Assembly: GCF_024298765.1 (NCBI RefSeq) | Contig: NZ_CP101210.1 | Origin: Escherichia coli | GTDB lineage: Bacteria; Pseudomonadota; Gammaproteobacteria; Enterobacterales; Enterobacteriaceae | Length of the DNA: 64,000 nucleotides | Reading direction: 5' to 3' (one strand) | Part shown: piece after piece, positions 1 to 64,000 of the stretch | How the letters are laid out: each line of letters opens with the position of its first letter | Numbering within the stretch: position 1 is the stretch's first letter | The notes under the pieces: generated by a model | What the model was told of the DNA's origin: nothing | The model's database searches: none | What the model saw: only the letters and a program-made list of their open reading frames with translations | Translations under genes and position numbers: made by a program

Positions 1-214
1 GCATTTGGGTGACGTAATCCGCAGGGATACCACCAAATTCTTCCGGCACGCCAAGCATGGAAATACCGTTATCCGCCAGTGCCCGCATAAATTCACGCGG
101 GTATGTCCCGTTTTGATCGCAGGTGCGGAAATACTCTTCCGGAAAGTTAGTCGTAATCAGTTCGCGAATACTGGCCAGCAGCAGTTCTTGTTCTTCAGTT
201 AAAGAAAAATCCAT
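1..214 (-). CDS. ydiO: Acyl-CoA dehydrogenase family protein YdiO, N-terminal 71 codons only; start codon at 212-214, rest runs off the left edge
   Basis: Reverse-strand translation from 214 gives MDFSLTEEQELLLASIRELITTNFPEEYFR..., recognised as YdiO N-terminus; sits directly downstream of ydiF stop as in K-12. Confidence 0.8.
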   Translation of the reverse strand, partial: MDFSLTEEQELLLASIRELITTNFPEEYFRTCDQNGTYPREFMRALADNGISMLGVPEEFGGIPADYVTQM

Positions 215-227
215 CATTATACTCCTG

Positions 228-1823
228 TTAATGAGCCGCTTCAGGCAGGACAAAACCCATCGCCGCATCGATAAATAATCTTTCGTCCATCAGTTTGAGT
301 TCTGGCGAAATCACTGGGGTGAAATCCATTTTGTCGAGAATATCTTTTTGTAAATCGACGCCAGGAGCGATTTCGATTAAATGCAGGCCGTCTTCTTTCA
401 GCGTGAATACGGCGCGCTCAGTGATATAACGAACATCCAGCCCTCGCTCGAGCGCGATTTTTCCGCTAAAAGTAATTTCTGGTAGTTCCCGAATAAATTT
501 CTTCACCCGTCCTTCCTGGACGATATTTAATTTGCCGTCGGTAATTTCTGTTTTTAAACTGCCCGCAGTTAATGTGCCGCAGAAAACGATTTTCTTCGAA
601 GTGGCACTGATATCAATAAATCCACCGGTGCCCATGATTTTACCATTGAATTTATGCACGCCGACGTTACCGTGCTGGTCGACTTCAGCAAAACTCAAAT
701 AACAAACATCCAGACCACCACCGTGATAAAAATCAAACTGGGACGTCATATCCAGAATGGCGCGGGTATTCACGTTCGCGCCAAAGGCGATCCCCTGTGA
801 AGTAATACCGCCAATCGGACCTGTTTCTACCGTCAGAATAAAGTCATCAGCACAACCTTCTTCCCGGGCGACCAGGCCAATGCCGTCAGCAATACCGACG
901 CCGACATTCCCCACTGCGCCTTTGCGCATTTCGAATAATGCACGCCGTGCAACTAATTTACGTTGGTTTAGGGGCAGGCTAAGTTTGGTGCTGTCATCAA
1001 GGGTGAAGTCACCAGAAATAAAGCGGTTAACCGGCGCTCCGCCATACAGTTGGGTTTGATCCGGATCGACCACCACAATATCCACCAGATAACCCGGAAT
1101 ACGGACAGATTTAGGATGCAGCGTGGCTTTCTTAACCATTTTCTGCACCTGCATCATCACAATACCGCCGTTATTGTGCACCGCCTGAGCAATAACCAAT
1201 GCGTCGAGATACATCACCTCATCTTCAAAAGTGGCGTAGCCTTCGCTGTCGCAGGTGGTAGCGCGAATGAAGGCGATATCTGGCGCTATCGCTTTGTAAT
1301 AGAGATATTCTTGGTTATCAAACTCGACCAGTTTAATCAGGTCTTCTTTAGTGACTTCATTCAGTTTGCCGCCTTGCTGGCGTGGATCGACAAATGTTCC
1401 GATGCCAATATCACTAATAATACCAGGCTGGTGGGCTGCGGCGGCGCGTAAGGTTTGTGTAAGTACACCTTGTGGATAGTTATAAGCAATAATTTTATTT
1501 TGTTCTGCGAGATCAGAAATACGCGGCGATTGTCCCCAGTGACCGCATAATGCCCATTTCACCAGGCCTTCTTGCGCCAGCGGACTAATACCACGGTCGG
1601 CGCGATCGCCAAGCCCTGTTGGACTAATAATCGATAAATTACGTGGTGTTTGAGTCTGTTTATATTTATCAGCAAGAGCAGTAATTAACGTGGTGGCTTC
1701 CAGAATACCGCCGCCAGCGCCTAACACACAAAGTGTTGCTTCGTCGGGAATATAATTCACCGCTTCCTGTGCCGACAGGACCGGCACTCGTCCATTAATG
1801 CGAGGTGGTTTTACAGGTTTCAT
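228..1823 (-). CDS. ydiF: Acetate/short-chain acyl-CoA:acetoacetate CoA-transferase (fused alpha/beta subunit)
   Basis: 531-aa ORF, length and sequence recognised as YdiF. Confidence 0.92.
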   Translation of the reverse strand: MKPVKPPRINGRVPVLSAQEAVNYIPDEATLCVLGAGGGILEATTLITALADKYKQTQTPRNLSIISPTGLGDRADRGISPLAQEGLVKWALCGHWGQSPRISDLAEQNKIIAYNYPQGVLTQTLRAAAAHQPGIISDIGIGTFVDPRQQGGKLNEVTKEDLIKLVEFDNQEYLYYKAIAPDIAFIRATTCDSEGYATFEDEVMYLDALVIAQAVHNNGGIVMMQVQKMVKKATLHPKSVRIPGYLVDIVVVDPDQTQLYGGAPVNRFISGDFTLDDSTKLSLPLNQRKLVARRALFEMRKGAVGNVGVGIADGIGLVAREEGCADDFILTVETGPIGGITSQGIAFGANVNTRAILDMTSQFDFYHGGGLDVCYLSFAEVDQHGNVGVHKFNGKIMGTGGFIDISATSKKIVFCGTLTAGSLKTEITDGKLNIVQEGRVKKFIRELPEITFSGKIALERGLDVRYITERAVFTLKEDGLHLIEIAPGVDLQKDILDKMDFTPVISPELKLMDERLFIDAAMGFVLPEAAH

Positions 1824-1968
1824 TGTTAATTCCTGATTCAGGTGTGATTTTCCCTACGCCAGATGGAGAATTAGCGCACAGAGACTCACAAAATATTTTT
1901 ATTAAATACGGTTAAATATATTTTTTTTAGTTCGGCGGGGGAGGATATTCCCGCCGAAATATTATTGC

Positions 1969-2727
1969 TTATGCCTGATGTAAAATAGTTAATACTGTGC
2001 GCAAATCATTTACCGAGATTTGCCCTGGTGCAGAGGCTTTTTTTACCGCACCAAAAGTTGCCGCCGAGCCAAATACTTCACCAGCCAGACGAGAAATTAC
2101 GCCAGTTTTTGCCATCGACATCGTGATGATTGGACGATCGGCATACTGCTCCTGCATCTCCAGGGTCGCGGCAAGCAACGTCAGCACATCGCTGGTACTT
2201 TGCGGCATCAGCGCAATCTTAGGAATATCGGCGTCGAAGGATTGCATTTTGCGCAGACGGGCAATGATTTCTTCGGCTTCCGGCGTTTTATGGAAGTCAT
2301 GGTTGGACATGACAACTTTCACATCATGCGCGTGGGCGTAGGCGACGGTTTCTTTAACCTGATCATCGCCGGTAAATAACTCCAGATCGATCATATCAAC
2401 CAGGCCGCTGTCGATGGCTGCACGATTGAGTGCAATATAAGCCTCGGTGGAAATCGCCTGCTCGCCGCCTTCTTTGGCACTGCGGAAGGTAAACAGCAGC
2501 GGTTTTTCTGGCATGGTTTCACGGAGAATTTTTGCTGCCGCTATGACAGACTCCACATTGGAGAGATCGGCATAGTGGTCCACACGCCATTCCAGAATAT
2601 CAAAGTCCGCTTCACGATAGGCGAGAGCTTCGGATTTCACGCTGGCGATATCTTTCGCCATCAGCGAGACGATGATTTTAGGTGCGCCCGTACCAATGAC
2701 GAGATCTTTTACAGTTACGGTTTTCAT
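1969..2727 (-). CDS. aroD: 3-dehydroquinate dehydratase (type I)
   Basis: 252-aa ORF recognised as AroD. Confidence 0.95.
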
Positions 2728-2757
2728 TTTTTACCCTTTCTGCACGCGGTCAGCCTG

Positions 2758-3624
2758 TCAGGCACCGAACCCCATGACCTGTTTAACATATTCCAGAGGG
2801 AAATCTTTGCCAGTCCATAACGTGAACTGTTCAGCCCCTTGCCACAACAACATGCCGTATCCATCAATCGTTTTGCAACCAGCTTGTTGCGCCTGCTGCA
2901 ATAACTTCGTCATATGCGGGTTATACACGCATTCAGTGACCAGAAGTCCCGGATGTAACAGACTGATATCATTAACCAATGATTCATTCTCAAGGGGTTT
3001 CATGCCCACTTTTGTGCCATTGGTTAAAATGTCGGCGGACGCCAGGGCTTCAGCAAAGGCTTGCTGATCGGCGAGATCGGTAACCGTGACGACACAATCG
3101 GTGTTTTCGTTAACCCGCTGCGCGAAGGCGAGGGCTTTATCGAAGAACTCATCCCGACGGTTAAAGAGTTTAATTTCTTTTAAACCTTCAATTGCCCCCT
3201 GCGCGCCAATTGCCGTTGAGGCACCACCGGCCCCTAATAGCACCATCGTTTTGCCTTTGATATCAAAACCGCTCTCTTTAATGGCGCGAATATGACCCGT
3301 GCCGTCGGTGTTATAGCCACGCAGATAGCCATCATCATTAACGATGGTGTTGATGGCACCCACCAGTTTGGCCGCTGGCGTTAATTCATCAACATATTCA
3401 CACGCCAGTTGTTTGTTCGGCATCGACACACCAGTTCCGCGCATTTTGAGGGCTTTTAATCCTTCAATTGCTCCGGGAAAACTATCGTTATCCACTTCAA
3501 AGGCCATATAGGTAAATGGCAATCCCGCTTTTTCTAAGGCTTTATTCTGCATTTCGGGCGATAAACTGTGGCGGATGGGATAGGCCATCAACCCAATCAA
3601 TTCGTATTTTGCGGTAACATCCAT
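2758..3624 (-). CDS. ydiB: Quinate/shikimate 5-dehydrogenase
   Basis: 288-aa ORF recognised as YdiB (AroE paralogue). Confidence 0.93.
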
Positions 3625-3635
3625 AATTAACTCCT

Positions 3636-4907
3636 TTAACCTCTATGCTTAATTGTGTTTAACCGGGTGCTAAATTTATGCTCGCCAAACCGCACATCAT
3701 TTTCAGGAATAATGAAAACGCGATAATAGCGGATAAAAACAATAATTGCGGTAATCAGGGCCAGCAGCGCGAAAGTAAAATCGAGAGCGATGATATATTG
3801 CAGGCCGATGTTCGACAGATAACCGGTAATCAGCGGAATAACAAAGTTAGCCAGTCCACCCATCATCATATAAATACTGGTGACTTTGGCTTTGCTTTTG
3901 GGGAAAAACTCTGACATGACCGAAACGCCGAGCTGTAAAATGCCGCCAGCTGCTGAGAAACCGATAACAAAGGCTCCGGCATTACACACCAGTGGAGAAG
4001 GGTACAGGTAGATAATGGCTGCTGTTATTGTTGCCAGTGCAGAGTTAAATACATTAGCCCAGATGGGCCGGACCATTTTTTTCAGTAGTGCGGCAAAAAT
4101 AAAGACACAGACCAACGAGCCCATACTGTAATAAGAGATGGTTTTTAATGCTTCAGCTTCTGACATACCAGCAAAAGCCATCGCATATTTGGGCATCCAC
4201 ACCACAATCACATAAAAGGTCGCGAATGCGGCTACACCGAACAGTACCGATGAAACACCTTCCAGCCAGACTAACGGTTTGCTGTTCATTTGCGGTAATT
4301 CATTAGCTACGCTGGCGTCCACCAACTGGCTGGGGAATTTGCTTTTCAACAGCATCAGCGTGATCAGTACAAACAGAATACCCGGAATAATCAGCCCATA
4401 GCCGTACCAGATGTTATTGAGCAACATATAGCTCACCAGCATTGGGTAGAACATTTGCCCGAATGACACCATCGCTTTAACCAGTATGACCGCCGAACCA
4501 GTGGCTTTCGGAAAGCATTCCATGAGCGCGGGGTAGCCACCCGTATCCAGCGCTGAATTAGCGATACCTACGCACACTGCCAGACAGTAGGCGAGAGTTA
4601 AATTCGGGCAAGCAGGAATACCAAAGAAGAATAGCAGATACATTATTACTGCCATTAATATCACCGCCCGACGACCAAACTTATCGGAGATCACACCGAA
4701 GAATAAAATACTGATCAATCGCCCCAAACCGATACCGGAAATTAAATAGGCAATGCCCGCGTTGTCAGTGGAAAACTTTTCTGCCAAAGATGTCATGTTT
4801 TGGGCAAGCGTAATAACACTAATGCCGTGCAGGAAATAGCTGAAGTAAATACAAAGAACAGCCAGGATAAATGGCGTGCTGAAAGCCTTATTTTGAGACA
4901 TTTTCAC
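3636..4907 (-). CDS. ydiN: MFS family transporter; alternative start at 4901
   Basis: 423-aa polytopic hydrophobic ORF recognised as YdiN; two closely spaced Met codons make the start ambiguous. Confidence 0.88.
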
Positions 4908-5127
4908 AGCACCTTGCTGAAAGATAATTTCGTTACCGTACGTATTGTTCTCCGACGGTTTACATAATTACTATACTGAAGATGATTTTCCCTGGGTACA
5001 TGGCATAAAGTTTATGTTTCCAGGAATATTGCATGTCATAGTTTGTTTTTGATCGCGATTTTCCTTAGTTAGCGCAGAAAGAGTTATTTATCCGTAAGAT
5101 CTTGCATGACCTGAAAAGAATATTGCA

Positions 5128-6342
5128 TTACCCACCCGGAGCGACATTTTCCTTTAGCGAGTGATGCCGCGTTTCTTTGCGGCTGCGTAAGCCGATAAAC
5201 AGCGCCAGTAAAAAGCCGATGGCAGCGATGGCGGTATCGAACCACATAATATCGGCAATACTTCTTTGGGACAGATGAGCCGTAATCAACGGAATAGTAA
5301 AGGTCGCAATACTGCCCGCACTGTAATAGATCCCTGTAGCTTTACCTTTAGCGTAGGGGAAACGTTCAGCCATTAATGTCAGGCCAATTTGCACAACACC
5401 TCCAGCAGAGGTAAAACCAATGACAAAAGCAAATATTATCACCACATAAAATGTGGGATGCAGGCAGACGGTAAACAGAGCAATAAATGAGATAAAGGTG
5501 TACAGCATCAGTAATGTTGTTGGGCGAACGGTATTACGAATGAGTGGAGCGGTAATAAATACACAAAGCAGCGAACCCACGGTGTAGATACTGAGTAGTT
5601 TGATCGACATAGTGTATGACATGCCAGCAACAAATTGTCCGTATTGTGCCAGCCACTGGCTAACCAGATAAAACGTTGCCATTGAGATATAGCCATATAG
5701 GGAATAACTGGCTAAATCGATAATTGAACAGCGATGTTCCGTAGAGCTGGTGGTTTTCTTTATGACAGGTAAGCGACGACCCGGATGGGGTGGGAACGTA
5801 CAACGGCATAAAAACAGAGCGTTAATAAACATAATGCCTGCGGCAATCATAAAGGACCAACCGAACCACAGTTCAGCCCACACTAACAGGCTAATTATTA
5901 GCGGTAATAAAAATTGTCCGCTGGAAACAAATGCTTTAATTAAAATATTGGCTGTCCCAGGTGAGCGTGGAAAAGCTTCCATCAAACTGGGATAGGTGCC
6001 TGCATCGAGAAAACTGTTTGCCATTCCCGCCAGAAAGCCAAAAACATAAGCGATAATGATGTTATTGGTGTGCAGGATGCCAAAAAAGAAGGCCATATAG
6101 CAGCACATCCCGAGCATGATAAAAGGGCGGCGACCAAAGCGATCGGATAATAATCCTGCAAAAAGCAAGACACTTAATCGACCAATGCCCAGTGATGAGA
6201 TAACTATCGAGACGCCCGCGGCATTAGTCTGCCAAAGCGTCTCCAGCGAGGCCATATTCAGGCTCATCAAAATGACGCCCATACCATGCACCAGGTAATT
6301 AAAATACAACCCCAGTGCGGTAGGGTAATAGGGATTTTTCAT
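5128..6342 (-). CDS. ydiM: MFS family transporter
   Basis: 404-aa hydrophobic ORF recognised as YdiM. Confidence 0.9.
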   Translation of the reverse strand: MKNPYYPTALGLYFNYLVHGMGVILMSLNMASLETLWQTNAAGVSIVISSLGIGRLSVLLFAGLLSDRFGRRPFIMLGMCCYMAFFFGILHTNNIIIAYVFGFLAGMANSFLDAGTYPSLMEAFPRSPGTANILIKAFVSSGQFLLPLIISLLVWAELWFGWSFMIAAGIMFINALFLCRCTFPPHPGRRLPVIKKTTSSTEHRCSIIDLASYSLYGYISMATFYLVSQWLAQYGQFVAGMSYTMSIKLLSIYTVGSLLCVFITAPLIRNTVRPTTLLMLYTFISFIALFTVCLHPTFYVVIIFAFVIGFTSAGGVVQIGLTLMAERFPYAKGKATGIYYSAGSIATFTIPLITAHLSQRSIADIMWFDTAIAAIGFLLALFIGLRSRKETRHHSLKENVAPGG

Positions 6343-6441
6343 AGGTTCTACTTAGCAAAGGTGCTTTAAAAAGTGTAGCGATGTTGTGTCAGTATCCGTT
6401 CATTATTGTTGTAACAAAGACAATTCCTTTCTGTGGAGAAA

Positions 6442-6798
6442 TTAACAAAGCCGCTCCAGATCGTGTGCATATAATTCAGCGGCTACCGATTGATAGATCT
6501 TCCAGTCAATAAAATTGCCATCAGGGTAGACTTGTTGAAACGCGGTTAAGTCGGGGAAAAAACGCATGGTGTTGTTGCCGATGCGGTTATTTATTTTCTC
6601 TATGATGGCATGAAGATGTTTTTTTCTTTGCTGACGCATAGCCAACAGTTGCTCGACTACACGATCAGGAATGGCGTATTTGCCATTTTCCCATTGACGC
6701 CAGCTTTCACTGTCACCGGTCTGGGCAATCCAGGTCGCGCATTCATCAATAGTCATGGCAAAAATATGGCGGAGTGCCTGGAGTTCATAAGCGTTCAT
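6442..6798 (-). CDS. ydiL: DUF1870 family protein (118 aa); start taken at internal Met MNAYEL
   Basis: ORF 6442-6825; the internal Met gives the 118-aa length I recall for K-12 YdiL. Confidence 0.8.
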   Translation of the reverse strand: MNAYELQALRHIFAMTIDECATWIAQTGDSESWRQWENGKYAIPDRVVEQLLAMRQQRKKHLHAIIEKINNRIGNNTMRFFPDLTAFQQVYPDGNFIDWKIYQSVAAELYAHDLERLC

Positions 6799-6935
6799 CG
6801 TGTAATGGCTGCATGAAATAAACAATAAAATATAAATAACATTATCAGCCTGCTGACGGCTTGAAGAGAGTCACAGTATCTTGTGCAACATTATTGGAAA
6901 GCGTGAGGGGCGAGGTAGCGAAGCGGAAAAATGTT

Positions 6936-7041
6936 AAAAAAAAGCCCATCGTGGGAGATGGGCAAAGACTACACACAGCAATTCGTTGTTTCACTCAGGG
7001 GATTTCCATGCTTATAAATCAATATGTTGATTTATAACCGT
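6936..7041 (-). ncRNA. rprA: RprA small regulatory RNA (Hfq-dependent activator of rpoS translation), including its intrinsic terminator
   Basis: Reverse complement reads ACGGTTATAAATCAACATATTGATTTATAAGCATGGAAATCCCCTGAGTGAAACAACGAATTGCTGTGTGTAGTCTTTGCCCATCTCCCACGATGGGCTTTTTTT, recognised as rprA; lies between ydiK and ydiL as in K-12. Confidence 0.85.
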
Positions 7042-7226
7042 GAGCTAATAGTAGGCATACGGACTTTTTGCGTCGATCAGATTCGTCTCATTAGTTTAAA
7101 AACTGTAAAGAATTTGCGACAGGTACTACCAGCTGAATGGCGGTAAGCAGGAAAATATGGGGAAGAGCAAGCAAATATCAATTAGCAGGGGTTAACAATC
7201 AGGCGGCAGAGCCGCCTGATGAGAAA

Positions 7227-8339
7227 TTACTTATTCGGTTTCTCGATTTCGCCAAGTTCTTCGAGAATTTCTTCCGGTTGGTCCGTCGGCGGCGGGACTT
7301 CTTCCACCCACGCGGCAAACAGACGCCAGGAAACGGCTAACAGAACCGGACCAATAAACAGACCGATCATCCCGAAAGCAATCAAACCACCAATAACGCC
7401 AGAGAGGATCAGGATCAGCGGTAAATCGGCACCCATGCGAATTAACATTGGGCGGATGACGTTATCCAGCGTGCCAACCACACCGCTCCACACTAACAAT
7501 ACCGTTCCCCAGGTGGTATCGCCGGTCCAGTAGAGCCAGATAATCGCCGGAATCAGTACCGGCAATGGGCCAAGCTGGACAAGGCAGGAGAGGATCATTA
7601 ACACCGTGAGCAACGTTGCATAAGGTACGCCGGATACGGCGAGGCCGATACCGCCAAGCACAGCCTGTACTAACGCCGTCACCACCACACCCAGCGCCAC
7701 CGCGCGGATAGCCTGTGCCGCCAGCAGTACGGCGGCATCTCCGCGAACGCCTGCCAGACGGGTTGCAAAATGGCGAATGCCTTGTGCCACCTGTTCACCG
7801 CGCCAGTACAGCAGGGCGCTGAAGAGAAGCATCAGCGCACAATGCACCATAAAGCGCCCGATATGCGCCGCCTGCCCAACGAACCAGGTGGTGGTGGTGC
7901 CAATATAAGGACGGACTTTCGCCATGATCGCCGTCCCCCCCATATCCAGCAAATTGTGCCAGCCTGCATATAGCTTCGCGCCAATCACCGGAATGGTATT
8001 AAGCCACGCCAGATCGGGTAACGTCATGTCACCACTGGAAATGGCTTTAATTAGCGGGCCGCTGCCGTCGACGATACTGTTAACCAGCAAAGCAATAGGG
8101 ATGATAAACACCATCACTAATAACAGCGTCATCACCAGAACGGCGAGAGAGCGGCGACCAAACATGATCTTTTGCAAACGTAACAATACCGGCCAGGTGG
8201 CGATAACCACTGTACCGGCCCATGCAAAGCCGAGAATAAAGGGTTGTACAATCCACAGACATGCCACAATCATGATGGCTAAAAACAGCACCGAAAGCAG
8301 AATTTGTGCGACATCCCTGGGCTGACGAACATTTACCAT
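7227..8339 (-). CDS. ydiK: AI-2E/UPF0118 family inner-membrane transporter
   Basis: 370-aa hydrophobic ORF recognised as YdiK. Confidence 0.9.
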   Translation of the reverse strand: MVNVRQPRDVAQILLSVLFLAIMIVACLWIVQPFILGFAWAGTVVIATWPVLLRLQKIMFGRRSLAVLVMTLLLVMVFIIPIALLVNSIVDGSGPLIKAISSGDMTLPDLAWLNTIPVIGAKLYAGWHNLLDMGGTAIMAKVRPYIGTTTTWFVGQAAHIGRFMVHCALMLLFSALLYWRGEQVAQGIRHFATRLAGVRGDAAVLLAAQAIRAVALGVVVTALVQAVLGGIGLAVSGVPYATLLTVLMILSCLVQLGPLPVLIPAIIWLYWTGDTTWGTVLLVWSGVVGTLDNVIRPMLIRMGADLPLILILSGVIGGLIAFGMIGLFIGPVLLAVSWRLFAAWVEEVPPPTDQPEEILEELGEIEKPNK

Positions 8340-8727
8340 AACTACTTTTCACCTTTTTTGTGCGTCAAATCGTCGACGCGACGTGAACACGCGAAACTCA
8401 CCTGCATAATGATGAGCAATTTCAGCGGTTTTTAACAGGCCGATTCTGCCCTTAATTCTGATGGGCGTGTTAGAAAAAAATGTGGTACAACAACTCAGGC
8501 AACACGCAAACGATTTACTCGTCGTATTTCAAGTTGCATATGCTGCGGCTACGTTCGTTCACCCCAGTTACTTACTGTTGTAAGCTCCTGGAGTTCACTC
8601 GCTTGCCGCCTTCCTGCAACACGAAATCCATAGAGTAAACAAACATCACCTTTCAGTGCGCTATTGCAGCCGCCTGAAAGAACAGTGTATCGACCTACAT
8701 CACAGACCGCAGGAAAGGGTCAATATA

Positions 8728-11700
8728 ATGATTCCACAGATTTCCCAGGCACCCGGCGTCGTTCAACTGGTGCTTAATTTTTTGCAAGAGCTGGAGCAAC
8801 AAGGTTTTACCGGCGATACGGCGACAAGTTATGCCGATCGTCTGACAATGTCGACCGACAACAGTATTTACCAACTTCTCCCCGATGCGGTGGTATTTCC
8901 GCGTTCAACCGCAGATGTGGCGCTTATAGCCCGTCTTGCCGCGCAGGAACGCTATTCATCGCTGATCTTTACCCCCCGCGGCGGCGGCACCGGCACTAAC
9001 GGTCAGGCGCTCAACCAGGGGATTATTGTTGATATGTCCCGCCATATGAACCGCATCATCGAAATTAACCCTGAAGAGGGCTGGGTGCGCGTTGAGGCCG
9101 GGGTGATAAAAGATCAACTCAATCAGTACCTGAAACCGTTCGGCTACTTTTTTGCGCCGGAACTTTCGACCAGCAACCGGGCAACGCTCGGTGGGATGAT
9201 CAATACCGATGCATCCGGTCAGGGATCGCTGGTCTATGGCAAAACGTCAGATCACGTACTTGGCGTACGCGCGGTGTTGTTGGGGGGCGATATTCTCGAT
9301 ACGCAACCTTTACCCGTCGAACTGGCGGAAACGCTGGGTAAATCCAATACCACAATCGGGCGAATTTATAACACGGTTTATCAACGTTGCCGTCAGCAAC
9401 GCCAGTTAATCATCGACAACTTCCCCAAGCTTAACCGCTTTCTTACCGGTTACGATCTGCGTCATGTCTTTAACGATGAGATGACCGAGTTCGACCTGAC
9501 GCGCATTCTGACGGGTTCAGAAGGGACGCTGGCCTTTATTACCGAAGCGCGACTGGATATTACGCGCTTGCCTAAAGTGCGCCGTCTGGTGAACGTCAAA
9601 TATGACTCTTTTGACTCCGCACTGCGTAACGCGCCGTTTATGGTTGAGGCGCGGGCGCTTTCGGTAGAGACGGTGGACTCAAAAGTGCTGAATCTGGCGC
9701 GGGAAGATATTGTCTGGCATTCCGTCAGCGAGTTGATTACCGATGTGCCAGACAAAGAGATGCTCGGGCTGAACATTGTGGAATTTGCTGGTGATGATGA
9801 GACGCTGATTGATGAGCGAGTAAATGCACTCTGTGCGCGGCTGGATGAACTTATCGCCAGTCAGCAAGCAGGTGTGATCGGCTGGCAGGTATGCAGTGAG
9901 CTGGCAGGTGTTGAGCGTATTTATGCGATGCGCAAAAAAGCTGTCGGCCTGCTTGGCAATGCCAAAGGTGCCGCTAAGCCAATTCCGTTTGCTGAGGATA
10001 CCTGCGTACCGCCGGAACATCTGGCCGATTATATTGCTGAATTTCGCGCGCTGCTCGACAGCCACGGCTTAAGCTACGGTATGTTTGGTCACGTCGATGC
10101 AGGTGTCTTGCACGTCCGTCCGGCACTGGATATGTGCGATCCGCAACAAGAGATTTTGATGAAGCAAATCTCTGATGATGTAGTGGCGCTTACCGCGAAA
10201 TACGGTGGTTTGTTGTGGGGCGAACACGGCAAAGGTTTTCGTGCCGAATACAGCCCGGCGTTTTTCGGTGAGGAACTTTTTGCAGAACTGCGTAAAGTGA
10301 AAGCGGCATTTGACCCGCATAACCGACTCAACCCAGGGAAGATTTGCCCGCCAGAAGGTCTCGATGCACCGATGATGAAAGTGGACGCGGTGAAGCGCGG
10401 TACATTCGACCGGCAGATCCCCATTGCGGTACGCCAGCAGTGGCGCGGTGCGATGGAGTGTAACGGTAACGGTTTATGCTTCAACTTTGATGCCCGCAGT
10501 CCGATGTGCCCGTCGATGAAGATTACCCAGAACCGGATTCATTCACCGAAAGGACGCGCAACGCTGGTGCGTGAGTGGCTGCGTTTGTTGGCAGATCGCG
10601 GCGTTGACCCACTCAAACTGGAACAAGAACTGCCTGAATCCGGCGTCAGTTTGCGGACGTTAATTGCCCGCACGCGCAATAGCTGGCATGCGAATAAAGG
10701 CGAATATGACTTCTCACACGAAGTCAAAGAGGCGATGTCGGGCTGTCTGGCCTGTAAAGCGTGTTCGACCCAGTGCCCCATCAAAATTGATGTGCCGGAG
10801 TTTCGCTCTCGTTTTCTGCAGCTCTATCACACCCGTTATTTACGCCCGCTTCGCGACCACCTCGTTGCTACGGTCGAGAGCTACGCACCGCTGATGGCAC
10901 GCGCGCCGAAAACCTTTAACTTCTTCATTAACCAGCCGCTGGTGCGCAAACTCTCGGAAAAACATATCGGCATGGTTGATTTGCCACTGCTGTCAGTCCC
11001 CTCGCTACAACAACAAATGGTGGGGCATCGCTCGGCGAATATGACGCTGGAACAGCTTGAAGCTCTCAATGCAGAGCAGAAAGCGCGCACGGTGTTGGTG
11101 GTGCAAGACCCCTTTACCAGCTATTACGATGCGCAAGTGGTGGCGGATTTTGTCCGTCTGGTCGAAAAATTAGGTTTCCAGCCTGTGCTACTGCCATTTT
11201 CGCCAAATGGCAAAGCCCAGCATATCAAAGGCTTTCTTAATCGTTTTGCGAAGACGGCGAAAAAGACGGCGGATTTCCTCAACCGTGTGGCGAAGCTGGG
11301 GATGCCAATGGTGGGCGTCGATCCGGCGCTGGTACTTTGTTATCGCGATGAATATAAACTGGCTCTGGGCGAGGAGCGTGGCGAGTTTAACGTCTTACTG
11401 GCGAATGAATGGCTGGCAAGCGCACTTGACTCACAGCCAGTGGCTACAGTCAGCGGTGAATCATGGTATTTCTTTGGTCACTGTACCGAAGTTACCGCTT
11501 TGCCGGGCGCGCCAGCACAATGGGCTGCGATATTTGCCCGTTTTGGCGCGAAACTGGAAAATGTCAGCGTGGGGTGCTGCGGCATGGCAGGGACTTACGG
11601 ACATGAAGCGAAAAACCATAAAAATTCGCTCGGGATCTATGAGTTATCCTGGCATCAGGCGATGCAGCGACTGCCGCGTAATCGCTGTCTGGCGACCGGA

Positions 11701-11784
11701 TATTCCTGCCGTAGCCAGGTAAAACGGGTCGAAGGCACGGGGGTACGCCATCCTGTGCAGGCTTTACTGGAGATTATTAAATGA
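8728..11784 (+). CDS. ydiJ: FAD-linked oxidoreductase with C-terminal Fe-S/CCG domain (1018 aa; reported D-2-hydroxyglutarate dehydrogenase)
   Basis: ORF 8656-11784; start moved to Met25 (MIPQISQ...) to give the 1018-aa length I recall for YdiJ. Confidence 0.9.
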   Translation: MIPQISQAPGVVQLVLNFLQELEQQGFTGDTATSYADRLTMSTDNSIYQLLPDAVVFPRSTADVALIARLAAQERYSSLIFTPRGGGTGTNGQALNQGIIVDMSRHMNRIIEINPEEGWVRVEAGVIKDQLNQYLKPFGYFFAPELSTSNRATLGGMINTDASGQGSLVYGKTSDHVLGVRAVLLGGDILDTQPLPVELAETLGKSNTTIGRIYNTVYQRCRQQRQLIIDNFPKLNRFLTGYDLRHVFNDEMTEFDLTRILTGSEGTLAFITEARLDITRLPKVRRLVNVKYDSFDSALRNAPFMVEARALSVETVDSKVLNLAREDIVWHSVSELITDVPDKEMLGLNIVEFAGDDETLIDERVNALCARLDELIASQQAGVIGWQVCSELAGVERIYAMRKKAVGLLGNAKGAAKPIPFAEDTCVPPEHLADYIAEFRALLDSHGLSYGMFGHVDAGVLHVRPALDMCDPQQEILMKQISDDVVALTAKYGGLLWGEHGKGFRAEYSPAFFGEELFAELRKVKAAFDPHNRLNPGKICPPEGLDAPMMKVDAVKRGTFDRQIPIAVRQQWRGAMECNGNGLCFNFDARSPMCPSMKITQNRIHSPKGRATLVREWLRLLADRGVDPLKLEQELPESGVSLRTLIARTRNSWHANKGEYDFSHEVKEAMSGCLACKACSTQCPIKIDVPEFRSRFLQLYHTRYLRPLRDHLVATVESYAPLMARAPKTFNFFINQPLVRKLSEKHIGMVDLPLLSVPSLQQQMVGHRSANMTLEQLEALNAEQKARTVLVVQDPFTSYYDAQVVADFVRLVEKLGFQPVLLPFSPNGKAQHIKGFLNRFAKTAKKTADFLNRVAKLGMPMVGVDPALVLCYRDEYKLALGEERGEFNVLLANEWLASALDSQPVATVSGESWYFFGHCTEVTALPGAPAQWAAIFARFGAKLENVSVGCCGMAGTYGHEAKNHKNSLGIYELSWHQAMQRLPRNRCLATGYSCRSQVKRVEGTGVRHPVQALLEIIK

Positions 11785-12191
11785 TATGGAAACGAAAAAT
11801 CACCCTGGAAGCACTGAATGCCATGGGTGAAGGAAACATGGTGGGGTTGCTGGATATTCGCTTTGAACATATTGGTGATGACACCCTTGAAGCGACAATG
11901 CCAGTAGACTCGCGGACAAAGCAGCCTTTCGGGTTGCTGCATGGAGGGGCATCCGTGGTACTGGCCGAAAGTATCGGTTCCGTTGCCGGTTATTTATGTA
12001 CCGAAGGTGAGCAAAAGGTGGTTGGTCTGGAAATCAATGCTAACCACGTCCGCTCGGCACGAGAAGGGCGGGTGCGCGGCGTATGCAAACCGTTGCATCT
12101 CGGTTCGCGTCACCAGGTCTGGCAGATTGAAATCTTCGATGAGAAAGGGCGTTTGTGCTGTTCGTCACGATTAACGACCGCCATTTTGTGA
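11781..12191 (+). CDS. menI: 1,4-dihydroxy-2-naphthoyl-CoA hydrolase (hotdog-fold thioesterase)
   Basis: 136-aa ORF recognised as MenI/YdiI; ATGA overlap with ydiJ stop. Confidence 0.93.
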   Translation: MIWKRKITLEALNAMGEGNMVGLLDIRFEHIGDDTLEATMPVDSRTKQPFGLLHGGASVVLAESIGSVAGYLCTEGEQKVVGLEINANHVRSAREGRVRGVCKPLHLGSRHQVWQIEIFDEKGRLCCSSRLTTAIL

Positions 12192-12290
12192 CGTTGTCAC
12201 CAGAAAAGTGTGACGCATATTGCTTTTGGTCATTATCTGCACAGTAAACGGTGGTATACTGTGCAGGTCTTGTCTAAAAGCGAGGATGCT

Positions 12291-12479
12291 ATGTCTACTC
12301 AACTTGATCCCACCCAGCTGGCCATTGAATTTTTACGCCGTGACCAGAGCAATCTTTCACCTGCCCAATATCTCAAACGTCTGAAACAACTAGAACTTGA
12401 ATTTGCTGACCTGCTTACTCTCTCTTCTGCTGAATTAAAAGAAGAAATCTACTTTGCCTGGCGTCTGGGCGTGCATTGA
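12291..12479 (+). CDS. ydiH: Uncharacterised small protein YdiH (62 aa)
   Basis: ORF 12210-12479 trimmed to internal Met MSTQLDPTQ... to match the 62-aa length I recall. Confidence 0.7.
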   Translation: MSTQLDPTQLAIEFLRRDQSNLSPAQYLKRLKQLELEFADLLTLSSAELKEEIYFAWRLGVH

Positions 12480-12685
12480 TCCTGACTTAATGCCGCAATT
12501 TTGCCAAATCGACCTGGATTAACCTCCGTCCAGGTTCGATGACCTTCTTAATACTGCTTATCTATCCGCCTGATATTGTTCAAAAATAATACTAATCGCA
12601 GTTTGTGTTAAAACGGCGGGTTAGCTTTATGAGATTATTCTTATCGCCCCTTCAAGAGCTAAGCCACTGAGAGTGCCGGAGATAA

Positions 12686-12750
12686 GCGCCGGATGGGGTA
12701 GAAACCCTTAAGCCTGTGTCGCACAGACTTAAGGGTTTTCTTATTTCTGA
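12686..12750 (+). ncRNA. rydB: Candidate sRNA (position expected for rydB) ending at an intrinsic terminator; boundaries approximate
   Basis: Strong hairpin AAACCCTTAAGCCTGTGTCGCACAGACTTAAGGGTTTT followed by TCTTATTTCT on the + strand, between ydiH and the suf promoter where rydB is mapped in K-12; strand and 5' end not verified. Confidence 0.35.
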
Positions 12751-12967
12751 ACGCTGCACTTTTTTACCTATCTCTTAAATAGTCATTTTCAATACAACTT
12801 TTTCTTTTTCATCACAGCCTTAATGCTCCTTAGATAATAATCATTATCTAACAATGAGATACCTAATTCTTAGCGTGCCTGTTAACCCACACATCAGGGT
12901 CTATGCTTATTAAAAGCAGGAAAAAAGCATGTTTTACGGTAAAGCCCCTGCGTTTGCTGGGTTGAAC

Positions 12968-12983
12968 TGATAATCATTATCAC
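12968..12983. promoter_or_regulatory. Fur box overlapping the sufA promoter -35/-10 region
   Basis: TGATAATCATTATCAC matches the Fur consensus GATAATGATAATCATTATC; about 45 bp upstream of the sufA start; the suf operon is known to be Fur-repressed. Confidence 0.6.
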
Positions 12984-13027
12984 TAACATGCTGTTTTACG
13001 CTGAAAGCGATGAAGTGAGGTAAATCG

Positions 13028-13396
13028 ATGGACATGCATTCAGGAACCTTTAATCCACAGGATTTCGCCTGGCAGGGCTTAACGCTGACACCCGCAGCCG
13101 CTGTCCACATCCGCGAGCTGGTGGCAAAGCAGCCGGGTATGGTCGGCGTGCGCTTAGGCGTGAAGCAAACGGGCTGCGCGGGCTTTGGCTATGTGCTCGA
13201 CAGTGTTAGCGAGCCGGACAAAGACGATCTGCTGTTTGAACACGACGGCGCGAAGCTGTTTGTCCCGCTGCAAGCGATGCCGTTTATTGATGGCACGGAA
13301 GTCGATTTCGTTCGTGAAGGACTTAATCAGATATTCAAATTTCACAACCCTAAAGCCCAGAATGAATGTGGCTGTGGCGAAAGCTTTGGGGTATAG
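13028..13396 (+). CDS. sufA: Fe-S cluster A-type carrier protein SufA
   Basis: 122-aa ORF recognised as SufA, complete with its own stop codon. Confidence 0.95.
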
Positions 13397-13404
13397 GCGG
13401 TACT

Positions 13405-14640
13405 ATGTCTCGTAATACTGAAGCAACTGACGATGTCAAAACCTGGACCGGCGGCCCGCTGAATTATAAAGAAGGATTCTTCACCCAGTTAGCCACCGAT
13501 GAGCTGGCAAAGGGGATAAACGAAGAGGTGGTGCGCGCAATTTCGGCGAAGCGTAATGAGCCGGAGTGGATGCTGGAGTTTCGTCTCAACGCCTATCACG
13601 CATGGCTGGAGATGGAAGAACCGCACTGGTTGAAAGCGCACTACGACAAGCTGAATTATCAGGATTACAGCTACTACTCGGCACCATCGTGCGGTAATTG
13701 TGACGACAACTGCGCGTCTGAACCCGGCGCGGTGCAGCAAACTGGCGCGAACGCCTTTTTAAGTAAAGAGGTGGAGGCGGCGTTTGAGCAGTTGGGCGTT
13801 CCCGTGCGGGAAGGCAAAGAGGTGGCAGTGGATGCCATTTTCGACTCTGTTTCGGTTGCCACTACTTATCGCGAAAAACTGGCGGAGCAGGGAATTATTT
13901 TTTGTTCCTTTGGCGAGGCGATCCACGATCACCCGGAACTGGTGCGTAAATATCTCGGCACCGTGGTGCCGGAGAATGACAACTTCTTTGCCGCACTTAA
14001 TGCGGCGGTAGCCTCTGACGGTACGTTTATTTATGTGCCTAAAGGCGTGCGTTGCCCGATGGAACTTTCCACCTATTTTCGCATTAACGCGGAAAAAACC
14101 GGGCAGTTTGAGCGCACCATTCTGGTGGCCGACGAAGACAGCTATGTCAGCTACATTGAAGGCTGTTCCGCTCCGGTGCGTGACAGCTATCATAATGGCG
14201 AATACCTCATTCATGGCACCAGTGCGCCGGACAGCGTCGGTTTGCGCGTCAGTTCGGGCTGTATTCGCATGAATGCACCGGATATTAAAGCTTTATTCTC
14301 CAGCGTGCGGACGGGAACACCGGTGAAAGTGATCAACGAACCGGTGAAATATTCCGTGGAACCTAACGGGATGCGTTATGTTGAAGTACATCGACCACTA
14401 TCGGCAGAAGAACAGCAGAACGTTCAGACAATGCCGTACACGCTGCCAGCAGGCTTTACGCAATTTAAAGACAATAAGGCTGTAGATCAGAAGTTAGTCG
14501 ATAAAGCGTTGTATCGTCGGGCAGGGTATCCGGTTGCGGTGAGCAGTGGAGCAACTCCCGCAGCCAGCAATGCGCCTTCAGTAGAGTCAGCGCAGAATGG
14601 GGAACCAGAGCAAGGGAATGTGTTACGCGCGACGCAGTAG
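13405..14640 (+). CDS. Chimeric in-frame ORF (411 aa): SufB residues 1-262 fused to the C-terminal 149 residues of L,D-transpeptidase LdtE (YnhG); apparent deletion product, junction near 14190/14191
   Basis: Translation [17 protein letters not shown]...[13 protein letters not shown] is SufB, then [28 protein letters not shown]...NVLRATQ is the YkuD-type catalytic domain and tail of LdtE; lpp follows immediately as it does downstream of ldtE in K-12; no sufC, sufD, sufS or sufE anywhere in the window. Confidence 0.85.
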
Positions 14641-14655
14641 CGGTAAATAGCAGGC

Positions 14656-14686
14656 AAAAAAATGGCGCACAATGTGCGCCATTTTT
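14656..14686. terminator. Bidirectional intrinsic terminator shared by lpp and the convergent upstream ORF
   Basis: AAAAAAATGGCGCACAATGTGCGCCATTTTT: GC-rich hairpin flanked by an A-run and a T-run. Confidence 0.8.
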
Positions 14687-14702
14687 CACTTCACAGGTAC
14701 TA

Positions 14703-14951
<249 letters not shown>

Positions 14952-15193
14952 CTAGATTGAGTTAATCTCCATGTAGCGTTACAAGTATTACACAAAGTTT
15001 TTTATGTTGAGAATATTTTTTTGATGGGAAGGCACTTATTTTTGATCGTTCGCTCAAAGAAGCATCGAACGCTGGGTTTTAGATAAAAAAATTGAGAGAA
15101 AACAGGATGCTTCCATCGGATTCATCTTAGATAAAGTGAGATTATATAGTGAAATCCGATTTGATTTTTTATTGCTTCTGGTTATCGATTAAA

Positions 15194-15218
15194 TAAAAAA
15201 AGCGCCCATCAGGGCGCT
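15194..15218 (-). terminator. pykF intrinsic terminator
   Basis: Hairpin AGCGCCC-ATCA-GGGCGCT preceded on + by an A-run, which is a T-run on the - strand, just past the pykF stop. Confidence 0.7.
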
Positions 15219-15249
15219 TCGATATACAAATTAATTCACAAAAGCAATA

Positions 15250-16662
15250 TTACAGGACGTGAACAGATGCGGTGTTAGTAGTGCCGCTCGGTACCAGTGC
15301 ACCAGAAACCATAACTACGACATCACCTTTGTGTGCCAGACCGCTCTGCAGAGCCAGTTCTTTACCCAGACGGTAGAAGTCATCAGTAGAAGTGATCTCT
15401 TTAACCAGCTGCGGCACAACGCCTTTGCTCAGTACTAACTGGTGAGCTGTTTTTTCGTTGGTGGTCAGTGCCAGGATGGTGGCATCCGGGAAGTATTTAC
15501 GTACTGCGCGAGCAGATTTACCGCCCTGAGTAGCAACCACGATCAGTGGAGCATCCAGTTTTTCAGCAGTTTCAACGGCACCACGGCATACCGCTTCGGT
15601 AATACGCAGTTTACGGTTGTCATTGTTGAACTCGAGACGGCTGTTCATCACGCGGTCTGTACGTTCGCAGATGGTCGCCATGATAGAAACCGCTTCCAGC
15701 GGGTATTTACCTTTTGCGGATTCACCAGACAGCATCACTGCGTCAGTACCGTCGAGGATGGCGTTTGCAACGTCACCGGCTTCTGCGCGAGTCGGGCGTG
15801 GGTTTTTGATCATGGAATCCAGCATCTGGGTCGCAGTGATAACAACTTTACGTGCACGGATACATTTTTCGATCATCATCTTCTGGGCGAAGATAACTTC
15901 TTCTACCGGGATTTCTACACCCAGGTCGCCACGCGCAACCATGATGCCGTCAGAGGCTTCGAGGATTTCGTCGAAGTTGTTGAGGCCTTCCTGGTTTTCG
16001 ATTTTGGAGATGATGTGGATGTTTTCGCCGCCGTGCGCTTTCAGGTGCTCACGGATTTCGATAACGTCAGAACGCTTACGAATAAAGGAAGCAGCAACAA
16101 AGTCTACGCCTTGTTCGCAACCAAAGATCAGGTCCTGTTTGTCTTTTTCAGCCAGTGCTGGCAGGGCAATGGAAACGCCAGGCAGGTTCACACCTTTGTT
16201 TTCGCCCAGGTCGCCGTTGTTCAGCACTTTACAGATAACTTTGTTACCTTCAATAGCGGTAACTTCCATACCGATCAGACCGTCGTCAACCAGTACGGTG
16301 TTGCCAACAGACAGGTCAGTAGTGAAACCTTCATACGTTACCGCAACCATTTCGCTGTTGCCGATAACAGATTTATCAGTAGTGAAAGTAAAGGTCTGAC
16401 CCGCTTTCAGAGAAACGTCGTTACCGCCTTCCAGTTTCATGGTGCGGATTTCCGGACCTTTGGTATCAAGCAGGATAGCGGCGGTTTTACCAGTTTTGCT
16501 CATCACGTTGCGCAGATTCTGAATGCGCTGACCGTGTTCTGCATAGTCACCATGAGAGAAGTTCAGACGCATAACGTTCATGCCAGCGTCCAGCATTTTA
16601 GCTAACATCTCTTCAGATTCGGTTTTCGGTCCGATGGTGCAAACAATTTTGGTCTTTTTCAT
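15250..16662 (-). CDS. pykF: Pyruvate kinase I (470 aa)
   Basis: ORF 15250-16878 trimmed to [40 protein letters not shown]..., recognised as PykF. Confidence 0.95.
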
Positions 16663-17218
16663 GACAGTCTTAGTCTTTAAGTTGAGAAGGATGGGAGAAA
16701 CTTGCTTTCTGGGCGCACTGCCGGAAAGCGAATCCGGTATTACGAAAGTGGTGGTGCCTCGCTCTAAGGATAGGTGACATCGAAAAAGCGTGCAGAGGAA
16801 TGTGTGCTTGTGTCTCAGCCCAACGTGAGTGCCTGTTTTTGAGTCGTTGAGTTCTACAGTCCAAAGTGCTGAAACCATTCAAGAGTCAATTGGCGCGCAT
16901 TATACGCTGAAATTAATCCAAAAGGAAAACAAAAACAGCGTTTCAAAAAATATACAACTTGTTAGACAATAAATTGTTATCAAAGATTTAACGTTCCAGG
17001 GAAAAGGTTACGCAAAAACTTCACTGTTTGCGCAACGTCTGGTGCCGGGGTTGTCAGTGTGAGGATAAGTGAAAGTTCATCCGGTGTATAAATACATCAT
17101 CGCTCAATTGCTACAGTTAAAATAATTTATCACGTTATTTGTCTGATTTTGTTTGATTTTTGTTTAATTGGTTAGATTGATATATGCTGATAGTTGGCAT
17201 GATAAATAGGTATAAAGA

Positions 17219-17428
17219 ATGGGAAACCGGACAAAAGAGGATGAACTGTACCGAGAAATGTGCAGAGTTGTCGGTAAAGTTGTGCTGGAAATGCGCGATC
17301 TGGGGCAGGAACCAAAGCATATTGTTATCGCAGGCGTATTACGTACAGCATTAGCCAATAAACGCATTCAGCGCAGTGAGCTGGAAAAGCAGGCGATGGA
17401 AACAGTCATTAACGCACTGGTAAAATGA
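17219..17428 (+). CDS. fumD: Fumarase D (69 aa)
   Basis: 69-aa ORF recognised as YdhZ/FumD. Confidence 0.85.
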   Translation: MGNRTKEDELYREMCRVVGKVVLEMRDLGQEPKHIVIAGVLRTALANKRIQRSELEKQAMETVINALVK

Positions 17429-17432
17429 CCAT

Positions 17433-17470
17433 TCAGGATGAGGCGGTAAGCTTCATCCTGATATTGTTAG
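17433..17470 (+). terminator. Putative fumD terminator hairpin
   Basis: TCAGGATGA-loop-TCATCCTGA inverted repeat immediately after the fumD stop. Confidence 0.5.
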
Positions 17471-17668
17471 TTCAGTTGCGGTCCAGTTAATCATTCTAAA
17501 TAACAACTGCTGAAATTATACGAATTTCGGTGTATATTTTAATTTATAGCGATAAAGTTATTTTTATTTTCTGCGATGAACTTCACAAATAATTGTCGGT
17601 TAAGTTAAATTTATTTCAAATGATAATAAATATCAGTTCACTTATAATTTCTTGCTTTGTGATTTTAA

Positions 17669-17682
17669 TTGATAACGATCAA
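17669..17682. promoter_or_regulatory. FNR-binding site in the ydhY promoter region
   Basis: TTGATAACGATCAA is a perfect match to the FNR consensus TTGAT-N4-ATCAA, about 200 bp upstream of ydhY in an AT-rich region; the ydhYVWXUT operon is reported to be FNR-activated. Confidence 0.65.
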
Positions 17683-17883
17683 TGTTAAGAGCCCAGAATA
17701 ATCACATTATTTTTTCTCCTAACCATAAAGGATTAGTTTATCAGCGTTAAATCTTTTCTCATACACTATCGGGTTAGGGAAAATATCTGGTGTTGAGGAC
17801 AGCGTCAGCAGCGTATTAGTTGAGTGCCTAATATCAGGCTGCTGAATTGTCAGCACTGTGTTTGCGAAGAGGATGCGAAATAA

Positions 17884-20633
<2,750 letters not shown>

Positions 20634-20636
20634 GGA

Positions 20637-21284
20637 ATGGGTGAGATGAACCATCAGGATGAATTGCCGTTAGCGAAAGTCAGCGAAGTTGATGAGGCGA
20701 AGCGGCAATGGTTGCAGGGGATGCGTCACCCCGTTGATACGGTAACCGAACCAGAACCTGCTGAAATCCTGGCAGAGTTCATTCGTCAGCATTCTGCGGC
20801 TGGGCAGCTGGTGGCGCGCGCCGTGTTTCTCTCGCCGCCCTATTCGGTTGCAGAAGAGGAACTGTCAGTTTTGCTGGAAAACATTAAGCAGAACGGAGAC
20901 CACGCGGATATCGCGTGTATGACGGGAAGCCAGGATGATTACTATTACTCAACGCAGGCCATGAGTGAAAACTACGCGGCGATGTCTTTGCAAGTTGTGG
21001 AGCAGGACATTTGTCGCGCCATTGCACACGCCGTTCGTTTTGAGTGCCAGACGTATCCTCGTCCTTACAAAGTCGCCATGCTGATGCAAGCGCCATATTA
21101 CTTCCAGGAAGCGCAGATCGAAGCCGCGATCGCCGCGATGGATATTGCACCTGAATATGCTGATATACGGCAGGTGGAGTCATCGACGGCGGTGTTGTAC
21201 TTGTTTAGCGAGCGATTTATGACCTATGGCAAGGCGTATGGCTTATGCGAATGGTTCGAGGTAGAGCAGTTTCAGAACCCCTGA
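20637..21284 (+). CDS. ydhW: Uncharacterised protein YdhW
   Basis: 215-aa ORF in the expected position between ydhV and ydhX. Confidence 0.85.
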   Translation: MGEMNHQDELPLAKVSEVDEAKRQWLQGMRHPVDTVTEPEPAEILAEFIRQHSAAGQLVARAVFLSPPYSVAEEELSVLLENIKQNGDHADIACMTGSQDDYYYSTQAMSENYAAMSLQVVEQDICRAIAHAVRFECQTYPRPYKVAMLMQAPYYFQEAQIEAAIAAMDIAPEYADIRQVESSTAVLYLFSERFMTYGKAYGLCEWFEVEQFQNP

Positions 21285-21347
21285 AATTTCAGGGAGATGT
21301 CATGGATAGGGTGGACAGTAGCAGCCACTGCATTAGGGGATAATCAG

Positions 21348-22016
21348 ATGTCCTTCACTCGACGCAAATTTGTTCTGGGGATGGGAACAGTAATCTTTTT
21401 TACTGGTTCTGCGTCTTCTCTGTTAGCGAACACGATGCAAGAAAAGAAAGTTCGGTATGCCATGATTCATGACGAGTCACGGTGCAATGGCTGTAATATT
21501 TGCGCCCGCGCATGCCGTAAAACTAACCACGTCCCCGCTCAGGGAAGCCGTTTATCGATAGCACACATTCCAGTCACCGATAACGACAACGAAACGCAGT
21601 ATCACTTTTTTCGCCAGTCATGCCAGCACTGTGAAGATGCTCCTTGCATCGACGTTTGCCCGACAGGGGCGTCGTGGCGTGATGAGCAGGGGATCGTGCG
21701 GGTAGAAAAATCGCAGTGCATCGGCTGCAGTTATTGCATTGGCGCTTGTCCTTACCAGGTTCGCTACCTTAACCCTGTCACTAAAGTGGCAGATAAATGT
21801 GATTTCTGCGCTGAGTCCCGACTGGCAAAAGGCTTTCCGCCCATTTGCGTCAGCGCCTGTCCGGAACACGCATTGATCTTTGGTCGCGAAGATAGCCCAG
21901 AAATTCAGGCGTGGTTGCAGGAAAATAAATACTATCAATATCAGCTACCTGGTGCCGGGAAACCGCACCTGTATCGCCGGTTCGGTCAACATTTGATTAA
22001 AAAGGAAAATGTATGA
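21348..22016 (+). CDS. ydhX: Tat-signal 4Fe-4S ferredoxin-type protein (222 aa)
   Basis: ORF 21297-22016 trimmed to MSFTRRKFVLGMG... (twin-arginine motif) with multiple Cys clusters. Confidence 0.88.
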   Translation: MSFTRRKFVLGMGTVIFFTGSASSLLANTMQEKKVRYAMIHDESRCNGCNICARACRKTNHVPAQGSRLSIAHIPVTDNDNETQYHFFRQSCQHCEDAPCIDVCPTGASWRDEQGIVRVEKSQCIGCSYCIGACPYQVRYLNPVTKVADKCDFCAESRLAKGFPPICVSACPEHALIFGREDSPEIQAWLQENKYYQYQLPGAGKPHLYRRFGQHLIKKENV

Positions 22017-22798
22017 ACCCGTCGCAACATGCTGAACAGTTTCAGAGCCAGTTGGCGAACTATGTGCCACTGTTCACTCCCCAATTTTGGCCGGTGTGGT
22101 TGATCATTGCCGGACTATTGCTGGTAGGGATGTGGTTGGTGCTGGGGCTGCATGCCTTGCTTCGTGCTCGTGGCGTGAAGAAATCAGCCAACGACCATGG
22201 TGAGAAGGTTTATCTTTACAGCAAAGCGGTCAGATTATGGCACTGGTCGAATGCGTTACTCTTTGTATTGTTGCTGGCAAGTGGGCTGATAAATCACTTT
22301 GCGCTGGTGGGCGCAACTACGGTTAAAAGTCTGGTTGCGGTGCATGAAGTTTGCGGATTTTTGTTACTGGCATGCTGGCTCGGCTTTGTTCTGATCAATG
22401 CCGTTGGGGGTAATGGTCACCACTATCGCATTCGTCGTCAGGGGTGGCTGGAGCGAGCGGCAAAACAAACGCGATTCTATTTGTTTGGCATTATGCAGGG
22501 GGAAGAACATCCTTTCCCGGCAACAACCCAGTCTAAATTTAATCCCTTACAGCAGGTTGCCTATGTTGGTGTCATGTATGGATTGCTGCCGTTGTTACTA
22601 TTGACGGGGCTGCTGTGTCTCTATCCGCAAGCCGTGGGAGATGTGTTTCCTGGCGTAAGATACTGGTTATTGCAGGCGCATTTTGCTCTGGCATTTATAA
22701 GCCTCTTTTTTATCTTCGGTCATCTTTATCTTTGCACCACGGGGCGTACGCCACACGAAACCTTTAAAAGCATGGTCGATGGCTATCACCGGCACTAA
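22013..22798 (+). CDS. ydhU: Membrane cytochrome b-type subunit (PhsC/NrfD-like)
   Basis: 261-aa hydrophobic ORF recognised as YdhU; overlaps ydhX stop. Confidence 0.88.
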   Translation: MNPSQHAEQFQSQLANYVPLFTPQFWPVWLIIAGLLLVGMWLVLGLHALLRARGVKKSANDHGEKVYLYSKAVRLWHWSNALLFVLLLASGLINHFALVGATTVKSLVAVHEVCGFLLLACWLGFVLINAVGGNGHHYRIRRQGWLERAAKQTRFYLFGIMQGEEHPFPATTQSKFNPLQQVAYVGVMYGLLPLLLLTGLLCLYPQAVGDVFPGVRYWLLQAHFALAFISLFFIFGHLYLCTTGRTPHETFKSMVDGYHRH

Positions 22799-22801
22799 CG
22801 A

Positions 22802-23614
22802 ATGATCATTACACGAGCAGACCTGCGAGAATGGCGTATCGGAGCGGTGATGTATCGCTGGTTTCTGCGCCATTTCCCACGCGGCGGTAGTTATGCCGAT
22901 ATTCATCATGCACTGATTGAGGAAGGATATACGGACTGGGCGGAGAGTCTGGTTGAGTATGCGTGGAAAAAATGGCTGGCGGATGAAAACTTCGCGCATC
23001 AGGAAGTTTCTTCTATGCAAAAACTGGCCACAGATCCCGGAGAGAGAGCATTTTGCAGTCAGTTTGCCCGCAGCGACGATCATGCTCGCATCGGCTGTTG
23101 TGAGGATAATGCCAGAATCGCAACCGCTGGGTATGCCGCGCAAATTGCCAGTATGGGTTATAGCGTGCGGATTGGAAGTGTCGGCTTTAACAGTCACATT
23201 GGCAGCTCCGGTGAACGCGCACGGGTTGCTGTAACCGGTAATTCTTCGCGGATAAGCAGCGCTGGAGATAGCAGTCGGATTGCGAATACCGGAATGCGAG
23301 TACGCGTTTGTACATTGGGTGAACGATGTCATGTCGCCAGTAATGGTGACCTGGTGCAAATCGCCAGCTTTGGCGCAAACGCCAGAATTGCCAACAGCGG
23401 CGACAATGTACACATCATTGCCAGCGGTGAAGATTCAACAATAGTGAGCACGGGCGTGGTCGACTCAATTATTCTCGGGCCAGGGGGAAGCGCCGCACTG
23501 GCATATCATGACGGCGAAAGAGTTCGCTTCGCCGTCGCCATTGAAGGTGAAAACAATATTCGAGCCGGAGTCCGCTATCGCCTTAATGAACAGCATCAGT
23601 TTGTTGAGTGCTGA
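22802..23614 (+). CDS. ydhT: Uncharacterised protein YdhT with internal degenerate repeats
   Basis: 270-aa ORF; last gene of the ydhYVWXUT cluster. Confidence 0.85.
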   Translation: MIITRADLREWRIGAVMYRWFLRHFPRGGSYADIHHALIEEGYTDWAESLVEYAWKKWLADENFAHQEVSSMQKLATDPGERAFCSQFARSDDHARIGCCEDNARIATAGYAAQIASMGYSVRIGSVGFNSHIGSSGERARVAVTGNSSRISSAGDSSRIANTGMRVRVCTLGERCHVASNGDLVQIASFGANARIANSGDNVHIIASGEDSTIVSTGVVDSIILGPGGSAALAYHDGERVRFAVAIEGENNIRAGVRYRLNEQHQFVEC

Positions 23615-23619
23615 TAGCT

Positions 23620-25230
23620 TTACATTTGATTAAACGAAAGACGCCGACGAGCACGGGATGCAGGCTTTACGACCGCCTGAGCTATCGCCTCACCAATTTC
23701 TGCACATGCCGTAAGTCCCTGTACGAATGGCTGGTCGTGCATCAACCAGGGCAACGCGCCGAACGCTACGCGCCCACGAATTTCTTCGGGTTGCTGTAGC
23801 GTATAATCTTCGCCAACATCAGGGATTTCATCCCCTGTTTTCTGTAATTGTTCGCGTAGTCCAGGGAAAGGAATATCTTTCACTTTAAGCGGACGCTGCC
23901 CACGGGCATCAATAAAAACGTCAAACGAGTAGCTATTGTCTTCCGTTTTCAGGACGGTGCGCGACTCATTAATTTCCATTTCGTAGTCTTCACCGAGGGC
24001 GAGAATATGAATGATTCCCGCTTCACGTAAGGCCAGTAGTCGACGAATAGACTCTGAAGGGATTGCCGCATAATTATCGATGAAAACCCGGGCAAGGCCT
24101 TTACTGAACCGTTTATGGTCGTGTTCATTCAGATGAGGAACAATTTCCTGTACGGCTTCATGCAGGCGCAGAATGACATAACGCCAGGGAACAGTATGTT
24201 TTTCTCGTTTATTGCGTTCGACTTCCTGGAGATTTTTTTCTGCCCAGTCGAATGGGTCGCGTTGTTTGCGCTCGGCAAACCAGGCTTGAGCAAAGGAATC
24301 GACATTCAGGCTTTCTAAGGCTATGCGTTGGCTCCAGTCTGGATCAGCAAATTTGATTTCCTCTACTATCAATCTAAATACCCGATCCAAAAGGCCCACT
24401 TCGCCTTTTTGAATCTCAGCATTTAATGCTTGATCGGTGACGATGTGTAAGGGCTCGTAGGGAATAGGGCAATAGAAATCGGCTTCGGGTAAAATACCCG
24501 TACGCGACATCAACGTAATATTTAGCTTTTCACTTGCGTTATCGCGGTGAAAAACGACGTGTTGTTTATCATCTTCAATGAACGAACCATGCTGAATAGC
24601 CACTGCCATTGCCGCATCCAGTCCGCTCAAGGATGTTCCCATAATACCCACGTTACACGCATCGACCTTTGCTTCCATCAGGCCTGACCACGGGCTGGGA
24701 AAATACGTTCGGGTTGCTTCTTCTTCATCAGGCCAGACGTGACCCGTGGCGATCACCGCTAAATCAAACGTCTCGCTGGGTAAATCCTGATTTGTAGCGA
24801 GCATGACGCCAGCATTTGTAATTTGCAGATCGGTAACCTGGCATGATTCATAAACAGCCACTGCAAATTTTTGCTGTCGTGCCTGGTCTACTAATCGTAA
24901 AAATTGATCGCGGAAATATTCGCCCAGCAGAATTCGCGGTAAAAACTGACGATCGTGCAAGGTTTCTTTTTTAACGCCATAACGCTGGAGATGGCTGGCT
25001 TCTTGCTTTTGTAGCCATTCGAGATACGTACAATAAATCGGCGGTATTTCAATACTGGCAATATTTGCCAGCATCATTTTTGAGTTTTCCTCATCACTGT
25101 ATGGCATCCCGACACCGGCTTCATCAGCCTGCTCGAAGATAGAAATAGAAAGTGGAGTTTGTTGCTGTAGAAGCGAGAATAAGGTGTAGATCCCCGTAGG
25201 CCCGGCACCCACAATAGCAATTTTTTTCAT
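23620..25230 (-). CDS. ydhS: FAD/NAD(P)-binding domain protein
   Basis: 536-aa ORF with N-terminal GxGxxG dinucleotide-binding motif (IVGAGPTG), recognised as YdhS. Confidence 0.88.
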   Translation of the reverse strand: MKKIAIVGAGPTGIYTLFSLLQQQTPLSISIFEQADEAGVGMPYSDEENSKMMLANIASIEIPPIYCTYLEWLQKQEASHLQRYGVKKETLHDRQFLPRILLGEYFRDQFLRLVDQARQQKFAVAVYESCQVTDLQITNAGVMLATNQDLPSETFDLAVIATGHVWPDEEEATRTYFPSPWSGLMEAKVDACNVGIMGTSLSGLDAAMAVAIQHGSFIEDDKQHVVFHRDNASEKLNITLMSRTGILPEADFYCPIPYEPLHIVTDQALNAEIQKGEVGLLDRVFRLIVEEIKFADPDWSQRIALESLNVDSFAQAWFAERKQRDPFDWAEKNLQEVERNKREKHTVPWRYVILRLHEAVQEIVPHLNEHDHKRFSKGLARVFIDNYAAIPSESIRRLLALREAGIIHILALGEDYEMEINESRTVLKTEDNSYSFDVFIDARGQRPLKVKDIPFPGLREQLQKTGDEIPDVGEDYTLQQPEEIRGRVAFGALPWLMHDQPFVQGLTACAEIGEAIAQAVVKPASRARRRLSFNQM

Positions 25231-25355
25231 TGTTACTTACCTGTACGCATTCTTTCGAATTTAGTGTTATCAGATAAGTTTGGTTGAGATTTTTAGAATT
25301 TGAGAAATTTCAGACAGGGATGAAAAGGGCGCTAACCGCCCTTGATTAAATTCTG

Positions 25356-25661
25356 TCAGGCGAGTTTTGCCTGATTGATTTGACTAAGTGGCTCATTGAC
25401 ATCGAAAACTTTGGCGACAACTTCCTCAACGCCGAGATTTTTCAGTCGGGCAGTATGTTTTTCCAGATAGGCAAGGGCGCTTTTTTCATCAGTAAAAAGG
25501 TAGATCCCACCGGCTTCGTGGTTCTTTTCACTTTCTGTCCATACCTTCCACAGAAAACCAGGTTCCTGATTAATCGACTCAGCAAGCGGTTCAAGCTGCT
25601 CAACCATTGCGTCGCCAAATGGGCCATTAAAAGCAAAATGAAGTTGTAACAAAGTTGCCAT
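25356..25661 (-). CDS. ydhR: Putative monooxygenase-like small protein YdhR
   Basis: 101-aa ORF recognised as YdhR. Confidence 0.88.
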
Positions 25662-25768
25662 AGCGATTCTCCTTCTGATAACGCATACGAAGACAGTGTA
25701 AATCTTTTAACGTATTGGATACAGAGAAGAAACAGAGGGAAAAAGGAGAAGACCAGATTAAGAAAATC

Positions 25769-25845
25769 TGGTGCGTCCGAGTGGACTCGAACCACCGACC
25801 CCCACCATGTCAAGGTGGTGCTCTAACCAACTGAGCTACGGACGC
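25769..25845 (-). tRNA. valW: tRNA-Val (anticodon GAC)
   Basis: Reverse complement GCGTCCGTAGCTCAGTTGGTTAGAGCACCACCTTGACATGGTGGGGGTCGGTGGTTCGAGTCCACTCGGACGCACCA has the cloverleaf hallmarks (GTTCGAGTC T-loop, encoded CCA); the valV/valW assignment follows map order. Confidence 0.9.
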
Positions 25846-25849
25846 AGGA

Positions 25850-25926
25850 TGGTGCGTTCAATTGGACTCGAACCAACGACCCCCACCATGTCAAGGTGGT
25901 GCTCTAACCAACTGAGCTATGAACGC
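25850..25926 (-). tRNA. valV: tRNA-Val (anticodon GAC), tandem copy 4 nt from the first
   Basis: Reverse complement GCGTTCATAGCTCAGTTGGTTAGAGCACCACCTTGACATGGTGGGGGTCGTTGGTTCGAGTCCAATTGAACGCACCA. Confidence 0.9.
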
Positions 25927-26233
25927 AACGTTGTAGGTGACAACGGGACGAATATTAGCGGCAGAGTGGGAAGGTGGCAAGAGGCAAAACGTAATTTTCT
26001 GCGCTATTTCGACCGTTTGCAGAGCTTTTAAGCAAATTGGCTATATTTTGTTGATTTGCAAGGGCGATTTTTATTCAGGATCGCATTTACATCAGATACA
26101 ACCCAATAATCCGTGTATCAGAGTTTAAACAGAGTTGTTTGCCACCATCTCAAAATCTGTCGTGGATAAATCCTCCGTAGCCTTTACACTTAGGTAGCAA
26201 TAAAGGCACACAGATGCAGCAAAGGAATAAATC

Positions 26234-27490
26234 ATGGGATCTGATGCGAAAAACTTGATGAGCGACGGGAACGTGCAAATTGTTAAGACCGGCGAGGTCA
26301 TTGGCGCGACGCAACTTACTGAAGGTGAGTTAATTGTTGAAGCTGGCGGAAGAGCCGAAAATACCGTGGTCACGGGGGCTGGCTGGTTGAAAGTGGCAAC
26401 CGGTGGGATCGCCAAATGCACACAGTACGGCAACAATGGCACGCTATCGGTCAGCGACGGTGCCATTGCCACAGATATTGTTCAGTCCGAGGGAGGCGCA
26501 ATTAGTCTCTCTACGCTCGCTACGGTTAATGGCCGCCATCCCGAAGGTGAATTCAGCGTTGATAAAGGTTATGCCTGCGGTTTGTTGCTGGAAAATGGCG
26601 GTAACCTGCGTGTACTGGAAGGACATCGCGCGGAAAAAATTATTCTCGATCAAGAGGGTGGCCTGTTGGTCAATGGGACAACCTCAGCGGTCGTGGTAGA
26701 TGAAGGTGGTGAATTGTTGGTGTATCCAGGTGGGGAAGCCAGCAATTGTGAGATTAATCAGGGCGGCGTTTTTATGCTGGCGGGGAAAGCCAATGATACG
26801 TTGCTTGCTGGTGGCACCATGAATAATCTCGGTGGTGAAGACTCTGACACTATTGTTGAGAATGGAGCCATCTATCGTCTGGGTACGGATGGTCTTCAGC
26901 TCTACAGTTCCGGTAAGACGCAAAACCTGTCCGTTAATGTGGGGGGGCGGGCTGAAGTGCATGCCGGTACGCTGGAAAATGCGGTAATACAAGGTGGGAC
27001 AGTGATCCTGTTGTCACCCACCAGCGCGGACGAAAATTTTGTAGTAGAGGAAGATCGCGCACCGGTTGAACTGACCGGTAGTGTTGCATTACTGGACGGC
27101 GCTTCAATGATTATTGGCTATGGCGCAGATCTGCAACAATCAACGATTACTGTACAGCAGGGCGGTGTGTTGATTCTCGACGGCAGTACGGTAAAAGGTG
27201 ACAGTGTCACTTTCAGTGTTGGTAACATCAATCTCAATGGCGGAAAACTGTGGCTGATCACTGATGCGGCAACGCAGGTGCATCTGAAAGTGAAACGCCT
27301 GCGTGGAGAGGGAGCCATTTGCCTGCAAACCAGTGCGAAAGAAATTTCACCTGACTTCATCAATGTGAAAGGGGAAGTTACTGGTGATATACACGTTGAG
27401 ATAACAGATGCCAGTCGGCAAACTCTGTGTAACGCACTGAAACTACAGCCAGACGAAGACGGGATTGGCGCAACGCTCCAGCCTGCGTAA
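26234..27490 (+). CDS. ydhQ: Autotransporter-adhesin-like passenger-domain protein
   Basis: 418-aa Gly/Thr/Asn-rich ORF recognised as YdhQ. Confidence 0.88.
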   Translation: MGSDAKNLMSDGNVQIVKTGEVIGATQLTEGELIVEAGGRAENTVVTGAGWLKVATGGIAKCTQYGNNGTLSVSDGAIATDIVQSEGGAISLSTLATVNGRHPEGEFSVDKGYACGLLLENGGNLRVLEGHRAEKIILDQEGGLLVNGTTSAVVVDEGGELLVYPGGEASNCEINQGGVFMLAGKANDTLLAGGTMNNLGGEDSDTIVENGAIYRLGTDGLQLYSSGKTQNLSVNVGGRAEVHAGTLENAVIQGGTVILLSPTSADENFVVEEDRAPVELTGSVALLDGASMIIGYGADLQQSTITVQQGGVLILDGSTVKGDSVTFSVGNINLNGGKLWLITDAATQVHLKVKRLRGEGAICLQTSAKEISPDFINVKGEVTGDIHVEITDASRQTLCNALKLQPDEDGIGATLQPA

Positions 27491-27530
27491 AAACACAGGC
27501 GCAACCCGTGAAGGTTGCGCCTTGTCTTTA

Positions 27531-28925
<1,395 letters not shown>

Positions 28926-29118
28926 TTATATGAGAGACTAAAAAGCCGCCTGAATGGGCAGCAAAAAGAAGAAGCAGGGGAAATTCAGTCTATTGTAGCG
29001 AGGATTTATTAATTCTCCAGTGAAAAAATAGTCATTCTTACCCCTTCACTGGTAAGGGCGTTTGCCACCTGCTATTGTGCTGAACAGAATGTCTTAACTG
29101 ATTTCAGGAGTTGTAAGT

Positions 29119-29760
29119 ATGTTTACGGGGATTGTACAGGGCACCGCAAAACTGGTGTCGATTGACGAGAAACCAAATTTTCGTACGCATGTGGTGGAGT
29201 TACCCGACCACATGCTGGAGGGCCTGGAAACCGGTGCGTCCGTGGCGCATAACGGTTGCTGCCTGACCGTGACGGAAATTAACGGCAACCATGTCAGTTT
29301 TGACCTGATGAAAGAAACGTTACGCATTACCAATCTTGGCGATTTAAAAGTGGGGGATTGGGTAAACGTTGAGCGTGCGGCGAAATTCAGTGATGAAATT
29401 GGCGGACACTTAATGTCAGGTCATATTATGACCACCGCTGAAGTGGCGAAAATATTAACCTCGGAAAATAATCGCCAGATCTGGTTTAAAGTCCAGGATA
29501 GTCAGTTGATGAAATATATTCTGTACAAAGGATTTATTGGCATCGACGGTATTAGCCTGACCGTCGGCGAAGTCACGCCAACGCGTTTTTGCGTCCATTT
29601 AATTCCGGAAACCCTGGAACGCACGACTCTTGGGAAGAAAAAACTCGGCGCACGCGTCAACATTGAAATTGATCCACAAACTCAGGCAGTGGTAGATACC
29701 GTAGAACGTGTGCTGGCAGCACGAGAAAATGCCATGAATCAACCAGGTACAGAAGCCTGA
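29119..29760 (+). CDS. ribC: Riboflavin synthase (alpha chain)
   Basis: 213-aa [19 protein letters not shown]... recognised as riboflavin synthase (ribC, also called ribE). Confidence 0.93.
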
Positions 29761-29766
29761 TCTGAA

Positions 29767-29788
29767 ATCGCCCCCGGAGAGGGGGCGA
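29767..29788. terminator. GC-rich hairpin between convergent ribC and cfa (putative terminator)
   Basis: ATCGCCCCC-GGAGAG-GGGGCGAT inverted repeat. Confidence 0.45.
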
Positions 29789-29799
29789 TAGAATAGCCT

Positions 29800-30948
29800 T
29801 TAGCGAGCGACTCGAAGGCCGTTTTCAACACCGCGTGAGAACACCACCTGCCAGAGCTGAATATCACGGGCGCGGAAAGCACCTGCACAGGCATTCAGAT
29901 AATAGGTAAACATCCGTTTAAAGCGTTCACTGTAGTTATCCGCAATTTCTGGCCATGCGGCGAGGAATCGTTCATACCACGCCATCAACGTAGTATCGTA
30001 ATCAGCACCGAAGTTATGCCAGTCTTCCATCACAAAGTGGGGTTCGCTGGACTGAGCAATCTGGCGTACAGAGGGCAGGCAACCGTTCGGAAAAATATAT
30101 TTATTAATCCAGGGATCAACATTCAGATCGGTTTTTTTCGAACCGATAGTATGGAGCAGGAATATGCCTTCCGGTTTCAAATTACGATCCACCACCGCAA
30201 AATAGGTATCGTAATTTTTCGGTCCGACGTGCTCGAACATCCCCACAGAAACAATACGATCAAACTGGTCGTTCAGGTCACGATAATCTTGCAGCAAAAT
30301 GGTGACATCCAGGCCTTCACAGCGTTCCTGAGCCATTTTTTGCTGTTCGGCAGAAATGGTGACGCCAACCACGCTTACGTCATAATTAGATGCCATGTAG
30401 TGCGCCAGTCCGCCCCAGCCGCAGCCAATATCCAGTACGCGCATCCCTGGTTTTAACTGCAATTTTTCACAAATCATTTTGAGCTTCGCCTGCTGGGCAG
30501 ATTCCAGATTATCGGCATCTTTCCAGTAAGCGCAGGAATATTGCATGAAGGGATCAAGCATGCGGCTGAACAAGTCATTACCCAAATCGTAATGCTCTTT
30601 GCCGACTATCCAGGCACGTTTTTTACTCTGCAGATTGAAGAGACGAGCGCCGGCAATACGCAGCGTGTCTTTGAAATGATGGGGGAGTTGGTTCTCGAGA
30701 CCTGCGCGTAAGACTTTGCTAAAAAACATATCCAGTCGGTCACATTCCCACCAGCCATCCATATAACTTTCGCCTAACCCCAACGATCCTTCCTGCAGAA
30801 CGCGTTTAAAAAAATCGGGGTTTTTCACACGAATATCCGCCGGGGCAGAACCGTTAATGGCTATACCGGCACGGCTAAGTAATTCGTTGGCGATACGGTA
30901 CCAGTTGTCATCCGGTACACTGACTTCTTCTATACACGATGAACTCAT
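29800..30948 (-). CDS. cfa: Cyclopropane-fatty-acyl-phospholipid synthase
   Basis: 382-aa ORF with SAM-methyltransferase motif (VLDIGCGWGG), recognised as Cfa. Confidence 0.95.
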   Translation of the reverse strand: MSSSCIEEVSVPDDNWYRIANELLSRAGIAINGSAPADIRVKNPDFFKRVLQEGSLGLGESYMDGWWECDRLDMFFSKVLRAGLENQLPHHFKDTLRIAGARLFNLQSKKRAWIVGKEHYDLGNDLFSRMLDPFMQYSCAYWKDADNLESAQQAKLKMICEKLQLKPGMRVLDIGCGWGGLAHYMASNYDVSVVGVTISAEQQKMAQERCEGLDVTILLQDYRDLNDQFDRIVSVGMFEHVGPKNYDTYFAVVDRNLKPEGIFLLHTIGSKKTDLNVDPWINKYIFPNGCLPSVRQIAQSSEPHFVMEDWHNFGADYDTTLMAWYERFLAAWPEIADNYSERFKRMFTYYLNACAGAFRARDIQLWQVVFSRGVENGLRVAR

Positions 30949-31238
30949 AGTTTCTCCATCACTGGTCGGTGATCAGAACCTTAAAACAGCGTAGACGCTT
31001 TTTGGGCTTTGTGAGAAATCTCGCAGAAAAAACCGCGAGTCTATAATCCGACGTAGAACAGAGGGAAAGGAGGAACCCTTGCCGAAATGACCATCCATAG
31101 TGAGTCGGGAACGATCCTGTCCCCGTAAAAACATAATATTTATCGTAGCTTTAACAACTCGAAATTAGTATAGGCCGCTAATTTCAATCATACAACAAAA
31201 TTTTGTTAGCAGCCTAAGTATAAGTATATCGATATAGA

Positions 31239-32450
31239 TCAGTGTGATTCGCTATGAGCGACTTCGGCATTGCCATGATTCTGGCAGTCAACTTCTTCAC
31301 AACGTTGCATCATGTAACCCAGAGCAACCAGCACTACTGTTGATAACATCACGCTGGTGGTGGTGAGCAATGGCGTGCTGATACTGATCAGCCAGGAAAC
31401 TACCAGACTTGCGAGGAAGCACAGACCCAGTTGTAGAGTGTTCTGCAACGCTGCGGCGCGACCGGTTGCATGTGGGAAGGGACGCAGCGCCTGGGCGACA
31501 ACAATCGGGTAGATCGCGCCATTGGCAATCGCCATCACACAGAATGGGATCAGGATTTCGACTAGCGACACATGGCTAATGAAGCCCGCAGCCCAGGTCG
31601 CAATGACGCTGACAGCAAACAGTACCAGCAACCACGGTAATAACTGCTTGCCTTGCCATTTCTGCAGTGCGGCGCGACAGCCATAACCACCAATCAGAAA
31701 CGCGATAGTTTGCGGGACATAACTTAAACCAATAACTGCCGGGCTGTAGCCCATTTCACTAAGGATGAACGGTGAGCCGGTCAGCCATGCAAAAAAACTG
31801 GCTGAACAGGCCGCATATATCAGCACGTTGCCGCGATAGGTTTTAGAACGTAGCAGGTCGGTAAAGGTCAGACCATCCTGACTATTGTTACGGGCCTTCG
31901 TCGTGGGTTTGAGCCAGAAAATAGGCAGAATCAGCACCACGGTAATGGCAAACAGGGTGGCGAAAATCGCCTGCCAGGAAAAATGGACCAGCAGCCAGCT
32001 TCCTAACAGAGGAGCCAGTGCCGGAGATAGACCCACCAGCGGCATGATGGTCGCAAAAATACGGTTAACTTTCTGTGAAGGATAATAATCCGTCACTAAC
32101 GCTTGCCAGATAACTGCCGCGGCGCAGACACCCACAGCCTGTACAAAACGCAATACCAGCAGCGTAGCGGCGTTTTCTACCCACAGCATCCCCAGACTAC
32201 CTAACGCAAAAATTGTCAGGCCGATTAATAATACCGGTTTACGACCATAACGGTCGGAGAGCGGCCCCCACAGAAGCTGGGCTGCGGCAAAACCGGCAAG
32301 GAACAGACTAAGGCTGGCACTGACAGCAGACGCAGGCGTTTGCAGGTCGGCCTGTATGGCGGCGAAAGCAGGCAGATACATATCGGTTGCCAGAAAACCG
32401 AGTACGCTCAAACCCGCCAGCCAGACTAAAAATCTTTTCCCAGGTTGCAT
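31239..32450 (-). CDS. punC: MFS transporter (purine nucleoside transporter PunC/YdhC)
   Basis: 403-aa hydrophobic ORF recognised as YdhC. Confidence 0.9.
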
Positions 32451-32562
32451 GTATATTCTCTAAATCTCTCAATTAAACACCGCCGCAAAGTGTAGGGAGT
32501 GAAATTAGTGTTGTGAAACGGTAATATTTGATGACTGGTTTCAAAAATTTTGCAGGCAGACT

Positions 32563-33495
32563 ATGTGGTCAGAATATTCACTCGAGGTTGTTGATGCGGT
32601 AGCGCGTAATGGTAGTTTTAGCGCTGCGGCACAGGAGTTGCATCGCGTTCCTTCTGCGGTCAGCTATACCGTGCGTCAGCTGGAAGAGTGGCTGGCGGTG
32701 CCGCTGTTTGAACGACGTCACCGTGATGTGGAACTGACCGCTGCCGGGGCGTGGTTTCTCAAAGAAGGGCGCTCTGTTGTCAAAAAAATGCAGATCACCC
32801 GGCAGCAATGTCAGCAGATAGCGAACGGCTGGCGCGGTCAGTTAGCTATCGCAGTGGATAATATTGTCAGGCCAGAACGTACACGGCAGATGATCGTTGA
32901 TTTTTATCGCCATTTTGATGATGTCGAACTTCTTGTCTTTCAGGAAGTGTTCAACGGTGTCTGGGATGCGCTTTCCGACGGGCGCGTGGAACTGGCGATT
33001 GGCGCAACACGCGCGATTCCGGTAGGCGGTCGTTATGCCTTCCGCGATATGGGGATGCTAAGCTGGAGTTGCGTTGTTGCCAGCCACCACCCGCTGGCGT
33101 TGATGGATGGCCCGTTCAGCGATGATACGTTGCGCAACTGGCCGTCGTTGGTGCGCGAAGACACCTCGCGAACGCTACCTAAACGTATTACCTGGTTGCT
33201 GGATAACCAAAAAAGACTTGTCGTGCCTGACTGGGAATCATCGGCAACCTGTATCTCGGCAGGATTATGCATAGGGATGGTGCCAACACATTTCGCCAAA
33301 CCGTGGCTTAATGAGGGGAAGTGGGTAGCACTAGAACTGGAAAACCCCTTCCCGGATTCGGCATGTTGTCTGACATGGCAGCAAAATGATATGTCGCCTG
33401 CGTTAACCTGGTTGCTTGAGTATCTCGGCGATAGTGAGACGCTGAATAAGGAGTGGCTGCGGGAGCCGGAAGAGACTCCCGCAACAGGTGATTAA
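32563..33495 (+). CDS. punR: LysR-family transcriptional regulator (PunR/YdhB)
   Basis: 310-aa ORF with N-terminal HTH, divergent from punC. Confidence 0.9.
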
Positions 33496-34517
33496 CGACG
33501 ATAGTCGCGGAACGGGCCGTCAGCCACGGAGCGGCGTTCAATCAACCGCGGATGCACTTCAATGGACTGCGGTTCTTCACGTTTGTTGACGATACGATCC
33601 AACAGCATGTTGAACGCTGTTTCGCCCAGCGAATCTTTTGGCTGATGGATCGTGGTCAGCGCCGGCGTAAAATAGCGGGCGTTGCGCACGTTATCATAAC
33701 CGATCAGCGAAACATCCTGCGGGACGCGCAGACCCATTTCATCAGCAGCACAAAGTGCGCCCATTGCCATGATATCGCCACCACAGAAGACGGCAGTAGG
33801 GCGATGCGGCTGCGACAGGATTTGCTGCATGGCGCGATAACCGGATTCAGGTTCAAAGTCACCCTGCACAATCCAGCTTTCCGGCACTTTGATCATCGCT
33901 TCTTCCATCGCCTTCATAAAACCGGCAAGGCGGCCTGCGCCGGTGTTACGTTCCAGCGGGCCAGGGATAACGCCGATTTCGCGATGACCGCGTTCAATCA
34001 GATAACGCCCGGCCATGTAGCCGCCTTCGAATGCGTTATCAATGACCGCATCGGTGAAGTCAGCTTTTGCTTCACCCCAGTCCATCACCACCATTGGGAT
34101 ATGGCGATACTCTTCCAGCATCGCCAGCAACGGCTCTGGGTACTCAGAACACATCACCAGCAGACCATCGACGCGTTTTTGCGCCATCATCGACAGATAA
34201 GCCCGCTGTTTCTCAAGATTGTTCCACGCATTGCCCAGAATCAGGGTGTAACCTTTCTGGAAGCAATTTTTTTCAACCGCTTCAATGATCTCGGCAAAAT
34301 AGGCCGCTTCGCTGCTGGTCGCCAGCAAACCGATAGACTTGGTGTGGTTAACCTTCAGGCTACGCGCCACCGCGCTAGGGGAGTAGTGTAATTCTTTAAT
34401 CGCTGCCCACACGGCGTTGCGCGTTTCTTCAGCGACGAAACGTGTTTTGTTGATCACGTGTGACACAGTTGTAGTGGAAACGTTTGCTCGTTTCGCTACA
34501 TCTTTTATTGTTGCCAT
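33492..34517 (-). CDS. purR: Purine repressor PurR (LacI family)
   Basis: 341-aa [39 protein letters not shown]... recognised as PurR. Confidence 0.96.
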
Positions 34518-34561
34518 TCCATTTCACTCCAGACCCTAACTTCAGCTCCTGCAAAATCGCA

Positions 34562-34577
34562 AGGTAAACGTTTGCCT
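34562..34577. promoter_or_regulatory. PurR-box-like palindrome upstream of purR
   Basis: AGGTAAACGTTTGCCT resembles the PurR operator consensus ACGCAAACGTTTGCGT; purR is known to be autoregulated, but the exact operator positions are not verified here. Confidence 0.45.
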
Positions 34578-34815
34578 TTACACACCTTACGCACAACAAA
34601 AGTGTTGCGGTACGCCGGAAAAACGACACGGAGCGTCAGGAAGGGGTCAATGGCCAGTACGCAAATAGTGTAAGCGTGGAATTTTGGCCGATCTTGACGA
34701 AAAGGGGAAGTGGTAAAAACACTTATCATTATAAATGACGGGAGATTTTTTCATCACAGTGTGTAAAAATGCGTAATATCACTTTTTGTGTGGTAATAAA
34801 AAAGGAGAAAACTTG

Positions 34816-34905
34816 ATGAGCACCGACCTTAAATTTTCACTGGTAACAACGATTATCGTCCTCGGTTTGATCGTGGCCGTGGGTTTGACAGCCGCGCTGC
34901 ACTGA
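34816..34905 (+). CDS. ynhF: Small hydrophobic protein YnhF (29 aa)
   Basis: ATG preceded by AAAGGAGAAAACTTG (Shine-Dalgarno); encodes MSTDLKFSLVTTIIVLGLIVAVGLTAALH; below the 60-aa cutoff of the ORF track. Confidence 0.75.
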   Translation: MSTDLKFSLVTTIIVLGLIVAVGLTAALH

Positions 34906-35070
34906 TTTCCTCTCGAGGGAGCGCGTTCTCCCTCGCATCTCCTTCCTGTTTGTTAGCAAAATGGCAAAAGTGTTTTCTCTTTTTGTTATTTTCATTTTTT
35001 TGTGATTGCTGTCATGCTTTCGCCACTTTAATGAATATCGCGTAATGACGCGAAGAGGTGGAGATAAGGC

Positions 35071-36240
35071 ATGAAAATTAACTATCCGTTGCTGGCGCTG
35101 GCGATTGGCGCGTTTGGTATCGGGACAACGGAGTTCTCGCCAATGGGCTTATTGCCCGTCATTGCGCGCGGTGTGGATGTCTCGATTCCCGCTGCCGGAA
35201 TGTTAATCAGTGCCTATGCAGTTGGCGTAATGGTTGGCGCGCCGCTGATGACGCTTCTACTTTCTCATCGTGCTCGCCGCAGTGCGTTGATTTTCCTGAT
35301 GGCGATTTTCACGCTCGGCAACGTACTTTCCGCCATCGCGCCGGATTATATGACGCTGATGCTTTCACGCATTTTGACCAGCCTGAATCACGGAGCATTT
35401 TTTGGTTTGGGTTCAGTTGTGGCCGCAAGCGTGGTGCCAAAACATAAACAGGCCAGCGCAGTTGCCACTATGTTTATGGGGTTAACCCTGGCAAATATCG
35501 GTGGCGTTCCGGCAGCGACCTGGTTGGGCGAAACCATCGGCTGGCGGATGTCATTTCTGGCAACGGCGGGGCTGGGCGTGATTTCAATGGTAAGTCTGTT
35601 CTTCTCATTACCTAAAGGTGGCGCAGGGGCGCGACCTGAAGTGAAAAAAGAGCTGGCGGTATTAATGCGTCCGCAGGTGCTGTCTGCATTGCTGACGACG
35701 GTACTGGGAGCTGGTGCAATGTTTACCCTCTACACCTATATCTCTCCGGTACTGCAAAGTATTACCCACGCAACGCCGGTGTTCGTTACGGCAATGCTGG
35801 TGCTGATTGGTGTCGGATTCTCTATCGGTAACTATCTCGGCGGCAAACTGGCAGATCGTTCAGTTAACGGCACGTTGAAAGGCTTTTTGTTGCTGCTGAT
35901 GGTGATTATGCTAGCAATCCCGTTCCTGGCCCGCAATGAGTTCGGCGCAGCTATTAGCATGGTGGTGTGGGGAGCTGCAACCTTTGCGGTCGTACCGCCG
36001 TTACAGATGCGCGTGATGCGTGTCGCCAGTGAAGCGCCTGGTCTGTCTTCATCAGTCAATATTGGTGCCTTTAATCTTGGAAATGCGCTGGGAGCTGCTG
36101 CTGGTGGTGCGGTAATTTCCGCTGGGCTGGGATACAGCTTTGTGCCGGTGATGGGGGCGATTGTCGCGGGACTGGCATTATTGCTGGTGTTTATGTCAGC
36201 CAGAAAACAACCTGAGGCAGTTTGCGTTGCCAACAGCTAA
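35071..36240 (+). CDS. ydhP: MFS transporter
   Basis: 389-aa hydrophobic ORF recognised as YdhP. Confidence 0.9.
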   Translation: MKINYPLLALAIGAFGIGTTEFSPMGLLPVIARGVDVSIPAAGMLISAYAVGVMVGAPLMTLLLSHRARRSALIFLMAIFTLGNVLSAIAPDYMTLMLSRILTSLNHGAFFGLGSVVAASVVPKHKQASAVATMFMGLTLANIGGVPAATWLGETIGWRMSFLATAGLGVISMVSLFFSLPKGGAGARPEVKKELAVLMRPQVLSALLTTVLGAGAMFTLYTYISPVLQSITHATPVFVTAMLVLIGVGFSIGNYLGGKLADRSVNGTLKGFLLLLMVIMLAIPFLARNEFGAAISMVVWGAATFAVVPPLQMRVMRVASEAPGLSSSVNIGAFNLGNALGAAAGGAVISAGLGYSFVPVMGAIVAGLALLLVFMSARKQPEAVCVANS

Positions 36241-36243
36241 TTA

Positions 36244-36276
36244 CACAAAAACGCAGAAGGATAACCTTCTGCGTTA
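36244..36276 (-). terminator. sodB intrinsic terminator
   Basis: AACGCAGAAGG-ATAA-CCTTCTGCGTT hairpin with a T-run on the - strand. Confidence 0.65.
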
Positions 36277-36302
36277 CAGTTGCTGGCAACGTGCGATTTA
36301 TC

Positions 36303-36340
36303 TTGCCGGATGCGGTGTTAACGCTTCATCCGAGTTGGCA
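36303..36340. repeat. REP-like palindromic element (degenerate)
   Basis: TGCCGGATGCGGTGTTAACGCTTCATCCG resembles the REP consensus GCCGGATGCGGCGTGAACGCCTTATCCGGCCTAC. Confidence 0.35.
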
Positions 36341-36385
36341 TGGTAAGCGAAGTGCATCAGGCAATGTTGCATTTGCCATCAGTTA

Positions 36386-36967
36386 TTATGCAGCGAGATT
36401 TTTCGCTACGAATTCCCAGTTCACCAGCGCCCAGAAGTGCTCCAGATAGCCAGGACGTGCATTGCGATAGTCGATGTAATAAGCGTGTTCCCAGACATCA
36501 ACGGTCAGCAGCGGAGTCGCATCGGTGGTCAGCGGAGTACCCGCGTTAGAGGTTGAAACGATAGCCAGTTTGCCATCGCTGTTTTTCACCAGCCAGGTCC
36601 AGCCAGAACCAAAGTTTTTGATTGCTGCATCAGTAAACTGTGCTTTGAAATCGGCAAAGCTGCCAAAAGATGCGGCGATAGCTTCAGCGACTTTTCCAGT
36701 CGGTTCGCCACCCGCGTTCGGTGCCAGGCAGTTCCAGTAGAAAGTATGGTTCCAGACCTGAGCTGCGTTGTTGAATACGCCACCTTCAGAGCTGCGAATA
36801 ATCTCTTCCAGTGATTTACCTTCAAACGCGGTACCTTTAATCAGGTTGTTCAGGTTAGTGACATAAGTCTGATGATGCTTGCCATAGTGATACTCGATGG
36901 TTTCCGCAGAAATGTGCGGTGCCAGAGCATCTTTAGCATATGGTAGTGCAGGTAATTCGAATGACAT
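36386..36967 (-). CDS. sodB: Fe-superoxide dismutase
   Basis: 193-aa [35 protein letters not shown]... recognised as SodB. Confidence 0.97.
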
Positions 36968-37094
36968 TGCTACTCTCCTTTATTATTAATTTGCATACGT
37001 ACAATAGCCTTATTGTGCGTATGGATAGGGTAGCAAATTAAAAGGTGAGACAAAAGATGAACTTACCCTGTTGCCGTAACAACAGGGTAAAGTT

Positions 37095-37922
37095 TTAGCG
37101 AAGTGTTTTTGGGGTCATTACCCGACGAGCGCCAACATAGTGGCGCTGCCAGTAGTCTTCACTGAGAGAAGTGATTTGAATTTCTTGGCCCGTGCGCGGT
37201 GACTGAATAAATTTGCCGTTGCCGACATACACGCCGACATGATCGGCTGTACCGCGTCCCTGAGTACGGAAGAAGACCAGGTCGCCGTTTTTCAGTTCAC
37301 TACGTTCGATAGGTGCTGCATCACGCAGGTGATACATTTCATTCGCCGTACGCGGAATACGAATTTTCACCAAATCTTTATAAGCGTAATAAACCAGGCC
37401 GCTGCAATCAAAACCGGTACGCGGTGAGCTGCCGCCCCAACGATATGGCTTACCAATTTGTTGCATCAGTTTATTCATTGCCACTTTCGTGGCTTTTTGC
37501 ACCTTCGCTTTGTGCGCGTCGGCAAGGGTTCCTGACGCGGCATTTTTGACTTTCACACAATGCGATTTATAGCCCTTACGTTTGGTACACTTTTCGGTAA
37601 AGTTGGCTGAGGCCGTTTTATTGACGGCATGTTTGCTGCGAGTTTTGGCGTTTTTAGAAGCGGTAATGGAAGATTTTTTAACGGAAGAAGCGGTTTTGCT
37701 TTTGGTCGTACTTTTACTGGCGGCTTTTTTCGCTGTTTTCTGGCTGGCTTTCTGGGTCTTTTTGGTGGTTGCCGTGCTTTTCTTTTTATCTGCTTTTTTG
37801 GTGATATGAGTAGTAGCAGAACTCTCCCTGGCTTGCTTTGAAGCATGGGCCATAGGCGTTAAAGGCAGGGTGGTAAAAAGTAAAGCACAGAGCGTGATCG
37901 AAATTAGGTTTATCCGCGCCAC
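37095..37922 (-). CDS. mepH: NlpC/P60-family peptidoglycan endopeptidase MepH; start uncertain
   Basis: 275-aa ORF with Lys/Thr/Ser-rich linker and C-terminal NlpC/P60 domain (DCSGLV...H), recognised as YdhO/MepH. Confidence 0.88.
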   Translation of the reverse strand: MARINLISITLCALLFTTLPLTPMAHASKQARESSATTHITKKADKKKSTATTKKTQKASQKTAKKAASKSTTKSKTASSVKKSSITASKNAKTRSKHAVNKTASANFTEKCTKRKGYKSHCVKVKNAASGTLADAHKAKVQKATKVAMNKLMQQIGKPYRWGGSSPRTGFDCSGLVYYAYKDLVKIRIPRTANEMYHLRDAAPIERSELKNGDLVFFRTQGRGTADHVGVYVGNGKFIQSPRTGQEIQITSLSEDYWQRHYVGARRVMTPKTLR

Positions 37923-38256
37923 TGAGCGTCCCTCTGTTAAGGCAGGTCTATCATGCCTGCGTCTGATTTACAAAACTTGATGATTCTAATGCATAGAAGA
38001 AGAGAAAGTTAATAGCTTTTATTGTTAAAAAATACGTTTCGTTGGCGAGCGCAAAAAAATGCAGCAGTGAAAGCTAAAAATGGTTATAAATACGCCAGTT
38101 TGCCGTGCGTCAGGGAAGAAACGAATATTTGAAATGCAACAAATAGAGCAAAGGGATAAAATAGCAAAAGCGTGATGAAAATGTTATTTTCCGATGCCGC
38201 ACTGACCCGCTACAATGTCAGATTACTGCCGTAAAGAAGTTTGAGGAAGCAAGACA

Positions 38257-38604
38257 ATGAGCACCACTATCGAAAAAATCCAACGCCAGATTGCTGAAAA
38301 CCCGATCCTGCTGTACATGAAAGGTTCACCGAAACTGCCGAGCTGCGGTTTCTCTGCCCAGGCAGTCCAGGCGCTTGCCGCATGTGGCGAACGTTTTGCC
38401 TATGTTGATATCCTGCAGAATCCGGACATTCGTGCGGAACTGCCGAAATATGCTAACTGGCCGACCTTCCCGCAACTGTGGGTTGACGGCGAGCTGGTCG
38501 GCGGTTGTGATATCGTGATCGAAATGTATCAGCGTGGCGAACTGCAGCAGCTGATCAAAGAAACTGCCGCTAAATACAAGTCTGAAGAGCCGGACGCTGA
38601 ATAA
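38257..38604 (+). CDS. grxD: Monothiol glutaredoxin Grx4
   Basis: 115-aa ORF with CGFS active site, recognised as GrxD. Confidence 0.95.
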   Translation: MSTTIEKIQRQIAENPILLYMKGSPKLPSCGFSAQAVQALAACGERFAYVDILQNPDIRAELPKYANWPTFPQLWVDGELVGGCDIVIEMYQRGELQQLIKETAAKYKSEEPDAE

Positions 38605-38617
38605 TCCGTCCTGCAAT

Positions 38618-38655
38618 ACTGACGGATGCGAACGGGCATCCGTCAGTCCTTTCTC
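38618..38655 (+). terminator. grxD terminator hairpin
   Basis: CTGACGGATGC-GAACGG-GCATCCGTCAG followed by a T-rich tract. Confidence 0.6.
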
Positions 38656-41600
38656 TATCCCCAATCCAGCCCTTGTGGCGAACTTGAAAATCCCGCCTCA
38701 CGCAGCAGCGTAAACATCGGCGTTTGCCGGACCGGTAGGTCATTCACTTCTGTTAGCGTAAAGCGCAGCCGTGGTTCGCGACGCAGTGCGGTAGTCAGCG
38801 CGTGGAAAATCTCTGGGGCGAGTAATTCCTCTTTTTCCTGCCAGACCAGCATTTTTTTGCCACCTTGCGCCAGATAGAGTAACAATTTGCCGCCAGAAAC
38901 GACCACCAGCGCACCCGCCCGACGCGTTGGTATCAGCGTTGCCGGATGTGCAGGCCAGGGCAGAAGATTTCCCCATGCATTAGCCGGATCGTTGGCAGAG
39001 AGCGCCACTGGTGTATAGTGGCGCGTTTGCGTGGCTTGTGTCGCCAGATCGCGCAATCGGTCAATAGTCAGACGTTCAGCGAATTGCGCGCCACCCAGAC
39101 CTTCTACAAAACGACCTCGCATAATTCGCCCGGAGTCTTCCATACTTCGACAAAGCGTTTGCATCGATGGAAACCCGCCAGGGATATTTTCGGCTATCAC
39201 CGCCTGACGACTGATGATGCCGTAGCGGTCGAGCATATTTTCCGCCAGCGCCAGCATCCTTTCGGTATCGTTTAGTGGCTCCACCTGCAATAACGACCAG
39301 CGTCCAGCAAGCTTTGGTGTGTTGTAAGATACCAGCGGCGAGACGGGTTGCGCATAGACAGGACGTCCACGACGAGCCCGGTGACTGCGGCGAGTTGAGG
39401 TGCGTGTGTTGGTACTGCTGCGGGTGAGGGCGCGTAACGGTGCCCAAATGTCGCTGGTGATGACGCCTTGCCAGACCAGCGCCCATAACGCCTCTTGCAT
39501 GGCTGAGGGATCAACCGATTCGCCGATTTTATCGCGTATCCGTTGGCTGATTTGTTGTGCAAACCAGGCTCCTCCGTCAGCCAGAACCGTGACTATCGCT
39601 TGCTGCAGCGCCGAACGATTCGCCTGATTCGCTTCGGCGGGAGTGAACGATTCTGCGGCATATTCCTGTAGATGCAGTGCCACCAGACCGTCATCTTCAC
39701 CCAGCTTTTTTTGCCCCGACCAGATAACCGCACCGGTTGCCAGTAATTCATCGAGCATTTCTGGCGAATAGTCGCGTACGCGGGCAGGCAGGATCTGGCT
39801 TTCCCAGAGTGAGGCGGGTAAACCGACTCCGGCAAGCTGTTCGATCACCTGCATGACGCCATCCACGCCCTCATAAACGCCTGGCGATGTTGAGGCAAAG
39901 AGTGCCGGGCTACCATCGGTGGCGGGTAATACGCCCTGACGTTCCAGCAGCAATCGCGCATAGGTCGTGGCCGCAACGGGACGCGTCGCTTCTCTGGCGG
40001 CTTGCAGCGAGCGCAAACGCAGACGACGAAATACTTCATCGCTCACCCAGATGTCTTGTTGCAGATTCATCACCAGCCCCTGTTCGCGCAGTTGCTGAAG
40101 TTGCTCTTCGACAATGGCAATACCGAGACTAAACTCATGAGCCAGTTGTTCAGACGTGACCAGAGCATGAGCCCGGAGATAGCGCAGAAAGAGGTCGCGA
40201 AGCGGGTAACTGACTCGGTGCAAATAAATCTCTGGCAGTGACTCTGGTAGTCGTACGCCGAGGGCATCGCGCAGCCTGGCGGCATCATCCATACAGGCAA
40301 GACGCTCCTGCCCGCTAATCATCGTCGGGAAGATTCGTTTTACTGCAAGAAGATTTTCCAGATACGACGCAATCTCTTCACTGCTGCCTGTATGCCGTTG
40401 CGCCAGGTCTTCAACGGTCATTGGCCCCAGTTCGTGCAGCAGGTCGAACAATCCTTCTTCACCTTTCGCTCTTCTGCCAGGAGCCAGTCGTTGCAACTCT
40501 TCTTCCACCTGGCGAATGACCTGCGGGTCGAGTAATTCCCCCGGATCGACCTGTCCGAGTAGATTGCGCAGTAACTCGCTGTCCAGCGACAGTACGGATG
40601 CCCGGCGCTCTGCCAGCGGGGCGTCGCTCTGGTACATAAATTCCGCGACATAGCCGAACAATAAACTGGCGGCGAAAGGCGAAGGCGTAGTGGTCGTTAC
40701 ATCGGATATTTGAATTTCGCCACCGTTCAGGCGACGCATCAAACGTTCCAGCGCGGGAAGATCATAAACATCTTGCAGACATTCGCGTAGGGTTTCGAGA
40801 ATGACCGGAAAATCTGGATATCCCTGAGCGATTTCCAGCAACTGACTGGCGCGCAGCCGTTGTTGCCAGAGCGGGGGGCGATGGCCCGGCGTGCGGCCCG
40901 GCATTAATAATGCCCGCGCGGCGCATTCGCGAAAACGGGCGGCGAAAAGTGCCGAGCTGCCTACCGCCTCGCGGACAATTTGCAGCAACTTTTCTGGTTC
41001 AAACAAAAAAATCGCGGCATCGGGCAATTTACCATCGGTGTCAGGAATGCGCGCAACAATGCCGTCATCACTGGCAACCACAGACGCGTCAGCGCCCCAT
41101 AGTGCATGTATTCGCCCGGCAATCGCCAGCGCCCAGGGTTCATGCACCCGTCTTCCATAGGGAGAGTGCAAAATAATACGCCAGTCACCAATTTCATCAC
41201 GGCACCGTTCGAGGACAAGATGACGACTACCTGGAACGATGCCCGTCGCGTTGCGCTGCTCGTCAATCAACCCCTGAATATTGGCGATCGTATTTTCTTC
41301 TGCCAACCACGGGGGAATAGTCCCGGAAAAGAACGCGCCATCCGCCAGTAAATGGAGAAAATCGCCGATCATCTCGCCTAATTCTGCCGGACGTCCGTTA
41401 CCTTCACCACGCCAGAAGGGGAGCCGGGCAGAACGACCCGGAGCAGGAGTCACAATCACCTGATCGCGGGTGATTTGCTGGATCCGCCATGAGGTAGCGC
41501 CGAGAGTGATAATGTCGTTCACCCGCGACTCATATACCATCTCCTCATCCAGTTCACCCACCCGCCGCGAACCGGCCTGTTCTTCACCTTCGGGTAATAA

Positions 41601-43271
41601 CACGCTATACATGCCACGATCCGGAATGGTGCCGCCGCTGGTAACCGCCAACAATTGAGCGCCAGGTCGGGCGGTCAATATCCCGGTCTCCCGGTTCCAG
41701 ACCAGTTTGGGGCGAAAAGCAGAAAAATCGCCAGAGGGATAGCGCCCGGAAAGCATATCCAGCGTGGCGTCAAAAACACGTCTTGGCAGATCTTTCCACG
41801 GTGCGGCACGGCGTACGCGGGAGTACCATTCGTCTACCTGTAATGCATCCATCGCCGCGGCGGCAACGGTTTGCTGCGCAAGGACGTCGAGTGGATTATG
41901 CGGCGGTGTCAGGTTTTCCAGCCTGCCTGCGAACATACACTCTACAATGACTGCGGAATCGACTAAGTCACGCCTGGTTCGGGGGAAAAAAAGCCCTTTA
42001 GATACACCGCCAACCTGATGTCCGGCGCGACCAATGCGTTGTAACCCACTGGCAACAGAAAGCGGCGTTGCCACCTGAATCACCAGATCCACCGCGCCCA
42101 TATCAATCCCCAGTTCGAGACTGGAGGTTGCGACCACACAGCGTAATTCACCCGATTTCAACGCCTGTTCGGTGATTGCTCGTTGTTCTTTAGAGACGGA
42201 GCCGTGGTGTGAGCGGGCAATAAAAATGTCGCTACTTTGTACACGGTTAGAGGTTGCGCCGGAGGTCGACTCGAAATGGGCCGCATCAACGGCGATAGAT
42301 GGGGAACGCTGTAAGCGTGCGGCGTAAAGCTCATTTAATCGTGTCGTCAGTTTTTCCGCCAGCCCGCGTGAATTAGTAAAGACAATGGTCGAGCGATGGC
42401 GCAAAACTTCATCAAGGATACCCGTTTCAATATATGGCCAGATGGAGCCTTCCCGGCCGGCATGGCTGTCTTCGCCGGTGCCGCTGGCGACCGATGAGAC
42501 ATCATCCATATTGGCGACCGGTACGACAATCCGTATCTGCGGATGGCGCATTGCGGGCGGGTTGACTACCGTAACCGGGCGATCGCCACCAAGAAATGCT
42601 GCCACATCGCTGGCTGAACGCACAGTGGCAGAAAGGCCAATTCGCTGTGCTGAGGTGTGGAGCAGCGTATCGAGCCGCTCCATACTTAACGCCAGATGCG
42701 CACCACGTTTACTGCCCGCTACCGCGTGGACTTCATCAATAATTACCGTTTCGACGCCGCGTAGCGTTTCGCGCGCGCGGGAGGTCAGCATCAGATAGAG
42801 TGATTCGGGTGTGGTGATCAGAATATCCGGCGGATTACGGGTGAGTTTGCTGCGTTCCTGTGCAGGCGTATCGCCAGTACGGATCCCCACGCGAAGATTG
42901 ACTTCCGTTTCGCCGCGCCGCCGCCGTTCATCGGCAATACCCTGTAACGGGATCTGCAAGTTGCGCTGAACGTCGGTGCCCAGAGCTTTGAACGGTGAAA
43001 TATAGAGGATGCGTGAGGTTTTACGCTTATGCGCCTCGCGGGTATCTTCGCCGCCTTCGCGGAAGAGCTGATCGAGGGCGTAGAGAAATGCTGCCAGCGT
43101 TTTCCCGGAGCCAGTCGGTGCAATCACCAGCGCATGTTCGCCTCGCGCCGCCACATGCCAGGTTTGCGACTGGACAGCGGTCGGCTGTTTAAAGGCGCGA
43201 AGAAACCAGTCGCGGGTCGCCGGTGAAAACACGTCCGGCAGGGGCGATGAAGGGTTTAGATTATCTGCCAT
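38655..43271 (-). CDS. lhr: ATP-dependent DNA helicase Lhr (superfamily 2)
   Basis: 1538-aa ORF with Walker A (APTGSGKT) and DEVH helicase motifs, recognised as Lhr. Confidence 0.95.
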   Translation of the reverse strand: MADNLNPSSPLPDVFSPATRDWFLRAFKQPTAVQSQTWHVAARGEHALVIAPTGSGKTLAAFLYALDQLFREGGEDTREAHKRKTSRILYISPFKALGTDVQRNLQIPLQGIADERRRRGETEVNLRVGIRTGDTPAQERSKLTRNPPDILITTPESLYLMLTSRARETLRGVETVIIDEVHAVAGSKRGAHLALSMERLDTLLHTSAQRIGLSATVRSASDVAAFLGGDRPVTVVNPPAMRHPQIRIVVPVANMDDVSSVASGTGEDSHAGREGSIWPYIETGILDEVLRHRSTIVFTNSRGLAEKLTTRLNELYAARLQRSPSIAVDAAHFESTSGATSNRVQSSDIFIARSHHGSVSKEQRAITEQALKSGELRCVVATSSLELGIDMGAVDLVIQVATPLSVASGLQRIGRAGHQVGGVSKGLFFPRTRRDLVDSAVIVECMFAGRLENLTPPHNPLDVLAQQTVAAAAMDALQVDEWYSRVRRAAPWKDLPRRVFDATLDMLSGRYPSGDFSAFRPKLVWNRETGILTARPGAQLLAVTSGGTIPDRGMYSVLLPEGEEQAGSRRVGELDEEMVYESRVNDIITLGATSWRIQQITRDQVIVTPAPGRSARLPFWRGEGNGRPAELGEMIGDFLHLLADGAFFSGTIPPWLAEENTIANIQGLIDEQRNATGIVPGSRHLVLERCRDEIGDWRIILHSPYGRRVHEPWALAIAGRIHALWGADASVVASDDGIVARIPDTDGKLPDAAIFLFEPEKLLQIVREAVGSSALFAARFRECAARALLMPGRTPGHRPPLWQQRLRASQLLEIAQGYPDFPVILETLRECLQDVYDLPALERLMRRLNGGEIQISDVTTTTPSPFAASLLFGYVAEFMYQSDAPLAERRASVLSLDSELLRNLLGQVDPGELLDPQVIRQVEEELQRLAPGRRAKGEEGLFDLLHELGPMTVEDLAQRHTGSSEEIASYLENLLAVKRIFPTMISGQERLACMDDAARLRDALGVRLPESLPEIYLHRVSYPLRDLFLRYLRAHALVTSEQLAHEFSLGIAIVEEQLQQLREQGLVMNLQQDIWVSDEVFRRLRLRSLQAAREATRPVAATTYARLLLERQGVLPATDGSPALFASTSPGVYEGVDGVMQVIEQLAGVGLPASLWESQILPARVRDYSPEMLDELLATGAVIWSGQKKLGEDDGLVALHLQEYAAESFTPAEANQANRSALQQAIVTVLADGGAWFAQQISQRIRDKIGESVDPSAMQEALWALVWQGVITSDIWAPLRALTRSSTNTRTSTRRSHRARRGRPVYAQPVSPLVSYNTPKLAGRWSLLQVEPLNDTERMLALAENMLDRYGIISRQAVIAENIPGGFPSMQTLCRSMEDSGRIMRGRFVEGLGGAQFAERLTIDRLRDLATQATQTRHYTPVALSANDPANAWGNLLPWPAHPATLIPTRRAGALVVVSGGKLLLYLAQGGKKMLVWQEKEELLAPEIFHALTTALRREPRLRFTLTEVNDLPVRQTPMFTLLREAGFSSSPQGLDWG

Positions 43272-43363
43272 TAACGCTATTCCCCGTGAATATCATGCAT
43301 GATGCGTGGAATAGCCTCACTATAGATGCCTGAATCATTGCATGTCATCAGGCATCGACTCGA

Positions 43364-44011
43364 TTACACCTCTTCGGCGGCAGGTAGCGGCCAGCCTCCC
43401 AGACGTTTCCAGCGGTTGACGATTTCACAAAACAGCACAGCAGTGCGTTCGGTGTCGTACAGCGCGGAGTGCGCCTGGGTGCTGTCGAAGTCCATGCCAG
43501 CGGTCTGGCAAGCCTTTGACAATACGGTTTGTCCGAGTGCCAGCCCGGCCAGTGCAGCAGTGTCAAAAGTGGCGAAAGGGTGGAACGGGTTACGTTTCAG
43601 TGAGGCGCGTTCTGCGGCGGCCATCATAAAGTTGTGATCGAAATTGGCGTTGTGCGCCACCATAATGGCGCGGTTACAGCCGCTCGCTTTAATGCCTTTA
43701 CGTACAACTTTAAAAATTTCGTGCAGCGCCTCGTATTCGCTGACCGCGCCGCGATCGGGATCGTTCGGGTCAATGCCGTTGAAGGCGAGGGCCTCTGGCT
43801 GCAAATTTGCGCCGACAAATGGTTCGACGTGGAAATGTAATGTGGTGTCCGGCATCAGCCAGCCTTGTTCATCCATTTTCAGGGTGATGGCGGCAATCTC
43901 AAGCAGCGCATCGGTTTTGGCGTTAAATCCGGCTGTTTCAACATCGATCACAACAGGATAAAAACCACGAAAACGGTCGCACAGACCGGTAAGTTGAGCG
44001 TTATCGGACAT
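43364..44011 (-). CDS. rnt: Ribonuclease T (DEDDh 3'-5' exoribonuclease)
   Basis: 215-aa ORF recognised as RNase T. Confidence 0.95.
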
Positions 44012-44113
44012 CTGATTCTCTTAATACGGATAAATTGCAGCGCGCATTATGACAAATATTACTTGTCGATGCAGTAAAGATGCGGGCGCGATGAGTTCAC
44101 GCCCGGCAGGAGA

Positions 44114-44521
44114 TTAGTTGCCCAGACCGCGACCGGCGTCTTTCTCTTCGATTAACTCAATTTTGTAACCGTCCGGATCTTCCACAAACGCGATAACCGT
44201 AGTACCGCCTTTTACCGGACCCGCTTCACGGGTCACGTTACCCCCGTTTTGACGGATTTTTTCGCACGCTTCAGCGGCGTTATCTACGCTAAGCGCGATG
44301 TGACCATAAGCAGTGCCGAGTTCGTATTTATCCACGCCCCAGTTGTAGGTCAGTTCAATCACCGCTTCTTCGGTTTCCGGACCGTAGCCAACAAACGCCA
44401 GTGAGTATTTGTATTCCGGGTTTTCGCTGGTACGCAGCAGTTTCATGCCCAGCACTTTGGTATAAAAATCGATGGAGCGTTGCAGATCGCCAACGCGCAG
44501 CATGGTATGAAGAAGACGCAT
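44114..44521 (-). CDS. gloA: Glyoxalase I (lactoylglutathione lyase)
   Basis: 135-aa [33 protein letters not shown]... recognised as GloA. Confidence 0.96.
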
Positions 44522-44601
44522 CTTTTTATCCTCAAAATGGCTAACAGATTCAAAATGTTGTTTTAGTATAGCGGCGGCTTTGCGCCGCTCGCAATGTTGG
44601 A

Positions 44602-45699
44602 TTACAGCGTCGGGTAATCAGTGTAGCCTTCCGCGCCGCCACCGTAAAAACTTTCGGCACGCTGTGGGTTAAGCTCAGCTTTGCGTTGCAAGCGGGCGAC
44701 CAGATCCGGGTTCGCAATCCAGTCACGACCAAATGCCACCGCATCAATTAACCCTTTGCCGATCAGCGTTTCGGCTTTTTCTACCGTGTATGCACCTGCG
44801 CCGATAATCGGACCGTGGAAACGGGCGCGTACTTTTTCGCGGAACGCATCAGTATACGGTTCACCCCCCGCCCAATCTGGTTCTGACATATGCAGATAAG
44901 CAATGCCGCGTTTACCCAGTTGTTCTATCAGATACAGTGCATCGGCTTCTTCATTCGGGCCGTTATCTGTGTTCTGGAAAGTACCGATTGGCGAAACGCG
45001 AATGCCAATGCGATCGGCACCCCATTCTTCAATCCCGGCATCGACCACTTTCAGCACCAGACGTGCGCGATTTTCCACGCTGCCGCCGTACTGATCGGTA
45101 CGATGGTTTGAAGAAGGAGAAAGGAACTGATGCAGCAAATAACCATGAGCAGAGTGGAGCTCTACCAGATCAAAACCGGCTTCACGCGCGTTAGCAATGG
45201 CCTGACGGAAATCATTGACGATACCCGGAATCTCTTCCAGTTCAAGCGCACGCGGCATGGATGTTTCAACACGGATCGCCTGACCATTTTCATCGCGCAG
45301 AGAAGTACGTGTTCCCGCGCTAAGTGCGGAAGGCGCTACCGGTGCCTGACCGCCAGGTTGCAGGCTGGCGTGAGAAATGCGTCCGGTGTGCCACAGCTGT
45401 ACGGCCATATGACCATTTTCAGCATGAACGCCAGCGGTAATTTTTTTCCATGCGGCAATTTGTTCCGGACTATGGATGCCAGGTGCACCAGCATACCCTT
45501 TTGCCTGGGCAGAAATTTGCGTGGCTTCGCTAATAATCAAACCGGCACTGGCACGTTGGCGATAGTATTCCGCCATCAACGGGGTAGGGATGTCACCCGG
45601 TTCAATACTGCGCAGACGCGTCAGCGGTGCCATAAAAATACGGTTTGCCGCCGTGATCGCGCCCACTTTCAGTGGGGAATACAGTTTTTCAGATGACAT
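44602..45699 (-). CDS. nemA: N-ethylmaleimide reductase (Old Yellow Enzyme family)
   Basis: 365-aa ORF recognised as NemA. Confidence 0.95.
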
Positions 45700-45735
45700 A
45701 AAGGCTCCCGGTCGTCTGGTGATAAAAAATGCCTG

Positions 45736-46335
45736 CTAAACGGCAGGCGTCGCAATAATGGTTTTTACATGTGCCAGCGCGTTTTCCAGTGGCTCGGAAT
45801 TGCGCGAAATTTTGGCCTGCAGATTCGCACCCAGCCATAGTGCGTAAAGCACTTGTGCCTGTTGCAGCGGTTCGCCACAAAAGGTTAAACAATGGCTATC
45901 ACGGCCATTTTCCAGCGCCTGCGAGAGCAGGGCGATCACGCCGCGAGCGCCTTTATCCATCGCGCTACGCATATCTTCTGACAGATCGCACACTTCGGCA
46001 GAGAGTTTTACTGTCAGGCAACCACTGATGGTTCCATGTTGGCAAAACTGGTTCAGTGTTTGCTGGTAATAAGCCAGTATGCGGTCGCGGTAGTTACCTT
46101 CGCCGGATTGCAGCAACTCAGTCAGTCGCTGGTGATATGTGGCGTAATGGCGCTCAAGCATGGCAACGCCAAACGCTTCTTTAGAGCGAAAGTAGTGATA
46201 GAAGGACCCTTTCGGCACTTCAGCGGTTTTTAGTAATTCGCTTAGCCCCATCCCGGTGAACCCACGTTGCAGGCAAAGTTGCTCGCCCGTCGCCAGGAGA
46301 TGTTCGCGAGTATCATGTTCGGTGTGTTTGTTCAT
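45736..46335 (-). CDS. nemR: TetR-family electrophile-sensing repressor NemR
   Basis: 199-aa ORF recognised as NemR; upstream of nemA-gloA. Confidence 0.93.
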   Translation of the reverse strand: MNKHTEHDTREHLLATGEQLCLQRGFTGMGLSELLKTAEVPKGSFYHYFRSKEAFGVAMLERHYATYHQRLTELLQSGEGNYRDRILAYYQQTLNQFCQHGTISGCLTVKLSAEVCDLSEDMRSAMDKGARGVIALLSQALENGRDSHCLTFCGEPLQQAQVLYALWLGANLQAKISRNSEPLENALAHVKTIIATPAV

Positions 46336-46437
46336 GCGTTGGAGTGTAGTAGACCAGTCGGTCTAGCGCAAGCAAAGTTGCTACTTTGGGCATTAACAGC
46401 TTCAATAATGGTAATAATCTTATTTGAGGAGGGCGAA

Positions 46438-46677
46438 GTGGCGGAGCAATTAGAGTTCTTTCCCGTCCAGAGCCCGTGCCGGGGAATTTGCCAGTCTGAC
46501 GAACGCGGGTTTTGTCGCGGCTGTTTTCGTAGTCGGGATGAGCGTTTTAACTGGAATAAAATGAGCGATGGCGAAAAACAAGAGGTACTGCGCCTTTGTC
46601 GGCAGCGGTTAATGCGCAAATTACGTGCAAATAAGCCAGCGTCATCAGACGAACCGGAGCAACCATCACTCTTTTGA
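46438..46677 (+). CDS. ydhL: DUF1289 Cys-rich small protein YdhL (79 aa, GTG start)
   Basis: ORF 46267-46677 would overlap the divergent nemR start; a GTG at 46438 gives (M)AEQLEFFPVQSPCRGICQSDERGFCRGC..., the 79-aa form I recall. Confidence 0.65.
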   Translation: MAEQLEFFPVQSPCRGICQSDERGFCRGCFRSRDERFNWNKMSDGEKQEVLRLCRQRLMRKLRANKPASSDEPEQPSLF

Positions 46678-46725
46678 GCCTAATCTTGCGTATACTCCTC
46701 TCATATCTGATAAGAGGAAGCGATT

Positions 46726-47622
46726 ATGGTTCAGCGTATTACTATTGCGCCGCAAGGCCCGGAGTTTTCCCGTTTTGTGATGGGCTACTGGCGATTGATG
46801 GACTGGAATATGTCCGCCCGCCAGCTGGTCAGTTTTATTGAAGAGCATCTGGATCTCGGAGTGACCACCGTGGACCATGCTGATATTTATGGTGGCTATC
46901 AGTGCGAAGCGGCGTTTGGCGAGGCGTTGAAACTGGCACCTCACCTGCGTGAACGGATGGAAATCGTCAGTAAATGCGGTATCGCGACGACCGCGCGTGA
47001 AGAAAACGTCATTGGCCATTACATTACTGACCGCGATCACATCATTAAGAGCGCCGAACAGTCGCTAATTAATCTCGCGACCGATCATCTGGATCTGCTG
47101 TTAATCCACCGACCAGACCCGTTAATGGATGCCGATGAAGTGGCGGACGCGTTTAAACATCTGCATCAGAGCGGCAAAGTGCGTCATTTTGGCGTATCGA
47201 ACTTTACGCCTGCGCAATTTGCGCTTTTGCAATCACGCCTGCCGTTTACCCTTGCCACTAATCAGGTGGAAATATCCCCGGTACATCAGCCGTTACTGCT
47301 GGATGGCACGCTCGACCAACTGCAACAACTGCGTGTTCGTCCGATGGCGTGGTCCTGCCTTGGTGGTGGTCGTCTGTTTAATGATGATTATTTCCAGCCG
47401 CTGCGTGATGAACTGGCTGTGGTGGCAGAGGAGTTAAACGCGGGCTCGATTGAACAGGTGGTTTACGCCTGGGTATTACGTTTACCGTCGCAGCCGCTGC
47501 CAATTATCGGCTCAGGTAAAATTGAGCGCGTACGGGCAGCTGTCGAAGCAGAAACACTGAAAATGACCCGTCAACAATGGTTTCGTATCCGTAAAGCGGC
47601 ACTAGGTTACGACGTACCGTAA
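46726..47622 (+). CDS. ydhF: Aldo-keto reductase family oxidoreductase
   Basis: 298-aa ORF recognised as YdhF. Confidence 0.92.
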   Translation: MVQRITIAPQGPEFSRFVMGYWRLMDWNMSARQLVSFIEEHLDLGVTTVDHADIYGGYQCEAAFGEALKLAPHLRERMEIVSKCGIATTAREENVIGHYITDRDHIIKSAEQSLINLATDHLDLLLIHRPDPLMDADEVADAFKHLHQSGKVRHFGVSNFTPAQFALLQSRLPFTLATNQVEISPVHQPLLLDGTLDQLQQLRVRPMAWSCLGGGRLFNDDYFQPLRDELAVVAEELNAGSIEQVVYAWVLRLPSQPLPIIGSGKIERVRAAVEAETLKMTRQQWFRIRKAALGYDVP

Positions 47623-47702
47623 GCACTTTTAGGAATAGCCGCCGTTCAAAAATGTGTCACTGGTTTACACTTATTCAGGAATGCACAATGAACGGAGGTC
47701 CT

Positions 47703-48224
47703 ATGAAACGTTTTAGTCTGGCCATTCTGGCGCTGGTTGTTGCGACCGGCGCACAAGCTGCCAGTGAAAAAGTCGAGATGAACCTCGTCACGTCGCAAGG
47801 GGTTGGGCAGTCAATTGGTAGCGTCACCATTACTGAAACCGATAAAGGTCTGGAGTTTTCGCCCGATCTGAAAGCATTACCTCCCGGTGAACATGGCTTC
47901 CATATTCATGCCAAAGGAAGCTGCCAGCCAGCCACCAAAGATGGCAAAGCCAGCGCCGCAGAATCCGCAGGCGGGCATCTTGATCCACAAAATACCGGTA
48001 AACATGAAGGGCCAGAAGGTGCCGGGCATTTAGGCGATCTGCCTGCACTGGTAGTCAATAATGACGGCAAGGCGACCGATGCCGTCATCGCGCCTCGTCT
48101 GAAATCACTGGATGAAGTCAAAGACAAAGCGCTGATGGTCCACGTTGGCGGCGATAATATGTCCGATCAACCCAAACCGCTGGGCGGTGGCGGTGAACGC
48201 TATGCCTGTGGTGTAATTAAGTAA
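47703..48224 (+). CDS. sodC: Periplasmic Cu,Zn-superoxide dismutase (173 aa)
   Basis: ORF 47652-48224 trimmed to MKRFSLAILALVVATGAQA (signal peptide); His-rich metal-binding motifs. Confidence 0.93.
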   Translation: MKRFSLAILALVVATGAQAASEKVEMNLVTSQGVGQSIGSVTITETDKGLEFSPDLKALPPGEHGFHIHAKGSCQPATKDGKASAAESAGGHLDPQNTGKHEGPEGAGHLGDLPALVVNNDGKATDAVIAPRLKSLDEVKDKALMVHVGGDNMSDQPKPLGGGGERYACGVIK

Positions 48225-50237
48225 TTAAGAAGCCAGCGTACCTTGCGGCGGTGCTTGCTCAAGTTGCGAAAGCGAGCAGTACAGCCGCCAGACAATTGCC
48301 GCCAGTTCTCGGGCGGCAGGTTGATGATGACGGGCAAGGCAGTCGCAAATTCGCTGTAATTCTTCAAGTGTGGCCGCCAGTGATTTTTGCTGAACGCCAC
48401 GCTCACTCATCACTCCCCGCAACAGTGAAATACAGTTATCCCGTACTCGCGATAACGGATCGGAACGCGATTCCCAGTCGCGCAATTGCCAGACAACATG
48501 AGAACAGTTCAGCAACACTACACCCCAGCGTAATAACCAACGGCGAGCCAGCGCATCCTGGCTGTTACTCAACTGACTGACGTGATGATAAGTGAGCGAT
48601 TCAAATTCGCTTTCACTCAGTGTTGGATGGCGGCTTAGTTGATCGACAAAATCCCGGCGCAGCGCGCGAATATGGCGGCGGCTTTTACGAGCATCCGATC
48701 CTGGACGCAGAATGGCGAACGCTAACCACGCCAACGCGACGCCAACAATTTTTGCCAGATTATCGTTAAGAAAATCAGCAAAATCATACACCGGGGGATT
48801 AGTGACAGCGATAAACGAACCCATAAAAACAATCAGTTGCCCCCACAGTGCGGCAAATTTGGGCATCTGCAATTTAAGAAGCTGCATTGTCGCCAGCAGT
48901 GGAAAGAGAAACAGTAAAAATTGCCACAGATCGCTAATCTGCACCATCAGGCCAAATTTGACCACAAAGCTGAATAGCGAAAGTAACACCAGCGTGCGCA
49001 TCAGCAGTGACAACGACTTAAACGGTGCCGCGACGGCGGAGTAGAGTACGCAGCTAATTGCTGCCAGCGTTAAAGCATTGGCACCGGCATCCCATTGCGA
49101 AGCAATACTCCATGCGCCAATCATCATCAACGTACAAAATGTACGCAGCCCGCTCCACATAGCTTCGGCGTTATCGGTATGACGAGCCAGGCCGGATGTC
49201 CGTGGGAGTCTGGCACGATCATCTACACCGCTTTGCAGACGATGTAATTCCTGACTACTTTGCAGATAAAGGCGGCAAAAATAACGTAGTCGCTGCCAGA
49301 AGGCGACGTGCCGGTAGTCGGCGACGTTGGTCGGGCGTAGCGGGGAGATAATACGTGCGACGGTGTAAACATCTGTTTGCGAACTGGCGAGCGCCGTCAG
49401 CAGCTGTTCGAGAATTTCTCGCGTGGCATCTGGCGGTGAGGGCCAGTTGAGCAACATACGTCGCAGGCTGGAGATGACACTGGTCATACGTAATTGCTGG
49501 TGGAGTAGCGCATTAAGACGCGCGTTTTGCTGGCGAAAACGATAGTGGCTCCAGAAAGCCTGGATACGCAGCAAATTCATGGTCAGTATCTGCCCAATCA
49601 CCCCTTCATGTGCTGCACGAATGGCATCGGTTGTTTCAGGCCGCCAGAGTAAACTGGCATGTTCCAGTAATCGGGCGTGCATGTTTTTCAATGCGGTTAA
49701 AAGGGCTGTAGCATCGGAACTGCTCGGCAGGATCATCATCATCATGCCGCCGCACAAAATACCGACTATCACCTCGCAAACACGCGCCTGAGCGATATCC
49801 CACAGCTGGCTGGCCTCAGTAATATTAACCATCGGAAAGGCGATGATGGCAGCCGTGTAGCCCGCCAGTTGAAATGCATACGCGACGTTATTCGTGAAGT
49901 GCGCACAGGCCCAGGTACAAAAGCCAAGCCACGCCGACATGCTCAATAGAAAAAACCACGGCTCATTGAGCGTATGTCCGGCAAGAAGCAGTGCCGCAAT
50001 GGCTCCGAGCAAACTGCCAGCGATGCGTCCGAGGCTTTTGCTGATGACACCGCCAACGGTGGGAAAGCTAACCACCGCAGCCGAGGTCATCGCCCAATAG
50101 GGCTCATCAAGATTCAAATAATAGGCAACCGTCAGCGCCAGACACATGGCAATGGTATTGCGTAACGCATAACGCCATTGCGCCAGCGTGGCCCTGAACC
50201 AGGGCAAATTGCGCAAGGACCATGACGATGCGTTCAT
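48225..50237 (-). CDS. ydhK: Fusaric-acid-resistance/AaeB-like inner-membrane efflux protein
   Basis: 670-aa ORF recognised as YdhK. Confidence 0.9.
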
Positions 50238-51094
50238 TATTGACCTACGGCAATGCTACAGGTGGTGCCCGACACCAGCGTGACATCGCCTGGGACTTTA
50301 TCCAGCGTAAAGCGGACGGGAACGCGTTGGGCGAGGCGAACCCAGGGGACGTTAGGTTTCACATCCGGAATAAGGCTTGAGTCACTTTCAACGCTCTGAT
50401 CATAAATCGCCCGACCGATACTGGACGCGTGACCCTGTAACGTTTTGTTATCACTATAGAGGGTAATTTGTGCTGGTGCACCTTCGCGGATATGGCGCAA
50501 TTTGGTTTCTTCAAAATAACCAATGACGTAAAACGAGTGGCTGTCAACAAGGGCAAACAGCGGTTTCCCGGTGTCAGCGTAGTCGCCGATGCGGGTAGTG
50601 AGATTAGTCACCCATCCACTCACCGGGGCGCGAATTTCCGTTTGCGCCAGTTGCCATTGTGCCTGTTTTAGCGTCGCCTGTGCGGCATCAACGCTGGCCT
50701 GCATCGCTTTAACATTGAGGTTAGCGGTATCGAGTTCTTCGGCAGAAATAAAATTTTGTGAGAGATGACGACGACGATTCGCTTCGTTATTGGCTTTTGC
50801 GAGGTCAGATTGCGCTTTCGCCAGCTGAGCCTGTGCGTTCAGCTCGGCGATCTGAAAGGGCGTTTTATCGATCGTGAGCAGAAGATCCCCCGCGTTAACC
50901 AGCTGGTTGTCTTTTATATTCAGCTCAACAATACGTCCCGACACCTGTGGGGTGATAGAAACCTGTTCTGCGCGTATTTTCCCGTCGCGTGTCCACGGAG
51001 ATTGCATGTAAAAATTCCACAGCCACCATCCGGCAAGAACCGCAACTACCGCTACAATGATTGTTGAGAAATACTTAATTGTTTTAATTGACAT
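50237..51094 (-). CDS. ydhJ: HlyD-family membrane fusion protein (285 aa)
   Basis: ORF 50237-51136 trimmed to [19 protein letters not shown]...; overlaps ydhK start by 1 nt. Confidence 0.88.
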
Positions 51095-51096
51095 AG

Positions 51097-51333
51097 TTAC
51101 CACGCAATCAGTATTGCCAGAGCAAGGCAAACGCAAATCGCAAACAGCGATAAATCCATTAACAAGGGATGCCAGATGTCACCGGCGTAGATCCAGCCTC
51201 GAAGCAGGCGGTGTATGACAAGCCAGATGACGAATCCAAATGCGAAGGCTTTGAAAAACGGAGGAAAGTAGACGGACGCACCGAACACCAGATCTTGTAA
51301 GGGCAATCCTGTTGCATTGAGCATAAACTTCAC
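51097..51333 (-). CDS. ydhI: DUF1656 small membrane protein
   Basis: 78-aa hydrophobic ORF heading the ydhIJK cluster. Confidence 0.85.
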
Positions 51334-51527
51334 AAAGTAGATTCCTTTACGACAGAATATATTGCGTTAGATTAATAAATATTCTTTAAGTGCGAAAAAT
51401 TTACGCGCAATTTCTGAAAAATATGTCTGACGGTAACCAAATGCAGCAATACATTTGTTTTAGCAATACAATTGCTGCACACTATTCTAAAAGCCGCATA
51501 ATATCTTAGCAAGCTAATTATAAGGAG

Positions 51528-51968
51528 ATGAAATTGGAATCGCCACTAGGTTCTGATCTGGCACGGTTGGTGCGCATATGGCGTGCTCTGATAGACCATC
51601 GCCTGAAACCGCTGGAGTTAACACAAACCCATTGGGTTACGTTACACAATATCCATCAGTTACCTCCAGACCAGTCGCAAATTCAACTGGCAAAAGCGAT
51701 TGGCATCGAGCAGCCATCACTGGTCCGTACGCTGGACCAACTGGAAGAAAAAGGGTTAATTTCGCGTCAAACTTGTGCCAGCGATCGTCGGGCTAAACGT
51801 ATTAAACTGACGGAAAAGGCAGAGCCGCTGATCAGCGAAATGGAAGCTGTTATTAACAAAACCCGCGCGGAAATTTTACATGGCATCTCCGCAGAGGAAC
51901 TGGAACAACTGATTAAGCTCATCGCAAAACTTGAGCATAATATCATTGAGTTACAGGCCAAAGGGTGA
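51528..51968 (+). CDS. slyA: MarR-family transcriptional regulator SlyA; annotated start may be the TTG at 51534
   Basis: 146-aa [48 protein letters not shown]...; the K-12 form I recall is 144 aa. Confidence 0.93.
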
Positions 51969-51980
51969 AATGAAGGGGGC

Positions 51981-52004
51981 GTGTGGTCAGTAACCTGACC
52001 ACAC
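51981..52004. terminator. Hairpin between convergent slyA and slyB (putative bidirectional terminator)
   Basis: GTGTGGTCAG-TAAC-CTGACCACAC inverted repeat. Confidence 0.5.
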
Positions 52005-52014
52005 GCAAACTTAT

Positions 52015-52482
52015 TTAGCGCGGGGAAACGGTCACCTGACTGCCATTGCTGGCCAGTACGACACGTTGGCCTGGAGAGAAATGAGTGTTCCCTTGTTTCT
52101 GTACCACCATGATGGTGTTGCCATCATCTTTACGAATTTCCAGCTCGACACCCTGCGTTTTGTTCATTGCACTCTGTACGCCCTGACCGGCTACACCACC
52201 TGCAACAGCCCCTGCTGCAGTAGCCAGAGAACGCCCGGTTCCGCCACCAATAGTATTTCCCAGGAAACCACCAAGTACAGCACCGCCAATTGCGCCGATA
52301 ACGTTGGAATCATCACCGCCCTGAATCTGTACCTGACGTACATTAACGATGGTGCCATAGCTGACATTCTGTACTTGTTTCGCTTCAGAAGCGGTATAAA
52401 CATCCCCTGACAGGGTGTCGTTATTAACACAACCGACAAGAGACAGACCTACCATTGAAACAACCAATACGCGTTTAATCAT
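52015..52482 (-). CDS. slyB: Outer-membrane lipoprotein SlyB (Gly-rich)
   Basis: 155-aa ORF with lipobox (LVGC) and glycine-zipper region. Confidence 0.93.
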   Translation of the reverse strand: MIKRVLVVSMVGLSLVGCVNNDTLSGDVYTASEAKQVQNVSYGTIVNVRQVQIQGGDDSNVIGAIGGAVLGGFLGNTIGGGTGRSLATAAGAVAGGVAGQGVQSAMNKTQGVELEIRKDDGNTIMVVQKQGNTHFSPGQRVVLASNGSQVTVSPR

Positions 52483-52755
52483 TGAAAAATCTCCTGTTCA
52501 CCATGAAACGCCACGCAAGCATCCCTCATGGTCAAAGTATATGGCATATGTGAATCCATGGTTACATGTTCTACCAAATATGAGCAAATCATAATGAAAG
52601 TAGGATCAACCAATTATAAACAAAATATTCATGATGATTATTGATTTGAAGATAATGTTTTACTACCAACGGTAAAAATTGGTCATTCCGCATGGTATTC
52701 ACGAAAAGTTTATGTTTGAGTGGTGCGCAAACGTCAGATTGAAAAAGGATGAACT

Positions 52756-53865
52756 ATGAAATCGGGCCGCTTTATTGGCGTTATGTCAGGCACCAGCCTT
52801 GATGGTGTTGATGTTGTGTTGGCGACAATTGATGAACACCGGGTCGCACAGCTGGCAAGTTTGAGCTGGCCGATCCCGGTGTCTCTGAAACAGGCTGTAC
52901 TGGATATTTGCCAGGGCCAGCAGCTTACACTTTCGCAGTTTGGACAGCTTGATACTCAACTCGGGCGACTTTTTGCTGATGCGGTCAATGCCTTGCTTAA
53001 GGAACAAAACCTGCAGGCGAGAGATATCGTTGCGATCGGCTGTCACGGTCAAACCGTCTGGCATGAACCGACGGGCGTGGCACCACACACTTTACAGATT
53101 GGCGATAACAATCAAATTGTGGCGCGCACCGGAATTACGGTTGTCGGTGATTTTCGCCGTCGCGATATTGCCTTGGGAGGACAAGGTGCACCGCTGGTAC
53201 CTGCGTTCCATCATGCGCTGCTGGCTCACCCAACCGAGCGACGAATGGTGCTCAATATTGGCGGCATCGCCAATCTGTCACTGCTCATTCCTGGCCAGCC
53301 GGTTGGGGGCTACGATACCGGTCCTGGTAACATGCTGATGGATGCCTGGATCTGGCGTCAGGCCGGTAAACCTTACGATAAAGATGCCGAGTGGGCACGG
53401 GCGGGTAAAGTTATTCTCCCACTGCTGCAAAATATGCTCAGCGACCCATATTTCTCGCAACCCGCACCGAAAAGCACCGGACGCGAATACTTTAACTACG
53501 GCTGGCTGGAGCGCCATTTGCGCCATTTTCCGGGGGTTGATCCCCGTGATGTGCAGGCCACACTGGCAGAACTCACCGCCGTGACCATTTCTGAACAAGT
53601 TTTGTTGAGCGGTGGCTGCGAACGATTGATGGTATGTGGTGGAGGTGGTCGTAATCCGCTACTCATGGCGCGTCTGGCGGCATTACTGCCAGGCACAGAA
53701 GTCACCACCACCGATGCCGTTGGCATTAGTGGCGATGACATGGAAGCATTGGCGTTCGCCTGGCTTGCCTGGCGAACGCTGGCGGGATTACCAGGAAATC
53801 TGCCTTCCGTCACTGGCGCAAGCCAGGAGACGGTACTGGGGGCTATTTTCCCCGCTAACCCGTGA
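52756..53865 (+). CDS. anmK: Anhydro-N-acetylmuramic acid kinase
   Basis: 369-aa ORF recognised as AnmK. Confidence 0.93.
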
Positions 53866-53962
53866 TATCAGAGTTAACTGAATTTTTCTTACCGCGTCTG
53901 CCGTTACACTTGGAACGTTAGGGAGGGCGTATTGCCCTCCAGACCAGGAAAGTCTTCGGGAT

Positions 53963-54292
53963 ATGTCTATGAAAAAACTGTTACTGATCTGTTTGCCGGT
54001 CCTTCTCACCGGCTGTAGCGCGTTCAATCAACTGTTTGAGCGCATGCAAACCGATACGCTGGAATACCAGTGTGATGAAAAACCGTTGACGGTCAAACTG
54101 AATAATCCGCGCCAGGAAGTCAGTTTTGTTTACGATAATCAACTACTGCATCTCAAACAGGGCATTTCAGCCTCTGGCGCGCGTTACACTGACGGAATCT
54201 ATGTTTTCTGGTCGAAAGGCGATGAAGCGACTGTCTATAAACGCGACCGCATCGTCTTGAATAACTGTCAGTTACAAAATCCACAGCGTTGA
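53963..54292 (+). CDS. mliC: Membrane-bound lysozyme inhibitor of C-type lysozyme
   Basis: 109-aa ORF with lipobox (LLTGC), recognised as MliC. Confidence 0.9.
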
Positions 54293-54350
54293 GATTTTTC
54301 CAGGGGCGGCGCACAATAGCGTCACCCACTGACAATCCGTAAAGAAAACC

Positions 54351-55007
54351 ATGTCTGATAACGACGAATTGCAGCAAATCGCGCATCTGCGCCGTGAATA
54401 CACCAAAGGCGGGTTACGCCGCCGCGATCTTCCTGCCGAGCCATTAACCCTTTTTGAACGCTGGCTCTCTCAGGCTTGTGACGCCAAACTGGCGGACCCT
54501 ACCGCGATGGTGGTCGCTACCGTGGATGAACATGGTCAGCCTTATCAGCGCATCGTTTTACTCAAACATTACGACGAAAAAGGCATGGTGTTTTACACCA
54601 ACCTCGGCAGCCGTAAAGCACATCAAATCGAAAATAATCCGCGCGTTAGCCTGCTGTTCCCGTGGCATACCCTTGAGCGCCAGGTGATGGTGATCGGTAA
54701 AGCGGAACGACTTTCGACTCTCGAAGTGATGAAATATTTTCATAGTCGCCCACGTGATAGCCAGATTGGTGCATGGGTTTCGAAGCAGTCCAGTCGCATT
54801 TCTGCCCGCGGTATCCTTGAAAGTAAATTCCTGGAGCTGAAGCAGAAGTTTCAACAGGGCGAAGTGCCATTGCCGAGCTTTTGGGGCGGTTTTCGCGTCA
54901 GCCTTGAACAGATTGAGTTCTGGCAGGGCGGTGAGCATCGCCTGCATGACCGCTTTTTGTACCAGCGTGAAAATGATGCGTGGAAGATTGATCGTCTTGC
55001 ACCCTGA
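54351..55007 (+). CDS. pdxH: Pyridoxine/pyridoxamine 5'-phosphate oxidase
   Basis: 218-aa ORF recognised as PdxH. Confidence 0.95.
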
Positions 55008-55135
55008 AAAGATGCAAAAATCTTGCTTTAATCGCTGGTACTCCTGATTCTGGCACTTTATTCTATGTCTCTTTCGCATCTGGCGAAAAGTCGTGTACCG
55101 GCAAAGGTGCAGTCGTTATATACATGGAGATTTTG

Positions 55136-56410
55136 ATGGCAAGCAGTAACTTGATTAAACAATTGCAAGAGCGGGGGCTGGTAGCCCAGGTGACGGACGA
55201 GGAAGCGTTAGCAGAGCGACTGGCGCAAGGCCCGATCGCGCTCTATTGCGGCTTCGATCCTACCGCTGACAGCTTGCATTTGGGGCATCTTGTTCCATTG
55301 TTATGCCTGAAACGCTTCCAGCAGGCGGGCCACAAGCCGGTTGCGCTGGTAGGCGGCGCGACGGGTCTGATTGGCGACCCGAGCTTCAAAGCTGCTGAGC
55401 GTAAGCTGAACACCGAAGAAACTGTTCAGGAGTGGGTGGACAAAATCCGCAAGCAGGTTGCCCCGTTCCTCGATTTCGACTGTGGAGAAAACTCTGCTAT
55501 CGCGGCGAACAACTATGACTGGTTCGGCAATATGAATGTGCTGACCTTCCTGCGCGATATTGGCAAACACTTCTCTGTTAACCAGATGATCAACAAAGAA
55601 GCGGTTAAGCAGCGTCTCAACCGTGAAGATCAGGGGATTTCGTTCACTGAGTTTTCCTACAACCTGTTGCAGGGTTATGACTTCGCCTGTCTGAACAAAC
55701 AGTACGGTGTGGTGCTGCAAATTGGTGGTTCTGACCAGTGGGGTAACATCACTTCTGGTATCGACCTGACCCGTCGTCTGCATCAGAATCAGGTGTTTGG
55801 CCTGACCGTTCCGCTGATCACCAAAGCAGACGGCACCAAATTTGGTAAAACTGAAGGCGGCGCAGTCTGGTTGGATCCGAAGAAAACCAGCCCGTACAAA
55901 TTCTACCAGTTCTGGATCAACACTGCGGATGCCGACGTTTACCGCTTCCTGAAGTTCTTCACCTTCATGAGCATTGAAGAGATCAACGCCCTGGAAGAAG
56001 AAGATAAAAACAGCGGTAAAGCACCGCGCGCCCAGTATGTGCTTGCAGAACAGGTGACACGTCTGGTGCATGGTGAAGAAGGTTTGCAGGCGGCAAAACG
56101 TATTACCGAATGCCTGTTCAGCGGTTCCTTGAGTGCGCTGAGTGAAGCGGACTTCGAACAGCTGGCGCAGGACGGCGTACCGATGGTTGAGATGGAGAAG
56201 GGCGCAGACCTGATGCAGGCGCTGGTCGATTCTGAACTGCAACCTTCCCGTGGTCAGGCGCGTAAAACTATCGCCTCCAATGCCATCACCATTAACGGTG
56301 AAAAACAGTCCGATCCTGAATACTTCTTTAAAGAAGAAGATCGTCTGTTTGGTCGTTTTACCTTATTGCGTCGCGGCAAAAAGAATTACTGTCTGATTTG
56401 CTGGAAATAA
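55136..56410 (+). CDS. tyrS: Tyrosine--tRNA ligase (424 aa)
   Basis: ORF 55124-56410 trimmed to [18 protein letters not shown]...; HIGH motif (HLGH) and KMSKS-like KFGKT. Confidence 0.96.
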
Positions 56411-56425
56411 TGCATTAAGTGGAAA

Positions 56426-56458
56426 GGGGGAGTGAGAAATCACTCCCCCTGGTTTTTA
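56426..56458 (+). terminator. tyrS intrinsic terminator
   Basis: GGGGGAGTGA-GAAA-TCACTCCCCC followed by TGGTTTTTA. Confidence 0.75.
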
Positions 56459-56468
56459 TACAGGGAAC

Positions 56469-57332
56469 ATGATGAAAAATATTCTCGCTATCCAGTCTCA
56501 CGTTGTTTATGGTCATGCGGGTAACAGTGCGGCAGAGTTTCCGATGCGCCGCCTGGGCGCGAACGTCTGGCCGCTGAACACCGTTCAATTTTCTAATCAC
56601 ACTCAATACGGCAAATGGACTGGCTGCGTGATGCCGCCCAGCCATTTAACCGAAATTGTGCAAGGCATTGCCGCCATTGATAAATTACACACCTGTGATG
56701 CCGTATTAAGTGGCTATCTGGGTTCGGCGGAGCAGGGTGAACATATTCTCGGTATCGTTCGTCAGGTGAAAGCAGCGAATCCGCAGGCGAAATATTTTTG
56801 CGATCCGGTAATGGGTCATCCGGAAAAAGGCTGTATCGTTGCACCGGGTGTCGCAGAGTTTCATGTGCGGCACGGTTTGCCTGCCAGCGATATCATTGCG
56901 CCGAATCTGGTTGAGCTGGAAATACTCTGTGAGCATGCGGTAAATAACGTCGAAGAAGCGGTTCTGGCAGCGCGTGAACTCATTGCGCAAGGGCCACAAA
57001 TTGTGTTGGTTAAACACCTGGCGCGGGCTGGCTACAGCCGTGACCGTTTTGAAATGCTGCTGGTTACCGCCGATGAAGCCTGGCATATCAGCCGTCCGCT
57101 GGTGGATTTTGGTATGCGCCAGCCGGTAGGTGTTGGTGATGTGACGAGCGGTTTACTGCTGGTGAAACTGCTTCAGGGGGCAACGCTGCAGGAGGCTCTG
57201 GAACATGTGACCGCTGCAGTATACGAAATCATGGTGACCACCAAAGCAATGCAGGAATATGAGCTGCAAGTGGTTGCTGCTCAGGATCGTATTGCCAAAC
57301 CAGAACATTATTTCAGCGCAACAAAGCTCTGA
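56469..57332 (+). CDS. pdxY: Pyridoxal kinase 2 (PdxY)
   Basis: 287-aa ORF recognised as PdxY. Confidence 0.95.
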
Positions 57333-57375
57333 AATATCTCATTTCGGCCCACAACGACCTGTGGGCCGATGGCTA

Positions 57376-57981
57376 TTACTTTAAGCCTTCCGCTGACAGC
57401 GCGTCTTGTACTTCCGGACGTTCAGCCATACGTTGCATAAATGCCGCAATGTGCTCTAACCCTTCCAGATTCAGTTTCACCGCGTATGCCCAGCGCAGAA
57501 CCGTAAACAGATAGGCATCAGCAATTGTAAATCGTTGCCCGCAGATCCAGTGCTCATCCTTCAGTGCCTCGTTCACATATTGCAGCTTCTTCTCCAGCTG
57601 CGCGCGAACTGTCGATTTGTACTCTTCCGGTGTATCAGGGCGAAACAGAGGTGTGAAACCTTTATGCAGCTCGGTGGCGATGTAATTCAGCCATTCGATG
57701 GTTTTATAGCGGGAAATACTGTTTACCGGTGCCAGCAACTGGCGGTCGGGGACGCTGTCGGCAAGATACTGCATAATCGCTACGCCTTCCGTCAGCAAAG
57801 TACCATCGTCCAGCAGCAATGCAGGTACCTGTCCCTTAGGGTTAACGGCAAAGTAATCGTCACCGTTTTCGAGACGTTTTTTCATTAAATCCACACTGAC
57901 GAGCGTAAAATCCTTTCCGCTCTCACGCAGGGTGATATGGGAAGCGAGAGAGCAGGCACCCGGTTTGTAGAACAATTTCAT
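57376..57981 (-). CDS. gstA: Glutathione S-transferase
   Basis: 201-aa ORF recognised as GstA. Confidence 0.95.
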
Positions 57982-58031
57982 CGGTAACTCCTTTTGTCTG
58001 TGGTTTAAAGTATGGTAGTGCGTTGCTGAAC

Positions 58032-58065
58032 AAAAAAAAAGCCGCTAACGAAAAGTTAGCGGCTT
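58032..58065 (-). terminator. dtpA intrinsic terminator
   Basis: AAGCCGCTAAC-GAAAA-GTTAGCGGCTT hairpin with a 9-nt A-run on + (T-run on the - strand). Confidence 0.7.
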
Positions 58066-58086
58066 GTAAAAGAGTTTCCCTGAATT

Positions 58087-59589
58087 TTACGCTACAGCAG
58101 CTTTCGCCGCTTTGTCTGCAGCGTCATCCTGCGTCATGCGGTGCAGTTTCGGCGCGGTCAGCAGCATCAGTACTGCAATAACGGCAGTAGCGACACCAAT
58201 CTGCAAGAATACGCGACCATAGACTTCCAGTGACATCAGCGGATCGGTAACGTTATCCGGCACAGCCATCATACCCGCAACATAACCACCAATCAGGTTT
58301 GCACCGGCAGTGGTCAGGAACCAGCTACCCATAATGAAGCCCATCAGACGCTGCGGAACGAGTTGTGCGACCATTGCCAGACCCAGACCAGAGATCATCA
58401 GTTCCCCGATACTCTGCAGGCCATAGCTCGCGACCAGCCAGCTTACAGACACGATACCAGCGTCAGACGCGAATTTCGCACCCAGCGGCAGAATCAGGAA
58501 CGCACCAGAACACATCACCATGCCGATTGCAAACTTGGTTGGCATCGGCAGGGTATCGCCCATCTTGTTATAGATAGCGGCCAGAATCGGACTACCGATG
58601 ATGATCCAGAACGGGTTCAGTGCCTGATACTGCTCAGGTTCTACGGCCAGACCCAGAATGGAGTGCTCAACGTTACGAATCGCAAAGAAGTTCAGTGACG
58701 TTGGCATCTGGCTGTACAGCACGAAGAAGATGATTGCTTCGAGCATCAGGATGAAGGCAACGATCATTTTACGACGCGCAGCACCTTTCATCGCGAAAGC
58801 TTCTTTACCGAAGATAACCACAATACCGAAGGCAACAACGCCCAGCGCCATACGCGCAACTTCCTGATTGTGCAGCAGCCAGGTGGCGATAGCGATCAGT
58901 GCCACAACACCAATAATGGTCAGCAGCAGGTTACGGTAGTTGATAGGCTCGAAGTCTGGTTTTGAACCGTACTGTTTAACCCAGCGTTGGCAGAAGGCGA
59001 AGTTAACGATAGTGATCAGCAGGCCTACAACGCTCAACGCAAACGCAACACTCCAGCCGTATTTCGCGGCCAGCCACGGCGTAGCAATCATAGAGAAGAA
59101 AGAGCCGATGTTGACGGACATGTAGTACATGGTGAATGCACCGTCCAGACGCGGGTCGTTTTTCTCATAGCATGTAGAAAGCAGAGAAGACGGGTTAGCT
59201 TTAAACAGGCCGTTACCGACCGCAATAGCCGCCATACCCATATAAACGATACCGGCGTCGTGACCAGACCAGGCAACCAGAGCATAACCAATCGCCAGCA
59301 CAATAGCGCCGAGCATAATTACGCGTTTAGTACCCAGTACCTTGTCACCTAACCAGCCGCCGATAGCGACCAGACCATAAACCAGGGCACTAAAGGAAGA
59401 GAAAAGGGTGATTGAATCCGCTTCAGACATACCCAGTTGTTTAACCAGGTAAACAGCCATAATTCCTTGTAGGCCGTAATAACCAAAACGTTCCCATAAC
59501 TCAATCGAGAAGATGAGATAGAACGCCTTCGGTTGTTTGAAAGCGTTCAAACTGACGCTTTCAGTTGGTTTTTGGTTTGCAGTGGACAC
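58087..59589 (-). CDS. dtpA: Proton-dependent di/tripeptide permease (POT family)
   Basis: 500-aa hydrophobic ORF recognised as DtpA/TppB. Confidence 0.95.
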
Positions 59590-60199
59590 TTTTACCTCTT
59601 TTTTTACATCCCATATTAACGGGGGTGCTTTCTCGCGTTATGCCTAAAAAACATACGCGCAATTGTTATAGTGGGAGGGGAAACGGCAGGTAATGTTCAC
59701 TATCTTGCACTTTCAGACAAGTCCTTTGTAATAATCTGTTACATATAACTGAGGCGGGGAATTCAACCATTCCGGGAAATGTTATCCAGCGTTAAATTTT
59801 TCAAAAAACGTAACGGCAGATTTTTTCACTACCCTGAGAGGGGGATGATGGCTTAACGGCGATATGTTCTGCTATTTAGCGTTTTTCCTAGTGAGATAGT
59901 CCAGTTTCTGAAAAATAGCCAGTGTAATGTTTTGTAGGTCAATATTTGTTGCGTGTGTAAATTTAAATGATTTTAACCTAGTTCTTGCAATGTTTTTACA
60001 TTGCCACAGCATCGTGATTTTGATCACGAATGAATAGAAAATTTCGCTATTAAAAAAACAATTAACCTGCATTTTTGGTTATCCGCAAACGGATTACCTG
60101 ATGATAACGCTAAGCAATGGCATCATTGACGTTAAAAAGATGTTTTAAAAGAGGATAAAGAAAGGTTATCAATGGGGTAATCGGTGTTACCCCTTATCA

Positions 60200-60835
60200 T
60201 TAGATGTCAACTTTCTCTTTGTATTCACAAAGATCTTCAATAATACAAGAGCCACAGCGGGGCTTGCGGGCAATGCAGGTATAACGCCCGTGCAGGATCA
60301 ACCAATGGTGGCAGTCGACTTTAAACTCTGCCGGAACCACTTTCAGTAGCTTTTCTTCTACCTGTTCGACGTTTTTCCCCGGCGCAAATTGAGTACGATT
60401 ACAAACGCGGAAAATGTGCGTATCGACAGCAATAGTCGGCCAGCCGAATGCAGTGTTTAATACGACGTTGGCTGTTTTACGACCTACGCCAGGCAGGGCT
60501 TCAAGCGCAGCACGATCTTCCGGAACCTCGCCATTATGTTGTTCCAGTAAGATACGGCAGGTTTTGATGATATTTTCTGCTTTGCTGTTATAAAGCCCAA
60601 TGGTTTTGATATAGGTTTTCACCCCTTCGACGCCCAGTTCAAGCATCGCTGGAGGTGTATTAGCCACCGGGTAGAGTTTCGCCGTCGCCTTATTAACACT
60701 GACATCGGTCGCCTGAGCGGAAAGCAGTACGGCAATCAGCAATTCAAAAGGTGAACTGAAATTAAGCTCAGTGGTGGGATGAGGATTGTTCTCACGCAGG
60801 CGAGTGAGGATCTCCAGACGTTTTGCTTTGTTCAT
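60200..60835 (-). CDS. nth: Endonuclease III (DNA glycosylase/AP lyase)
   Basis: 211-aa ORF with HhH motif and C-terminal 4Fe-4S Cys cluster. Confidence 0.96.
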   Translation of the reverse strand: MNKAKRLEILTRLRENNPHPTTELNFSSPFELLIAVLLSAQATDVSVNKATAKLYPVANTPPAMLELGVEGVKTYIKTIGLYNSKAENIIKTCRILLEQHNGEVPEDRAALEALPGVGRKTANVVLNTAFGWPTIAVDTHIFRVCNRTQFAPGKNVEQVEEKLLKVVPAEFKVDCHHWLILHGRYTCIARKPRCGSCIIEDLCEYKEKVDI

Positions 60836-61530
60836 CAGACATTCCCTGTTTCACCGTTTGGCAATGCACGTTCGGCAGCTGCTTCAGTACGGCGCTTTTT
60901 CATTCTTTCATCAATCAGGTATTTCCCTGCCAGCATCAGTCCCAGGCCAATAAATGCACCTGGTGGCAGCATCGCCAGCAGGAAAGGGGAGTCGGTGTGG
61001 AAAATCTCCACGCGTAATACTTTTGCCCAGCTACCTAACAGCGCATCTGCACCGTCAAACAACGTGCCATTGCCTATTATTTCGCGTAGTGAACCCAGCA
61101 CGAACATGGCGCAGGTTGCGCCCATACCAATTGAAAAGCCGTCCAGTGCCGAAAGCGCCGGACCTTTTTTGGCGGCGAAGGCTTCAGCGCGGCCCACAAC
61201 GATACAGTTAGTGACAATCAGCGGAATAAAAATCCCTAATGATTGATACAGGCCAAAGGCGTAGGCGTTGATCAGCATCTGTACAGCGCTGACCACCGAG
61301 GCGATGATCATCACGTAAATGGGAATGCGGATCTCGGCTGGCGTCCAGTGACGCAGCGTCGAAATGGTCAAGTTGGTCAGCGTCAGTACCAGCGTAGTCG
61401 CAAGTCCTAAACCCAGGGCGTTGGTGGCAGTGGACGTGACCGCCAGTAGCGGACAAAGGCCGAGCAACTGGACCAGCGCAGAGTTGTTTTTCCACAACCC
61501 CTGAACAATAACGTCTTTAATTTCGCTCAC
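60835..61530 (-). CDS. rsxE: Rsx (Rnf-type) electron transport complex subunit E
   Basis: 231-aa membrane ORF recognised as RsxE. Confidence 0.93.
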
Positions 61531-61533
61531 GCT

Positions 61534-62154
61534 TTATTCTCCACAGGCAGGAAGTTGAGAAAGTTGTGCCGGTAACGTCTGAGCGTACAATCCGGCGCGT
61601 TTTACCGCATTTACCACCGCGCGCGGAGTAATCGTCGCGCCGGTGAACTGGTCGAAATCACCACCATCTTTCTTCACCGCCCAGTGCACATCATCCGCAC
61701 CACTGATTTTTTTACCCGCAAAATGGGTGATCCAGTCAGAAAGGCGCAGTTCGATTTTATCGCCAAGCCCTGGCGTTTCGTGGTGCTCTGTCACGCGCGT
61801 GCCTAGTACCGTGCCGTTAAAATCGGCTCCCACCAGCAGCTGAATCGCACCAGAATAGCCATCTGGCGCGGTTGTTTCCAGAACGGCGGCTACCGGTTTG
61901 TCATCCTGTTTGGCGATGTAAACCCGATGCTCACCTTTACCTAACTCTGGCGCAGTGACCAGATAGCAACTCTGTGCCAGCGCATTGTTATAGCGTTCGG
62001 CTGGCAGCACTTGATCAAATAACGCCTTTTGTTGCAGACTGGCCTGTTCAGCAATTGTCGTTTTGGTCATCTGGTTGATGGCCGCAGTTAACCCTGTAGA
62101 ACCCGCTGCAAATAGTGCCAGTGTAATGCCGTGTTTTCGGATAGTTTTCAGCAT
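61534..62154 (-). CDS. rsxG: Rsx electron transport complex subunit G
   Basis: 206-aa ORF recognised as RsxG. Confidence 0.93.
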
Positions 62155-62157
62155 GGT

Positions 62158-63216
62158 TTACCCTTTGCGATGGCCGTAGACGCGCGGACGCGTGTAGTAA
62201 TCGATCAGAGGAACCGTGATGTTCGCCAGCAGGACGGCAAAAGCCACGCCGTCAGGATAGCCGCCGAAACTGCGGATCAACCAGACTAATAAGCCCGCCA
62301 GCGCGCCGAAAATAAGACGACCACGATTGGTCGTAGAAGCGGTAACCGGGTCAGTCAAAATAAAGAATGCGCCGAGCATGGTCGCTCCAGACAGCAGATG
62401 AATTTGCGGTGCTGCCAGTGTTTCTGGTGAGAACAACCAGCCCAACGTTGCGCATAACGCCAGCGTTACTAAGAAGCTGAGGGGAATATGCCAGCGAATC
62501 GCTTTCTGCCATAGCAACCACACGCCGCCAGCCAGCCAGGCGAGATTTACCCATTGCCAACCAGCGCCCGCCAGAATACCGCTGTAGATCGGATATTGCA
62601 TAATCTGTTCAACCGAATGACCGGCACGAACAGAGGTTTTAAATGTATCCAGCGGTGTCGCCTGACTAATGCCATCAATACCTAAGCGTAGTGTGTTCAT
62701 ATCACCACCACTGGCGGTATGTCCGCTGAAAATAACCTGTATGGCGTCGATAAAACCAGGGATGTTGACCGCAATTCCATGTGGCGGTAACCAGCTGGTC
62801 ATCTGCACCGGGAAGGAGATCAGTAAGACCACATAACCAATCATTGCCGGATTAAACGGGTTTTGCCCCAGACCGCCATACAACTGTTTAGCGATGATCA
62901 CCGCAAACACCGTACCCAGCACGACCATCCACCATGGCGCGAGGGGGGGAATACTTACCGCCAGCAATAAGCCTGTCAGCAATGCTGAGTTATCTTTCAA
63001 CGTTGCGGCTACCGACTGCTTGCGTAGTTTGAGTACGAGAGCTTCGGCTAACAGAGCACTGACCGACGCCAACAGGATCTGAACGAGAGTACCCCAACCA
63101 AAAAACCACAGTTGCGCTGCGATTCCTGGCACGGCTGCGAGCAACACCAACAGCATAATGCGCGATGTCTGGCGCTGGTTATGGGTATAAGGGGAGCTAG
63201 CTATTCTGAATACCAT
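62158..63216 (-). CDS. rsxD: Rsx electron transport complex subunit D
   Basis: 352-aa membrane ORF recognised as RsxD. Confidence 0.93.
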
Positions 63217-64000
63217 TTAGTCCTCGTTTACAACCTTTTGCTGGGCGGCTTTTTTGGCCTGAACGCGGGCAATAGCCGCGGCAACTGCCGCTTTGCGCGG
63301 ATCAACCTGTTCTTCTGGTTCTGCGTTAGCCTGTTGCTGTTCCAGCTTGCGTGCTTTGGCGCGTGCAATAGCCGCTTCGACGGCGACTTTGCGCGGATCA
63401 ACCTGTTCTTCTGGTACCGCATTAGCCTGTTGCTGTTCCAGCTTGCGTGCTTTGGCACGGGCAATAGCAGCTTCGACGGCAGCTTTGCGCGGATCGACCT
63501 GTTCTTCTGGTTCCGCATTAGCCTGTTGCTGTTCCAGCTTGCGTGCTTTGGCGCGGGCAATAGCGGCTTCGACGGCAGCTTTGCGCGGATCGACCTGTTC
63601 TTCTGGTTCCGCATTAGCCTGTTGCTGTTCCAGCTTGCGTGCTTTGGCACGGGCAATAGCGGCTTCGACGGCGGCTTTGCGCGGATCGACCTGTTGTTCT
63701 GGCTCGGCATTAGCCTGTTGCTGCTCCAGCTTGCGCGCTTTGGCTCGGGCAATAGCGGCTTCGACGGCGGCTTTGCGCGGGTCAACCTGTTCTTCTGGCT
63801 CCGCATTAGCCTGTTGCTGCTCCAGCTTGCGCGCTTTGGCGCGGGCGATAGCGGCTTCGACTGCGGTTTTACGTGGATCAGCAACGGTTGCTGCGTCGTT
63901 AGTTTGCTGCAGTTCTGCCTGTTTCGCTCTGGCTTGCGCTTTACGGGCTTCACGTGCTGCAATAATTGCACTGTTATCCGGGCGTTCGCCCGCTTTAATC
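63217..64000 (-). CDS. rsxC: Rsx electron transport complex subunit C, C-terminal portion; start lies beyond the right edge
   Basis: Reverse-strand frame ending ...[10 protein letters not shown]-stop at 63217-63219 directly upstream of rsxD; contains repeated ...[31 protein letters not shown]... units. The ORF-track entry 63228-63971 is in a different frame and is not the gene. Confidence 0.85.
63240..63900. repeat. 96-bp in-frame tandem repeat (32-aa units, about 6.5 copies) inside rsxC
   Basis: Motif TTAGCCTGTTGCTG recurs at about 63326, 63422, 63518, 63614, 63710 and 63806, exactly 96 bp apart, with a few substitutions per unit. Confidence 0.85.

Follow-up and report, generated by a model that had tools for sequence, protein, structure and literature searches.

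The hairpin and the adjoining U-rich tract between ydiH and sufA of E. coli most probably form the Rho-independent terminator of the rydB unit, the primary transcript of which is later shortened to an RNA of 61 nt. This element had been predicted as a strong intrinsic terminator at positions 12686-12750 of the window, the whole 64-kb stretch of DNA analysed here, and folding with RNAfold confirmed both its coordinates and the length of its stem (16 Watson-Crick pairs). The spacings given in the original prediction were also correct, with the stem starting 221 nt after the end of ydiH and the ATG of sufA lying ~280 nt past the tail. The genes on the + strand of the window were ordered as ydiJ (8656-11784), menI (11781-12191), ydiH (ATG at 12291, stop codon ending at 12479), rydB and sufA (13028-13396). 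Both order and orientation matched K-12, in which the counterparts of ydiJ, menI, ydiH and sufA are all encoded on the minus strand. The ydiH-sufA spacer shared 99% identity with that of K-12 in a pairwise alignment and was found in 5421 of 5426 complete E. coli genomes. No feature was annotated within this spacer in PGAP-annotated E. coli genomes, and rydB appeared only in the curated K-12 record.

The stem-loop occupied 12701-12739 on the + strand, with a 5' arm at 12701-12718, a UCG loop at 12719-12721 and a 3' arm at 12722-12739 as folded by RNAfold. Besides the Watson-Crick pairs, the stem contained one G.U pair at its base and one C.A mismatch at 12713/12727, and its order from the base was G.U, AAA/UUU, CCC/GGG, UUAAG/CUUAA, the C.A mismatch and CUGUG/CACAG. 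The 65-nt stretch 12686-12750 folded at -26.1 kcal/mol (z = -3.97), and none of 200 shuffled sequences was as stable. An inverted-repeat search recovered the same structure as two 17-nt arms (12702-12718 and 12722-12738) that were 94% complementary and 3 nt apart, making it the best long hairpin in the window bar the lpp terminator. Both strands of the window were furthermore scanned for any single hairpin running into a T-rich 9-mer. When the 119 sites with stem energies of -10 kcal/mol or lower were ranked, the rydB hairpin was the fourth strongest (-21.3 kcal/mol), in a range like that of the lpp terminator. A standard promoter/terminator scan did not report it, probably because the stem rule of that scan forbids an internal mismatch. 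The U-rich tract UUUUCUUAUUUCU (12736-12748, + strand) directly followed the last G-C pair, after which the tail UUUUCUUAU contained seven U in nine positions; the first four U of the tract can also pair with GAAA at 12701-12704. The element thus displayed several features of a terminator, namely a stable stem (-21 to -26 kcal/mol, z of about -4) with three C-G pairs just above its A-U base, a U-rich tract that follows the stem directly in the transcribed direction, and a co-oriented position at the 3' end of the rydB unit that was conserved with rydB in 26 of 26 sequences. A longer fold in which the E. coli tail CUUAUUUCU paired with the conserved RydB loop GGAGAUAAG was rejected as a conserved feature, since the tail differed in other genera.

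Immediately upstream of the hairpin, the Rfam model of rydB (RF00118) matched 12646-12706 on the + strand over its full 61 positions, with a score of 81.6 bits against a gathering score of 50 (E = 1.2e-18). The model excludes the hairpin apart from 6 nt of the 5' arm, and the matched interval was identical to K-12 in the alignment. The rydB gene in the K-12 RefSeq record (b4430, 1764713-1764780, minus strand in K-12) aligned to 12634-12701 on the + strand at 99% identity, and therefore the hairpin starts where the annotated gene stops, on the same strand. With these two placements, the suggestion that rydB is located at this position was substantiated. The 68-nt annotation was off the mapped ends of the RNA by 12 nt on the 5' side and 5 nt on the 3' side, while the Rfam boundaries fitted both.

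The 3' end was taken from published Term-seq data (Adams et al. 2021, PMC7815308, Supplementary file 1), which list a single one for rydB, at minus-strand position 1764708. In LB, this end was represented by 2.17 million reads at OD 0.4 and by 4.14 million at OD 2.0, and in M63 by 2.79 million (PMC7815308). The coordinate convention was read from the printed sequence context, which ends ...GGGGTAGAAACC at its 51st base, and was checked on the tRNA aspV. Mapped by alignment, the dominant in vivo 3' end of RydB (...GGGGUAGAAACC-3') fell at 12706 on the + strand. This is the last position of the Rfam match, and it places the end 5 nt within the first arm of the hairpin. In number, the reads resembled those of a tRNA (3.5 million for aspV), and they exceeded those of lpp more than tenfold (PMC7815308). 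SdsR, RprA, DsrA and SgrS end in their U tracts in the same tables (PMC7815308), and therefore Term-seq does detect terminator-proximal ends. The original prediction had envisaged a small transcript ending at about 12750, which did not agree with the dominant end at 12706 in all three conditions, in a table that lists the strongest peak per 100 bp.

The 5' end was located by a dRNA-seq start of Salmonella RydB, reported with a promoter string ...TATGAGATTATTCTTATG whose last G is +1 (Ramachandran et al. 2014, PMC3963941, Table S8). By homology, this G corresponded to G12646 of the window. A candidate extended -10 element (TG-a-GATTAT, 12630-12638, + strand) was found within the conserved block TATGAGAyTATTCTTAT and ended 7 nt before G12646; judged from its sequence and position, it is presumably the promoter element of rydB. 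The 5' end and strand of the RNA had been considered impossible to fix from sequence, yet the conserved extended -10 and the Salmonella start together put +1 at G12646. Thus, with ends at 12646 and 12706, the mature RydB sRNA is 61 nt long (12646-12706, + strand) and lacks the hairpin, its extent being given by Rfam, its 5' end by the Salmonella start site and its 3' end by the K-12 Term-seq data. The closing helix of RydB (12647-12650/12695-12698) carried compensatory changes. A further block, TGTGTTAAAA (12604-12613, + strand), was nearly invariant in Escherichia, Salmonella and Citrobacter and was followed by ~12 nt that varied across genera. It lies ~20 nt upstream of the rydB -10, which is too distant for a standard -35, and might instead be bound by a regulator. 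A 13-codon open reading frame (ATG at 12629, TGA at 12668-12670) spanning the promoter and the 5' half of RydB was discarded as a candidate gene, with its ATG upstream of the transcription start site and its frame broken by a 1-nt deletion in Salmonella.

The distribution of this unit was examined in 80 enterobacterial loci collected by a SufA-based scan with one genome per species, using blastn and a covariance model built from RydB plus the hairpin. As a result, RydB and the hairpin were identified in 25 of the 80 loci, belonging to Escherichia, Salmonella, many Citrobacter, two Leclercia, Silvania and Pseudenterobacter. They were always full length, and the hairpin directly followed the RydB body in all 25 RydB loci; the model detected this pair nowhere else in the 80. 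The covariance model detected no RydB beyond the 25 blastn loci, Enterobacter, Klebsiella, Kluyvera and others being negative within 2.5 kb upstream of sufA. In the 26-sequence alignment, 13 of the 18 hairpin pairs showed compensatory changes and 93.8% of the cells were paired. The structure of RydB and the hairpin as a whole was 96% paired, compared with 29-55% when the partners were slid by one to three columns, and none of 500 shuffles reached the observed values. This covariation indicates that the structure of the hairpin has been selected rather than having arisen by chance. The stem was 15-21 pairs long in the orthologues. The tail on the + strand contained seven to eight U in nine positions in Escherichia, Salmonella and most Citrobacter, against two to four on the minus strand; with its U tract on the rydB strand only, the hairpin is therefore oriented for transcription in the direction of rydB. 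In four loci (L014, L021, L024 and L028, from Citrobacter koseri, two Citrobacter sp. and Pseudenterobacter), the stem was wholly different in sequence (GAACGGTCAGCG...), although it was of similar length, lay ~55-95 nt after the 5' end of RydB and followed an unchanged RydB body. The U tract of these C. koseri-type loci was poorer, with about five U in nine positions. Something beyond classical termination may therefore also be under selection.

The genetic context analysis indicated which of the neighbouring genes the hairpin accompanies. In seven Citrobacter loci, ydiH ended ~2 kb upstream of rydB while rydB and the hairpin were intact. In C. sedlakii (L007, 185-2037), a 297-aa gene and a LysR-type regulator were situated between ydiH and rydB, and the unit lay ~380 nt from sufA. 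In two Salmonella loci, rydB and the hairpin stayed beside ydiH. A convergent 448-aa transporter-like gene (L020, 728-2074, minus strand) was located between the hairpin and sufA in S. diarizonae, ending ~24 nt from the hairpin, and S. arizonae (L025) carried ~0.8 kb of extra sequence in the same interval. Seven further loci had rydB and the hairpin intact with ydiH outside the sequence examined. In Intestinirhabdus, ydiH was next to sufA and RydB was absent, and the ydiH-sufA spacer contained an unrelated terminator. The hairpin thus moves with rydB, and not with ydiH or sufA, and it covaries; it is therefore best regarded as rydB's own Rho-independent terminator.

These contexts also bear on the proposal that the hairpin serves mainly to terminate the ydiJ-menI-ydiH operon and to insulate the suf promoter, with rydB lying upstream by coincidence. 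Past ydiH, indeed, no strong terminator-like element precedes the hairpin: the ydiH-rydB spacer contains just one other hairpin, which lacks a U tract and lies in a stretch that folded no better than its shuffles (z = -1.7). Moreover, the terminator in the RydB-less spacer of Intestinirhabdus suggests that termination at this place is useful. Nevertheless, ownership by the operon appears very unlikely, because the hairpin tracks rydB and is kept where ydiH is ~2 kb away (the seven Citrobacter loci) or outside the examined sequence (the seven further loci), and because a convergent gene parts rydB and the hairpin from sufA in Salmonella. The original prediction had left a choice among an sRNA terminator, an operon terminator or both. 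Its first option was supported by covariation and linkage, while the synteny of Citrobacter and Intestinirhabdus spoke against assigning the hairpin to ydiJ-menI-ydiH. Halting read-through from ydiH and rydB towards the suf control region would plausibly be a side effect in E. coli and not the reason for conservation. The hairpin might also work in both directions and stop transcription arriving from the suf side, given that the A-rich sequence on its 5' side (GAAA) is the counterpart of the U tract, that the RNA of the minus strand is just as stable when folded (-26.3 kcal/mol) and that the convergent 448-aa transporter gene of Salmonella ends ~24 nt away. Such a double role is scarcely to be expected, however, since the minus-strand tail held only four U in nine positions in Escherichia (UUUCUACCC) and two in nine in Salmonella and Citrobacter (UUCCGGCCC), and E. 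coli has no convergent gene here, sufA being co-directional. A chance palindrome or a protein-binding site acting at the DNA level, to which the palindromic core CCCTTAAG...CTTAAGGG of the hairpin could be ascribed, is extremely improbable. No shuffle folded as well (z of about -4), and the pairing survived both compensatory changes and the full replacement of the stem in four loci, which points to selection on the folded strand and not on a DNA motif.

For the preferred reading, termination at the U tract followed by trimming, the following course of events is proposed. RNA polymerase would start at G12646 from the extended -10 promoter and run through the 53-nt structured RydB body, a short linker and the 17-pair stem-loop. 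Release of the RNA is expected within the U tract at about 12742-12745, which would yield a primary transcript of ~97-100 nt. This transcript would then be shortened to the very abundant species ending at 12706. As the accumulating RydB ends at 12706, the stem-loop must be removed except for the first 5-6 nt of its 5' arm, and we infer that this end arises by processing of the longer precursor. Lying between ydiJ-menI-ydiH/rydB and the suf control region, the hairpin should also stop read-through from both. Against termination at the U tract of rydB, it may be argued that no E. coli 3' end was listed there and that the dominant end lay inside the stem, in a table restricted to the strongest peak per 100 bp. 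Under this curation (Adams 2021), a weaker RydB end near 12742-12745 would be hidden, so its absence argues against retention of the hairpin and not against termination.

The manner in which the hairpin is removed allows other weightings of its function. It might have been selected for RNA processing, the stem being cut by the double-strand-specific nuclease RNase III after 12706 to free the 61-nt RydB, with termination secondary or absent. This would agree with the position of the main RydB 3' end, which lay 5 nt within the 5' arm under all three conditions, and with the maintenance of 15-21 pairs even where the U tract has decayed. A staggered cut after 12706 and after 12735 would leave the pairs 12705-12735 and 12706-12734, which are C-G in E. 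coli and G/C in 26 of 26 sequences. By the in vivo rule reported for RNase III in Altuvia 2018, both positions lying between the staggered cuts are paired, usually with a G-C among them, and the predicted cut-site pairs of RydB fit this rule. Yet the G-C pairs beside the U tract are needed by a terminator as well, so this feature does not discriminate RNase III cleavage from termination. Furthermore, RNase III accommodates a helix of roughly 22 bp (Altuvia 2018), and a substrate would be expected to span about two turns (20-22 bp), whereas the rydB stem has 17 pairs plus a mismatch; most orthologues have textbook U tracts, and a literature search found no paper linking RydB with RNase III. Processing as the selected function is on balance unlikely. 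Alternatively, the hairpin could be degraded exonucleolytically, the enzyme stalling 7-8 nt past the closing helix of RydB, whose last pair ends at 12698. We also put forward, as a tentative possibility, that the hairpin is a conserved module to be excised during maturation, an endonucleolytic step with RNase III as the leading candidate yielding a 61-nt RydB free of terminator and U tail at tRNA-like levels. The persistence of a long stem beside a decayed U tract would thereby be accounted for, and the maturation of RydB would follow that of stable RNAs and not that of typical Hfq-dependent sRNAs.

Several other features were noted around this locus. Compared with K-12, the window is without 5053 bp (K-12 1758169-1763221), the junction being at 14192|14193 within an open reading frame at 13366-14640. 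Across the junction, sufB continues in frame into the C-terminal portion of ldtE, and sufC, sufD, sufS and sufE are gone, which leaves a defective suf operon downstream of the hairpin in this sequence. No microhomology was seen at the junction, and none of the 5426 complete E. coli genomes contained it in one piece. It could have arisen by a rare deletion or by engineering, or be an error of the assembly. The motif CCTATCTCTTAAATAGT at 12767-12783, ~20 nt past the tail of the rydB terminator, was conserved in Escherichia and partly in Citrobacter, and we take the OxyR site of the suf promoter to lie at about these positions. Lee, Yeo and Roe are said to have placed the OxyR site, in 2004, ~200-240 nt upstream of the sufA start site. 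The menI-ydiH spacer (12215-12290) was filled by a very stable imperfect hairpin (-46.3 kcal/mol, z = -7.5) reaching the ribosome-binding region of ydiH, for which the inverted-repeat search gave arms at 12222-12249 and 12254-12281. Its inner stem CTGCACAG/CTGTGCAG was conserved for the most part, with a few compensatory changes among 13 sequences. At the end of pykF (15191-15380, minus strand), a match to GcvB scored below threshold (31.5 bits against a gathering score of 42) and was probably driven by the terminator. The lpp terminator (14657-14687, with 14-nt perfect arms) gave weak matches to several sRNA families on both strands. The GcvB match and those at the lpp terminator look like chance or terminator-only similarities.

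The rydB gene has been known since 2001, and the hairpin is an already known feature, the terminator of rydB having been noted by others. Salmonella rydB was listed as 105 nt (Sittka et al. 2008), which would be long enough for a terminator, and rydB was flagged with a Rho-independent terminator in the RepRanger paper. The TERMITe supplementary data contained no rydB entry. The RefSeq K-12 coordinates of rydB disagree with the mapped ends of the RNA, which corresponds to 12646-12706 in the window, the same extent as in the Rfam model. Loss of the terminator hairpin sets RydB apart from other enterobacterial sRNAs and bears on its not being a typical Hfq-binding RNA. The position of the hairpin just upstream of the suf control region also means that constructs and deletions made there should account for it.

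When compared with known systems, the unit corresponds to RydB (RF00118; b4430; also known as tpe7 or IS082) in locus, strand and the synteny ydiH - rydB - sufA. However, the hairpin is part of neither the Rfam model nor the K-12 annotation, and the mature RNA retains only the first 5-6 nt of the 5' arm. Canonical sRNA terminators such as those of SdsR, DsrA, RprA and SgrS share with the rydB hairpin a G/C-rich base, a short loop, a U tail, an A-rich 5' flank and a location directly after a short non-coding gene. The rydB stem, with 17 pairs, is long for a terminator. In contrast to SdsR, DsrA, RprA and SgrS, which keep their hairpin and end in the U tract, RydB ends in the 5' arm and has neither hairpin nor U tail. 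In tRNA operon transcripts, the terminator is removed after transcription. RNase III is involved in the maturation of DicF (cited in Altuvia 2018). By analogy, RydB may resemble these stable-RNA precursors, the tRNA operon transcripts and DicF, in being an abundant, short and structured RNA with its mature 3' end upstream of the terminator, a likeness that concerns the positions of the ends only.

Follow-up and report, generated by a model that had tools for sequence, protein, structure and literature searches.

Two Fur-box-like motifs upstream of sufA in Escherichia coli: a known Fur operator and a probable arm of the IHF site

Background

The promoter of the Escherichia coli sufABCDSE operon (PsufA) is a textbook integrator of iron (through Fur), Fe-S cluster status (through IscR) and peroxide (through OxyR together with IHF). 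Repression by Fur, and competition among Fur, IscR and RNA polymerase at this promoter, have been described (PMC7229158, PMC8593673, PMC4676285). PsufA has a type II IscR site in which the -35 element is embedded (PMC8561392), and its OxyR site lies far upstream (PMC8593673); in the published model, IHF bends the DNA between this far-upstream OxyR site and the promoter (PMC8593673, PMC7229158). With respect to Fur, Chen et al. (2007), who used a genome cutoff of 10 bits, list in their Table 4 a sufA cluster of 21.3 bits with three walkers that spans 31 bp and is centred at -53 from the ATG.

Here we describe the sufA upstream region in a 64,000-nucleotide stretch of E. coli DNA (referred to as the window, at its full length), where two motifs resembling Fur boxes are found. 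The sequence, position, conservation and polymorphism of these motifs come from the present analysis; Fur repression, IscR activation and OxyR/IHF looping are taken from the literature.

Methods

A Fur matrix was rebuilt from 20 K-12 sites supported by footprints or gel shifts and reproduced the published scores within about 1-2 bits. For conservation, sufA-promoter loci were collected from 80 Enterobacteriaceae (one genome per species). The upstream region was compared in an alignment with other Escherichia species, Citrobacter and Salmonella, and a family profile was built from 79 loci, ungapped and anchored on the proximal box.

Results and discussion

The window contains the E. coli ydiJ-menI-ydiH-rydB-sufA region. 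The sufA coding sequence is a 122-aa ORF on the plus strand (13028-13396) that is annotated as sufA in matching E. coli genomes, and the upstream limit of the suf regulatory region is set by the rydB small RNA gene (12646-12706, plus strand), a full-length match to Rfam RF00118 (81.6 bits, E = 2.9e-19). Both motifs are located in the ydiH-sufA intergenic region, which is 548 bp in length. The first-pass annotation had reported two Fur-box-like motifs with a common core at this site, and this observation was confirmed: the distal string GATAATAATCATTATC is found at 12833-12848 and the proximal string TGATAATCATTATCAC at 12968-12983, and they share the exact 12-mer ATAATCATTATC (12837-12848 and 12970-12981, 133 bp apart). 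These are the only two exact copies of the 12-mer in the 64-kb window; allowing one mismatch brings the number of matches to three, versus 0.22 expected. On the K-12 chromosome (NC_000913.3), the distal motif falls at about 1,764,563-1,764,581 and the proximal one at 1,764,430-1,764,448. The proximal motif is the inverted repeat GATAAT-C-ATTATC, or TGATAAT-C-ATTATCA when read as 7-1-7 (15/15). The distal repeat is GATAAT-AATC-ATTATC, with a centre that is three bases longer than the proximal one, and its best 7-1-7 register, TAATAATCATTATCT, matches at 13/15 positions. The 12/12 identity of the two motifs is allele-specific, in that it needs the T found at 12841 in the window; a C at this position gives 11/12.

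One reading of this repeat is that it is pure coincidence in A/T-rich DNA and that the distal copy binds nothing specific. The composition of the intergenic region (40% G+C) is in keeping with this, as is the presence of moderate Fur-matrix matches within the OxyR block as well (11.6 bits at 12784). Against it, dinucleotide shuffles gave a probability of approximately 1e-4 for an exact 12-mer recurring within the 488 bp upstream (for a further 7-1-7 match of 13/15 or better within the intergenic region, the value was p = 0.006), and the right half of the distal motif is conserved, together with the adjacent core, across the family at a fixed offset. We consider coincidence to be a very improbable explanation.

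The proximal motif, TGATAATCATTATCA (12968-12982), is a perfect 7-1-7 inverted repeat and the only 15/15 match to the 7-1-7 consensus in the 64 kb. It scores 20.5 bits on the rebuilt matrix (the leave-one-out median of proven sites is 19.6 bits), and the centre of the sufA cluster of Chen et al. (2007) converts to position 12975 of the window, which is the centre of this motif. The earlier suggestion that it overlaps the likely -35/-10 region proved to be accurate: the box sits exactly in the 16-bp spacer between the -35 hexamer TTGAAC (12962-12967, plus strand; sequence from PMC8561392, placed in the window) and the inferred -10 hexamer TAACAT (12984-12989, plus strand), which has 16-bp spacing to TTGAAC and is invariant in the alignment and in the family consensus. 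The transcription start is inferred to be near 12996. A box of 13-15/15 is found 60-63 bp upstream of the sufA ATG in approximately 79 of the 80 Enterobacteriaceae loci, the motif does not vary among Escherichia lineages, and 5,400 of 5,426 complete E. coli genomes (99.5%) carry an unchanged copy of the 30-mer at 12966-12995. The proximal motif is the known, strictly conserved Fur repressor site of sufA.

Some variation is found on either side of this box. The -35 element is polymorphic: a 30-mer that includes the -35 is exact in 4,770 of 5,426 E. coli genomes, compared with 5,400 for one placed 6 bp further downstream. E. albertii and another Escherichia lineage have TTGTAC instead of TTGAAC (position 12965), a variant that may account for the roughly 630 E. 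coli genomes by which these counts differ. Near the inferred start (12996-12999), the window reads GCTGTTTTACGC versus GCTGTTATACGC in K-12 and most Escherichia, and positions 12996, 12998 and 12999 are variable within the genus.

The region upstream of sufA resolves into five conserved blocks: an OxyR-type block, a block at approximately 12837-12861, another at 12895-12918, the -35 together with the IscR site, and the -10 together with the Fur box. The IscR type 2 activator site (12941-12965; family consensus AAtgCCCCTgCtg....gGGGTTGAA) overlaps the -35. The block at 12768-12803, identified from the alignment, has the consensus cctaTc..a.AAATAggcaTTt.ctATacAtcTTTt over 79 loci, matches an OxyR site and reads ATAG-N7-CTAT in Citrobacter and Salmonella. 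We take this block to be the OxyR site at -236 to -197 of Lee et al. 2004, who reportedly placed OxyR at -236 to -197, IHF at -156 to -127 and ORE-III/IscR at -56 to -35; if the start is taken to be near 12996, these ranges coincide with the conserved blocks. Between the two motifs, the strongly conserved block cAGGGTCTATGCTTAataAAaG (12895-12918, approximately -101 to -78 from the inferred start) has, over the 79 loci, a lower information content than the core-promoter bins and a higher one than the OxyR and IHF blocks, and two of its 24 sites vary within Escherichia. An Escherichia-specific, NsrR-like half-site, AACATGCTTTT, is present on the minus strand at approximately 12925-12935, adjoining this block and outside it. 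Within Escherichia, the percentage of variable sites is 3.6% in the core promoter, 8% in the IHF core and 9% in the OxyR block, while the regional mean is 20%. What is gained from this comparison is a family-wide promoter footprint in which the OxyR, IHF, IscR and Fur blocks have fixed offsets.

Downstream of sufA, the suf operon of this genome is broken. A 5,053-bp deletion connects sufB (at approximately codon 263) with the 3' portion of ldtE and keeps the reading frame, producing a sufB-ldtE fusion at 13366-14640 of the window with its junction at about 14192/14193. The deletion removes the 3' end of sufB, all of sufC, sufD, sufS and sufE, and the 5' end of ldtE, and there is essentially no microhomology at the junction. 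The junction-spanning sequence was found in none of 5,426 complete E. coli genomes, and an exact-protein lookup of the SufB'-'LdtE fusion in a large protein collection returned no record. As a consequence of this deletion, the conserved Fur/IscR/OxyR-controlled promoter drives only sufA and a chimeric ORF in this strain.

Directly after the end of the distal motif comes the position of an IHF core. In Escherichia this core position, TAACAATGAGATA (12849-12861, plus strand), matches the consensus WATCAANNNNTTR at 7/9 positions and starts 119 bp upstream of the start of the proximal box. The best WATCAANNNNTTR core is found at this same -119 offset from the proximal box in 65 of 76 non-Escherichia loci (a few have it at -117 to -120). 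Of 83 sequences, 45 have a 9/9 core and 24 an 8/9 core (69/83 at 8-9/9); all 76 non-Escherichia loci reach at least 7/9, while every Escherichia sequence has just 7/9. According to the alignment, Escherichia TAACAATGAGATA derives from AATCAATGCATTG-type sequences by point substitutions, and one of its 13 sites is variable within the genus. An IHF consensus scan of 12700-13010 identified no match of at least 8/9, so the assignment of IHF to this position rests on orthology and not on the E. coli sequence.

The sequence 5' of the core has the composition of an IHF-site arm. The 16 bp at 12833-12848 contain 13 A+T in the window, the same proportion (81%) as next to the -119 core of E. albertii, the single Escherichia sequence scored at this offset, and the arms 5' of the -119 core in non-Escherichia loci are 62-100% A+T. 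The orthologous arm in other genera reads aaAt.CATTATT, and the whole block (approximately 12837-12861) has the family consensus aaAt.catTatt-tATCAAtg.aTTg. This position lies between the OxyR-like block (12768-12803) and the promoter (12962-12989), and we presume that the distal motif and the IHF core position, within a predicted IHF site at 12830-12865, correspond to ORE-II, the IHF site at -156 to -127 of Lee, Yeo and Roe 2004. Based on its sequence and position, the distal motif is probably the A/T-rich 5' arm of the IHF site that would enable OxyR activation, and its resemblance to a Fur box appears to be incidental. The first-pass annotation had offered the IHF/OxyR upstream region as one possible identity for this motif; the IHF part of that proposal is supported by the adjoining core position, while the OxyR part is not, as the OxyR block is located at approximately 12768-12803.

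The other identity offered, a second Fur site, has evidence on both sides. When rated as a 19-mer, GATAATAATCATTATCTAA (12833-12851), the distal motif scores 14.6 bits with the T at 12841 that is present in the window, 12.0 bits with the C of K-12 and 10.2 bits in a lineage with G. It lies above the 10-bit cutoff with all three alleles yet is clearly weaker than the proximal box, and only the proximal box and the ydhY cluster outscore it in the 64-kb window. A score of 14.6 bits equals that of fhuF2 and is higher than those of the footprinted fur and tonB sites, and the genuine boxes of ryhB and fhuA are close to this 19-mer in sequence. Shuffles of the upstream region reached at least 14.6 bits in 0.9% of cases and at least 12.0 bits (the K-12 allele) with p = 0.03, for a chance probability of about 0.01-0.03; apart from the ydhY cluster, a score of at least 14.6 bits, as used in the shuffle test, was absent elsewhere in the other 63 kb of the window. 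Counting mismatches to a consensus had understated this motif, and the rebuilt matrix raises the estimate that Fur could bind it.

These scores favour a reading in which the distal motif is a genuine auxiliary Fur operator of lower affinity that evolved in Escherichia. With plentiful iron, Fur would exclude IHF from this site and OxyR activation would be switched off, providing a second layer of repression; since IHF covers roughly 35 bp that include the 19-mer, the two proteins would be in competition, and the T allele would bind Fur more strongly than the K-12 C allele. Two observations fit this reading. First, a weaker walker of 8.1 bits at 12839 is offset by 3 bp, an arrangement that real Fur clusters also show. 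Second, at least 10 bits are retained at this spot in all seven Escherichia lineages. The degenerate IHF core of Escherichia (7/9) counts against the IHF reading. There is also a precedent for the Fur reading in fhuF, which has two separated clusters of which the weaker, at 14.6 bits, was (weakly) footprinted (Chen 2007); feoA also has two clusters.

The pattern of variation points the other way. The auxiliary site would be absent outside Escherichia, where the median score at the orthologous spot is 5.0 bits and just 4 of 75 loci attain 10 bits, an anchoring artefact among them. Across the family, only the right half of the motif is conserved (aAt.catTatt). Within Escherichia, 4 of the 19 sites (21%) are variable, a background rate of evolution equal to the regional mean (20%), and three of these four fall in the Fur-specific left half; all four variant sequences in other Escherichia lineages, three of them changed at other positions in other species, score below the window sequence. 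The centre base itself (12841) is T, C or G across Escherichia lineages and is dimorphic at high frequency in E. coli: based on exact matches to a 57-mer, T is found in 1,979 (36.6%) and C in 3,259 (60.2%, including K-12) of 5,414 complete genomes. Furthermore, the motif lies approximately 154 bp upstream of the inferred start and does not overlap the core promoter elements, while E. coli Fur has been argued to act mainly over promoter elements (Chen 2007). For the majority of Fur ChIP peaks there is no effect on transcription (PMC4676285), and the published models of PsufA use a single Fur site, at the core promoter (PMC7229158, PMC8593673). An auxiliary operator at this position is a fair alternative but, in our view, rather unlikely. 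The idea of a second Fur site is thus upheld by a score like those of weak footprinted sites and weakened by a left half that is Escherichia-specific, polymorphic and unconstrained. We infer that IHF, and not Fur, is the protein served by the distal motif, which is at most a weak additional Fur site.

A more specific version of Fur involvement would be that the 5' arm of the IHF site was converted in Escherichia into a medium-affinity Fur operator that competes with IHF and gates the OxyR-dependent induction of suf. As judged from the sequence, we regard this as improbable. If it were true, the T/C difference at 12841 would mean that lineages such as O157:H7 and K-12 differ in how iron and peroxide induction are coupled. 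A testable hypothesis that arises from this site is that a common E. coli polymorphism alters weak Fur binding at the IHF site.

The two motifs could also be paralogues that arose by duplication of the core promoter, or the distal one could be the -10 element or operator of a second, upstream sufA promoter. With respect to duplication, the local similarity extends to ATAATCATTAT(CA)CTAACA with a score of 27, a value reached by just 2 of 500 shuffles. In other genera, however, the IHF site lines up with the distal region base for base (CATTATT-AATCAATG versus CATTATC-TAACAATG), and this orthology indicates that the distal region arose by point substitutions and not by duplication. Duplication was rejected on these grounds and because the local alignment goes no further than 17 of 19 bases and includes a gap of 2 nt. 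With respect to a second promoter, a sigma-70-like pair, ATCACA-16-GATAAT, ends at 12838, but outside Escherichia conservation is lacking for both the candidate -35 and GATAAT. This promoter was also rejected, as unsupported: the pair matches at 9 of 12 positions, and the scan produced two sites versus 1.3 expected by chance. Of all the readings considered, we believe duplication or a second promoter to be the least probable, with very little likelihood left to it.

Taking the distal motif as the probable IHF-site arm, the two motifs would be separate elements of the known multi-input sufA promoter. In this model, an iron-Fur dimer on the proximal box, probably reaching weaker flanking registers, would block both RNA polymerase and the IscR activator, because the box fills the -35/-10 spacer and the IscR site overlaps the -35. 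Under iron scarcity, Fur would come off and apo-IscR would activate sufA transcription. Upstream, IHF at the core (12849-12861) would bend the DNA so that OxyR, at approximately 12768-12803, could then reach the polymerase. The resemblance between the motifs would be a lineage-specific by-product: the right half, CATTAT, would belong to the IHF-site architecture found across Enterobacteriaceae, while the left half, GATAATAAT, would have arisen only in Escherichia. A caution that follows for promoter annotation is that the arm of an IHF site can score as a good Fur box.

Other Fur-like sites are present in the window. The second strongest is TGATAATAAATATCA (17621-17635, centre 17628), which matches at 14/15 positions, scores 20.0 bits and lies in the spacer between fumD(ydhZ) and ydhY, upstream of the start of ydhY (17884) by about 255-256 bp. 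It corresponds to the ydhY cluster of Chen et al. (2007), which is given as 19.9 bits over 103 bp without a regulation reference. The only other site in the window with at least 12 bits is AATAGCAATTTTTTTCATT (25213-25231, centre 25222), at 12.1 bits. Within the OxyR block, TTAAATAGTCATTTTCAAT (12775-12793, centre 12784) scores 11.6 bits, and so an A/T-rich site of another protein also exceeds the 10-bit cutoff.

Comparison with known systems

The architecture of PsufA is already known, and nothing observed here departs from it. The closest described system for the proximal motif is the Fur operator of the sufABCDSE promoter itself (19-bp consensus GATAATGATAATCATTATC; 7-1-7 consensus TGATAATNATTATCA), with which it agrees in both sequence and position. 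Its overlap with the core promoter is that of a repressor-type Fur site, and repression of the suf operon by Fur is documented; the proximal motif shows no difference from the known operator.

The distal motif differs from that operator in several respects. Its centre is 3 bp longer, one G/C contact position is lost (TAATAAT), it is located approximately 154 bp upstream of the start and it is not conserved outside Escherichia. Among promoters with two Fur clusters, such as those of fhuF (fhuF1 and fhuF2) and feoA, the arrangement is like that of sufA in having a strong promoter site and a weaker, distant candidate. The fhuF clusters, however, are both footprinted, have a shorter distance between them and are both situated near the start site, whereas the distal sufA motif is a candidate site. 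The remaining comparison is with the IHF site of sufA. The distal motif lies directly 5' of the position where other Enterobacteriaceae have a perfect WATCAANNNNTTR, and it is A/T-rich like the 5' arms of IHF sites. In contrast to the sites of those other genera, the Escherichia core is degenerate (7/9), and the IHF site described here is a predicted one.

Follow-up and report, generated by a model that had tools for sequence, protein, structure and literature searches.

What remains of the assembly of iron-sulfur (Fe-S) clusters at an E. coli suf locus where the stress-regulated sufA promoter now reads into a single frame that begins as sufB and ends as ldtE, and can the product of that frame do the work of either parent protein? 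The locus lies in a stretch of 64,000 nucleotides (here called the window), an E. coli chromosomal segment that runs from ydiO/ydiF to rsxC. An earlier note on this DNA had predicted a probably non-functional SufB-LdtE chimera, loss of LdtE activity and a cell dependent on ISC for its Fe-S clusters. We compared the locus with its closest suf+ relatives, with complete E. coli genomes and with a large protein collection, and we asked what each part of the rearranged operon retains.

A 5,053-bp deletion joins sufB to ldtE

Local BLAST of the 64-kb window against the suf+ strain 104 (NZ_CP029164.1) gave two collinear blocks, window 1-14192 at 99.97% identity and window 14193-64000 at 99.998% identity, with 5,053 bp lying between them in the reference. 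Base-by-base comparison with the same strain showed that exactly 5,053 bp are absent at the breakpoint 14192|14193. Both flanks are close to 100% identical in MSHS 133, CT30, EC31, EC12 and other complete genomes of the lineage, whose sources are avian, pig, dog, environmental and human and which includes O78:H4 APEC strains. Besides the deletion, the window differs from MSHS 133 in four places: an additional T in a homopolymer at 1921, and an A at each of 4911 (just upstream of ydiN), 13973 and 42992. The features that make up the fused frame are the following.

13405..14192, + strand: sufB remnant, codons 1-262 and bases 1-2 of codon 263 (alignment, Pfam and structure 5AWF)
13973, + strand: private G>A change, SufB G190E, differing from strains 104 and MSHS 133
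14192..14193, + strand: deletion junction (three-way alignment of the window, the sufB side and the ldtE side)
14193..14640, + strand: ldtE remnant, base 3 of codon 186 followed by codons 187-334 and the stop codon (Pfam; 100% identical to strain 104 ldtE)

The junction reads ...GACAGCTATCA|TAATGGCGAA..., with sufB on the left and ldtE on the right. It fuses sufB nt 788 (window 14192) in frame to ldtE at window 14193, and the hybrid codon CA|T formed there encodes a new histidine, His263. On the suf side the deletion removed the 3' 47% of sufB and the entire sufC, sufD, sufS and sufE; the SufC ATPase, SufD, the SufS desulfurase and SufE, which the earlier note had listed as missing, are indeed all inside the interval lost relative to strain 104. 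On the other side it removed the sufE-ldtE spacer, where ldtE's own promoter sits, together with ldtE codons 1-185 and two bases of codon 186, or the 5' 56% of the gene. A pattern scan of the wild-type arrangement found no terminator between sufE and ldtE.

The three-way alignment revealed no microhomology at 14192|14193, with 0 bases common to both parental sequences at the join. We considered an engineered deletion and rejected it, since the sequence shows neither an FRT site nor another scar and both endpoints fall in the middle of genes. The base at 13973 is the one private change within the listed remnants: the 111-bp stretch around it had 0 exact matches among the 5,382 complete genomes that carry the segment, the best match being 99.1%. 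The resulting G190E substitution gives only a hint of relaxed constraint on the SufB remnant.

A breakage hot spot at sufB nt 788 was also considered and rejected. The 262-aa SufB fragments of one family (P0017, 287 members) stop at the residue where SufB gives way in the chimera; two contigs of other assemblies (L010 and L011) stop at sufB nt 788, in native sequence and at a plain contig end; and a third sequence (L009), from a different, Klebsiella-like species, carries a CAG>TAG nonsense change at sufB codon 263. We judged the agreement to be a coincidence, produced by a contig break at a wobble site or by a nonsense variant.

The promoter, sufA and a RyhB site are retained

Upstream of the fused frame, and downstream of its stop codon, the following elements were located.

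12940..12961, + strand: IscR type-2 activator site of PsufA (about -56 to -35), located by mapping published mutations, matching K-12 and strain 104, with a 3' limit that we take to be at 12961
12962..12989, + strand: core sufA promoter, with the -35 hexamer TTGAAC at 12962-67, the Fur-box core GATAATCATTATC at 12969-81 and the -10 hexamer TAACAT at 12984-89
12996, + strand: inferred sufA transcription start (+1), from published numbering, 32 nt 5' of the sufA ATG
13028..13396, + strand: sufA, encoding a 122-aa A-type Fe-S carrier, intact
13411..13438, + strand: site at which RyhB pairs with the opening codons of sufB, kept in the chimera mRNA (literature mapping and RNA duplex prediction)
14665..14690, no single strand: bidirectional stem-loop terminator common to ldtE and the convergent lpp (terminator-like matches on both strands)

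Over the 340 bp 5' of sufA the window matches suf+ strain 104 at every base; against K-12 there are 3 differences, 0 of them in the Fur or IscR sites. Position 12996, the putative +1, is A in K-12 and T in the lineage of the window, suf+ strain 104 included. The Fur-box core, placed in the spacer between the -35 and -10 hexamers, is an exact 13-mer match, for which the chance expectation is 0.03 in the window. The earlier claim that the Fur-box sufA promoter is retained stands on the identity with strain 104; the start that it gave, 12968, does not, because the Fur core begins at 12969 and the regulatory region as a whole reaches farther upstream. In that upstream part, the OxyR site presumably lies at about -236 to -197 and the IHF site at about -156 to -127 of PsufA (positions attributed to Lee et al. 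2004). That PsufA has OxyR and IHF sites further upstream, and that it is also repressed by NsrR, is documented (PMC8593673). Published PsufA alleles comprise the Fur-site change -26ATA-24, the IscR-site change -50C to G and a deletion of -56 to -51 (PMC12594620); with +1 at 12996, these map to 12970-72, C12946 and 12940-45, respectively.

Of the parts of a functional SUF operon, the locus has the stress-responsive PsufA with its Fur and IscR sites and the A-type carrier SufA, and it has none of SufC, SufD, SufS and SufE. The sufA frame corresponds to the gene annotated in strains 104 and MSHS 133 and shows 0 differences from them, in line with the earlier view that the gene was kept. In K-12, genetics show SufA to be redundant with IscA and able to take clusters from IscU without the other suf genes (PMC2682760). 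Because SufA works together with ISC in this way, it is plausibly still useful here and not a useless leftover, and the residual operon would then amount to a stress-inducible A-type carrier gene.

A further layer of regulation, absent from the earlier note, also survives at the start of sufB. Protection by RyhB has been reported at +416..+439 from the sufA promoter (PMC12533949). In RNA duplex calculations, K-12 RyhB nt 37-67 paired with window 13411-13438 at -29.7 kcal/mol, a value that 1 of 500 shuffles reached; the site is clear only with this RyhB seed region, as 55 of 300 shuffles equalled full-length RyhB when it was set against a 183-nt sufAB fragment. At the other end of the locus, the stem-loop is intact, as is lpp at 14703-14939 in the ORF listing.

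Neither half of the chimera is a complete protein

A single open frame begins with the sufB ATG (13405), ends with the ldtE stop (14640) and encodes 411 aa with a mass of 45.35 kDa, which agrees with the in-frame chimera of roughly 45 kDa described earlier. The protein consists of SufB 1-262, the one new His and LdtE 187-334. Pfam found SufBD_N, SUFBD_core from position 1 to 40 of 232, YkuD from position 93 to 146 of 146, and a complete Ldt_C; the structure matches were residues 1-263 of SufB (5AWF chain A) and the C-terminal 117 residues of the L,D-transpeptidase 4LZH.

Still present in the SufB part of the chimera are the CX2CX3C motif (C96/99/103) and Cys254, the persulfide acceptor. Missing are Q285, W287, K303, the cluster-assembly residues C405/E434 and the helical domain at the C-terminus to which SufC docks. 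Wild-type SufB matches SUFBD_core over the full 1-232 (residues 225-466), whereas 40 of the 232 positions remain here, or 17% of the beta-helix core, short of a complete SufB scaffold. Cys405, Glu434 and the SufC-binding C-terminal domain are all required in SufB, so that with residues 1-262 only, the loss of its C-terminal half noted earlier takes away residues that the protein needs (PMC5571166).

The LdtE part is similarly truncated. Wild-type LdtE has LysM at 42-85, YkuD at 97-232 (model positions 3-146) and Ldt_C at 236-302. The remnant keeps the last third of YkuD and the whole of Ldt_C (1-67 of 67), and it has lost the signal peptide (residues 1-23), LysM and the first two thirds of YkuD. 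The His...Cys motif pointed out in the earlier note (HGT...SSGCIRM) is present, LdtE His193/Cys209 corresponding to chimera His270/Cys286; the YkuD domain (PF03734) around it is incomplete, with 46 of about 136 residues retained. The N-terminus of the chimera is the hydrophilic start of SufB and does not resemble a Sec signal peptide: the highest 19-aa Kyte-Doolittle mean in the protein is 1.17 and internal, compared with 1.75 for the LdtE signal peptide. The signal peptide is thus lost, as the earlier note had said, but the cytoplasmic misplacement that it gave as the reason for inactivity would not be the main cause. Mainly because only 46 of about 136 YkuD residues remain, export would not make the LdtE fragment active, and mislocalisation would be secondary.

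The allele is private, and its kind is known

Using a 221-bp query, we found the junction spanned in 0 of 5,426 complete E. coli genomes. The exact chimera protein, taken with two alternative starts, is absent from a collection of ~15 billion proteins, and homology search of the same collection gave no near-identical protein cluster. The deleted interval is present at a coverage of at least 80% in 5,417 of the 5,426 complete genomes; BL21 derivatives aside, ~0.17% of complete genomes are without most of it. The allele is private to this strain, and the kind of event belongs to a rare class that is already known.

The known case is BL21(DE3), which has an 854-bp in-frame sufA-sufB deletion (Corless et al.; bioRxiv 10.1101/811059). 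Here as in BL21(DE3), a spontaneous in-frame deletion in sufABCDSE leaves PsufA driving a fusion ORF (13405-14640 in the window). The two alleles are nevertheless different, the breakpoints here being sufB nt 788 and ldtE codon 186. Unlike in BL21(DE3), sufA is intact, sufC to sufE are gone, and the deletion runs into ldtE and takes a second, unrelated function with it; and whereas the BL21 allele is a fixed feature of a laboratory lineage, ours is private to one strain of an avian, pig, dog, environmental and human lineage. The SufA/B fusion of BL21 accumulates yet is inactive, and BL21, which lives on ISC alone, cannot tolerate loss of isc (bioRxiv 10.1101/811059).

An independent sufB'-'ldtE fusion was found on a contig of run ERR2932817 (P0001, locus L004), a contig seen in 2 samples. 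It too is in frame, with the same sufA - sufB::ldtE - lpp layout, a deletion of 5,059 bp as against 5,053 bp and a product of 409 aa as against 411 aa. It arose in another E. coli background, with flanks about 98% identical to the window, and it breaks at SufB 184/LdtE about 98, keeping the whole of YkuD, whereas our chimera breaks at 262/187. Its junction has an imperfect 11-bp overlap with GATC, in contrast to the join without microhomology in the window.

Other lesions of the operon are sporadic. SufB-SufS and SufB-SufC fusions occur as singletons in the protein collection, and one suf fusion singleton (P0024), 100% identical to the window SufB over the aligned stretch, is probably from the same lineage. 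In strain H32, IS1A replaces the region from the promoter through sufS, and in strain CS18F, which belongs to the lineage of the window and has a nearly identical left flank, IS421 lies in sufD. Like our allele, these are sporadic natural losses of SUF in E. coli; unlike it, they arose by IS insertion or IS-adjacent deletion, make no fusion protein and leave ldtE intact. What we describe is an ordinary strain-specific loss-of-function allele of the kind known from BL21(DE3). The rare class of natural suf-null alleles, already known, has one member more, and no new question arises.

Alternative explanations

We hold it very probable that the event was an illegitimate deletion private to this strain, in which the frame was kept by chance (1 in 3), and that it leaves SUF and LdtE null and the cell relying on ISC. 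An assembly error, an ungapped contig join or some other sequence-handling artefact, the strain being really suf+ ldtE+, would be compatible with several of the observations: the junction is blunt, and a join without microhomology fits spontaneous E. coli deletion less well than does the ERR2932817 junction with its microhomology; neither the complete genomes (0 of 5,426) nor the 15-billion-protein collection contains the junction, the exact protein or a close cluster; and contigs L010 and L011 of other assemblies end at the same sufB nucleotide. Such an artefact is nonetheless unlikely, as the endpoints have no common repeat that could collapse an assembly, the rest of the 64-kb window is perfectly collinear with its relatives, a non-synonymous change private to this strain (SufB G190E) lies in the remnant and similar real deletions exist in other isolates; the in-frame state of the stumps is a 1-in-3 coincidence whether the allele is real or an artefact. 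We regard as scarcely credible that another intact sufBCDSE, whether plasmid-borne or chromosomal, compensates and leaves only LdtE affected. Some genomes do have the deleted interval in 2 places, the most seen in any, and 2 of its 5,428 places are on plasmids, but a genome has a median of 1 such place, well under 0.1% of the 5,424 genomes hold a second copy, and nothing in the window points to a second copy.

Two further readings give the fusion or its formation a role of its own. The chimera could have a retained or new activity, such as metal or cluster binding through CX2CX3C and Cys254 or interference with ISC or SufA, and its in-frame state could have been selected; in its favour, the first 262 residues of SufB survive with C96/C99/C103 and C254, each of the two independent sufB-ldtE deletions keeps the frame, and the BL21 SufA/B fusion accumulates stably. 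Against this, our homology search detects only in-frame fusions, which makes the second in-frame case an ascertainment effect; the breaks differ (SufB 184/LdtE about 98 and 262/187), no common product being conserved; each allele was read on a single contig (that of P0001 in 2 samples); the remnant has the private G190E; and the BL21 fusion is inactive. Together these points make an active fusion highly improbable. A somewhat different proposal is that loss from sufB to ldtE is recurrent and selected, some niche or passage condition favouring the shedding of SUF and LdtE while stress-inducible SufA is kept. It draws on the two independent deletions of nearly equal span (5,053 and 5,059 bp), which arose in unrelated E. 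coli backgrounds, and on the other suf fusions and IS lesions, some of them in the same lineage, and we think it quite improbable.

Predicted consequences for the cell

Under the reading that we prefer, a private chance deletion with loss of both functions, a course of events can be proposed from the anatomy of the locus and from published genetics. Iron limitation (through Fur derepression and activation by apo-IscR), redox-cycling drugs or peroxide would still fire PsufA. The transcript would be a sufA-sufB'::'ldtE message of ~1.7 kb, controlled by RyhB and ending at the lpp/ldtE terminator. From it SufA would be made, and it should still be able to shuttle clusters from IscU. The 45-kDa fusion would be a cytoplasmic protein with no working domain: it could hardly act as a scaffold, being without the assembly site, the SufC/D partners and the SufSE sulfur donor, and hardly as a transpeptidase, with one third of the fold in the wrong compartment. 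We infer that the message is expressed and that the fusion is unstable or inactive; degradation in particular is a guess, considering that the BL21 fusion accumulates.

With SUF and LdtE null, ISC would be the sole route to Fe-S clusters. E. coli is viable only with ISC or SUF (PMC8593673, PMC2682760), and no isc mutation is tolerated alongside a deletion of all of suf (PMC2682760). With suf null, the strain would therefore need an intact ISC, and that ISC would be essential. The earlier proposal of a SUF-null, LdtE-null strain dependent on ISC would accordingly be what published genetics predict (PMC5571166, PMC8593673, PMC2682760). Deletion of suf makes E. coli sensitive to PMS (PMC12594620), and SUF gives tolerance to aminoglycosides and fluoroquinolones (PMC8593673). 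We would expect the strain to be unusually sensitive to iron chelation, to redox-cyclers such as PMS/phenazine and to peroxide, and to be without SUF-dependent tolerance of aminoglycosides and fluoroquinolones.

Consequences for the cell wall should be smaller. LdtE is an RpoS-induced housekeeping LDT that forms 3-3 cross-links and is redundant with LdtD; mutants in ldtE alone lyse once LPS export fails, as in LptC depletion (PMC6428754). As LdtD and LdtF remain, the cell-wall phenotype is expected to be mild and conditional. In K-12, 3-3 cross-links stay at the wild-type level in ldt mutants apart from ldtD ldtE, ldtD ldtF and ldtD ldtE ldtF (PMC6428754), so that the muropeptide analysis suggested in the earlier note would be a weak test.

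The expected phenotypes are like those of engineered delta-sufABCDSE and delta-ldtE K-12 strains, namely sensitivity to PMS and iron starvation, synthetic lethality with isc and a mild envelope phenotype (PMC12594620, PMC2682760, PMC6428754). Unlike the engineered suf deletion, which removes sufA, the allele described here leaves sufA and its regulation in place, and both of its lesions come from a single event. The Fur-controlled response of an O78 ExPEC strain to serum includes suf (PMC4145685). For annotation, a 411-aa ORF with matches to SufB and to an L,D-transpeptidase should be read in this case as a deletion scar, not as a bifunctional protein.

Other lesions in the suf operon

A protein homology search returned many singleton in-frame candidate fusions of SufB with SufC, SufS or SufA in E. 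coli and Klebsiella assemblies (matches P0002, P0009, P0011, P0015, P0021, P0022 and P0024), suggesting that internal suf deletions arise repeatedly. Natural insertion sequence lesions in suf were also found at two loci from other assemblies, and in strain H32 a shortened sufE remains after the replacement:

L008 (NZ_CP074576.1, strain CS18F), 2931-5551: IS421 inserted in sufD; chicken isolate of the window's lineage
L007 (NZ_CM184319.1, strain H32), 3288-4372: IS1A in place of the suf promoter through sufS; human isolate

Another match, P0017, is a cluster of 262-aa SufB fragments (287 members, from a Klebsiella-like species) that end at sufB nt 788, exactly the breakpoint nucleotide of the window, and we judge this shared end to be probably a coincidence. 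In the loci listed here the reading frame stops, or the contig runs out, at this point:

L009, 7001-7789: CAG>TAG nonsense change at sufB codon 263
L010 and L011: both contigs terminate at 7788, at sufB nt 788

In the complete-genome collection, a copy of the sufB-ldtE interval is carried by two plasmid records.

Differences from the nearest genomes

The window differs from its nearest complete genomes at the following positions, and both of the coding changes are non-synonymous:

1921: additional T in an intergenic homopolymer
4911: A, 10 nt 5' of the ydiN start
13973: SufB G190E, in the part of sufB kept in the chimera
42992: Lhr I94F

The whole-collection comparison covered 13973 only, and G190E is absent from 5,382 genomes; the changes at 1921, 4911 and 42992 are private with respect to strains 104 and MSHS 133, the only genomes against which they were set.

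The suf control region and its surroundings

Upstream of sufA, the window holds a second palindrome resembling a Fur box, about 150 bp 5' of the sufA start and in the region of the IHF site; in the K-12 version a C replaces an internal T (GATAATAACC...). On its far side from sufA lies a small RNA gene, rydB, between ydiH and the suf promoter:

12646-12706, + strand: rydB small RNA (Rfam RF00118, 81.6 bits)
12836-12848, + strand: palindrome AATAATCATTATC, which resembles a Fur box and departs from the Fur core at one position

At the inferred sufA transcription start (12996), the window's lineage, including the suf+ strain 104, has a T, while K-12 and ERR2932817, the run with an independent sufB'-'ldtE fusion, have an A, a difference that may displace the start site by about one base in the window's lineage. 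The rydB gene is intact in the window, and the PGAP annotation of the nearest genomes does not include it.

At the other end of the window, rsxC contains tandem repeats, which the BLAST comparison with strain 104 shows as staggered self-hits:

63264-63880, inside rsxC: tandem repeats of about 96 bp, copies 89-93% identical

Follow-up and report, generated by a model that had tools for sequence, protein, structure and literature searches.

In the 64,000-nucleotide stretch of Escherichia coli DNA analysed here (contig NZ_CP101210.1 of assembly GCF_024298765.1, hereafter the window), a single deletion of 5,053 bp joins the 5′ part of sufB in frame to the 3′ part of ldtE. We consider it likely that the deletion arose spontaneously in the chromosome of a single strain, to which it is private, and that the sufB′::′ldtE fusion is its inactive by-product in a strain devoid of both LdtE and Suf, the Fe-S cluster assembly system used under stress. 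The kind of event, a sporadic Suf-inactivating deletion, is known already. The allele itself is new; it is an ordinary, rare loss of function and not a new system.

A blunt 5,053-bp deletion between sufB and ldtE

The organization of the region is the following (window coordinates, strand, feature):

12480-13027, + strand: intergenic region between ydiH and sufA, containing the suf promoter/regulatory region, intact
12646-12706, + strand: rydB sRNA (Rfam, 81.6 bits)
13028-13396, + strand: sufA, complete, 122 aa and its own stop; 122/122 residues identical to strain 104 SufA (tblastn)
13405-14192, + strand: sufB remnant, codons 1-262 and the first 2 nt of codon 263
14192/14193, no strand: deletion junction, blunt
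14193-14640, + strand: ldtE remnant, starting with the third base of codon 186 and followed by codons 187-334 and stop
14665-14679, no strand: bidirectional terminator-like hairpin between ldtE and lpp, with terminator-like sites on both strands; intact, same sequence as in relatives
14703-14939, - strand: lpp, complete, 78 aa; 78/78 residues identical (tblastn)

The fusion is carried by one uninterrupted open reading frame of 411 codons plus stop (13405-14640, + strand), with its ATG at 13405 and its stop codon at 14638-14640. The start chosen, ATG 13405, is the SufB start in the RefSeq annotation of relatives. A mechanical ORF call begins at the upstream ATG 13366 and yields 424 aa, the extra segment (13366-13404) overlapping sufA; a gene caller could choose this ATG inside sufA as the start of the chimera. 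The product comprises SufB 1-262, a hybrid His at residue 263 and LdtE 187-334. According to tblastn, residues 1-262 differ from SufB by one substitution only, G190E, and residues 264-411 are all identical to LdtE 187-334. Codon 263 (CAT, His) is composed of CA from sufB and T from ldtE. A preliminary description of this DNA had proposed a 411-codon ORF made of two genes. Both the ORF list and tblastn confirmed it, and the alignment switches from sufB to ldtE instead of being colinear with one natural gene. The same description had counted 149 LdtE residues, which are in fact 148 native residues and the hybrid codon.

The breakpoints were determined by base-by-base comparison with the intact locus (L001) of E. 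coli strain 104 (NZ_CP029164.1), whose complete genome is the closest. The gene order of L001 is ydiH, sufA, sufB, sufC, sufD, sufS, sufE and ldtE, then lpp on the opposite strand. Homology on the left stops at window position 14192 (L001 10713) and resumes on the right at position 14193 (L001 15767), so that the junction falls after base 2 of sufB codon 263 and before base 3 of ldtE codon 186. The segment L001 10714-15766, 5,053 bp long, is missing from the window, and with it the 3′ part of sufB, sufC, sufD, sufS, sufE and the 5′ part of ldtE. The interval between ydiH and lpp measures 2.2 kb in the window versus 7.3 kb in the intact locus. These measurements agree with the earlier estimates of a deletion of about 5 kb and of an interval of about 2.2 kb in place of about 7 kb. 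The switch between the two genes had been placed near 14190/14191, which is roughly the right location but 2 nt away from the exact breakpoint. An alignment to an intact locus had also been proposed for fixing the breakpoints and any microhomology, and it reveals a single clean deletion.

Both neighbours of the fusion, sufA and lpp, had been described as intact and indeed are, as the identities listed above show; ydiH is intact as well, with 100% protein identity. SufC, SufD, SufS and SufE gave no tblastn match anywhere in the 64-kb window, as anticipated. The ydiH-sufA intergenic region is 100% identical to that of strain 104 over 551 columns. By its likeness to the textbook consensus, we take the sequence GATAATCATTATC at about 12969-12981 to be a putative Fur-box-like element. 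Besides rydB, Rfam matches in the window include HPnc0260 (25645-25807, + strand), the sRNA STnc550 (34518-34908, + strand) and RprA (6934-7041, - strand). The HPnc0260 match overlaps, in antisense orientation, the tandem tRNA-Val genes at 25772-25926.

Compared with L001, the junction at 14192/14193 displays 0 bp of microhomology and no inserted bases, IS element or recombineering scar. An IS-mediated or engineered deletion was rejected because no foreign bases are present at the junction. A 13-nt direct repeat, GGTGAAATATTCC, occurs at window positions 14343-14355, in the retained part of ldtE, and at about L001 10759-10771, in the deleted part of sufB. It is the only notable sequence that the two breakpoints share within 300 bp, and no in-register k-mer was found. 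The two copies are out of register, with offsets of +45 and +150, and we thus rejected a repeat-mediated deletion or a repeat collapse. Such a repeat could seed a slippage deletion; it was not used in the present one.

We propose that one illegitimate, homology-independent joining event would have removed the sequence from sufB codon 263 to ldtE codon 186. The C-terminal half of SufB, SufC, SufD, SufS, SufE, the ldtE promoter and the N-terminal 186 residues of LdtE would have been lost together, and the two reading frames would have met in phase by chance. In-frame joining is unremarkable in itself, as its chance is 1 in 3 for any deletion.

A deliberate laboratory construct, namely an engineered suf/ldtE knockout, would also give a clean junction without IS element and an in-frame fusion. 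However, no FRT, loxP, marker scar or foreign bases are found at the junction, the deletion ends mid-codon in two unrelated genes, unlike a knockout design, and the clade to which the background belongs comes from poultry, pigs and humans and is not that of a laboratory strain. We consider this origin extremely improbable.

Domain content of the chimera and predicted phenotype

The Pfam domains of the chimera are SufBD_N (156-217), SUFBD_core (225-265), YkuD (260-309) and a full Ldt_C (313-379). The SUFBD_core domain (PF01458) is incomplete: it covers model positions 1-40 of 232 (E = 3.4e-4), versus 1-232 in intact SufB, where the complete domain extends over residues 225-466. YkuD (PF03734) is also incomplete, with model positions 93-146 of 146 versus 3-146 in intact LdtE, whose domains are LysM (42-85), YkuD (97-232) and Ldt_C (236-302). 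The LdtE part had been described beforehand as the catalytic domain and tail of the enzyme. This holds for the tail, since Ldt_C is full, but only the last third of YkuD is present. Structure matches follow the same division: 5AWF (SufB) covers residues 1-263 of the chimera only, and 4LZH (L,D-transpeptidase) residues 265-379 only.

On the SufB side, residues 263-495 are gone, while Cys254 and the N-terminal CxxCxxxC motif are still present. The deleted C-terminal region presumably includes Cys405 and its neighbours, reported as cluster ligands, and the contact with SufC (SufBCD structure, 5AWF). Suf requires SufS/SufE for sulfur mobilisation in addition to the SufBC2D scaffold. Left with roughly a sixth of the SufBD core and lacking all partner proteins, the chimera should have no role as an Fe-S scaffold. 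On the LdtE side, the active-site His...Cys motif is retained, LdtE Cys209 corresponding to Cys286 of the chimera. Residues 1-186 of LdtE are deleted, including the leader peptide and LysM, and the N-terminus of the chimera, as read from the sequence, is that of cytoplasmic SufB. L,D-transpeptidases work on periplasmic peptidoglycan. The chimera, with no export signal and an L,D-transpeptidase fold reduced to its last third, should be unable to reach this substrate.

The suf promoter is under the control of Fur, OxyR and IscR. Being intact, this stress-inducible promoter should drive a still functional sufA and the 411-aa SufB′-′LdtE hybrid. The domain content, together with the analogy to the BL21(DE3) fusion considered below, suggests that the chimera is most likely an inactive by-product. 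From the domain content and the absence of sufC, sufD, sufS and sufE within the 64-kb window, we infer a Suf-null and LdtE-null genotype; a second suf copy may lie elsewhere in the genome, for example on a plasmid, beyond the window. The strain should depend on Isc alone for its Fe-S clusters. E. coli suf mutants are viable via Isc and impaired in iron starvation and oxidative stress, and LdtD is still able to make 3-3 cross-links. The phenotype predicted from K-12 genetics is thus that of a viable strain sensitive to iron starvation and oxidative stress.

Rarity of the allele and strain background

The junction was found in 0 of 5,426 complete E. coli genomes, and its exact 25-nt sequence, GTGACAGCTATCATAATGGCGAATA, has 0 matches in GTDB representative genomes and in JGI metagenome contigs. 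The exact protein, looked up in its 411-aa form only, is absent from a collection of about 15 billion proteins and from the gene-position index. The allele was not found either in the literature on sufBCDSE plus ldtE and on natural suf gene loss in E. coli. By these searches the sufB::ldtE allele is private to one strain. The deleted segment is present at a coverage of at least 80% in 5,417 of the 5,426 complete genomes, which corresponds to a loss in about 0.2% of them. In one of the 5,426 genomes nothing matches the 64-kb window at all, and each third of the window is covered to less than 80% in about 70-90 genomes, pointing to larger rearrangements of the region in a few strains.

On both flanks of the deletion, the window is near-identical to the complete E. 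coli genomes of one clade, all with an intact suf operon. This clade gathers poultry, pig and human isolates and includes strain 104, MSHS 133, CT30, EC12, EC31, FDAARGOS_1286 and APEC O78:H4 strains. The left 14.2 kb show 3 differences from MSHS 133 (a T8/T7 homopolymer at 1928 and SNPs at 4911 and 13973), and the right 49.8 kb a single difference from strain 104 (a SNP at 42992). The 5,053-bp deletion is the only structural difference from the relatives in 64 kb. The few small differences show that the window belongs to an independent genome and is no copy of a database record. At position 1928, in the ydiF-aroD spacer, the window has T8 and both strain 104 and MSHS 133 have T7, possibly owing to a sequencing error. 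The SNP at 4911, about 10 nt upstream of ydiN, also distinguishes the window from both strains; the SNP at 42992 lies within lhr and was compared with strain 104 only.

The remaining SNP, A instead of G at 13973, is responsible for the G190E substitution in the sufB remnant. A 61-nt probe matches 5,225 complete E. coli genomes, and none of these has G190E. Position 190 of SufB is variable between genera, where S, G, H or A is found. The substitution would fit a relaxed constraint on the remnant and would be weak evidence for decay; since it is one SNP at so variable a position, it was set aside as a sign of pseudogene decay.

The assembly is the one source of the junction, and a blunt junction is also expected from a mis-join or a chimeric read. 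The strain could thus have an intact sufBCDSE-ldtE locus, and the fusion would be an artefact of assembly, of consensus calling or of post-assembly handling: a mis-join or chimeric long read, the retention of a minority subpopulation as the consensus, or sequence editing. The uniqueness of the junction across every collection searched and its lack of microhomology would fit such an artefact, and the private T8 at 1928, if it is a sequencing error, would hint at an imperfect consensus. However, assemblers collapse at repeats, and the breakpoints have no in-register repeat. The remainder of the 64 kb is colinear with the relatives and nearly error-free, and loss of the segment is real in a small fraction of complete genomes. 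In addition, comparable blunt suf deletions exist in other independent assemblies, two of them being present in both NCBI and Logan. We regard an artefact, the main rival explanation, as unlikely and retain a spontaneous deletion as the likely explanation of the fusion.

Other lesions of the suf operon

In BL21(DE3) and strains derived from it, an in-frame deletion of 854 bp fuses sufA to sufB; the fusion protein accumulates and Suf is non-functional (Corless et al., bioRxiv 10.1101/811059). As in the window, a single deletion in sufABCDSE leaves the suf promoter followed by a hybrid ORF joined in frame. The two alleles are nevertheless distinct, as the preliminary description had pointed out: sufA codons are lost in BL21(DE3), whereas sufA is complete in the window and the deletion is much longer there. 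Unlike that of BL21(DE3), the deletion in the window also inactivates a second, unrelated gene, ldtE.

A sensitive protein search revealed a second, independent in-frame sufB::ldtE fusion of 409 aa (P0001), located on contig 272 of Logan ERR2932817 (L004 8001-9230). This contig was seen in 2 samples. The deletion of 5,059 bp joins SufB residues 1 to about 172 to LdtE residues from about 98 to 334. As in the window, sufB and ldtE are joined in frame, the deletion is of near-equal size, and both flanking genes, sufA and lpp, are intact. In contrast, the breakpoints are different, the whole YkuD domain is kept, and the junction has about 3-4 bp of microhomology (GAT/GATC) versus none in the window. 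With about 98% nucleotide identity to the window, the sequence belongs to a different strain background.

The same search gave four further E. coli fusions, all singletons, each resulting from one in-frame deletion that starts in sufB; deletions and microhomology were modelled on L001:

P0009: sufB(257)::sufS, 2,874-bp deletion, 6 bp of microhomology
P0024: sufB(247)::sufS, 3,582-bp deletion, 0 bp of microhomology
P0011: sufB(370)::sufS, 2,601-bp deletion, 0 bp of microhomology
P0002: sufB(413)::sufC, 348-bp deletion, 1 bp of microhomology

Given the 0-6 bp of microhomology in the other fusions, blunt junctions are normal for the suf fusion class. Two Klebsiella-like fusions of SufB with an ABC-ATPase (P0021 and P0022) did not fit the E. 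coli reference model. A breakpoint hotspot at SufB codons 247-263 was considered and rejected, as ranking by score to the present query favours those breakpoints.

Insertion sequences account for two other lesions. In the clade mate CS18F (NZ_CP074576.1, L009 3196-4308), a frameshifted IS421 (IS4-like) is inserted in sufD. In E. coli H32 (NZ_CM184319.1, L010 5288-6372), IS1A replaces the region from sufA through the start of sufE, and only a shortened sufE, ldtE and lpp are kept; an IS3-family element also splits the nearby ydhY in this strain. Like the deletion in the window, the sufB::sufS and sufB::sufC fusions and the lesions of CS18F and H32 are sporadic, strain-private inactivations of Suf. 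They differ from it in being confined to the suf operon or IS-linked, and none of them extends into ldtE.

Several sequences end at or near the codon where the SufB part of the window ends. A cluster of 262-aa SufB fragments from another genus (P0017, about 79% nucleotide identity) ends at the same codon. One contig of that genus, L005 (6787-6789), has a stop codon in place of sufB Q263 (CAG to TAG), and three more, found in other samples, run out at codon 262/263: L006, L007 (6788) and L008 (6786). The end of L006, ...AGCTATCA, falls on the same nucleotide as the left breakpoint of the window, and L007 aligns to the same end. We did not retain a breakage hotspot at codon 262/263: these ends are probably explained by polymorphic sites at which de Bruijn assembly broke the contigs, plus one nonsense allele.

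The second sufB::ldtE fusion, independent, in frame, of nearly equal deletion size and in a different E. coli background, and the existence of several further suf lesions raise the question of selection. Deletions from sufB into ldtE might recur because loss of Suf, with or without that of LdtE, or a stable cytoplasmic SufB′-′LdtE hybrid, gives an advantage in some niche; the loss or the fusion protein itself would then be adaptive. Against this, every fusion allele is a singleton among billions of proteins, and nearly all complete genomes, 5,417 of 5,426, retain the segment. Both domains of the hybrid are truncated and its export signal is gone. The in-frame pattern itself reflects an ascertainment bias, as a protein search shows only in-frame fusions as full-coverage matches. 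An adaptive origin therefore appears very unlikely. If it were true, suf would be a contingency target for loss and not a strictly conserved core operon.

In annotation, the ORF is to be flagged as a fusion pseudogene and named neither SufB nor LdtE. Nearly all E. coli have the suf operon, so that isolates lacking Suf by nature are uncommon, and the present one could serve as a natural test of the need for Suf outside the laboratory, for example under host iron starvation or oxidative stress.

What the first reader, a model, noticed from the sequence alone, without database searches (positions are those of the whole stretch)
22802..23614. Degenerate short internal repeats in YdhT
Residues of roughly 90-230 of the 270-aa product show a recurring pattern of an aliphatic residue plus small or polar residues (…ARIATAGYAAQIASMGYSVRIGSVGFNSHIGSSGERARVAVTGNSSRISSAGDSSRIANTG…). 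This suggests a repetitive beta-helix-like fold rather than a globular enzyme, for a protein with no assigned function.
Basis: seen in the sequence. Interest (0 to 1): 0.2.

Follow-up and report, generated by a model that had tools for sequence, protein, structure and literature searches.

The report
YdhT: nine-residue-repeat beta-solenoid protein
The last gene of the E. coli ydhYVWXUT anaerobic oxidoreductase operon encodes a non-enzyme-like protein whose middle is 15 exact nine-residue repeats predicted to wind into a rod-shaped beta-solenoid, and its nearest relatives outside the operon are uncharacterised early proteins of bacteriophages; its function is still unknown.

Summary
Window 22802-23614 (+) encodes YdhT (270 aa; NCBIfam NF007410, 490 bits). 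Residues 91-225 are 15 contiguous nine-residue units, [AST]-G-[DNYE]-x-[AVST]-[RHQK]-[IVL]-[ASG]-[SN], with no indels. Self-similarity at lag 9 has z = 10.7, reached by 0 of 1000 shuffles.

New context:
- ydhT is always the last gene of ydhYVWX(U)T in at least eight enterobacterial genera.
- It is under strong purifying selection (dN/dS 0.05-0.11) and has unit-specific conserved surface residues.
- The same architecture occurs in phage early and recombination regions, with near-perfect 27-bp DNA repeats and variable copy number.
- The repeat plus cap module also occurs behind other N-terminal domains, mainly DUF7666.
- The operon copies form one clade nested among the phage copies.

Most likely YdhT is a phage-derived, non-catalytic scaffold or accessory factor of the Ydh (class V WOR) system. 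That function is inferred, not shown. Interest is modest.

The parts
22802..23614 (+). ydhT coding sequence (270 codons plus stop), the last gene of the ydhYVWXUT operon
   Evidence: ORF list and translation. NCBIfam NF007410 'protein YdhT', 490 bits against a cutoff of 300, full length. Sequences 95-100% identical are annotated ydhT in 5417 of 5426 complete E. coli genomes. dN/dS is 0.05-0.11 against other Escherichia species.
22802..23041 (+). N-terminal domain, residues 1-80: five-helix bundle (YdhT_N, PF27195) with motif L..W....YRWF...FP.GG.Y
23042..23071 (+). Linker, residues 81-90; the least confident and least conserved stretch
   Evidence: pLDDT < 50 at residues 81-84. Weighted conservation is 0.43, against 0.59-0.73 elsewhere. 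Longer orthologues carry their extra repeat units at about this point.
23072..23476 (+). Array of 15 nine-residue units, residues 91-225: [AST]-G-[DNYE]-x-[AVST]-[RHQK]-[IVL]-[ASG]-[SN]. Positions 6-9 form the strand and positions 1-5 the arc.
23477..23611 (+). C-terminal cap, residues 226-270: beta-rich domain with motif G.GG.A..Y.DG.R.RF....EGE..I.AGV.Y.L; the most conserved part
   Evidence: AF2 strands at 230-236, 241-247, 258-261 and 267-269, pLDDT 92-96. dN/dS is 0.00-0.04. Conservation is 0.73. The cap is shared with phage relatives and matched on its own by phrog_27197 in those relatives.
17884..22798 (+). Upstream operon genes: ydhY (17884-18510), ydhV (18531-20633, within ORF 18447-20633), ydhW (20637-21284), ydhX (21297-22016; the Tat motif TRRKF suggests the true start is near 21348) and ydhU (22013-22798)
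   Evidence: ORFs. Pfam: 4Fe-4S domains in YdhY and YdhX, cytochrome b561-type in YdhU, none in YdhW. AFOR_N/AFOR_C is recorded for YdhV orthologues. The same gene order precedes ydhT in every enterobacterial locus that had upstream sequence. The ydhU stop lies 3 nt before the ydhT ATG.

Best explanation
YdhT is a three-part, non-catalytic cytoplasmic protein.

Anatomy:
- A small helical head (YdhT_N).
- A rigid beta-solenoid rod built from 15 nine-residue units. In each unit the invariant Gly at position 2 makes the turn. The Ile/Val at position 7, with the small residues at positions 5 and 9, fills a narrow core. Positions 3, 4 and 6 (Asp/Tyr/Asn and Arg/His/Gln) face the solvent.
- A conserved beta cap that closes the C-terminal end.

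The rod most probably has two units per 18-residue coil, giving a two-sheet, RTX-like roll without calcium of about 7.5 coils.

Origin: it descends from a family of phage early proteins and became fixed as the last gene of the FNR-activated ydhYVWX(U)T operon in Enterobacterales.

Proposed function: it acts as a protein-binding scaffold or accessory factor for the Ydh (class V WOR / YdhV) oxidoreductase. The most plausible role is on the cytoplasmic side, before or during assembly and Tat export of the YdhV-YdhY/YdhX module, rather than as an electron-transfer subunit.

Shown here: the repeat, the predicted fold, the gene linkage, purifying selection and homology to phage proteins.

Inferred only: two units per coil, cytoplasmic location, binding to Ydh proteins and the assembly or escort role.
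For: Repeat and fold:
-.

Not an enzyme or cofactor protein:
- No catalytic family is hit.
- No Cys is conserved (invariant list).
- There is no hydrophobic segment (maximum 19-residue Kyte-Doolittle value 1.25) and no signal-like N-terminus.

Tied to the operon:
- ydhT directly follows ydhU, or ydhX in Edwardsiella, in Escherichia, Citrobacter, Limnobaculum, Brenneria, Serratia, Proteus, Symbiopectobacterium and Edwardsiella. The flanking genes differ between genera.
- The gap to ydhU is 3 nt and no internal promoter signal exceeds chance.
- The operon has an FNR site at -42.5 (PMC3688515).

Functional and specific:
- dN/dS is 0.05-0.11.
- Particular surface residues of particular units (Y111, Q114, R139, R141, N147, R166, D102, D183, D201) are conserved over 39 orthologues. 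In phage relatives all units are nearly alike.

Not dependent on YdhU:
- Edwardsiella keeps ydhT but lacks ydhU.

Phage origin:
- Full-length homologues occur in Edwardsiella phage GF-2 (right after the N-like antiterminator), Komagataeibacter phage phiKX1 and metagenomic phage contigs, next to RecT, YqaJ/RusA and helicase genes.
- The operon clade is nested among them in a neighbour-joining tree.
Against: - No physical or genetic evidence links YdhT to any Ydh protein. The literature searched gives no function even for the enzyme.
- YdhT evolves much faster than the redox subunits: 34% identity between E. coli and Proteus, against 80% for YdhV.
- Several E. coli lineages carry frameshifted alleles, so the gene can be lost.
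- Per PMC13328260, YdhV over-expressed without the rest of the operon still acquired Mo in 40% of molecules. YdhT is therefore not strictly needed for cofactor insertion, although the chromosomal copy may have been present.
- Its relatives live in phage early regions that have nothing to do with respiration.
Confidence: 0.4

Rival explanations
1. YdhT is a captured phage gene that keeps a phage-type function unrelated to the oxidoreductase, for example interference with incoming phage or with DNA recombination or nuclease systems. On this reading it merely rides on the operon's transcript.
For: - The closest non-operon homologues are phage early genes. They lie beside the N antiterminator, an antirepressor, Erf/SSB, RecT, YqaJ, RusA and helicases.
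- YdhT evolves quickly.
- It is dispensable in some E. coli lineages.
- The repeat plus cap module is fused to Macro (DarG-like), DUF7666 and PcfJ-like heads, which are typical of conflict systems.
Against: - The position as last gene of the same operon is kept across at least eight genera with different flanks, and in Edwardsiella after loss of ydhU.
- Purifying selection is strong.
- The surface has become unit-specific and fixed, unlike the homogeneous phage repeats.
- There is no PADLOC match.
- Expression would be restricted to anaerobiosis without nitrate, an odd regulation for a defence gene (my inference from the operon's FNR control).
Confidence: 0.2
2. The Arg/His/Tyr/Asn-lined face of the solenoid binds a small anionic ligand. 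Candidates are the pyranopterin (MPT) cofactor phosphates, molybdate or tungstate. YdhT would then act as a carrier or insertion factor for the unusual bis-Mo-MPT cofactor of YdhV.
For: - R123, R139, R141, R166, Y111, Q114 and N147 are conserved on the repeat surface.
- The repeat region carries a net charge of 0 to +5 in all operon orthologues.
- YdhV is reported to bind a bis-Mo-MPT cofactor (Reschke 2019, title as cited in PMC13328260). My recollection is that this is unique in E. coli, which would make a private factor plausible.
Against: - No known cofactor-binding family or motif is hit.
- YdhV over-expressed alone still incorporated Mo.
- Phage homologues have no conceivable need for Moco, and their repeat charge varies from -7 to +4.
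Confidence: 0.1
3. YdhT self-assembles end to end into filaments, in the way bactofilin or curli-type solenoids do, and so has a cytoskeletal or amyloid-like role.
Against: - Both ends of the rod are covered, by the helical head and by a conserved cap. This is the usual way to prevent end-to-end stacking.
- There is no bactofilin or curlin Pfam hit even at E <= 1.
- There is no secretion signal.
Confidence: 0.05
4. It is an RTX-type calcium-binding beta-roll, a collagen-like protein (as the phage GF-2 homologue is annotated), or another already named repeat class.
Against: - When the aliphatic positions are aligned, the RTX Gly-Gly and Asp positions fall on Ser, Ala/Ser/Thr and Ala/Val/Ser.
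- There is no HemolysinCabind hit.
- Lag-3, lag-5 and lag-6 autocorrelations are at or below chance: z = -0.64, -1.83 and 0.16.
- The model is beta-strand, not a triple helix.
Confidence: 0.02

Closest known systems
Uncharacterised phage proteins with SSG-x-x-A-x-I-G nonapeptide repeats: phrog_4433, phrog_18079, phrog_27197, DUF7666-containing proteins, Edwardsiella phage GF-2 gp55, Komagataeibacter phage phiKX1 PhiKX1_180
   Same: These are true homologues.
- A profile search finds 1191 cluster representatives at E <= 1e-3 and 495 at E <= 1e-10.
- They share the nine-residue unit and the C-terminal cap, and a subset share YdhT_N.
- Foldseek against BFVD hits them at E down to 1e-9.
   Different: - Phage copies have near-identical units. 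GF-2 has 20.9 copies of a 27-bp DNA repeat at 89% match.
- Their copy number is variable, roughly 6-22 or more.
- They keep a conserved Cys in the head motif (W.AC..G..WF) that operon YdhT has lost.
- They have varied heads: DUF7666 in 62 of 131, plus Macro and PcfJ-like.
- They sit in early or recombination regions rather than a respiratory operon.
- None has a known function.
RTX nonapeptide beta-roll (GGxGxDxUx; for example Bordetella CyaA blocks IV-V, PDB 6sus)
   Different: YdhT has no GG/D calcium-binding consensus and no Pfam hit. It has no secretion signal and is predicted cytoplasmic. Sequence identity is 8% or less.
Marinomonas primoryensis antifreeze/adhesin region IV (PDB 3p4g)
   Different: From my own knowledge it has 19-residue calcium-bound coils and is an extracellular ice-binding adhesin. 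Identity is 12%. The match is a fold resemblance only.
Curli subunit CsgA (PDB 8c50, 8enq)
   Different: Curli is a secreted amyloid with longer repeats and Gln/Asn ladders and open ends for polymerisation (my knowledge). YdhT is capped at both ends and has no curlin Pfam hit.
Redox-enzyme maturation proteins of Tat-exported molybdoenzymes (TorD/DmsD/NarJ family, NapD)
   Same: As I recall, these are small cytoplasmic, cofactor-less proteins encoded in the operon of the enzyme they escort. This matches only the role proposed here for YdhT.
   Different: There is no sequence or fold relationship. Those proteins are all-helical or ferredoxin-like (my knowledge), whereas YdhT is a beta-solenoid. 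No binding to a Tat signal peptide has been tested.

Membership tests
YdhT family (NCBIfam NF007410, equivalog) | Full-length match above the curated cutoff of 300 bits | tested here: met
   490.1 bits, residues 2-270 on profile positions 1-269 of 269.
YdhT family / Pfam PF27195 YdhT_N | N-terminal YdhT_N domain present | tested here: met
   PF27195 is precomputed for the 98%-identical cluster representative P0001 and all orthologues, and is named YdhT_N. The model is not in the local Pfam copy, so it could not be rescored directly. A YdhT_N HMM built here matches residues 1-80 at E about 1e-34.
Beta-solenoid / parallel beta-helix fold class | Stacked coils of short parallel strands built from tandem sequence repeats | tested here: met
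Beta-solenoid, two-sheet (beta-roll) subtype | Two repeat units (18 residues) per coil | tested here: inconclusive
RTX calcium-binding repeats (PF00353) | GGxGxDxUx consensus with Gly-Gly and Asp ligands | tested here: not met
   The consensus is [AST]-G-[DNYE]-x-[AVST]-[RHQK]-[IVL]-[ASG]-[SN]. There is no Pfam hit at E <= 1.
Collagen-like triple helix (annotation of the phage GF-2 homologue) | Gly at every third residue (G-X-Y) | tested here: not met
   Gly recurs every ninth residue. The lag-3 z score is -0.64. The model is beta-strand. The 'Collagen' Pfam hits in 11 relatives were mostly not localised; where checked, one lies in the repeat region at sub-threshold score (P0145) and one in a genuine N-terminal G-P-x tract (P0174).
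Hexapeptide (LbH), pentapeptide and bactofilin repeat families | Period of 6 or 5 residues, or a match to the family's Pfam model | tested here: not met
   Lag 6 z = 0.16 and lag 5 z = -1.83. None of these Pfam models is hit at E <= 1.
Subunit or accessory factor of the Ydh (class V WOR) oxidoreductase | Conserved co-location and co-transcription with ydhYVWX(U) | tested here: met
   ydhT is the last gene of the operon in every enterobacterial locus that had upstream sequence. The gap to ydhU is 3 nt. The operon is listed as one FNR-activated unit (PMC3688515).
Subunit or accessory factor of the Ydh (class V WOR) oxidoreductase | Physical association with, or functional requirement for, the enzyme | not testable with these tools
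   No interaction or phenotype data were found. The structure tool does not return inter-chain confidence.
Known anti-phage defence systems (PADLOC) | Match to a defence-system protein model | tested here: not met
   No hit for YdhT or its YdhT_N-type phage homologues. Only the Macro head of a fused relative hits DarG.

The most novel reading that the evidence does not exclude
YdhT represents a previously undescribed class of calcium-independent nonapeptide beta-solenoid that is abundant in phage early regions. One lineage was domesticated in Enterobacterales as a dedicated assembly or escort factor for the Tat-exported, AOR-type molybdo/tungsto-enzyme YdhV. That would make it a new structural kind of redox-enzyme maturation protein, of viral origin.
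Probability: 0.15. Interest if true: 0.6.

Novelty: new variant of a known kind. Interest (0 to 1): 0.3.

Why it matters
YdhT is one of two orphan proteins in the operon of the only AOR-family (class V WOR) enzyme of E. coli. [quoted passage not shown]

Knowing that YdhT is a capped, non-catalytic beta-solenoid with a fixed, conserved surface patch narrows what to test: binding partners, rather than catalysis.

The link to a large uncharacterised family of phage early proteins has two uses. The family has at least 1191 clusters at 50% identity, variable heads (YdhT_N, DUF7666, Macro, PcfJ-like) and hyper-variable repeat number. First, it gives that phage family a tractable, genetically accessible E. 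coli member. Second, it corrects misleading 'collagen-like' annotations.

It is not a surprise to a specialist that an orphan repeat protein folds as a beta-solenoid.

Tried and rejected
- The first autocorrelation script timed out and was re-run vectorised.
- PDB sequence searches with the protein and with the N-domain profile found nothing significant.
It was repeated with A1, which is biased towards operon-type relatives.
- The afdb50 fold library was unavailable, so no AlphaFold DB neighbours were obtained.
- DNA-mimic idea (an acidic rod like pentapeptide proteins): rejected as a general property. The net charge of the repeat region is 0 to +5 in operon copies and -7 to +4 in phage copies.
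- YdhU-anchor idea: weakened because Edwardsiella keeps ydhT without ydhU.
- The YdhW homologue search was meant to find operons lacking ydhT. It was saturated by close relatives and was uninformative.
- Partridge et al. 2008 is not held, so the operon's transcription is cited second-hand.
- The machine-learning paper listing ydhT as a predictor of phage CBDS-07 infection used pooled E. coli and Salmonella pangenomes. It was judged uninformative because ydhT presence probably just separates the two genera; this rests partly on my recollection that Salmonella lacks the ydh operon, and the A1-based scan returned no Salmonella locus.
- No paper in the library mentions DUF7666. Searches for nonapeptide beta-solenoids in phages and for the accessions listed nothing relevant among the top-ranked papers.

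Full report
**What is at the coordinates.** Window 22802-23614 (+) is a 270-codon ORF. It matches NCBIfam NF007410 'protein YdhT' over its full length at 490 bits against a cutoff of 300. Sequences 95-100% identical are annotated ydhT in 5417 of 5426 complete E. coli genomes. Upstream on the same strand lie ydhY, ydhV, ydhW, ydhX and ydhU: 4Fe-4S proteins, an AOR-type subunit, an orphan, and a cytochrome b561-type membrane protein. The ydhU stop is 3 nt before the ydhT ATG, and no promoter-like signal above chance lies between them. Downstream, ydhS converges on the minus strand. The window is therefore the E. coli ydhYVWXUT locus, an FNR-activated operon with an FNR site at -42.5 (PMC3688515).

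**Checking the observation.** The quoted peptide is present. Residues 91-225 fall into 15 contiguous nine-residue units with no indels. The unit consensus is [AST]-G-[DNYE]-x-[AVST]-[RHQK]-[IVL]-[ASG]-[SN]. Gly is at position 2 in 13 of 15 units and Ile or Val at position 7 in 15 of 15. BLOSUM62 self-similarity has z = 10.7, 10.1, 10.0, 9.2 and 8.6 at lags 9, 18, 27, 36 and 45. No shuffle out of 1000 reaches the observed values, and all other lags are at or below chance. The repeat is invisible at DNA level, with no 27-bp array and no direct repeats, so it is old and degenerate. The long antisense ORF at 22667-23413 needs no separate explanation: dN/dS in the + frame is 0.05-0.11.

**Fold.** AlphaFold2 on 16 orthologues gives mean pLDDT 88.4 and pTM 0.82.
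- Five helices lie in residues 5-77, followed by a poorly defined linker at 81-90.
- One 4-residue strand falls on unit positions 6-9 in every unit, at pLDDT 89-97.
- Longer strands at 220-269 form a cap.

The best hits are mostly two-sheet solenoids with 18-23-residue coils, and each unit has a 5-residue arc. I therefore infer two units per coil, about 7.5 coils in all. Named repeat classes fail:
- RTX: the Gly-Gly and Asp positions are absent.
- Collagen: lag-3 z = -0.64.
- Hexapeptide: lag-6 z = 0.16.
- Pentapeptide: lag-5 z = -1.83.
- None of their Pfam models, nor bactofilin or curlin, is hit at E <= 1.

**Linkage to the operon.** A scan of about 100,000 species' genomes, plus exact-protein look-ups, recovered orthologues in Escherichia, Citrobacter, a MAG labelled Raoultella, Limnobaculum/Jinshanibacter, Brenneria, Serratia marcescens, Symbiopectobacterium, nine Proteus species and Edwardsiella tarda. 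In every locus with upstream sequence, tblastn with the window's proteins finds ydhY-V-W-X-U immediately before ydhT, while the flanking genes differ. Edwardsiella has Y-V-W-X-T without ydhU, next to a nap operon. YdhT therefore does not depend on the membrane cytochrome.

YdhT and YdhW evolve fastest. Between E. coli and Proteus the identities are 80% (V), 77% (Y), 67% (X), 62% (U), 42% (W) and 34% (T). Even so, within Escherichia dN/dS is 0.05-0.11. Across 39 orthologues, particular surface residues of particular units are almost invariant: Y111 and Q114 in unit 3, R139 and R141 in unit 6, N147 in unit 7 and R166 in unit 9, plus D102, D183 and D201. A fixed, differentiated surface is what a specific binding partner or ligand would impose.

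**Relatives elsewhere.** An exhaustive profile search of 1.84 billion cluster representatives finds 1191 proteins at E <= 1e-3 and 495 at E <= 1e-10.
- About half of the proteins fetched carry YdhT_N (99 of 194 match the HMM, including fragments).
- Others match only the repeats plus cap, behind different heads: DUF7666 in 62 of 131, and rarely Macro (DarG-like), PcfJ-like or DUF3060.
- YdhT hits phrog_4433. Its relatives hit phrog_4433, 18079, 14105 and the cap-only phrog_27197, all of unknown function.
- Foldseek against BFVD finds only uncharacterised phage proteins.

Full-length YdhT-like proteins are encoded in several phage settings:
- Edwardsiella phage GF-2, directly after the N-like antiterminator and upstream of cIII, Erf and SSB, annotated 'putative collagen-like protein'.
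- Komagataeibacter phage phiKX1, after an antirepressor.
- Metagenomic phage contigs, next to RecT, YqaJ/RusA/GapR, or AAA_24/DUF669/helicase/Prim-Pol genes.

Their units are nearly identical (SSG[DNY]xA[RQ]IG). GF-2 has 20.9 copies of a 27-bp DNA repeat at 89% match. Copy number ranges from about 6 to more than 20. A neighbour-joining tree on head plus cap puts all operon copies in one clade nested among phage and metagenomic sequences, with GF-2 gp55 and P0058 among the nearest outgroups (no bootstrap). The simplest reading is a single capture of a phage early gene at the 3' end of the ydh operon in an enterobacterial ancestor. The repeat number was then frozen and the units differentiated.

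**How it most likely works.** The shown facts are a capped beta-solenoid rod with a small helical head, no catalytic or cofactor signature, strict operon linkage, purifying selection and a unit-specific conserved surface. From these I infer that YdhT is a non-catalytic binding scaffold dedicated to the Ydh system.

The redox module is thought to be periplasmic, via Tat-type signals on the Fe-S subunits (PMC13328260). YdhX has TRRKF and YdhY has TRLEFL. YdhT looks cytoplasmic and persists without YdhU. The most plausible specific role is therefore an assembly or escort factor acting before export, alongside the other orphan, YdhW. I put 0.4 on the general scaffold or accessory statement and about 0.15 on the specific maturation-factor version.

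Rivals:
- A phage-type function unrelated to the enzyme (0.2).
- An anionic-ligand or Moco carrier (0.1).
- A filament former (0.05; both ends are capped).
- A known repeat class such as RTX or collagen (0.02; failed sequence tests).

A uniform DNA-mimic role is not supported, because repeat charge ranges from -7 to +5.

**Novelty and score.** The gene, its family model and the YdhT_N domain are already in databases. The operon's regulation is published. Neither YdhT nor the class V WOR enzyme has a known function. No paper in the library mentions DUF7666. Searches for YdhT, for nonapeptide beta-solenoids in phages, and for the family accessions listed nothing describing the fold or the phage family among the ranked papers. 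The fold itself is an ordinary kind. The nine-residue, calcium-independent unit and the phage-to-respiratory-operon history make it a new variant rather than a new category. Interest is 0.3.

Noticed in passing
window 22802-23614; proteins P0004, P0006, P0008, P0028, P0035: Some E. coli-derived sequences carry frameshifted ydhT alleles that lose the C-terminal cap or the last repeats. Cluster P0006, for example, stands for 169 member sequences and occurs on a 348-kb NCBI contig. The gene therefore appears to be pseudogenised in some lineages.
   Followed up: partly
protein P0011 (E. coli, NCBI TPA record) against window residues 114-185: This allele has an in-frame deletion of exactly 72 residues, which is 8 repeat units. 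It joins unit 3 to unit 11 at the shared QIAS. No long DNA repeat exists in the window allele to explain it. It could be real unit-wise recombination or an assembly artefact.
   Followed up: partly
literature: PMC12505973 (Serratia symbiotica CWBI-2.3): A laboratory-evolved clone, LT-05, carries a 54-bp deletion in a 1413-nt gene annotated ydhT_1. The deletion equals two 27-bp units. This fits repeat slippage in a longer YdhT-like, probably prophage, paralogue. The clone also has a dam mutation and reduced virulence.
   Followed up: partly
L009 6001-7047 (Edwardsiella phage GF-2 gp55): The gene is annotated 'putative collagen-like protein', but it is a YdhT_N plus nonapeptide-repeat plus cap protein with 20.9 copies of a 27-bp repeat. 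Gly recurs every ninth residue, not every third, so the annotation is misleading.
   Followed up: yes
L001 5690-10954 (Edwardsiella tarda): The ydh operon here lacks ydhU (order Y-V-W-X-T) and lies beside a nap (periplasmic nitrate reductase) cluster that includes a NapC-type cytochrome. This hints at a different quinol-coupling partner.
   Followed up: no
window 17884-18510 (ydhY) and 21297-22016 (ydhX): The YdhY N-terminus reads ...LTRLEFLRISGKGLAGLTIAPALLSLLGC..., a Tat-like motif with a single Arg followed by a lipobox-like LLGC, so it may be a lipoprotein. The longest ydhX ORF starts 17 codons before the Tat motif MSFTRRKF, so the real start is probably near 21348.
   Followed up: no
window 22667-23413, minus strand: A 248-aa ORF runs antisense through most of ydhT. 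Strong purifying selection in the + frame makes a second gene there unnecessary. It was not tested separately.
   Followed up: partly
phage record CP025887.1 ('Escherichia phage 503046', 23 kb), positions 18751-19560: This unannotated 'phage' record contains ydhT at 98% protein identity over its full length. It looks like a chromosomal fragment deposited as phage, or a transducing or mis-binned sequence.
   Followed up: no
window 25769-25926 (minus) and 26234-27490 (plus): There are two tandem tRNA-Val(GAC) genes. Next to them lies a 418-aa ORF with AIDA and Pertactin autotransporter-passenger domains. It is a second, unrelated beta-helix repeat protein in the same window and apparently lacks a translocator domain.
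   Followed up: partly
proteins P0071 and P0107 (metagenomic relatives): In these proteins a Macro domain resembling the antitoxin DarG (PADLOC E 2e-20 for P0071) is fused to a DUF7666-type region (significant Pfam hit in P0071 only), the nonapeptide solenoid and the cap. This suggests that some family members deal with ADP-ribosylation in phage-host conflict.
   Followed up: no

Follow-up and report, generated by a model that had tools for sequence, protein, structure and literature searches.

The window, that is, the whole 64,000-nucleotide (64-kb) stretch of Escherichia coli DNA considered here, contains exactly two tRNA genes, both of them tRNA-Val(GAC) genes of 77 nt located on the minus strand (ARAGORN). 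The preliminary description, made from the letters alone, had placed two 77-nt tRNA-Val(GAC) genes head to tail with a 4-nt spacer, and both the coordinates and the lengths are confirmed by ARAGORN and Rfam. The strand was absent from that description; the strings quoted in it are minus-strand sequence, the first of them belonging to the downstream gene (valW). The features of the locus are, in the order of transcription:

25975..25980, minus strand: -35 hexamer TTGCCA of the probable sigma-70 promoter of valVW (consensus scan)
25952..25957, minus strand: -10 hexamer TAATAT, followed by the discriminator TCGTCCC (consensus scan and sequence)
25945..25947, minus strand: C-run with the published start sites, at about -19/-20 relative to valV (K-12 alignment)
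25927..25945, minus strand: 5' leader of about 19 nt, removed by RNase P according to the literature (sequence; PMC2190699)
25850..25926, minus strand: valV, the upstream gene, tRNA-Val(GAC) isodecoder Val2B, distinguished by the acceptor 5' strand GCGUUCA and the T stem GUUGG (ARAGORN; Rfam, 70.1 bits; K-12 identity)
25846..25849, minus strand: valV-valW intergenic spacer of 4 nt, UCCU on the transcribed strand (sequence)
25769..25845, minus strand: valW, the downstream gene, tRNA-Val(GAC) isodecoder Val2A, distinguished by the acceptor 5' strand GCGUCCG and the T stem GGUGG (ARAGORN; Rfam, 69.6 bits; K-12 identity)
25752..25772, minus strand: weak hairpin ACCAGAUUUUCUUAAUCUGGU, which begins in the 3' ACCA of valW and is followed by CUUCUCCUUUUU (terminator-like scan)

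Both genes align over their full length to positions 1-71 of the Rfam tRNA model (RF00005, cmscan), with scores of 70.1 bits for valV and 69.6 bits for valW against a gathering score of 29 (E ~1e-13). In each of them, the anticodon gac is found at position 35 (ARAGORN), the nucleotides U8, A14, G18 G19 and U33, which take part in tertiary interactions, are in place, the T loop GGTTCGAGTCC and the 3' ACCA are present together with G53 T54 T55 C56, A58 and C61, and the discriminator A73 is accompanied by an encoded 3' CCA. The major identity elements for ValRS are A35 and C36 of the anticodon GAC and the discriminator A73. By their cloverleaf, with an acceptor stem of 7 bp, a D stem of 4 bp and anticodon and T stems of 5 bp each, their conserved nucleotides and their CCA end, valV and valW are both bacterial elongator tRNAs. 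Minimum free energy (MFE) folding of single sequences recovered the acceptor, D and anticodon arms and drew the T arm differently (z = -2.1); a weak result of this sort is usual for unmodified tRNA sequences, and in view of the decisive evidence from the covariance model and from the covariation described below, the misdrawn T arm does not weigh against the cloverleaf.

Identity with the valV-valW operon of K-12

The preliminary description had named valV and valW of K-12 as the genes to compare, and the match is complete: valV, valW and the spacer are 100% identical to valV (b1665) and valW (b1666) of K-12 MG1655, and the ydhQ/ydhR context is the same, with ydhQ divergent and ydhR on the same strand as the tRNA genes (RefSeq annotation of a 100%-identical genome and of K-12). 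In a 481-nt alignment, the window and K-12 agree at every position from the start of valV until more than 100 nt beyond valW, and the sole differences are three SNPs located more than 130 nt upstream and the deletion of 1 nt from the C-run. Accordingly, the window and K-12 are alike in the tRNA genes, the UCCU spacer, the downstream region, the promoter hexamers and the flanking ydhQ and ydhR, and differ in the three upstream SNPs and in the start-site C-run, which reads CCC in the window and CCCC in K-12. A 901-nt query around the pair has matches in 5425 of the 5426 complete E. coli genomes, and the RefSeq annotation at the matched loci is always ydhR, two tRNA-Val genes, and ydhQ. The genomes that match at 100% over the 901 nt come mostly from avian or chicken isolates. 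Two of the 10,887 matching places lie on plasmids, so that a tRNA-Val(GAC)-like segment is carried by at least one E. coli plasmid.

Elsewhere in the window, full-length Rfam matches were obtained for RprA and RydB (6934-7041, minus strand, and 12646-12706, plus strand, respectively) and for STnc550 (34518-34908, plus strand, 396 bits), all of them ordinary enterobacterial small RNAs. These matches are consistent with the region of K-12 at about 1.73-1.79 Mb in reverse orientation, that is, the ydh-ydi region.

The products of the two genes can be identified as well. The published probe used for the purification of Val2A is complementary to valW and the probe for Val2B is complementary to valV (probe sequences in PMC1851638); since these probes match the two genes, Val2A and Val2B are known cellular tRNAs that have been isolated separately. 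The E. coli tRNAs that carry acp3U47 include both Val2A and Val2B (PMC6895100). It is next to certain that the feature is the chromosomal valV-valW operon of E. coli; the pair would have arisen by an ancient tandem duplication, with three compensatory replacements in the V copy. Nothing contradicts the identification as the valV-valW operon, a pair that is already known and has been described in detail.

One match on the opposite strand calls for separate consideration. The segment 25645-25807 of the plus strand, antisense to the 3' half of valW and to the ydhR leader, matches the Rfam family HPnc0260 (RF02194) with 112.1 bits (cmscan). Taken at face value, this would mean that the plus strand encodes an antisense small RNA of the HPnc0260 family and that the locus has a regulatory antisense layer; indeed, the score is well above the gathering score of 59, and the model is covered over its full length (1-156). 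However, the third of the model that aligns best corresponds to the T arm and the acceptor 3' strand of a tRNA in reverse complement, the remaining alignment is A/U-rich and poorly structured, the family was defined in Helicobacter pylori, and a consensus scan of 25400-26400 found no sigma-70-like promoter on the plus strand. An antisense RNA at this place is hence very improbable; the alignment rests on the valW 3' half in reverse complement, and we judged the candidate to be a tRNA-antisense artefact, the match probably stemming from a family that was built on a tRNA-antisense transcript.

Transcription, processing and termination

The processing of the K-12 transcript has been followed by Northern blots and primer extension in mutants (PMC2190699). 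According to the primer extension data of Mohanty and Kushner, the K-12 valVW promoter is a sigma-70 promoter with a -35 element matching the consensus in 5 of 6 positions and a -10 element matching in 4 of 6 (PMC2190699), and the transcripts begin with a C located either 18 or 19 nt upstream of mature valV (PMC2190699). In the window, both hexamers are intact and the TTGCCA-TAATAT spacing is 17 nt (consensus scan), the C-run being shorter by one C; this exact 74-nt promoter/leader allele with CCC is found in just 16 of 5425 complete E. coli genomes. The leader has a predicted 6-bp hairpin, CGUUGU/ACAACG, which ends 2 nt before the RNase P site (ViennaRNA); of the four precursor variants that were folded (see below), only W-V lacks it in its MFE structure.

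In K-12, valV and valW make up one dicistronic transcript (PMC2190699), with a 4-nt UCCU spacer (PMC2190699, PMC4176162) that contains no RNase E site (PMC2190699). It is RNase P that separates the two tRNAs, independently of RNase E, by cutting at both mature 5' ends (PMC2190699), and the dependence on RNase P has been extended to all seven valine tRNAs (PMC4176162). The trailer is removed by PNPase and RNase II (PMC2190699), and Val2 from valV/valW is aminoacylated in vivo (PMC4176162, Table 3). In the predicted structure of the full-length transcript, the RNase P sites are enclosed in stems, and cotranscriptional processing has been proposed (PMC2190699). By analogy with the published K-12 operon, valV and valW of the window would be transcribed from the single sigma-70 promoter as a dicistronic precursor, in which RNase P would cleave at each mature 5' end and release valV from valW with no need for RNase E. 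Because the spacer is only UCCU, the RNase P cuts would, at the same time, be the cuts that separate valV from valW. The 3' trailer beyond valW, which would reach into the region of Rho-dependent termination, would be removed by PNPase and RNase II, with exonucleases trimming the last 3' nucleotides down to the encoded CCA, and both tRNAs would then be charged by ValRS and read GUC and GUU.

The polycistronic leuQ-leuP-leuV and valU-valX-valY-lysV operons of E. coli resemble valVW in that their tRNAs are separated by RNase P and not by RNase E (PMC2190699, PMC4176162). Unlike valV and valW, the copies with the same anticodon in these operons are identical and lie 28-46 nt apart. The valY-lysV spacer is also 4 nt long, but it separates two different tRNAs, which again is not the case with valV-valW.

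Termination of the K-12 valVW transcript appears to be Rho-dependent, ydhR is not cotranscribed, and there is no recognisable intrinsic terminator after valW (PMC2190699). The hairpin ACCAGAUUUUCUUAAUCUGGU downstream of valW has eight pairs, three of which are G-C, and a folding energy of -8.8 kcal/mol. It was considered as an intrinsic terminator and rejected: the scan found two terminator-like sites versus 1.2 expected by shuffling, and the assignment would conflict with the published Rho-dependent termination. As such sites are about as frequent in shuffled sequence, the hairpin is not called a terminator, and it is probably not an efficient intrinsic one.

Compensatory differences and the age of the duplication

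A pairwise alignment of valV and valW shows identity at 71 of 77 positions. The differences are found at sequence positions 5, 7, 51, 65, 67 and 69, which correspond to 5, 7, 50, 64, 66 and 68 in the standard numbering, and they fall into three double changes: pair 5:68 is U-A in valV and C-G in valW, pair 7:66 is A-U in valV and G-C in valW, and pair 50:64 is U-A in valV and G-C in valW. All three exchanged pairs are Watson-Crick pairs in valV as well as in valW. No difference is seen in the D arm, the anticodon arm, the variable loop, the T loop, the discriminator or the CCA. The claims that the D and anticodon arms are identical, that the differences lie in the acceptor and T stems, and that the stem changes are compensatory thus hold for each of the six differences. 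The organization of the six differences as three compensated pairs and the identity with K-12 are far beyond chance.

Two near-identical copies between which six substitutions have accumulated might, in principle, be taken for a functional gene and a decaying, non-functional pseudogene, with the other copy alone supplying tRNA-Val(GAC); apart from this bare pattern, nothing speaks for such a reading. Every one of the substitutions is compensated, the sequences of both valV and valW remain unchanged across at least 15 genus labels, and each gene scores about 70 bits on the tRNA model. Furthermore, Val2A and Val2B have been purified as separate cellular tRNAs (PMC1851638), and acp3U47 is listed for both (PMC6895100). 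The probability that either copy is a pseudogene is thus vanishingly small, and this reading is effectively refuted already.

The antiquity of the tandem pair was assessed by a scan of the genomes of 100,044 species for two Val(GAC) anticodon arms located 62-92 nt apart, which yielded at least 120 loci; the scan covered loci with a tandem pair of such arms, and Salmonella was not in the sample. Of the 120 loci listed, 119 contain Val(GAC) genes according to ARAGORN, with one to five copies per locus. An exact valV immediately followed by an exact valW was found in at least 29 loci from at least 15 genus labels of the Enterobacteriaceae, with spacers of 3-17 nt; among the matches listed, the genera with this V-then-W arrangement include Escherichia, Citrobacter, Enterobacter, Kosakonia, Cedecea, Leclercia and Lelliottia, and also Raoultella, Shimwellia, Siccibacter, Mangrovibacter, Phytobacter, Pseudescherichia and Superficieibacter. 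The V-W pair dates back at least to the origin of the family Enterobacteriaceae.

The exact valW sequence extends further, to at least 28 genus labels, including Serratia, Budvicia and Erwiniaceae, and W-like copies dominate in Vibrionales and Alteromonadales among the matches listed. Given that the valW type is so widespread, the W form is probably ancestral and the valV type, judging from this distribution, probably derived. Erwiniaceae, Aeromonas and Zobellella possess V-like copies that share U5-A68 but differ at 7:66 and 50:64, where the pairs are again compensated. In Klebsiella, Trabulsiella, Pluralibacter and Kluyvera, there is a third Val(GAC) copy in the middle. These three-copy arrays (V, V', W) are similar to the pair in the window in that they occupy the same position downstream of mdtK, start with V and end with W, and have short spacers (4-8 nt); they differ by the extra middle copy, which shows one further compensatory pair compared to V (6:67, C-G to U-A), the window having two copies only. 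The arrays of Serratia, Edwardsiella and Cedecea sulfonylureivorans (W-W or W-W-W) likewise are tandem arrays at the mdtK locus with the W sequence, but their copies are mutually identical, are separated by 18-20 nt as opposed to 4 nt here, and do not include a V-type copy.

The genomic neighborhood tells a similar story. By tblastn, the Val(GAC) array is located just downstream of mdtK (norM) in Enterobacterales, Aeromonadales, Alteromonadales and Vibrionales, with examples beyond Enterobacterales in Aeromonas, Zobellella, Shewanella, Ferrimonas, Pseudoalteromonas, Photobacterium and Salinivibrio. For most Enterobacterales, as well as for Aeromonas, Shewanella, Pseudoalteromonas and Photobacterium, some 150-400 nt separate the array from mdtK/norM. 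Escherichia differs in that ydhQ (26234-27490, plus strand), a gene with AIDA repeats, is inserted, on the opposite strand, between mdtK and valV, and among the loci fetched it is only in Escherichia that ydhR lies downstream of valW (tblastn). The mdtK synteny across orders implies that the tandem state at this locus either is very old or has recurred there.

Covariation provides a further line of evidence. Among the matches listed, there are 63 distinct 77-nt homologues, in which the cloverleaf is 99.8% paired over 1323 cells, and 14 of the 21 cloverleaf pairs show changes on both sides; in the controls, the observed score was reached by none of 500 shuffles, and pairing with slid partners dropped to 29-49%. 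The columns that distinguish V from W, given here in sequence positions, contain the following pairs in the 63 sequences, among the matches listed: 5:69, CG 46, UA 15 and GC 2; 7:67, GC 41, UA 14 and AU 8; 51:65, GC 49, UA 8, AU 5 and CG 1. Hence, at the three V/W-distinguishing pairs, all 63 sequences have standard pairs only, which supports an old duplication with compensatory changes. The old duplication that had been proposed from the two genes of the window is supported by the V-W pair in at least 15 Enterobacteriaceae genus labels and by the array beside mdtK in four orders. On these comparative data, the pair would have originated from an ancient tandem duplication, after which valV would have undergone three compensatory replacements (5:68, 7:66 and 50:64) that left the cloverleaf intact.

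Spacing and acceptor-stem identity

With no more than 4 nt between the two genes, it is possible to envisage that the stem differences were selected rather than acquired by neutral drift, the divergence at 5:68 and 7:66 serving to prevent a junction hairpin; on balance, we consider such selection unlikely. The trouble that identical stems would cause, according to this proposal, is that the upstream 3' and the downstream 5' acceptor strands would pair with each other in a junction hairpin, giving a domain-swapped precursor in which the RNase P site is hidden, and this part of the argument, too, appears doubtful.

The predictions for artificial precursors are striking. In ViennaRNA partition-function folds of leader, tRNA, UCCU and tRNA, the real V-W precursor forms the valV acceptor stem with P = 0.89 and the junction hairpin with P = 0.011, whereas in artificial V-V and W-W precursors the junction hairpin has P = 0.97 and the native stems are at about zero. 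The energies of the isolated junction hairpin are -5.2 kcal/mol for V-W, -9.8 kcal/mol for V-V and -13.0 kcal/mol for W-W. The location of the RNase P sites inside predicted stems of the full-length transcript, mentioned above, was noted by the authors of PMC2190699 themselves and points in the same direction.

The distribution of natural spacers also fits the proposal. Among the 176 Val(GAC) junctions in the matches listed, identical acceptor stems are found in 0 of 52 junctions with spacers of up to 6 nt, 1 of 36 at 7-12 nt, 19 of 42 at 13-20 nt and 8 of 46 at more than 20 nt, so that only one of the 88 junctions of up to 12 nt, among the matches listed, has identical stems, in line with a relationship between stem divergence and spacing. 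The same trend is seen in the 13 tRNA clusters of K-12, where all 17 junctions with identical stems have spacers of 28-209 nt, all 14 junctions of up to 23 nt join different acceptor stems, and valV-valW is the only short-spacer pair with the same anticodon. In the junctions examined (for Val(GAC), among the matches listed), no tandem tRNA genes with identical acceptor stems are closer than 10 nt. A metagenome-assembled genome (MAG) of Aeromonas contains two tRNA-Asn(GTT) genes 2 nt apart; their acceptor stems are non-identical, which fits the spacing pattern.

However, several observations speak against a selective origin of the stem differences. Nearly all natural homotypic arrays with 10-30-nt spacers are themselves predicted to be domain-swapped (P 0.8-0.99, mostly 0.94-0.99, with two at 0.51 and 0.34), and these arrays, from Serratia, Edwardsiella, Shewanella and Pseudoalteromonas, evidently work, which indicates that the predicted misfolding is independent of spacer length and can be tolerated. 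Similarly, the natural junctions of 4-5 nt that differ in one pair only (Klebsiella, Trabulsiella, Pluralibacter) have a predicted junction hairpin with P 0.86-0.93. Cotranscriptional folding and cleavage could render the equilibrium structure irrelevant. Finally, the short-spacer junctions represent few independent lineages, and the spacing pattern is confounded by age, since old pairs may diverge and also lose spacer. The simple thermodynamic explanation, namely, that misfolding is avoided by stem divergence, was therefore rejected: for all its appeal in the case of V-V and W-W, it failed the control with natural homotypic arrays. Taken as a whole, the notion that the stem divergence of valV and valW allows the 4-nt spacing, with identical stems being barred below about 10 nt by a junction hairpin that blocks RNase P, is a long shot; if it were true, tightly packed tRNA genes with the same anticodon would need different stems.

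As a textbook case of an E. coli tRNA operon, the valV-valW pair has little significance in itself. Its products Val2A and Val2B were reportedly sequenced decades ago, and the way in which its transcript is processed is known. The present analysis confirms what had been read from the letters, down to the compensatory character of all the differences, and establishes on which strand the genes lie and which of them is valV and which valW. The one point that looks further ahead is the empirical observation that, in the junctions examined, identical acceptor stems do not occur where the spacer is very short. In a literature search, no earlier mention was found of a rule linking spacing and identity in tandem tRNA genes. 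Should the spacing pattern prove to be genome-wide, it would be a design principle of modest reach, applicable to polycistronic tRNA operons as well as to synthetic tRNA arrays.

Follow-up and report, generated by a model that had tools for sequence, protein, structure and literature searches.

A 29-codon frame between purR and ydhP in Escherichia coli corresponds to cydH, the stand-alone gene for the fourth subunit of cytochrome bd-I

In the cryo-EM map of Escherichia coli cytochrome bd-I, Thesseling et al. (2019) found a single-helix subunit, the fourth of the enzyme and not expected there; they identified it by mass spectrometry as YnhF, proposed the name CydY and concluded that it blocks an O2 channel to heme b595 that is open in the Geobacillus enzyme (PMC6853902). 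As that paper relates it in citing earlier work (Hemm 2008/2010 for low oxygen), YnhF is located in the membrane, is made at low oxygen and keeps its N-terminal formyl-methionine (PMC6853902). [quoted passage not shown] Intact CydH, with 100% coverage of its 29 residues and formylation of the initiator, was detected by top-down mass spectrometry (PMC12529367), and recent high-resolution structures show a CydA-CydB-CydX-CydH heterotetramer (bioRxiv 10.1101/2025.10.10.681541).

The closest described counterparts of CydH are CydX (37 aa), CydS and AppX, likewise very small CydA-binding subunits of a single helix, which annotation overlooked for a long time (PMC12648545, PMC8951039). CydH shares no sequence similarity with them. 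CydX is encoded within the cydABX operon, sits on the opposite face of CydA (TM1, 5 and 6) and is required for assembly and stability, whereas the gene for CydH lies outside that operon, and the protein binds at TM1/TM9 and has been proposed to act as a gate to heme b595. The two oxidases also differ in this respect, since bd-II contains AppX and no CydH-like subunit (PMC8585947).

We analysed a stretch of 64,000 nucleotides of E. coli DNA (contig NZ_CP101210.1), referred to here as the window. A sequence-only reading of the window had claimed that an ATG preceded by a Shine-Dalgarno sequence opens a small gene between purR and ydhP. Direct translation confirmed a frame of 29 codons and a TGA stop with the product MSTDLKFSLVTTIIVLGLIVAVGLTAALH, and AAGGAG was read directly from the sequence 8 nt 5' of the ATG (Table 1). 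The coordinates of the neighbours agreed as well: purR lies 298 nt upstream on the opposite strand and ydhP starts 165 nt downstream, with sodB beyond ydhP. The frame stands alone between purR and ydhP, outside the cydABX operon, which in K-12 maps far from purR.

The peptide is strongly hydrophobic (GRAVY 1.63), and hydropathy on the Kyte-Doolittle scale is highest over the 19 residues 10-28, with a mean of 2.53. These values and the length of 29 aa agree with the single transmembrane helix that had been predicted, and PDB entry 6RKO shows a single helix for the identical chain. The claim that length-thresholded ORF calling misses the gene also held. The mechanical ORF list included it only at a reduced threshold of 20 aa, in the form of a 39-aa ORF started at a TTG, so that the usual length cut-offs hide it. 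Its absence from the ORF track of the sequence-only reading is plausible.

Table 1. Positions of the features discussed, numbered from the first letter of the window.
Feature	Position	Strand	Evidence
purR	33492..34517	-	
PUR box, purR operator O2	34474..34488		reported GalR ChIP site
GCTCGTTTCGCTACA, fit to MarA/RamA motif	34486..34500		lies within purR codons
Rfam STnc550 (RF02081) match	34518..34908	+	full-length match to the model
PUR box AGGTAAACGTTTGCCT, purR operator O1	34562..34577		reported GalR ChIP site; conservation across genera
Conserved upstream region	34606..34815		pairwise difference in alignment
Block probably within purR 5' leader	34606..34665		pairwise difference in alignment
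Terminator-like hairpin and T run	34638..34624	-	
Candidate purR promoter TTCCCC-17-CAAAAT	34709..34681	-	98-100% conserved
Candidate extended -10 TGtAAAAAT	34762..34770	+	own weight-matrix scan and conservation
39-aa TTG-started ORF	34786..34905	+	ORF list at 20-aa threshold
Shine-Dalgarno AAGGAG	34802..34807	+	read directly; SD core in 72/72 loci; block conserved in alignment
cydH (ynhF/cydY) CDS	34816..34905	+	translation, RefSeq and K-12 annotation, NF033411, 6RKO chain H, orthologues, pN/pS
52-aa antisense ORF	34837..34995	-	ORF finder
GC-rich stem-loop CGAGGGAG-CGCGTT-CTCCCTCG	34914..34935	+	folding of window sequence
T-rich block	34951..35025		conservation
ydhP	35071..36240	+	

Comparison with K-12 MG1655 showed that the same ORF is annotated there as cydH (b4602, 1737456-1737545, minus strand). 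Over the whole purR-ydhP spacer of 553 nt, only 34875 and 34890 differed from K-12, and each is a synonymous third position of cydH. A query of 556 nt around the ORF found a match in 5425 of 5426 complete E. coli genomes, and 'cydH: cytochrome bd-I accessory subunit CydH' was annotated in all fully covered rows of the 30 sampled across the ranking (29/30). In strain 104 the query was matched with 100% DNA identity, and WP_000102278.1 is annotated at the same place. One of the 5430 places that match the spacer is in a plasmid record, not a chromosome.

The product was identical over 29 of 29 residues to 6RKO chain H, deposited under 'Uncharacterized protein YnhF / CydH', and to chains in seven further PDB entries. 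It also matched the NCBIfam equivalog NF033411 (small_mem_YnhF) over profile positions 1-29 of 29, with 50.2 bits against a cut-off of 30. Scanning our local copy of Pfam with CydH gave no match, and PF28012 is listed for every CydH homologue in a large protein database. The current name of the gene is cydH, with ynhF and cydY as older or other names (UniProt A5A618). The equation with K-12 YnhF made from the letters was thus right, except that the name ynhF is outdated and that the small protein, formerly an orphan, is now established as a bd-I subunit. The K-12 protein has the same 29-aa sequence, and its gene has the same purR-ydhP slot, Shine-Dalgarno sequence and start; there is no difference of substance, and the window holds the same gene in another E. 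coli strain.

These results indicate, with a probability that we put at about 0.97, that the frame is cydH, a stand-alone gene encoding a 29-residue, one-helix inner-membrane protein that retains its formyl-methionine and forms the fourth subunit of cytochrome bd-I on CydA. The gene exists, its translation begins at the ATG at 34816, purifying selection on it is strong, and purified bd-I physically contains its product. It is an already known gene, annotated in RefSeq and in K-12, with solved structures and detection by mass spectrometry, and nothing about it is new. No evidence against the identification was found, and its weak points concern mechanism only.

A natural loss of the locus was observed in the clinical isolate E. 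coli G749 (NZ_CP014488.1), the sole record among the 30 sampled that is without most of the region. A deletion in this strain joins ribE to ydhP; the genes that normally lie between these two are lost, cydH and purR as well as others that in the window include punR and punC. Because the locus is deleted there, cydH is dispensable at least in the G749 background.

The evidence for coding is comparative. A degenerate back-translation of codons 1-16 was searched against 100,044 species genomes (298 Gb); the pattern carries about 45 bits, and the number of chance matches in 298 Gb was estimated at well under one. The search returned 71 loci from about 18 genera, all Enterobacteriaceae and all in the same syntenic slot. 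Loss of the reading frame in close relatives had been set beforehand as a refutation, and it was not seen, as all 70 of 70 complete orthologues kept the frame at exactly 29 codons. Across 69 distinct orthologous DNA sequences, column entropy at codon positions 1, 2 and 3 was 0.40, 0.22 and 1.21, respectively, and the pooled pN/pS over all codons was 0.16. Since amino acid conservation in codons 1-16 is forced by the search pattern, the test was rerun on the unconstrained codons 17-29, where pN/pS was 0.196 and the two shifted frames gave 1.56 and 2.29. Since the 4 kb around it are overlapped by 68 ORFs of 20 aa or more, a frame this short is uninformative alone; it is conservation that lifts this one above chance, and the substitution pattern shows that cydH evolves as a protein-coding sequence under strong constraint.

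The setting of the gene was conserved together with its frame. The purR start was found 288-304 nt upstream and divergent in 66 of 66 loci with enough flank, and ydhP lay downstream in 65 loci. Linkage to ydhP is not universal, because Salmonella enterica subsp. arizonae and one Pluralibacter sp. have no ydhP and carry sodB directly after cydH. A purine-rich Shine-Dalgarno core, mostly AAGGAG, was present 6-16 nt 5' of the ATG in all 72 loci. The in-frame TTG (34813) that adjoins the ATG of E. coli cydH is deleted in Atlantibacter and Siccibacter, and the ATG is therefore the conserved start.

Further homologues were searched for with a query padded with 11 X residues and with a profile headed by a 30-aa variant. 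The profile search of 1.84 billion representative proteins gave only 84 matches at E ≤ 0.001. The divergent full-length matches retrieved were nearly all 29 aa long, and their named sources were Serratia, Dickeya, Musicola, Mangrovibacter, Cedecea and Enterobacillus. The CydH family thus extends several genera past the set found with the DNA pattern, still at a length of 29 aa.

Downstream of the frame, an 8-bp stem-loop without a U tract begins 8 nt past the stop codon. The 50 nt after the stop had a folding energy of -10 kcal/mol or lower in 67 of 71 loci, and the stems varied in a compensating manner (GAGGGAG/CTCCCTC, GGGGGAG/CTCCCCC, AAGGGAGAG/CTCTCCCTT). A U run followed the hairpin in only 6 of 71 loci, and a canonical intrinsic terminator after cydH was rejected because most genera have no U tract. 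The hairpin is probably the 3' end or a stabiliser of the cydH mRNA. Between this hairpin and ydhP, a T-rich block was conserved (pairwise difference about 0.15-0.35) and its flanks were not; it presumably belongs to the promoter or regulatory region of ydhP.

Upstream, a standard promoter scan of the plus strand found no sigma-70 consensus site. Our own weight-matrix scan, weighted by conservation, pointed to a candidate extended -10 element inside the 12-nt block TGTG[T/C]AAAAATG, which was invariant in 68 sequences save at the 'n' of TGn. With this element, transcription would be predicted to start near 34777 and the leader to measure about 39 nt, so that cydH may have its own promoter about 40 nt upstream and a transcript ending at the conserved hairpin. 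On the minus strand, the conserved TTCCCC-17-CAAAAT would fit the purR promoter. No FNR, CRP or ArcA box that could explain the reported low-oxygen induction of cydH was better than chance (about two sites per motif expected at ≤3 mismatches).

Two PUR boxes correspond to the purR operators O1 and O2, and both have been reported as GalR ChIP sites (PMC5110547). O1 was nearly invariant across genera (pairwise difference 0.06) and corresponds to the ynhF/purR site bound by GalR and PurR. A Salmonella MarA/RamA ChIP peak has been reported at purR<>ynhF (PMC10268841), and GCTCGTTTCGCTACA, within the purR codons, fits the MarA/RamA motif GCCCGTTTCGCTACA of that peak. The block 34606-34665 contains, on the minus strand, a terminator-like hairpin with a T run after it (TGACGCTCCGTGTCG TTTTTCC); this could serve purR as an attenuator or as another regulatory structure.

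The conserved upstream region as a whole had a mean pairwise difference of 0.16-0.24, compared with 0.48 and 0.50 at the third codon positions of cydH and ydhP, respectively; it is about as conserved as the coding sequence and shows less than half the variation of synonymous sites. Its part farthest from cydH (0.16 against 0.48 at synonymous sites) probably lies in the purR 5' leader. We consider it unlikely that these roughly 210 nt hold, beyond two promoters, a long regulatory leader or dual-function RNA, or a control region shared by purR and the oxidase. If true, a shared control region would couple expression of the purine repressor to assembly of a microaerobic oxidase.

A related alternative is that the locus is, or is also, STnc550, an enterobacterial sRNA of about 390 nt in which the ORF would be incidental or secondary, as in a dual-function RNA. 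Rfam model RF02081 shares the DNA of the cydH region and matched it from end to end with 395.9 bits against a gathering score of 48. The low divergence of about 200 nt 5' of the ORF and the reported trimming of the ynhF mRNA leader by RNase G (PMC4191395) also agree with an RNA function. However, the model begins one base past the purR ATG and ends 3 nt past the cydH stop, and these limits are boundaries of the intergenic region and the ORF rather than of a transcript. The coincidence of the ends with the purR ATG and the cydH stop suggests that the limits were set from intergenic boundaries, and whole-intergenic coordinates were given by Sittka 2008 for unmapped STnc candidates.

The content of the model likewise argued against a structured RNA. 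Its most regular consensus hairpin in Rfam is the palindromic PUR box, a DNA operator bound by PurR and GalR, and its last 93 nt are the validated cydH CDS, which varies in a codon pattern. RNAalifold on 68 orthologous sequences gave a consensus of only -4.87 kcal/mol and a leader without supported helices, and a conserved RNA fold in the cydH leader was rejected on this result. On all three counts STnc550 does not behave as a non-coding RNA with conserved structure. Two back-to-back promoters and the purR leader explain the upstream conservation more simply. STnc550 is typed as a non-coding sRNA, yet its 5' part consists of the purR leader and operator in antisense, and the cydH CDS makes up its 3' quarter. 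The family probably represents an mRNA or intergenic region entered under the wrong type, not a structured sRNA, and nothing requires a dual-function RNA at cydH, a reading to which we give very little weight. A full-text literature search for 'STnc550' found no paper.

It is still less probable that the real product differs from the 29-residue peptide, being either the 39-aa form started at TTG 34786 or the product of the 52-aa antisense ORF. The ORF finder lists both, and one antisense frame is free of stops across the cydH CDS in 71 of 71 loci. However, TTG 34786 lies 5' of the Shine-Dalgarno sequence, and both the 6RKO chain and the species seen by top-down mass spectrometry start at fMet-Ser-Thr-Asp. 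The stretch from 34786 to the ATG carries small indels in several genera (alignment columns 206, 211 and 218), and the bases just 5' of the ATG, TTG 34813 among them, are deleted in Atlantibacter and Siccibacter; the 39-aa form was rejected on these grounds. A conserved antisense ORF was also rejected, as the longest ATG-started antisense ORFs ranged from 0 to 105 aa across the loci, and true coding frames commonly leave one antisense frame free of stops as a by-product. That cydH is an untranslated chance frame in intergenic DNA, as the abundance of ORFs of this size and the silent local Pfam scan might suggest, is practically refuted by its fixed length and start, the conservation of its Shine-Dalgarno sequence in at least 70 species, a pN/pS of 0.16-0.20, and detection of the peptide by mass spectrometry and cryo-EM, including solved structures that contain the exact peptide.

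CydH inserts into the inner membrane and binds CydA, completing the CydA-CydB-CydX-CydH bd-I ubiquinol oxidase. According to the published structures it lies in the cleft between TM1 and TM9 of CydA, where it shields heme b595 from the membrane and blocks the wide O2 entry route used by the Geobacillus enzyme; the path that O2 takes to heme d is instead a narrow hydrophobic channel beginning in CydB. Structures suggest channel blocking as the physiological role of CydH, and no report of a delta-cydH phenotype was found in the accessible literature.

No new biology follows from the finding. Its value is mainly that of a quality check, the scan having correctly picked up a genuine gene of 29 codons that is lost to ORF callers with a length threshold. 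Annotation pipelines should adopt the current name cydH, and a change of type is probably due for Rfam STnc550, under which a protein-coding mRNA and a promoter region are labelled as an sRNA. The gene recovered in this way encodes a real subunit of a respiratory oxidase, an enzyme that serves as a drug target in pathogens.
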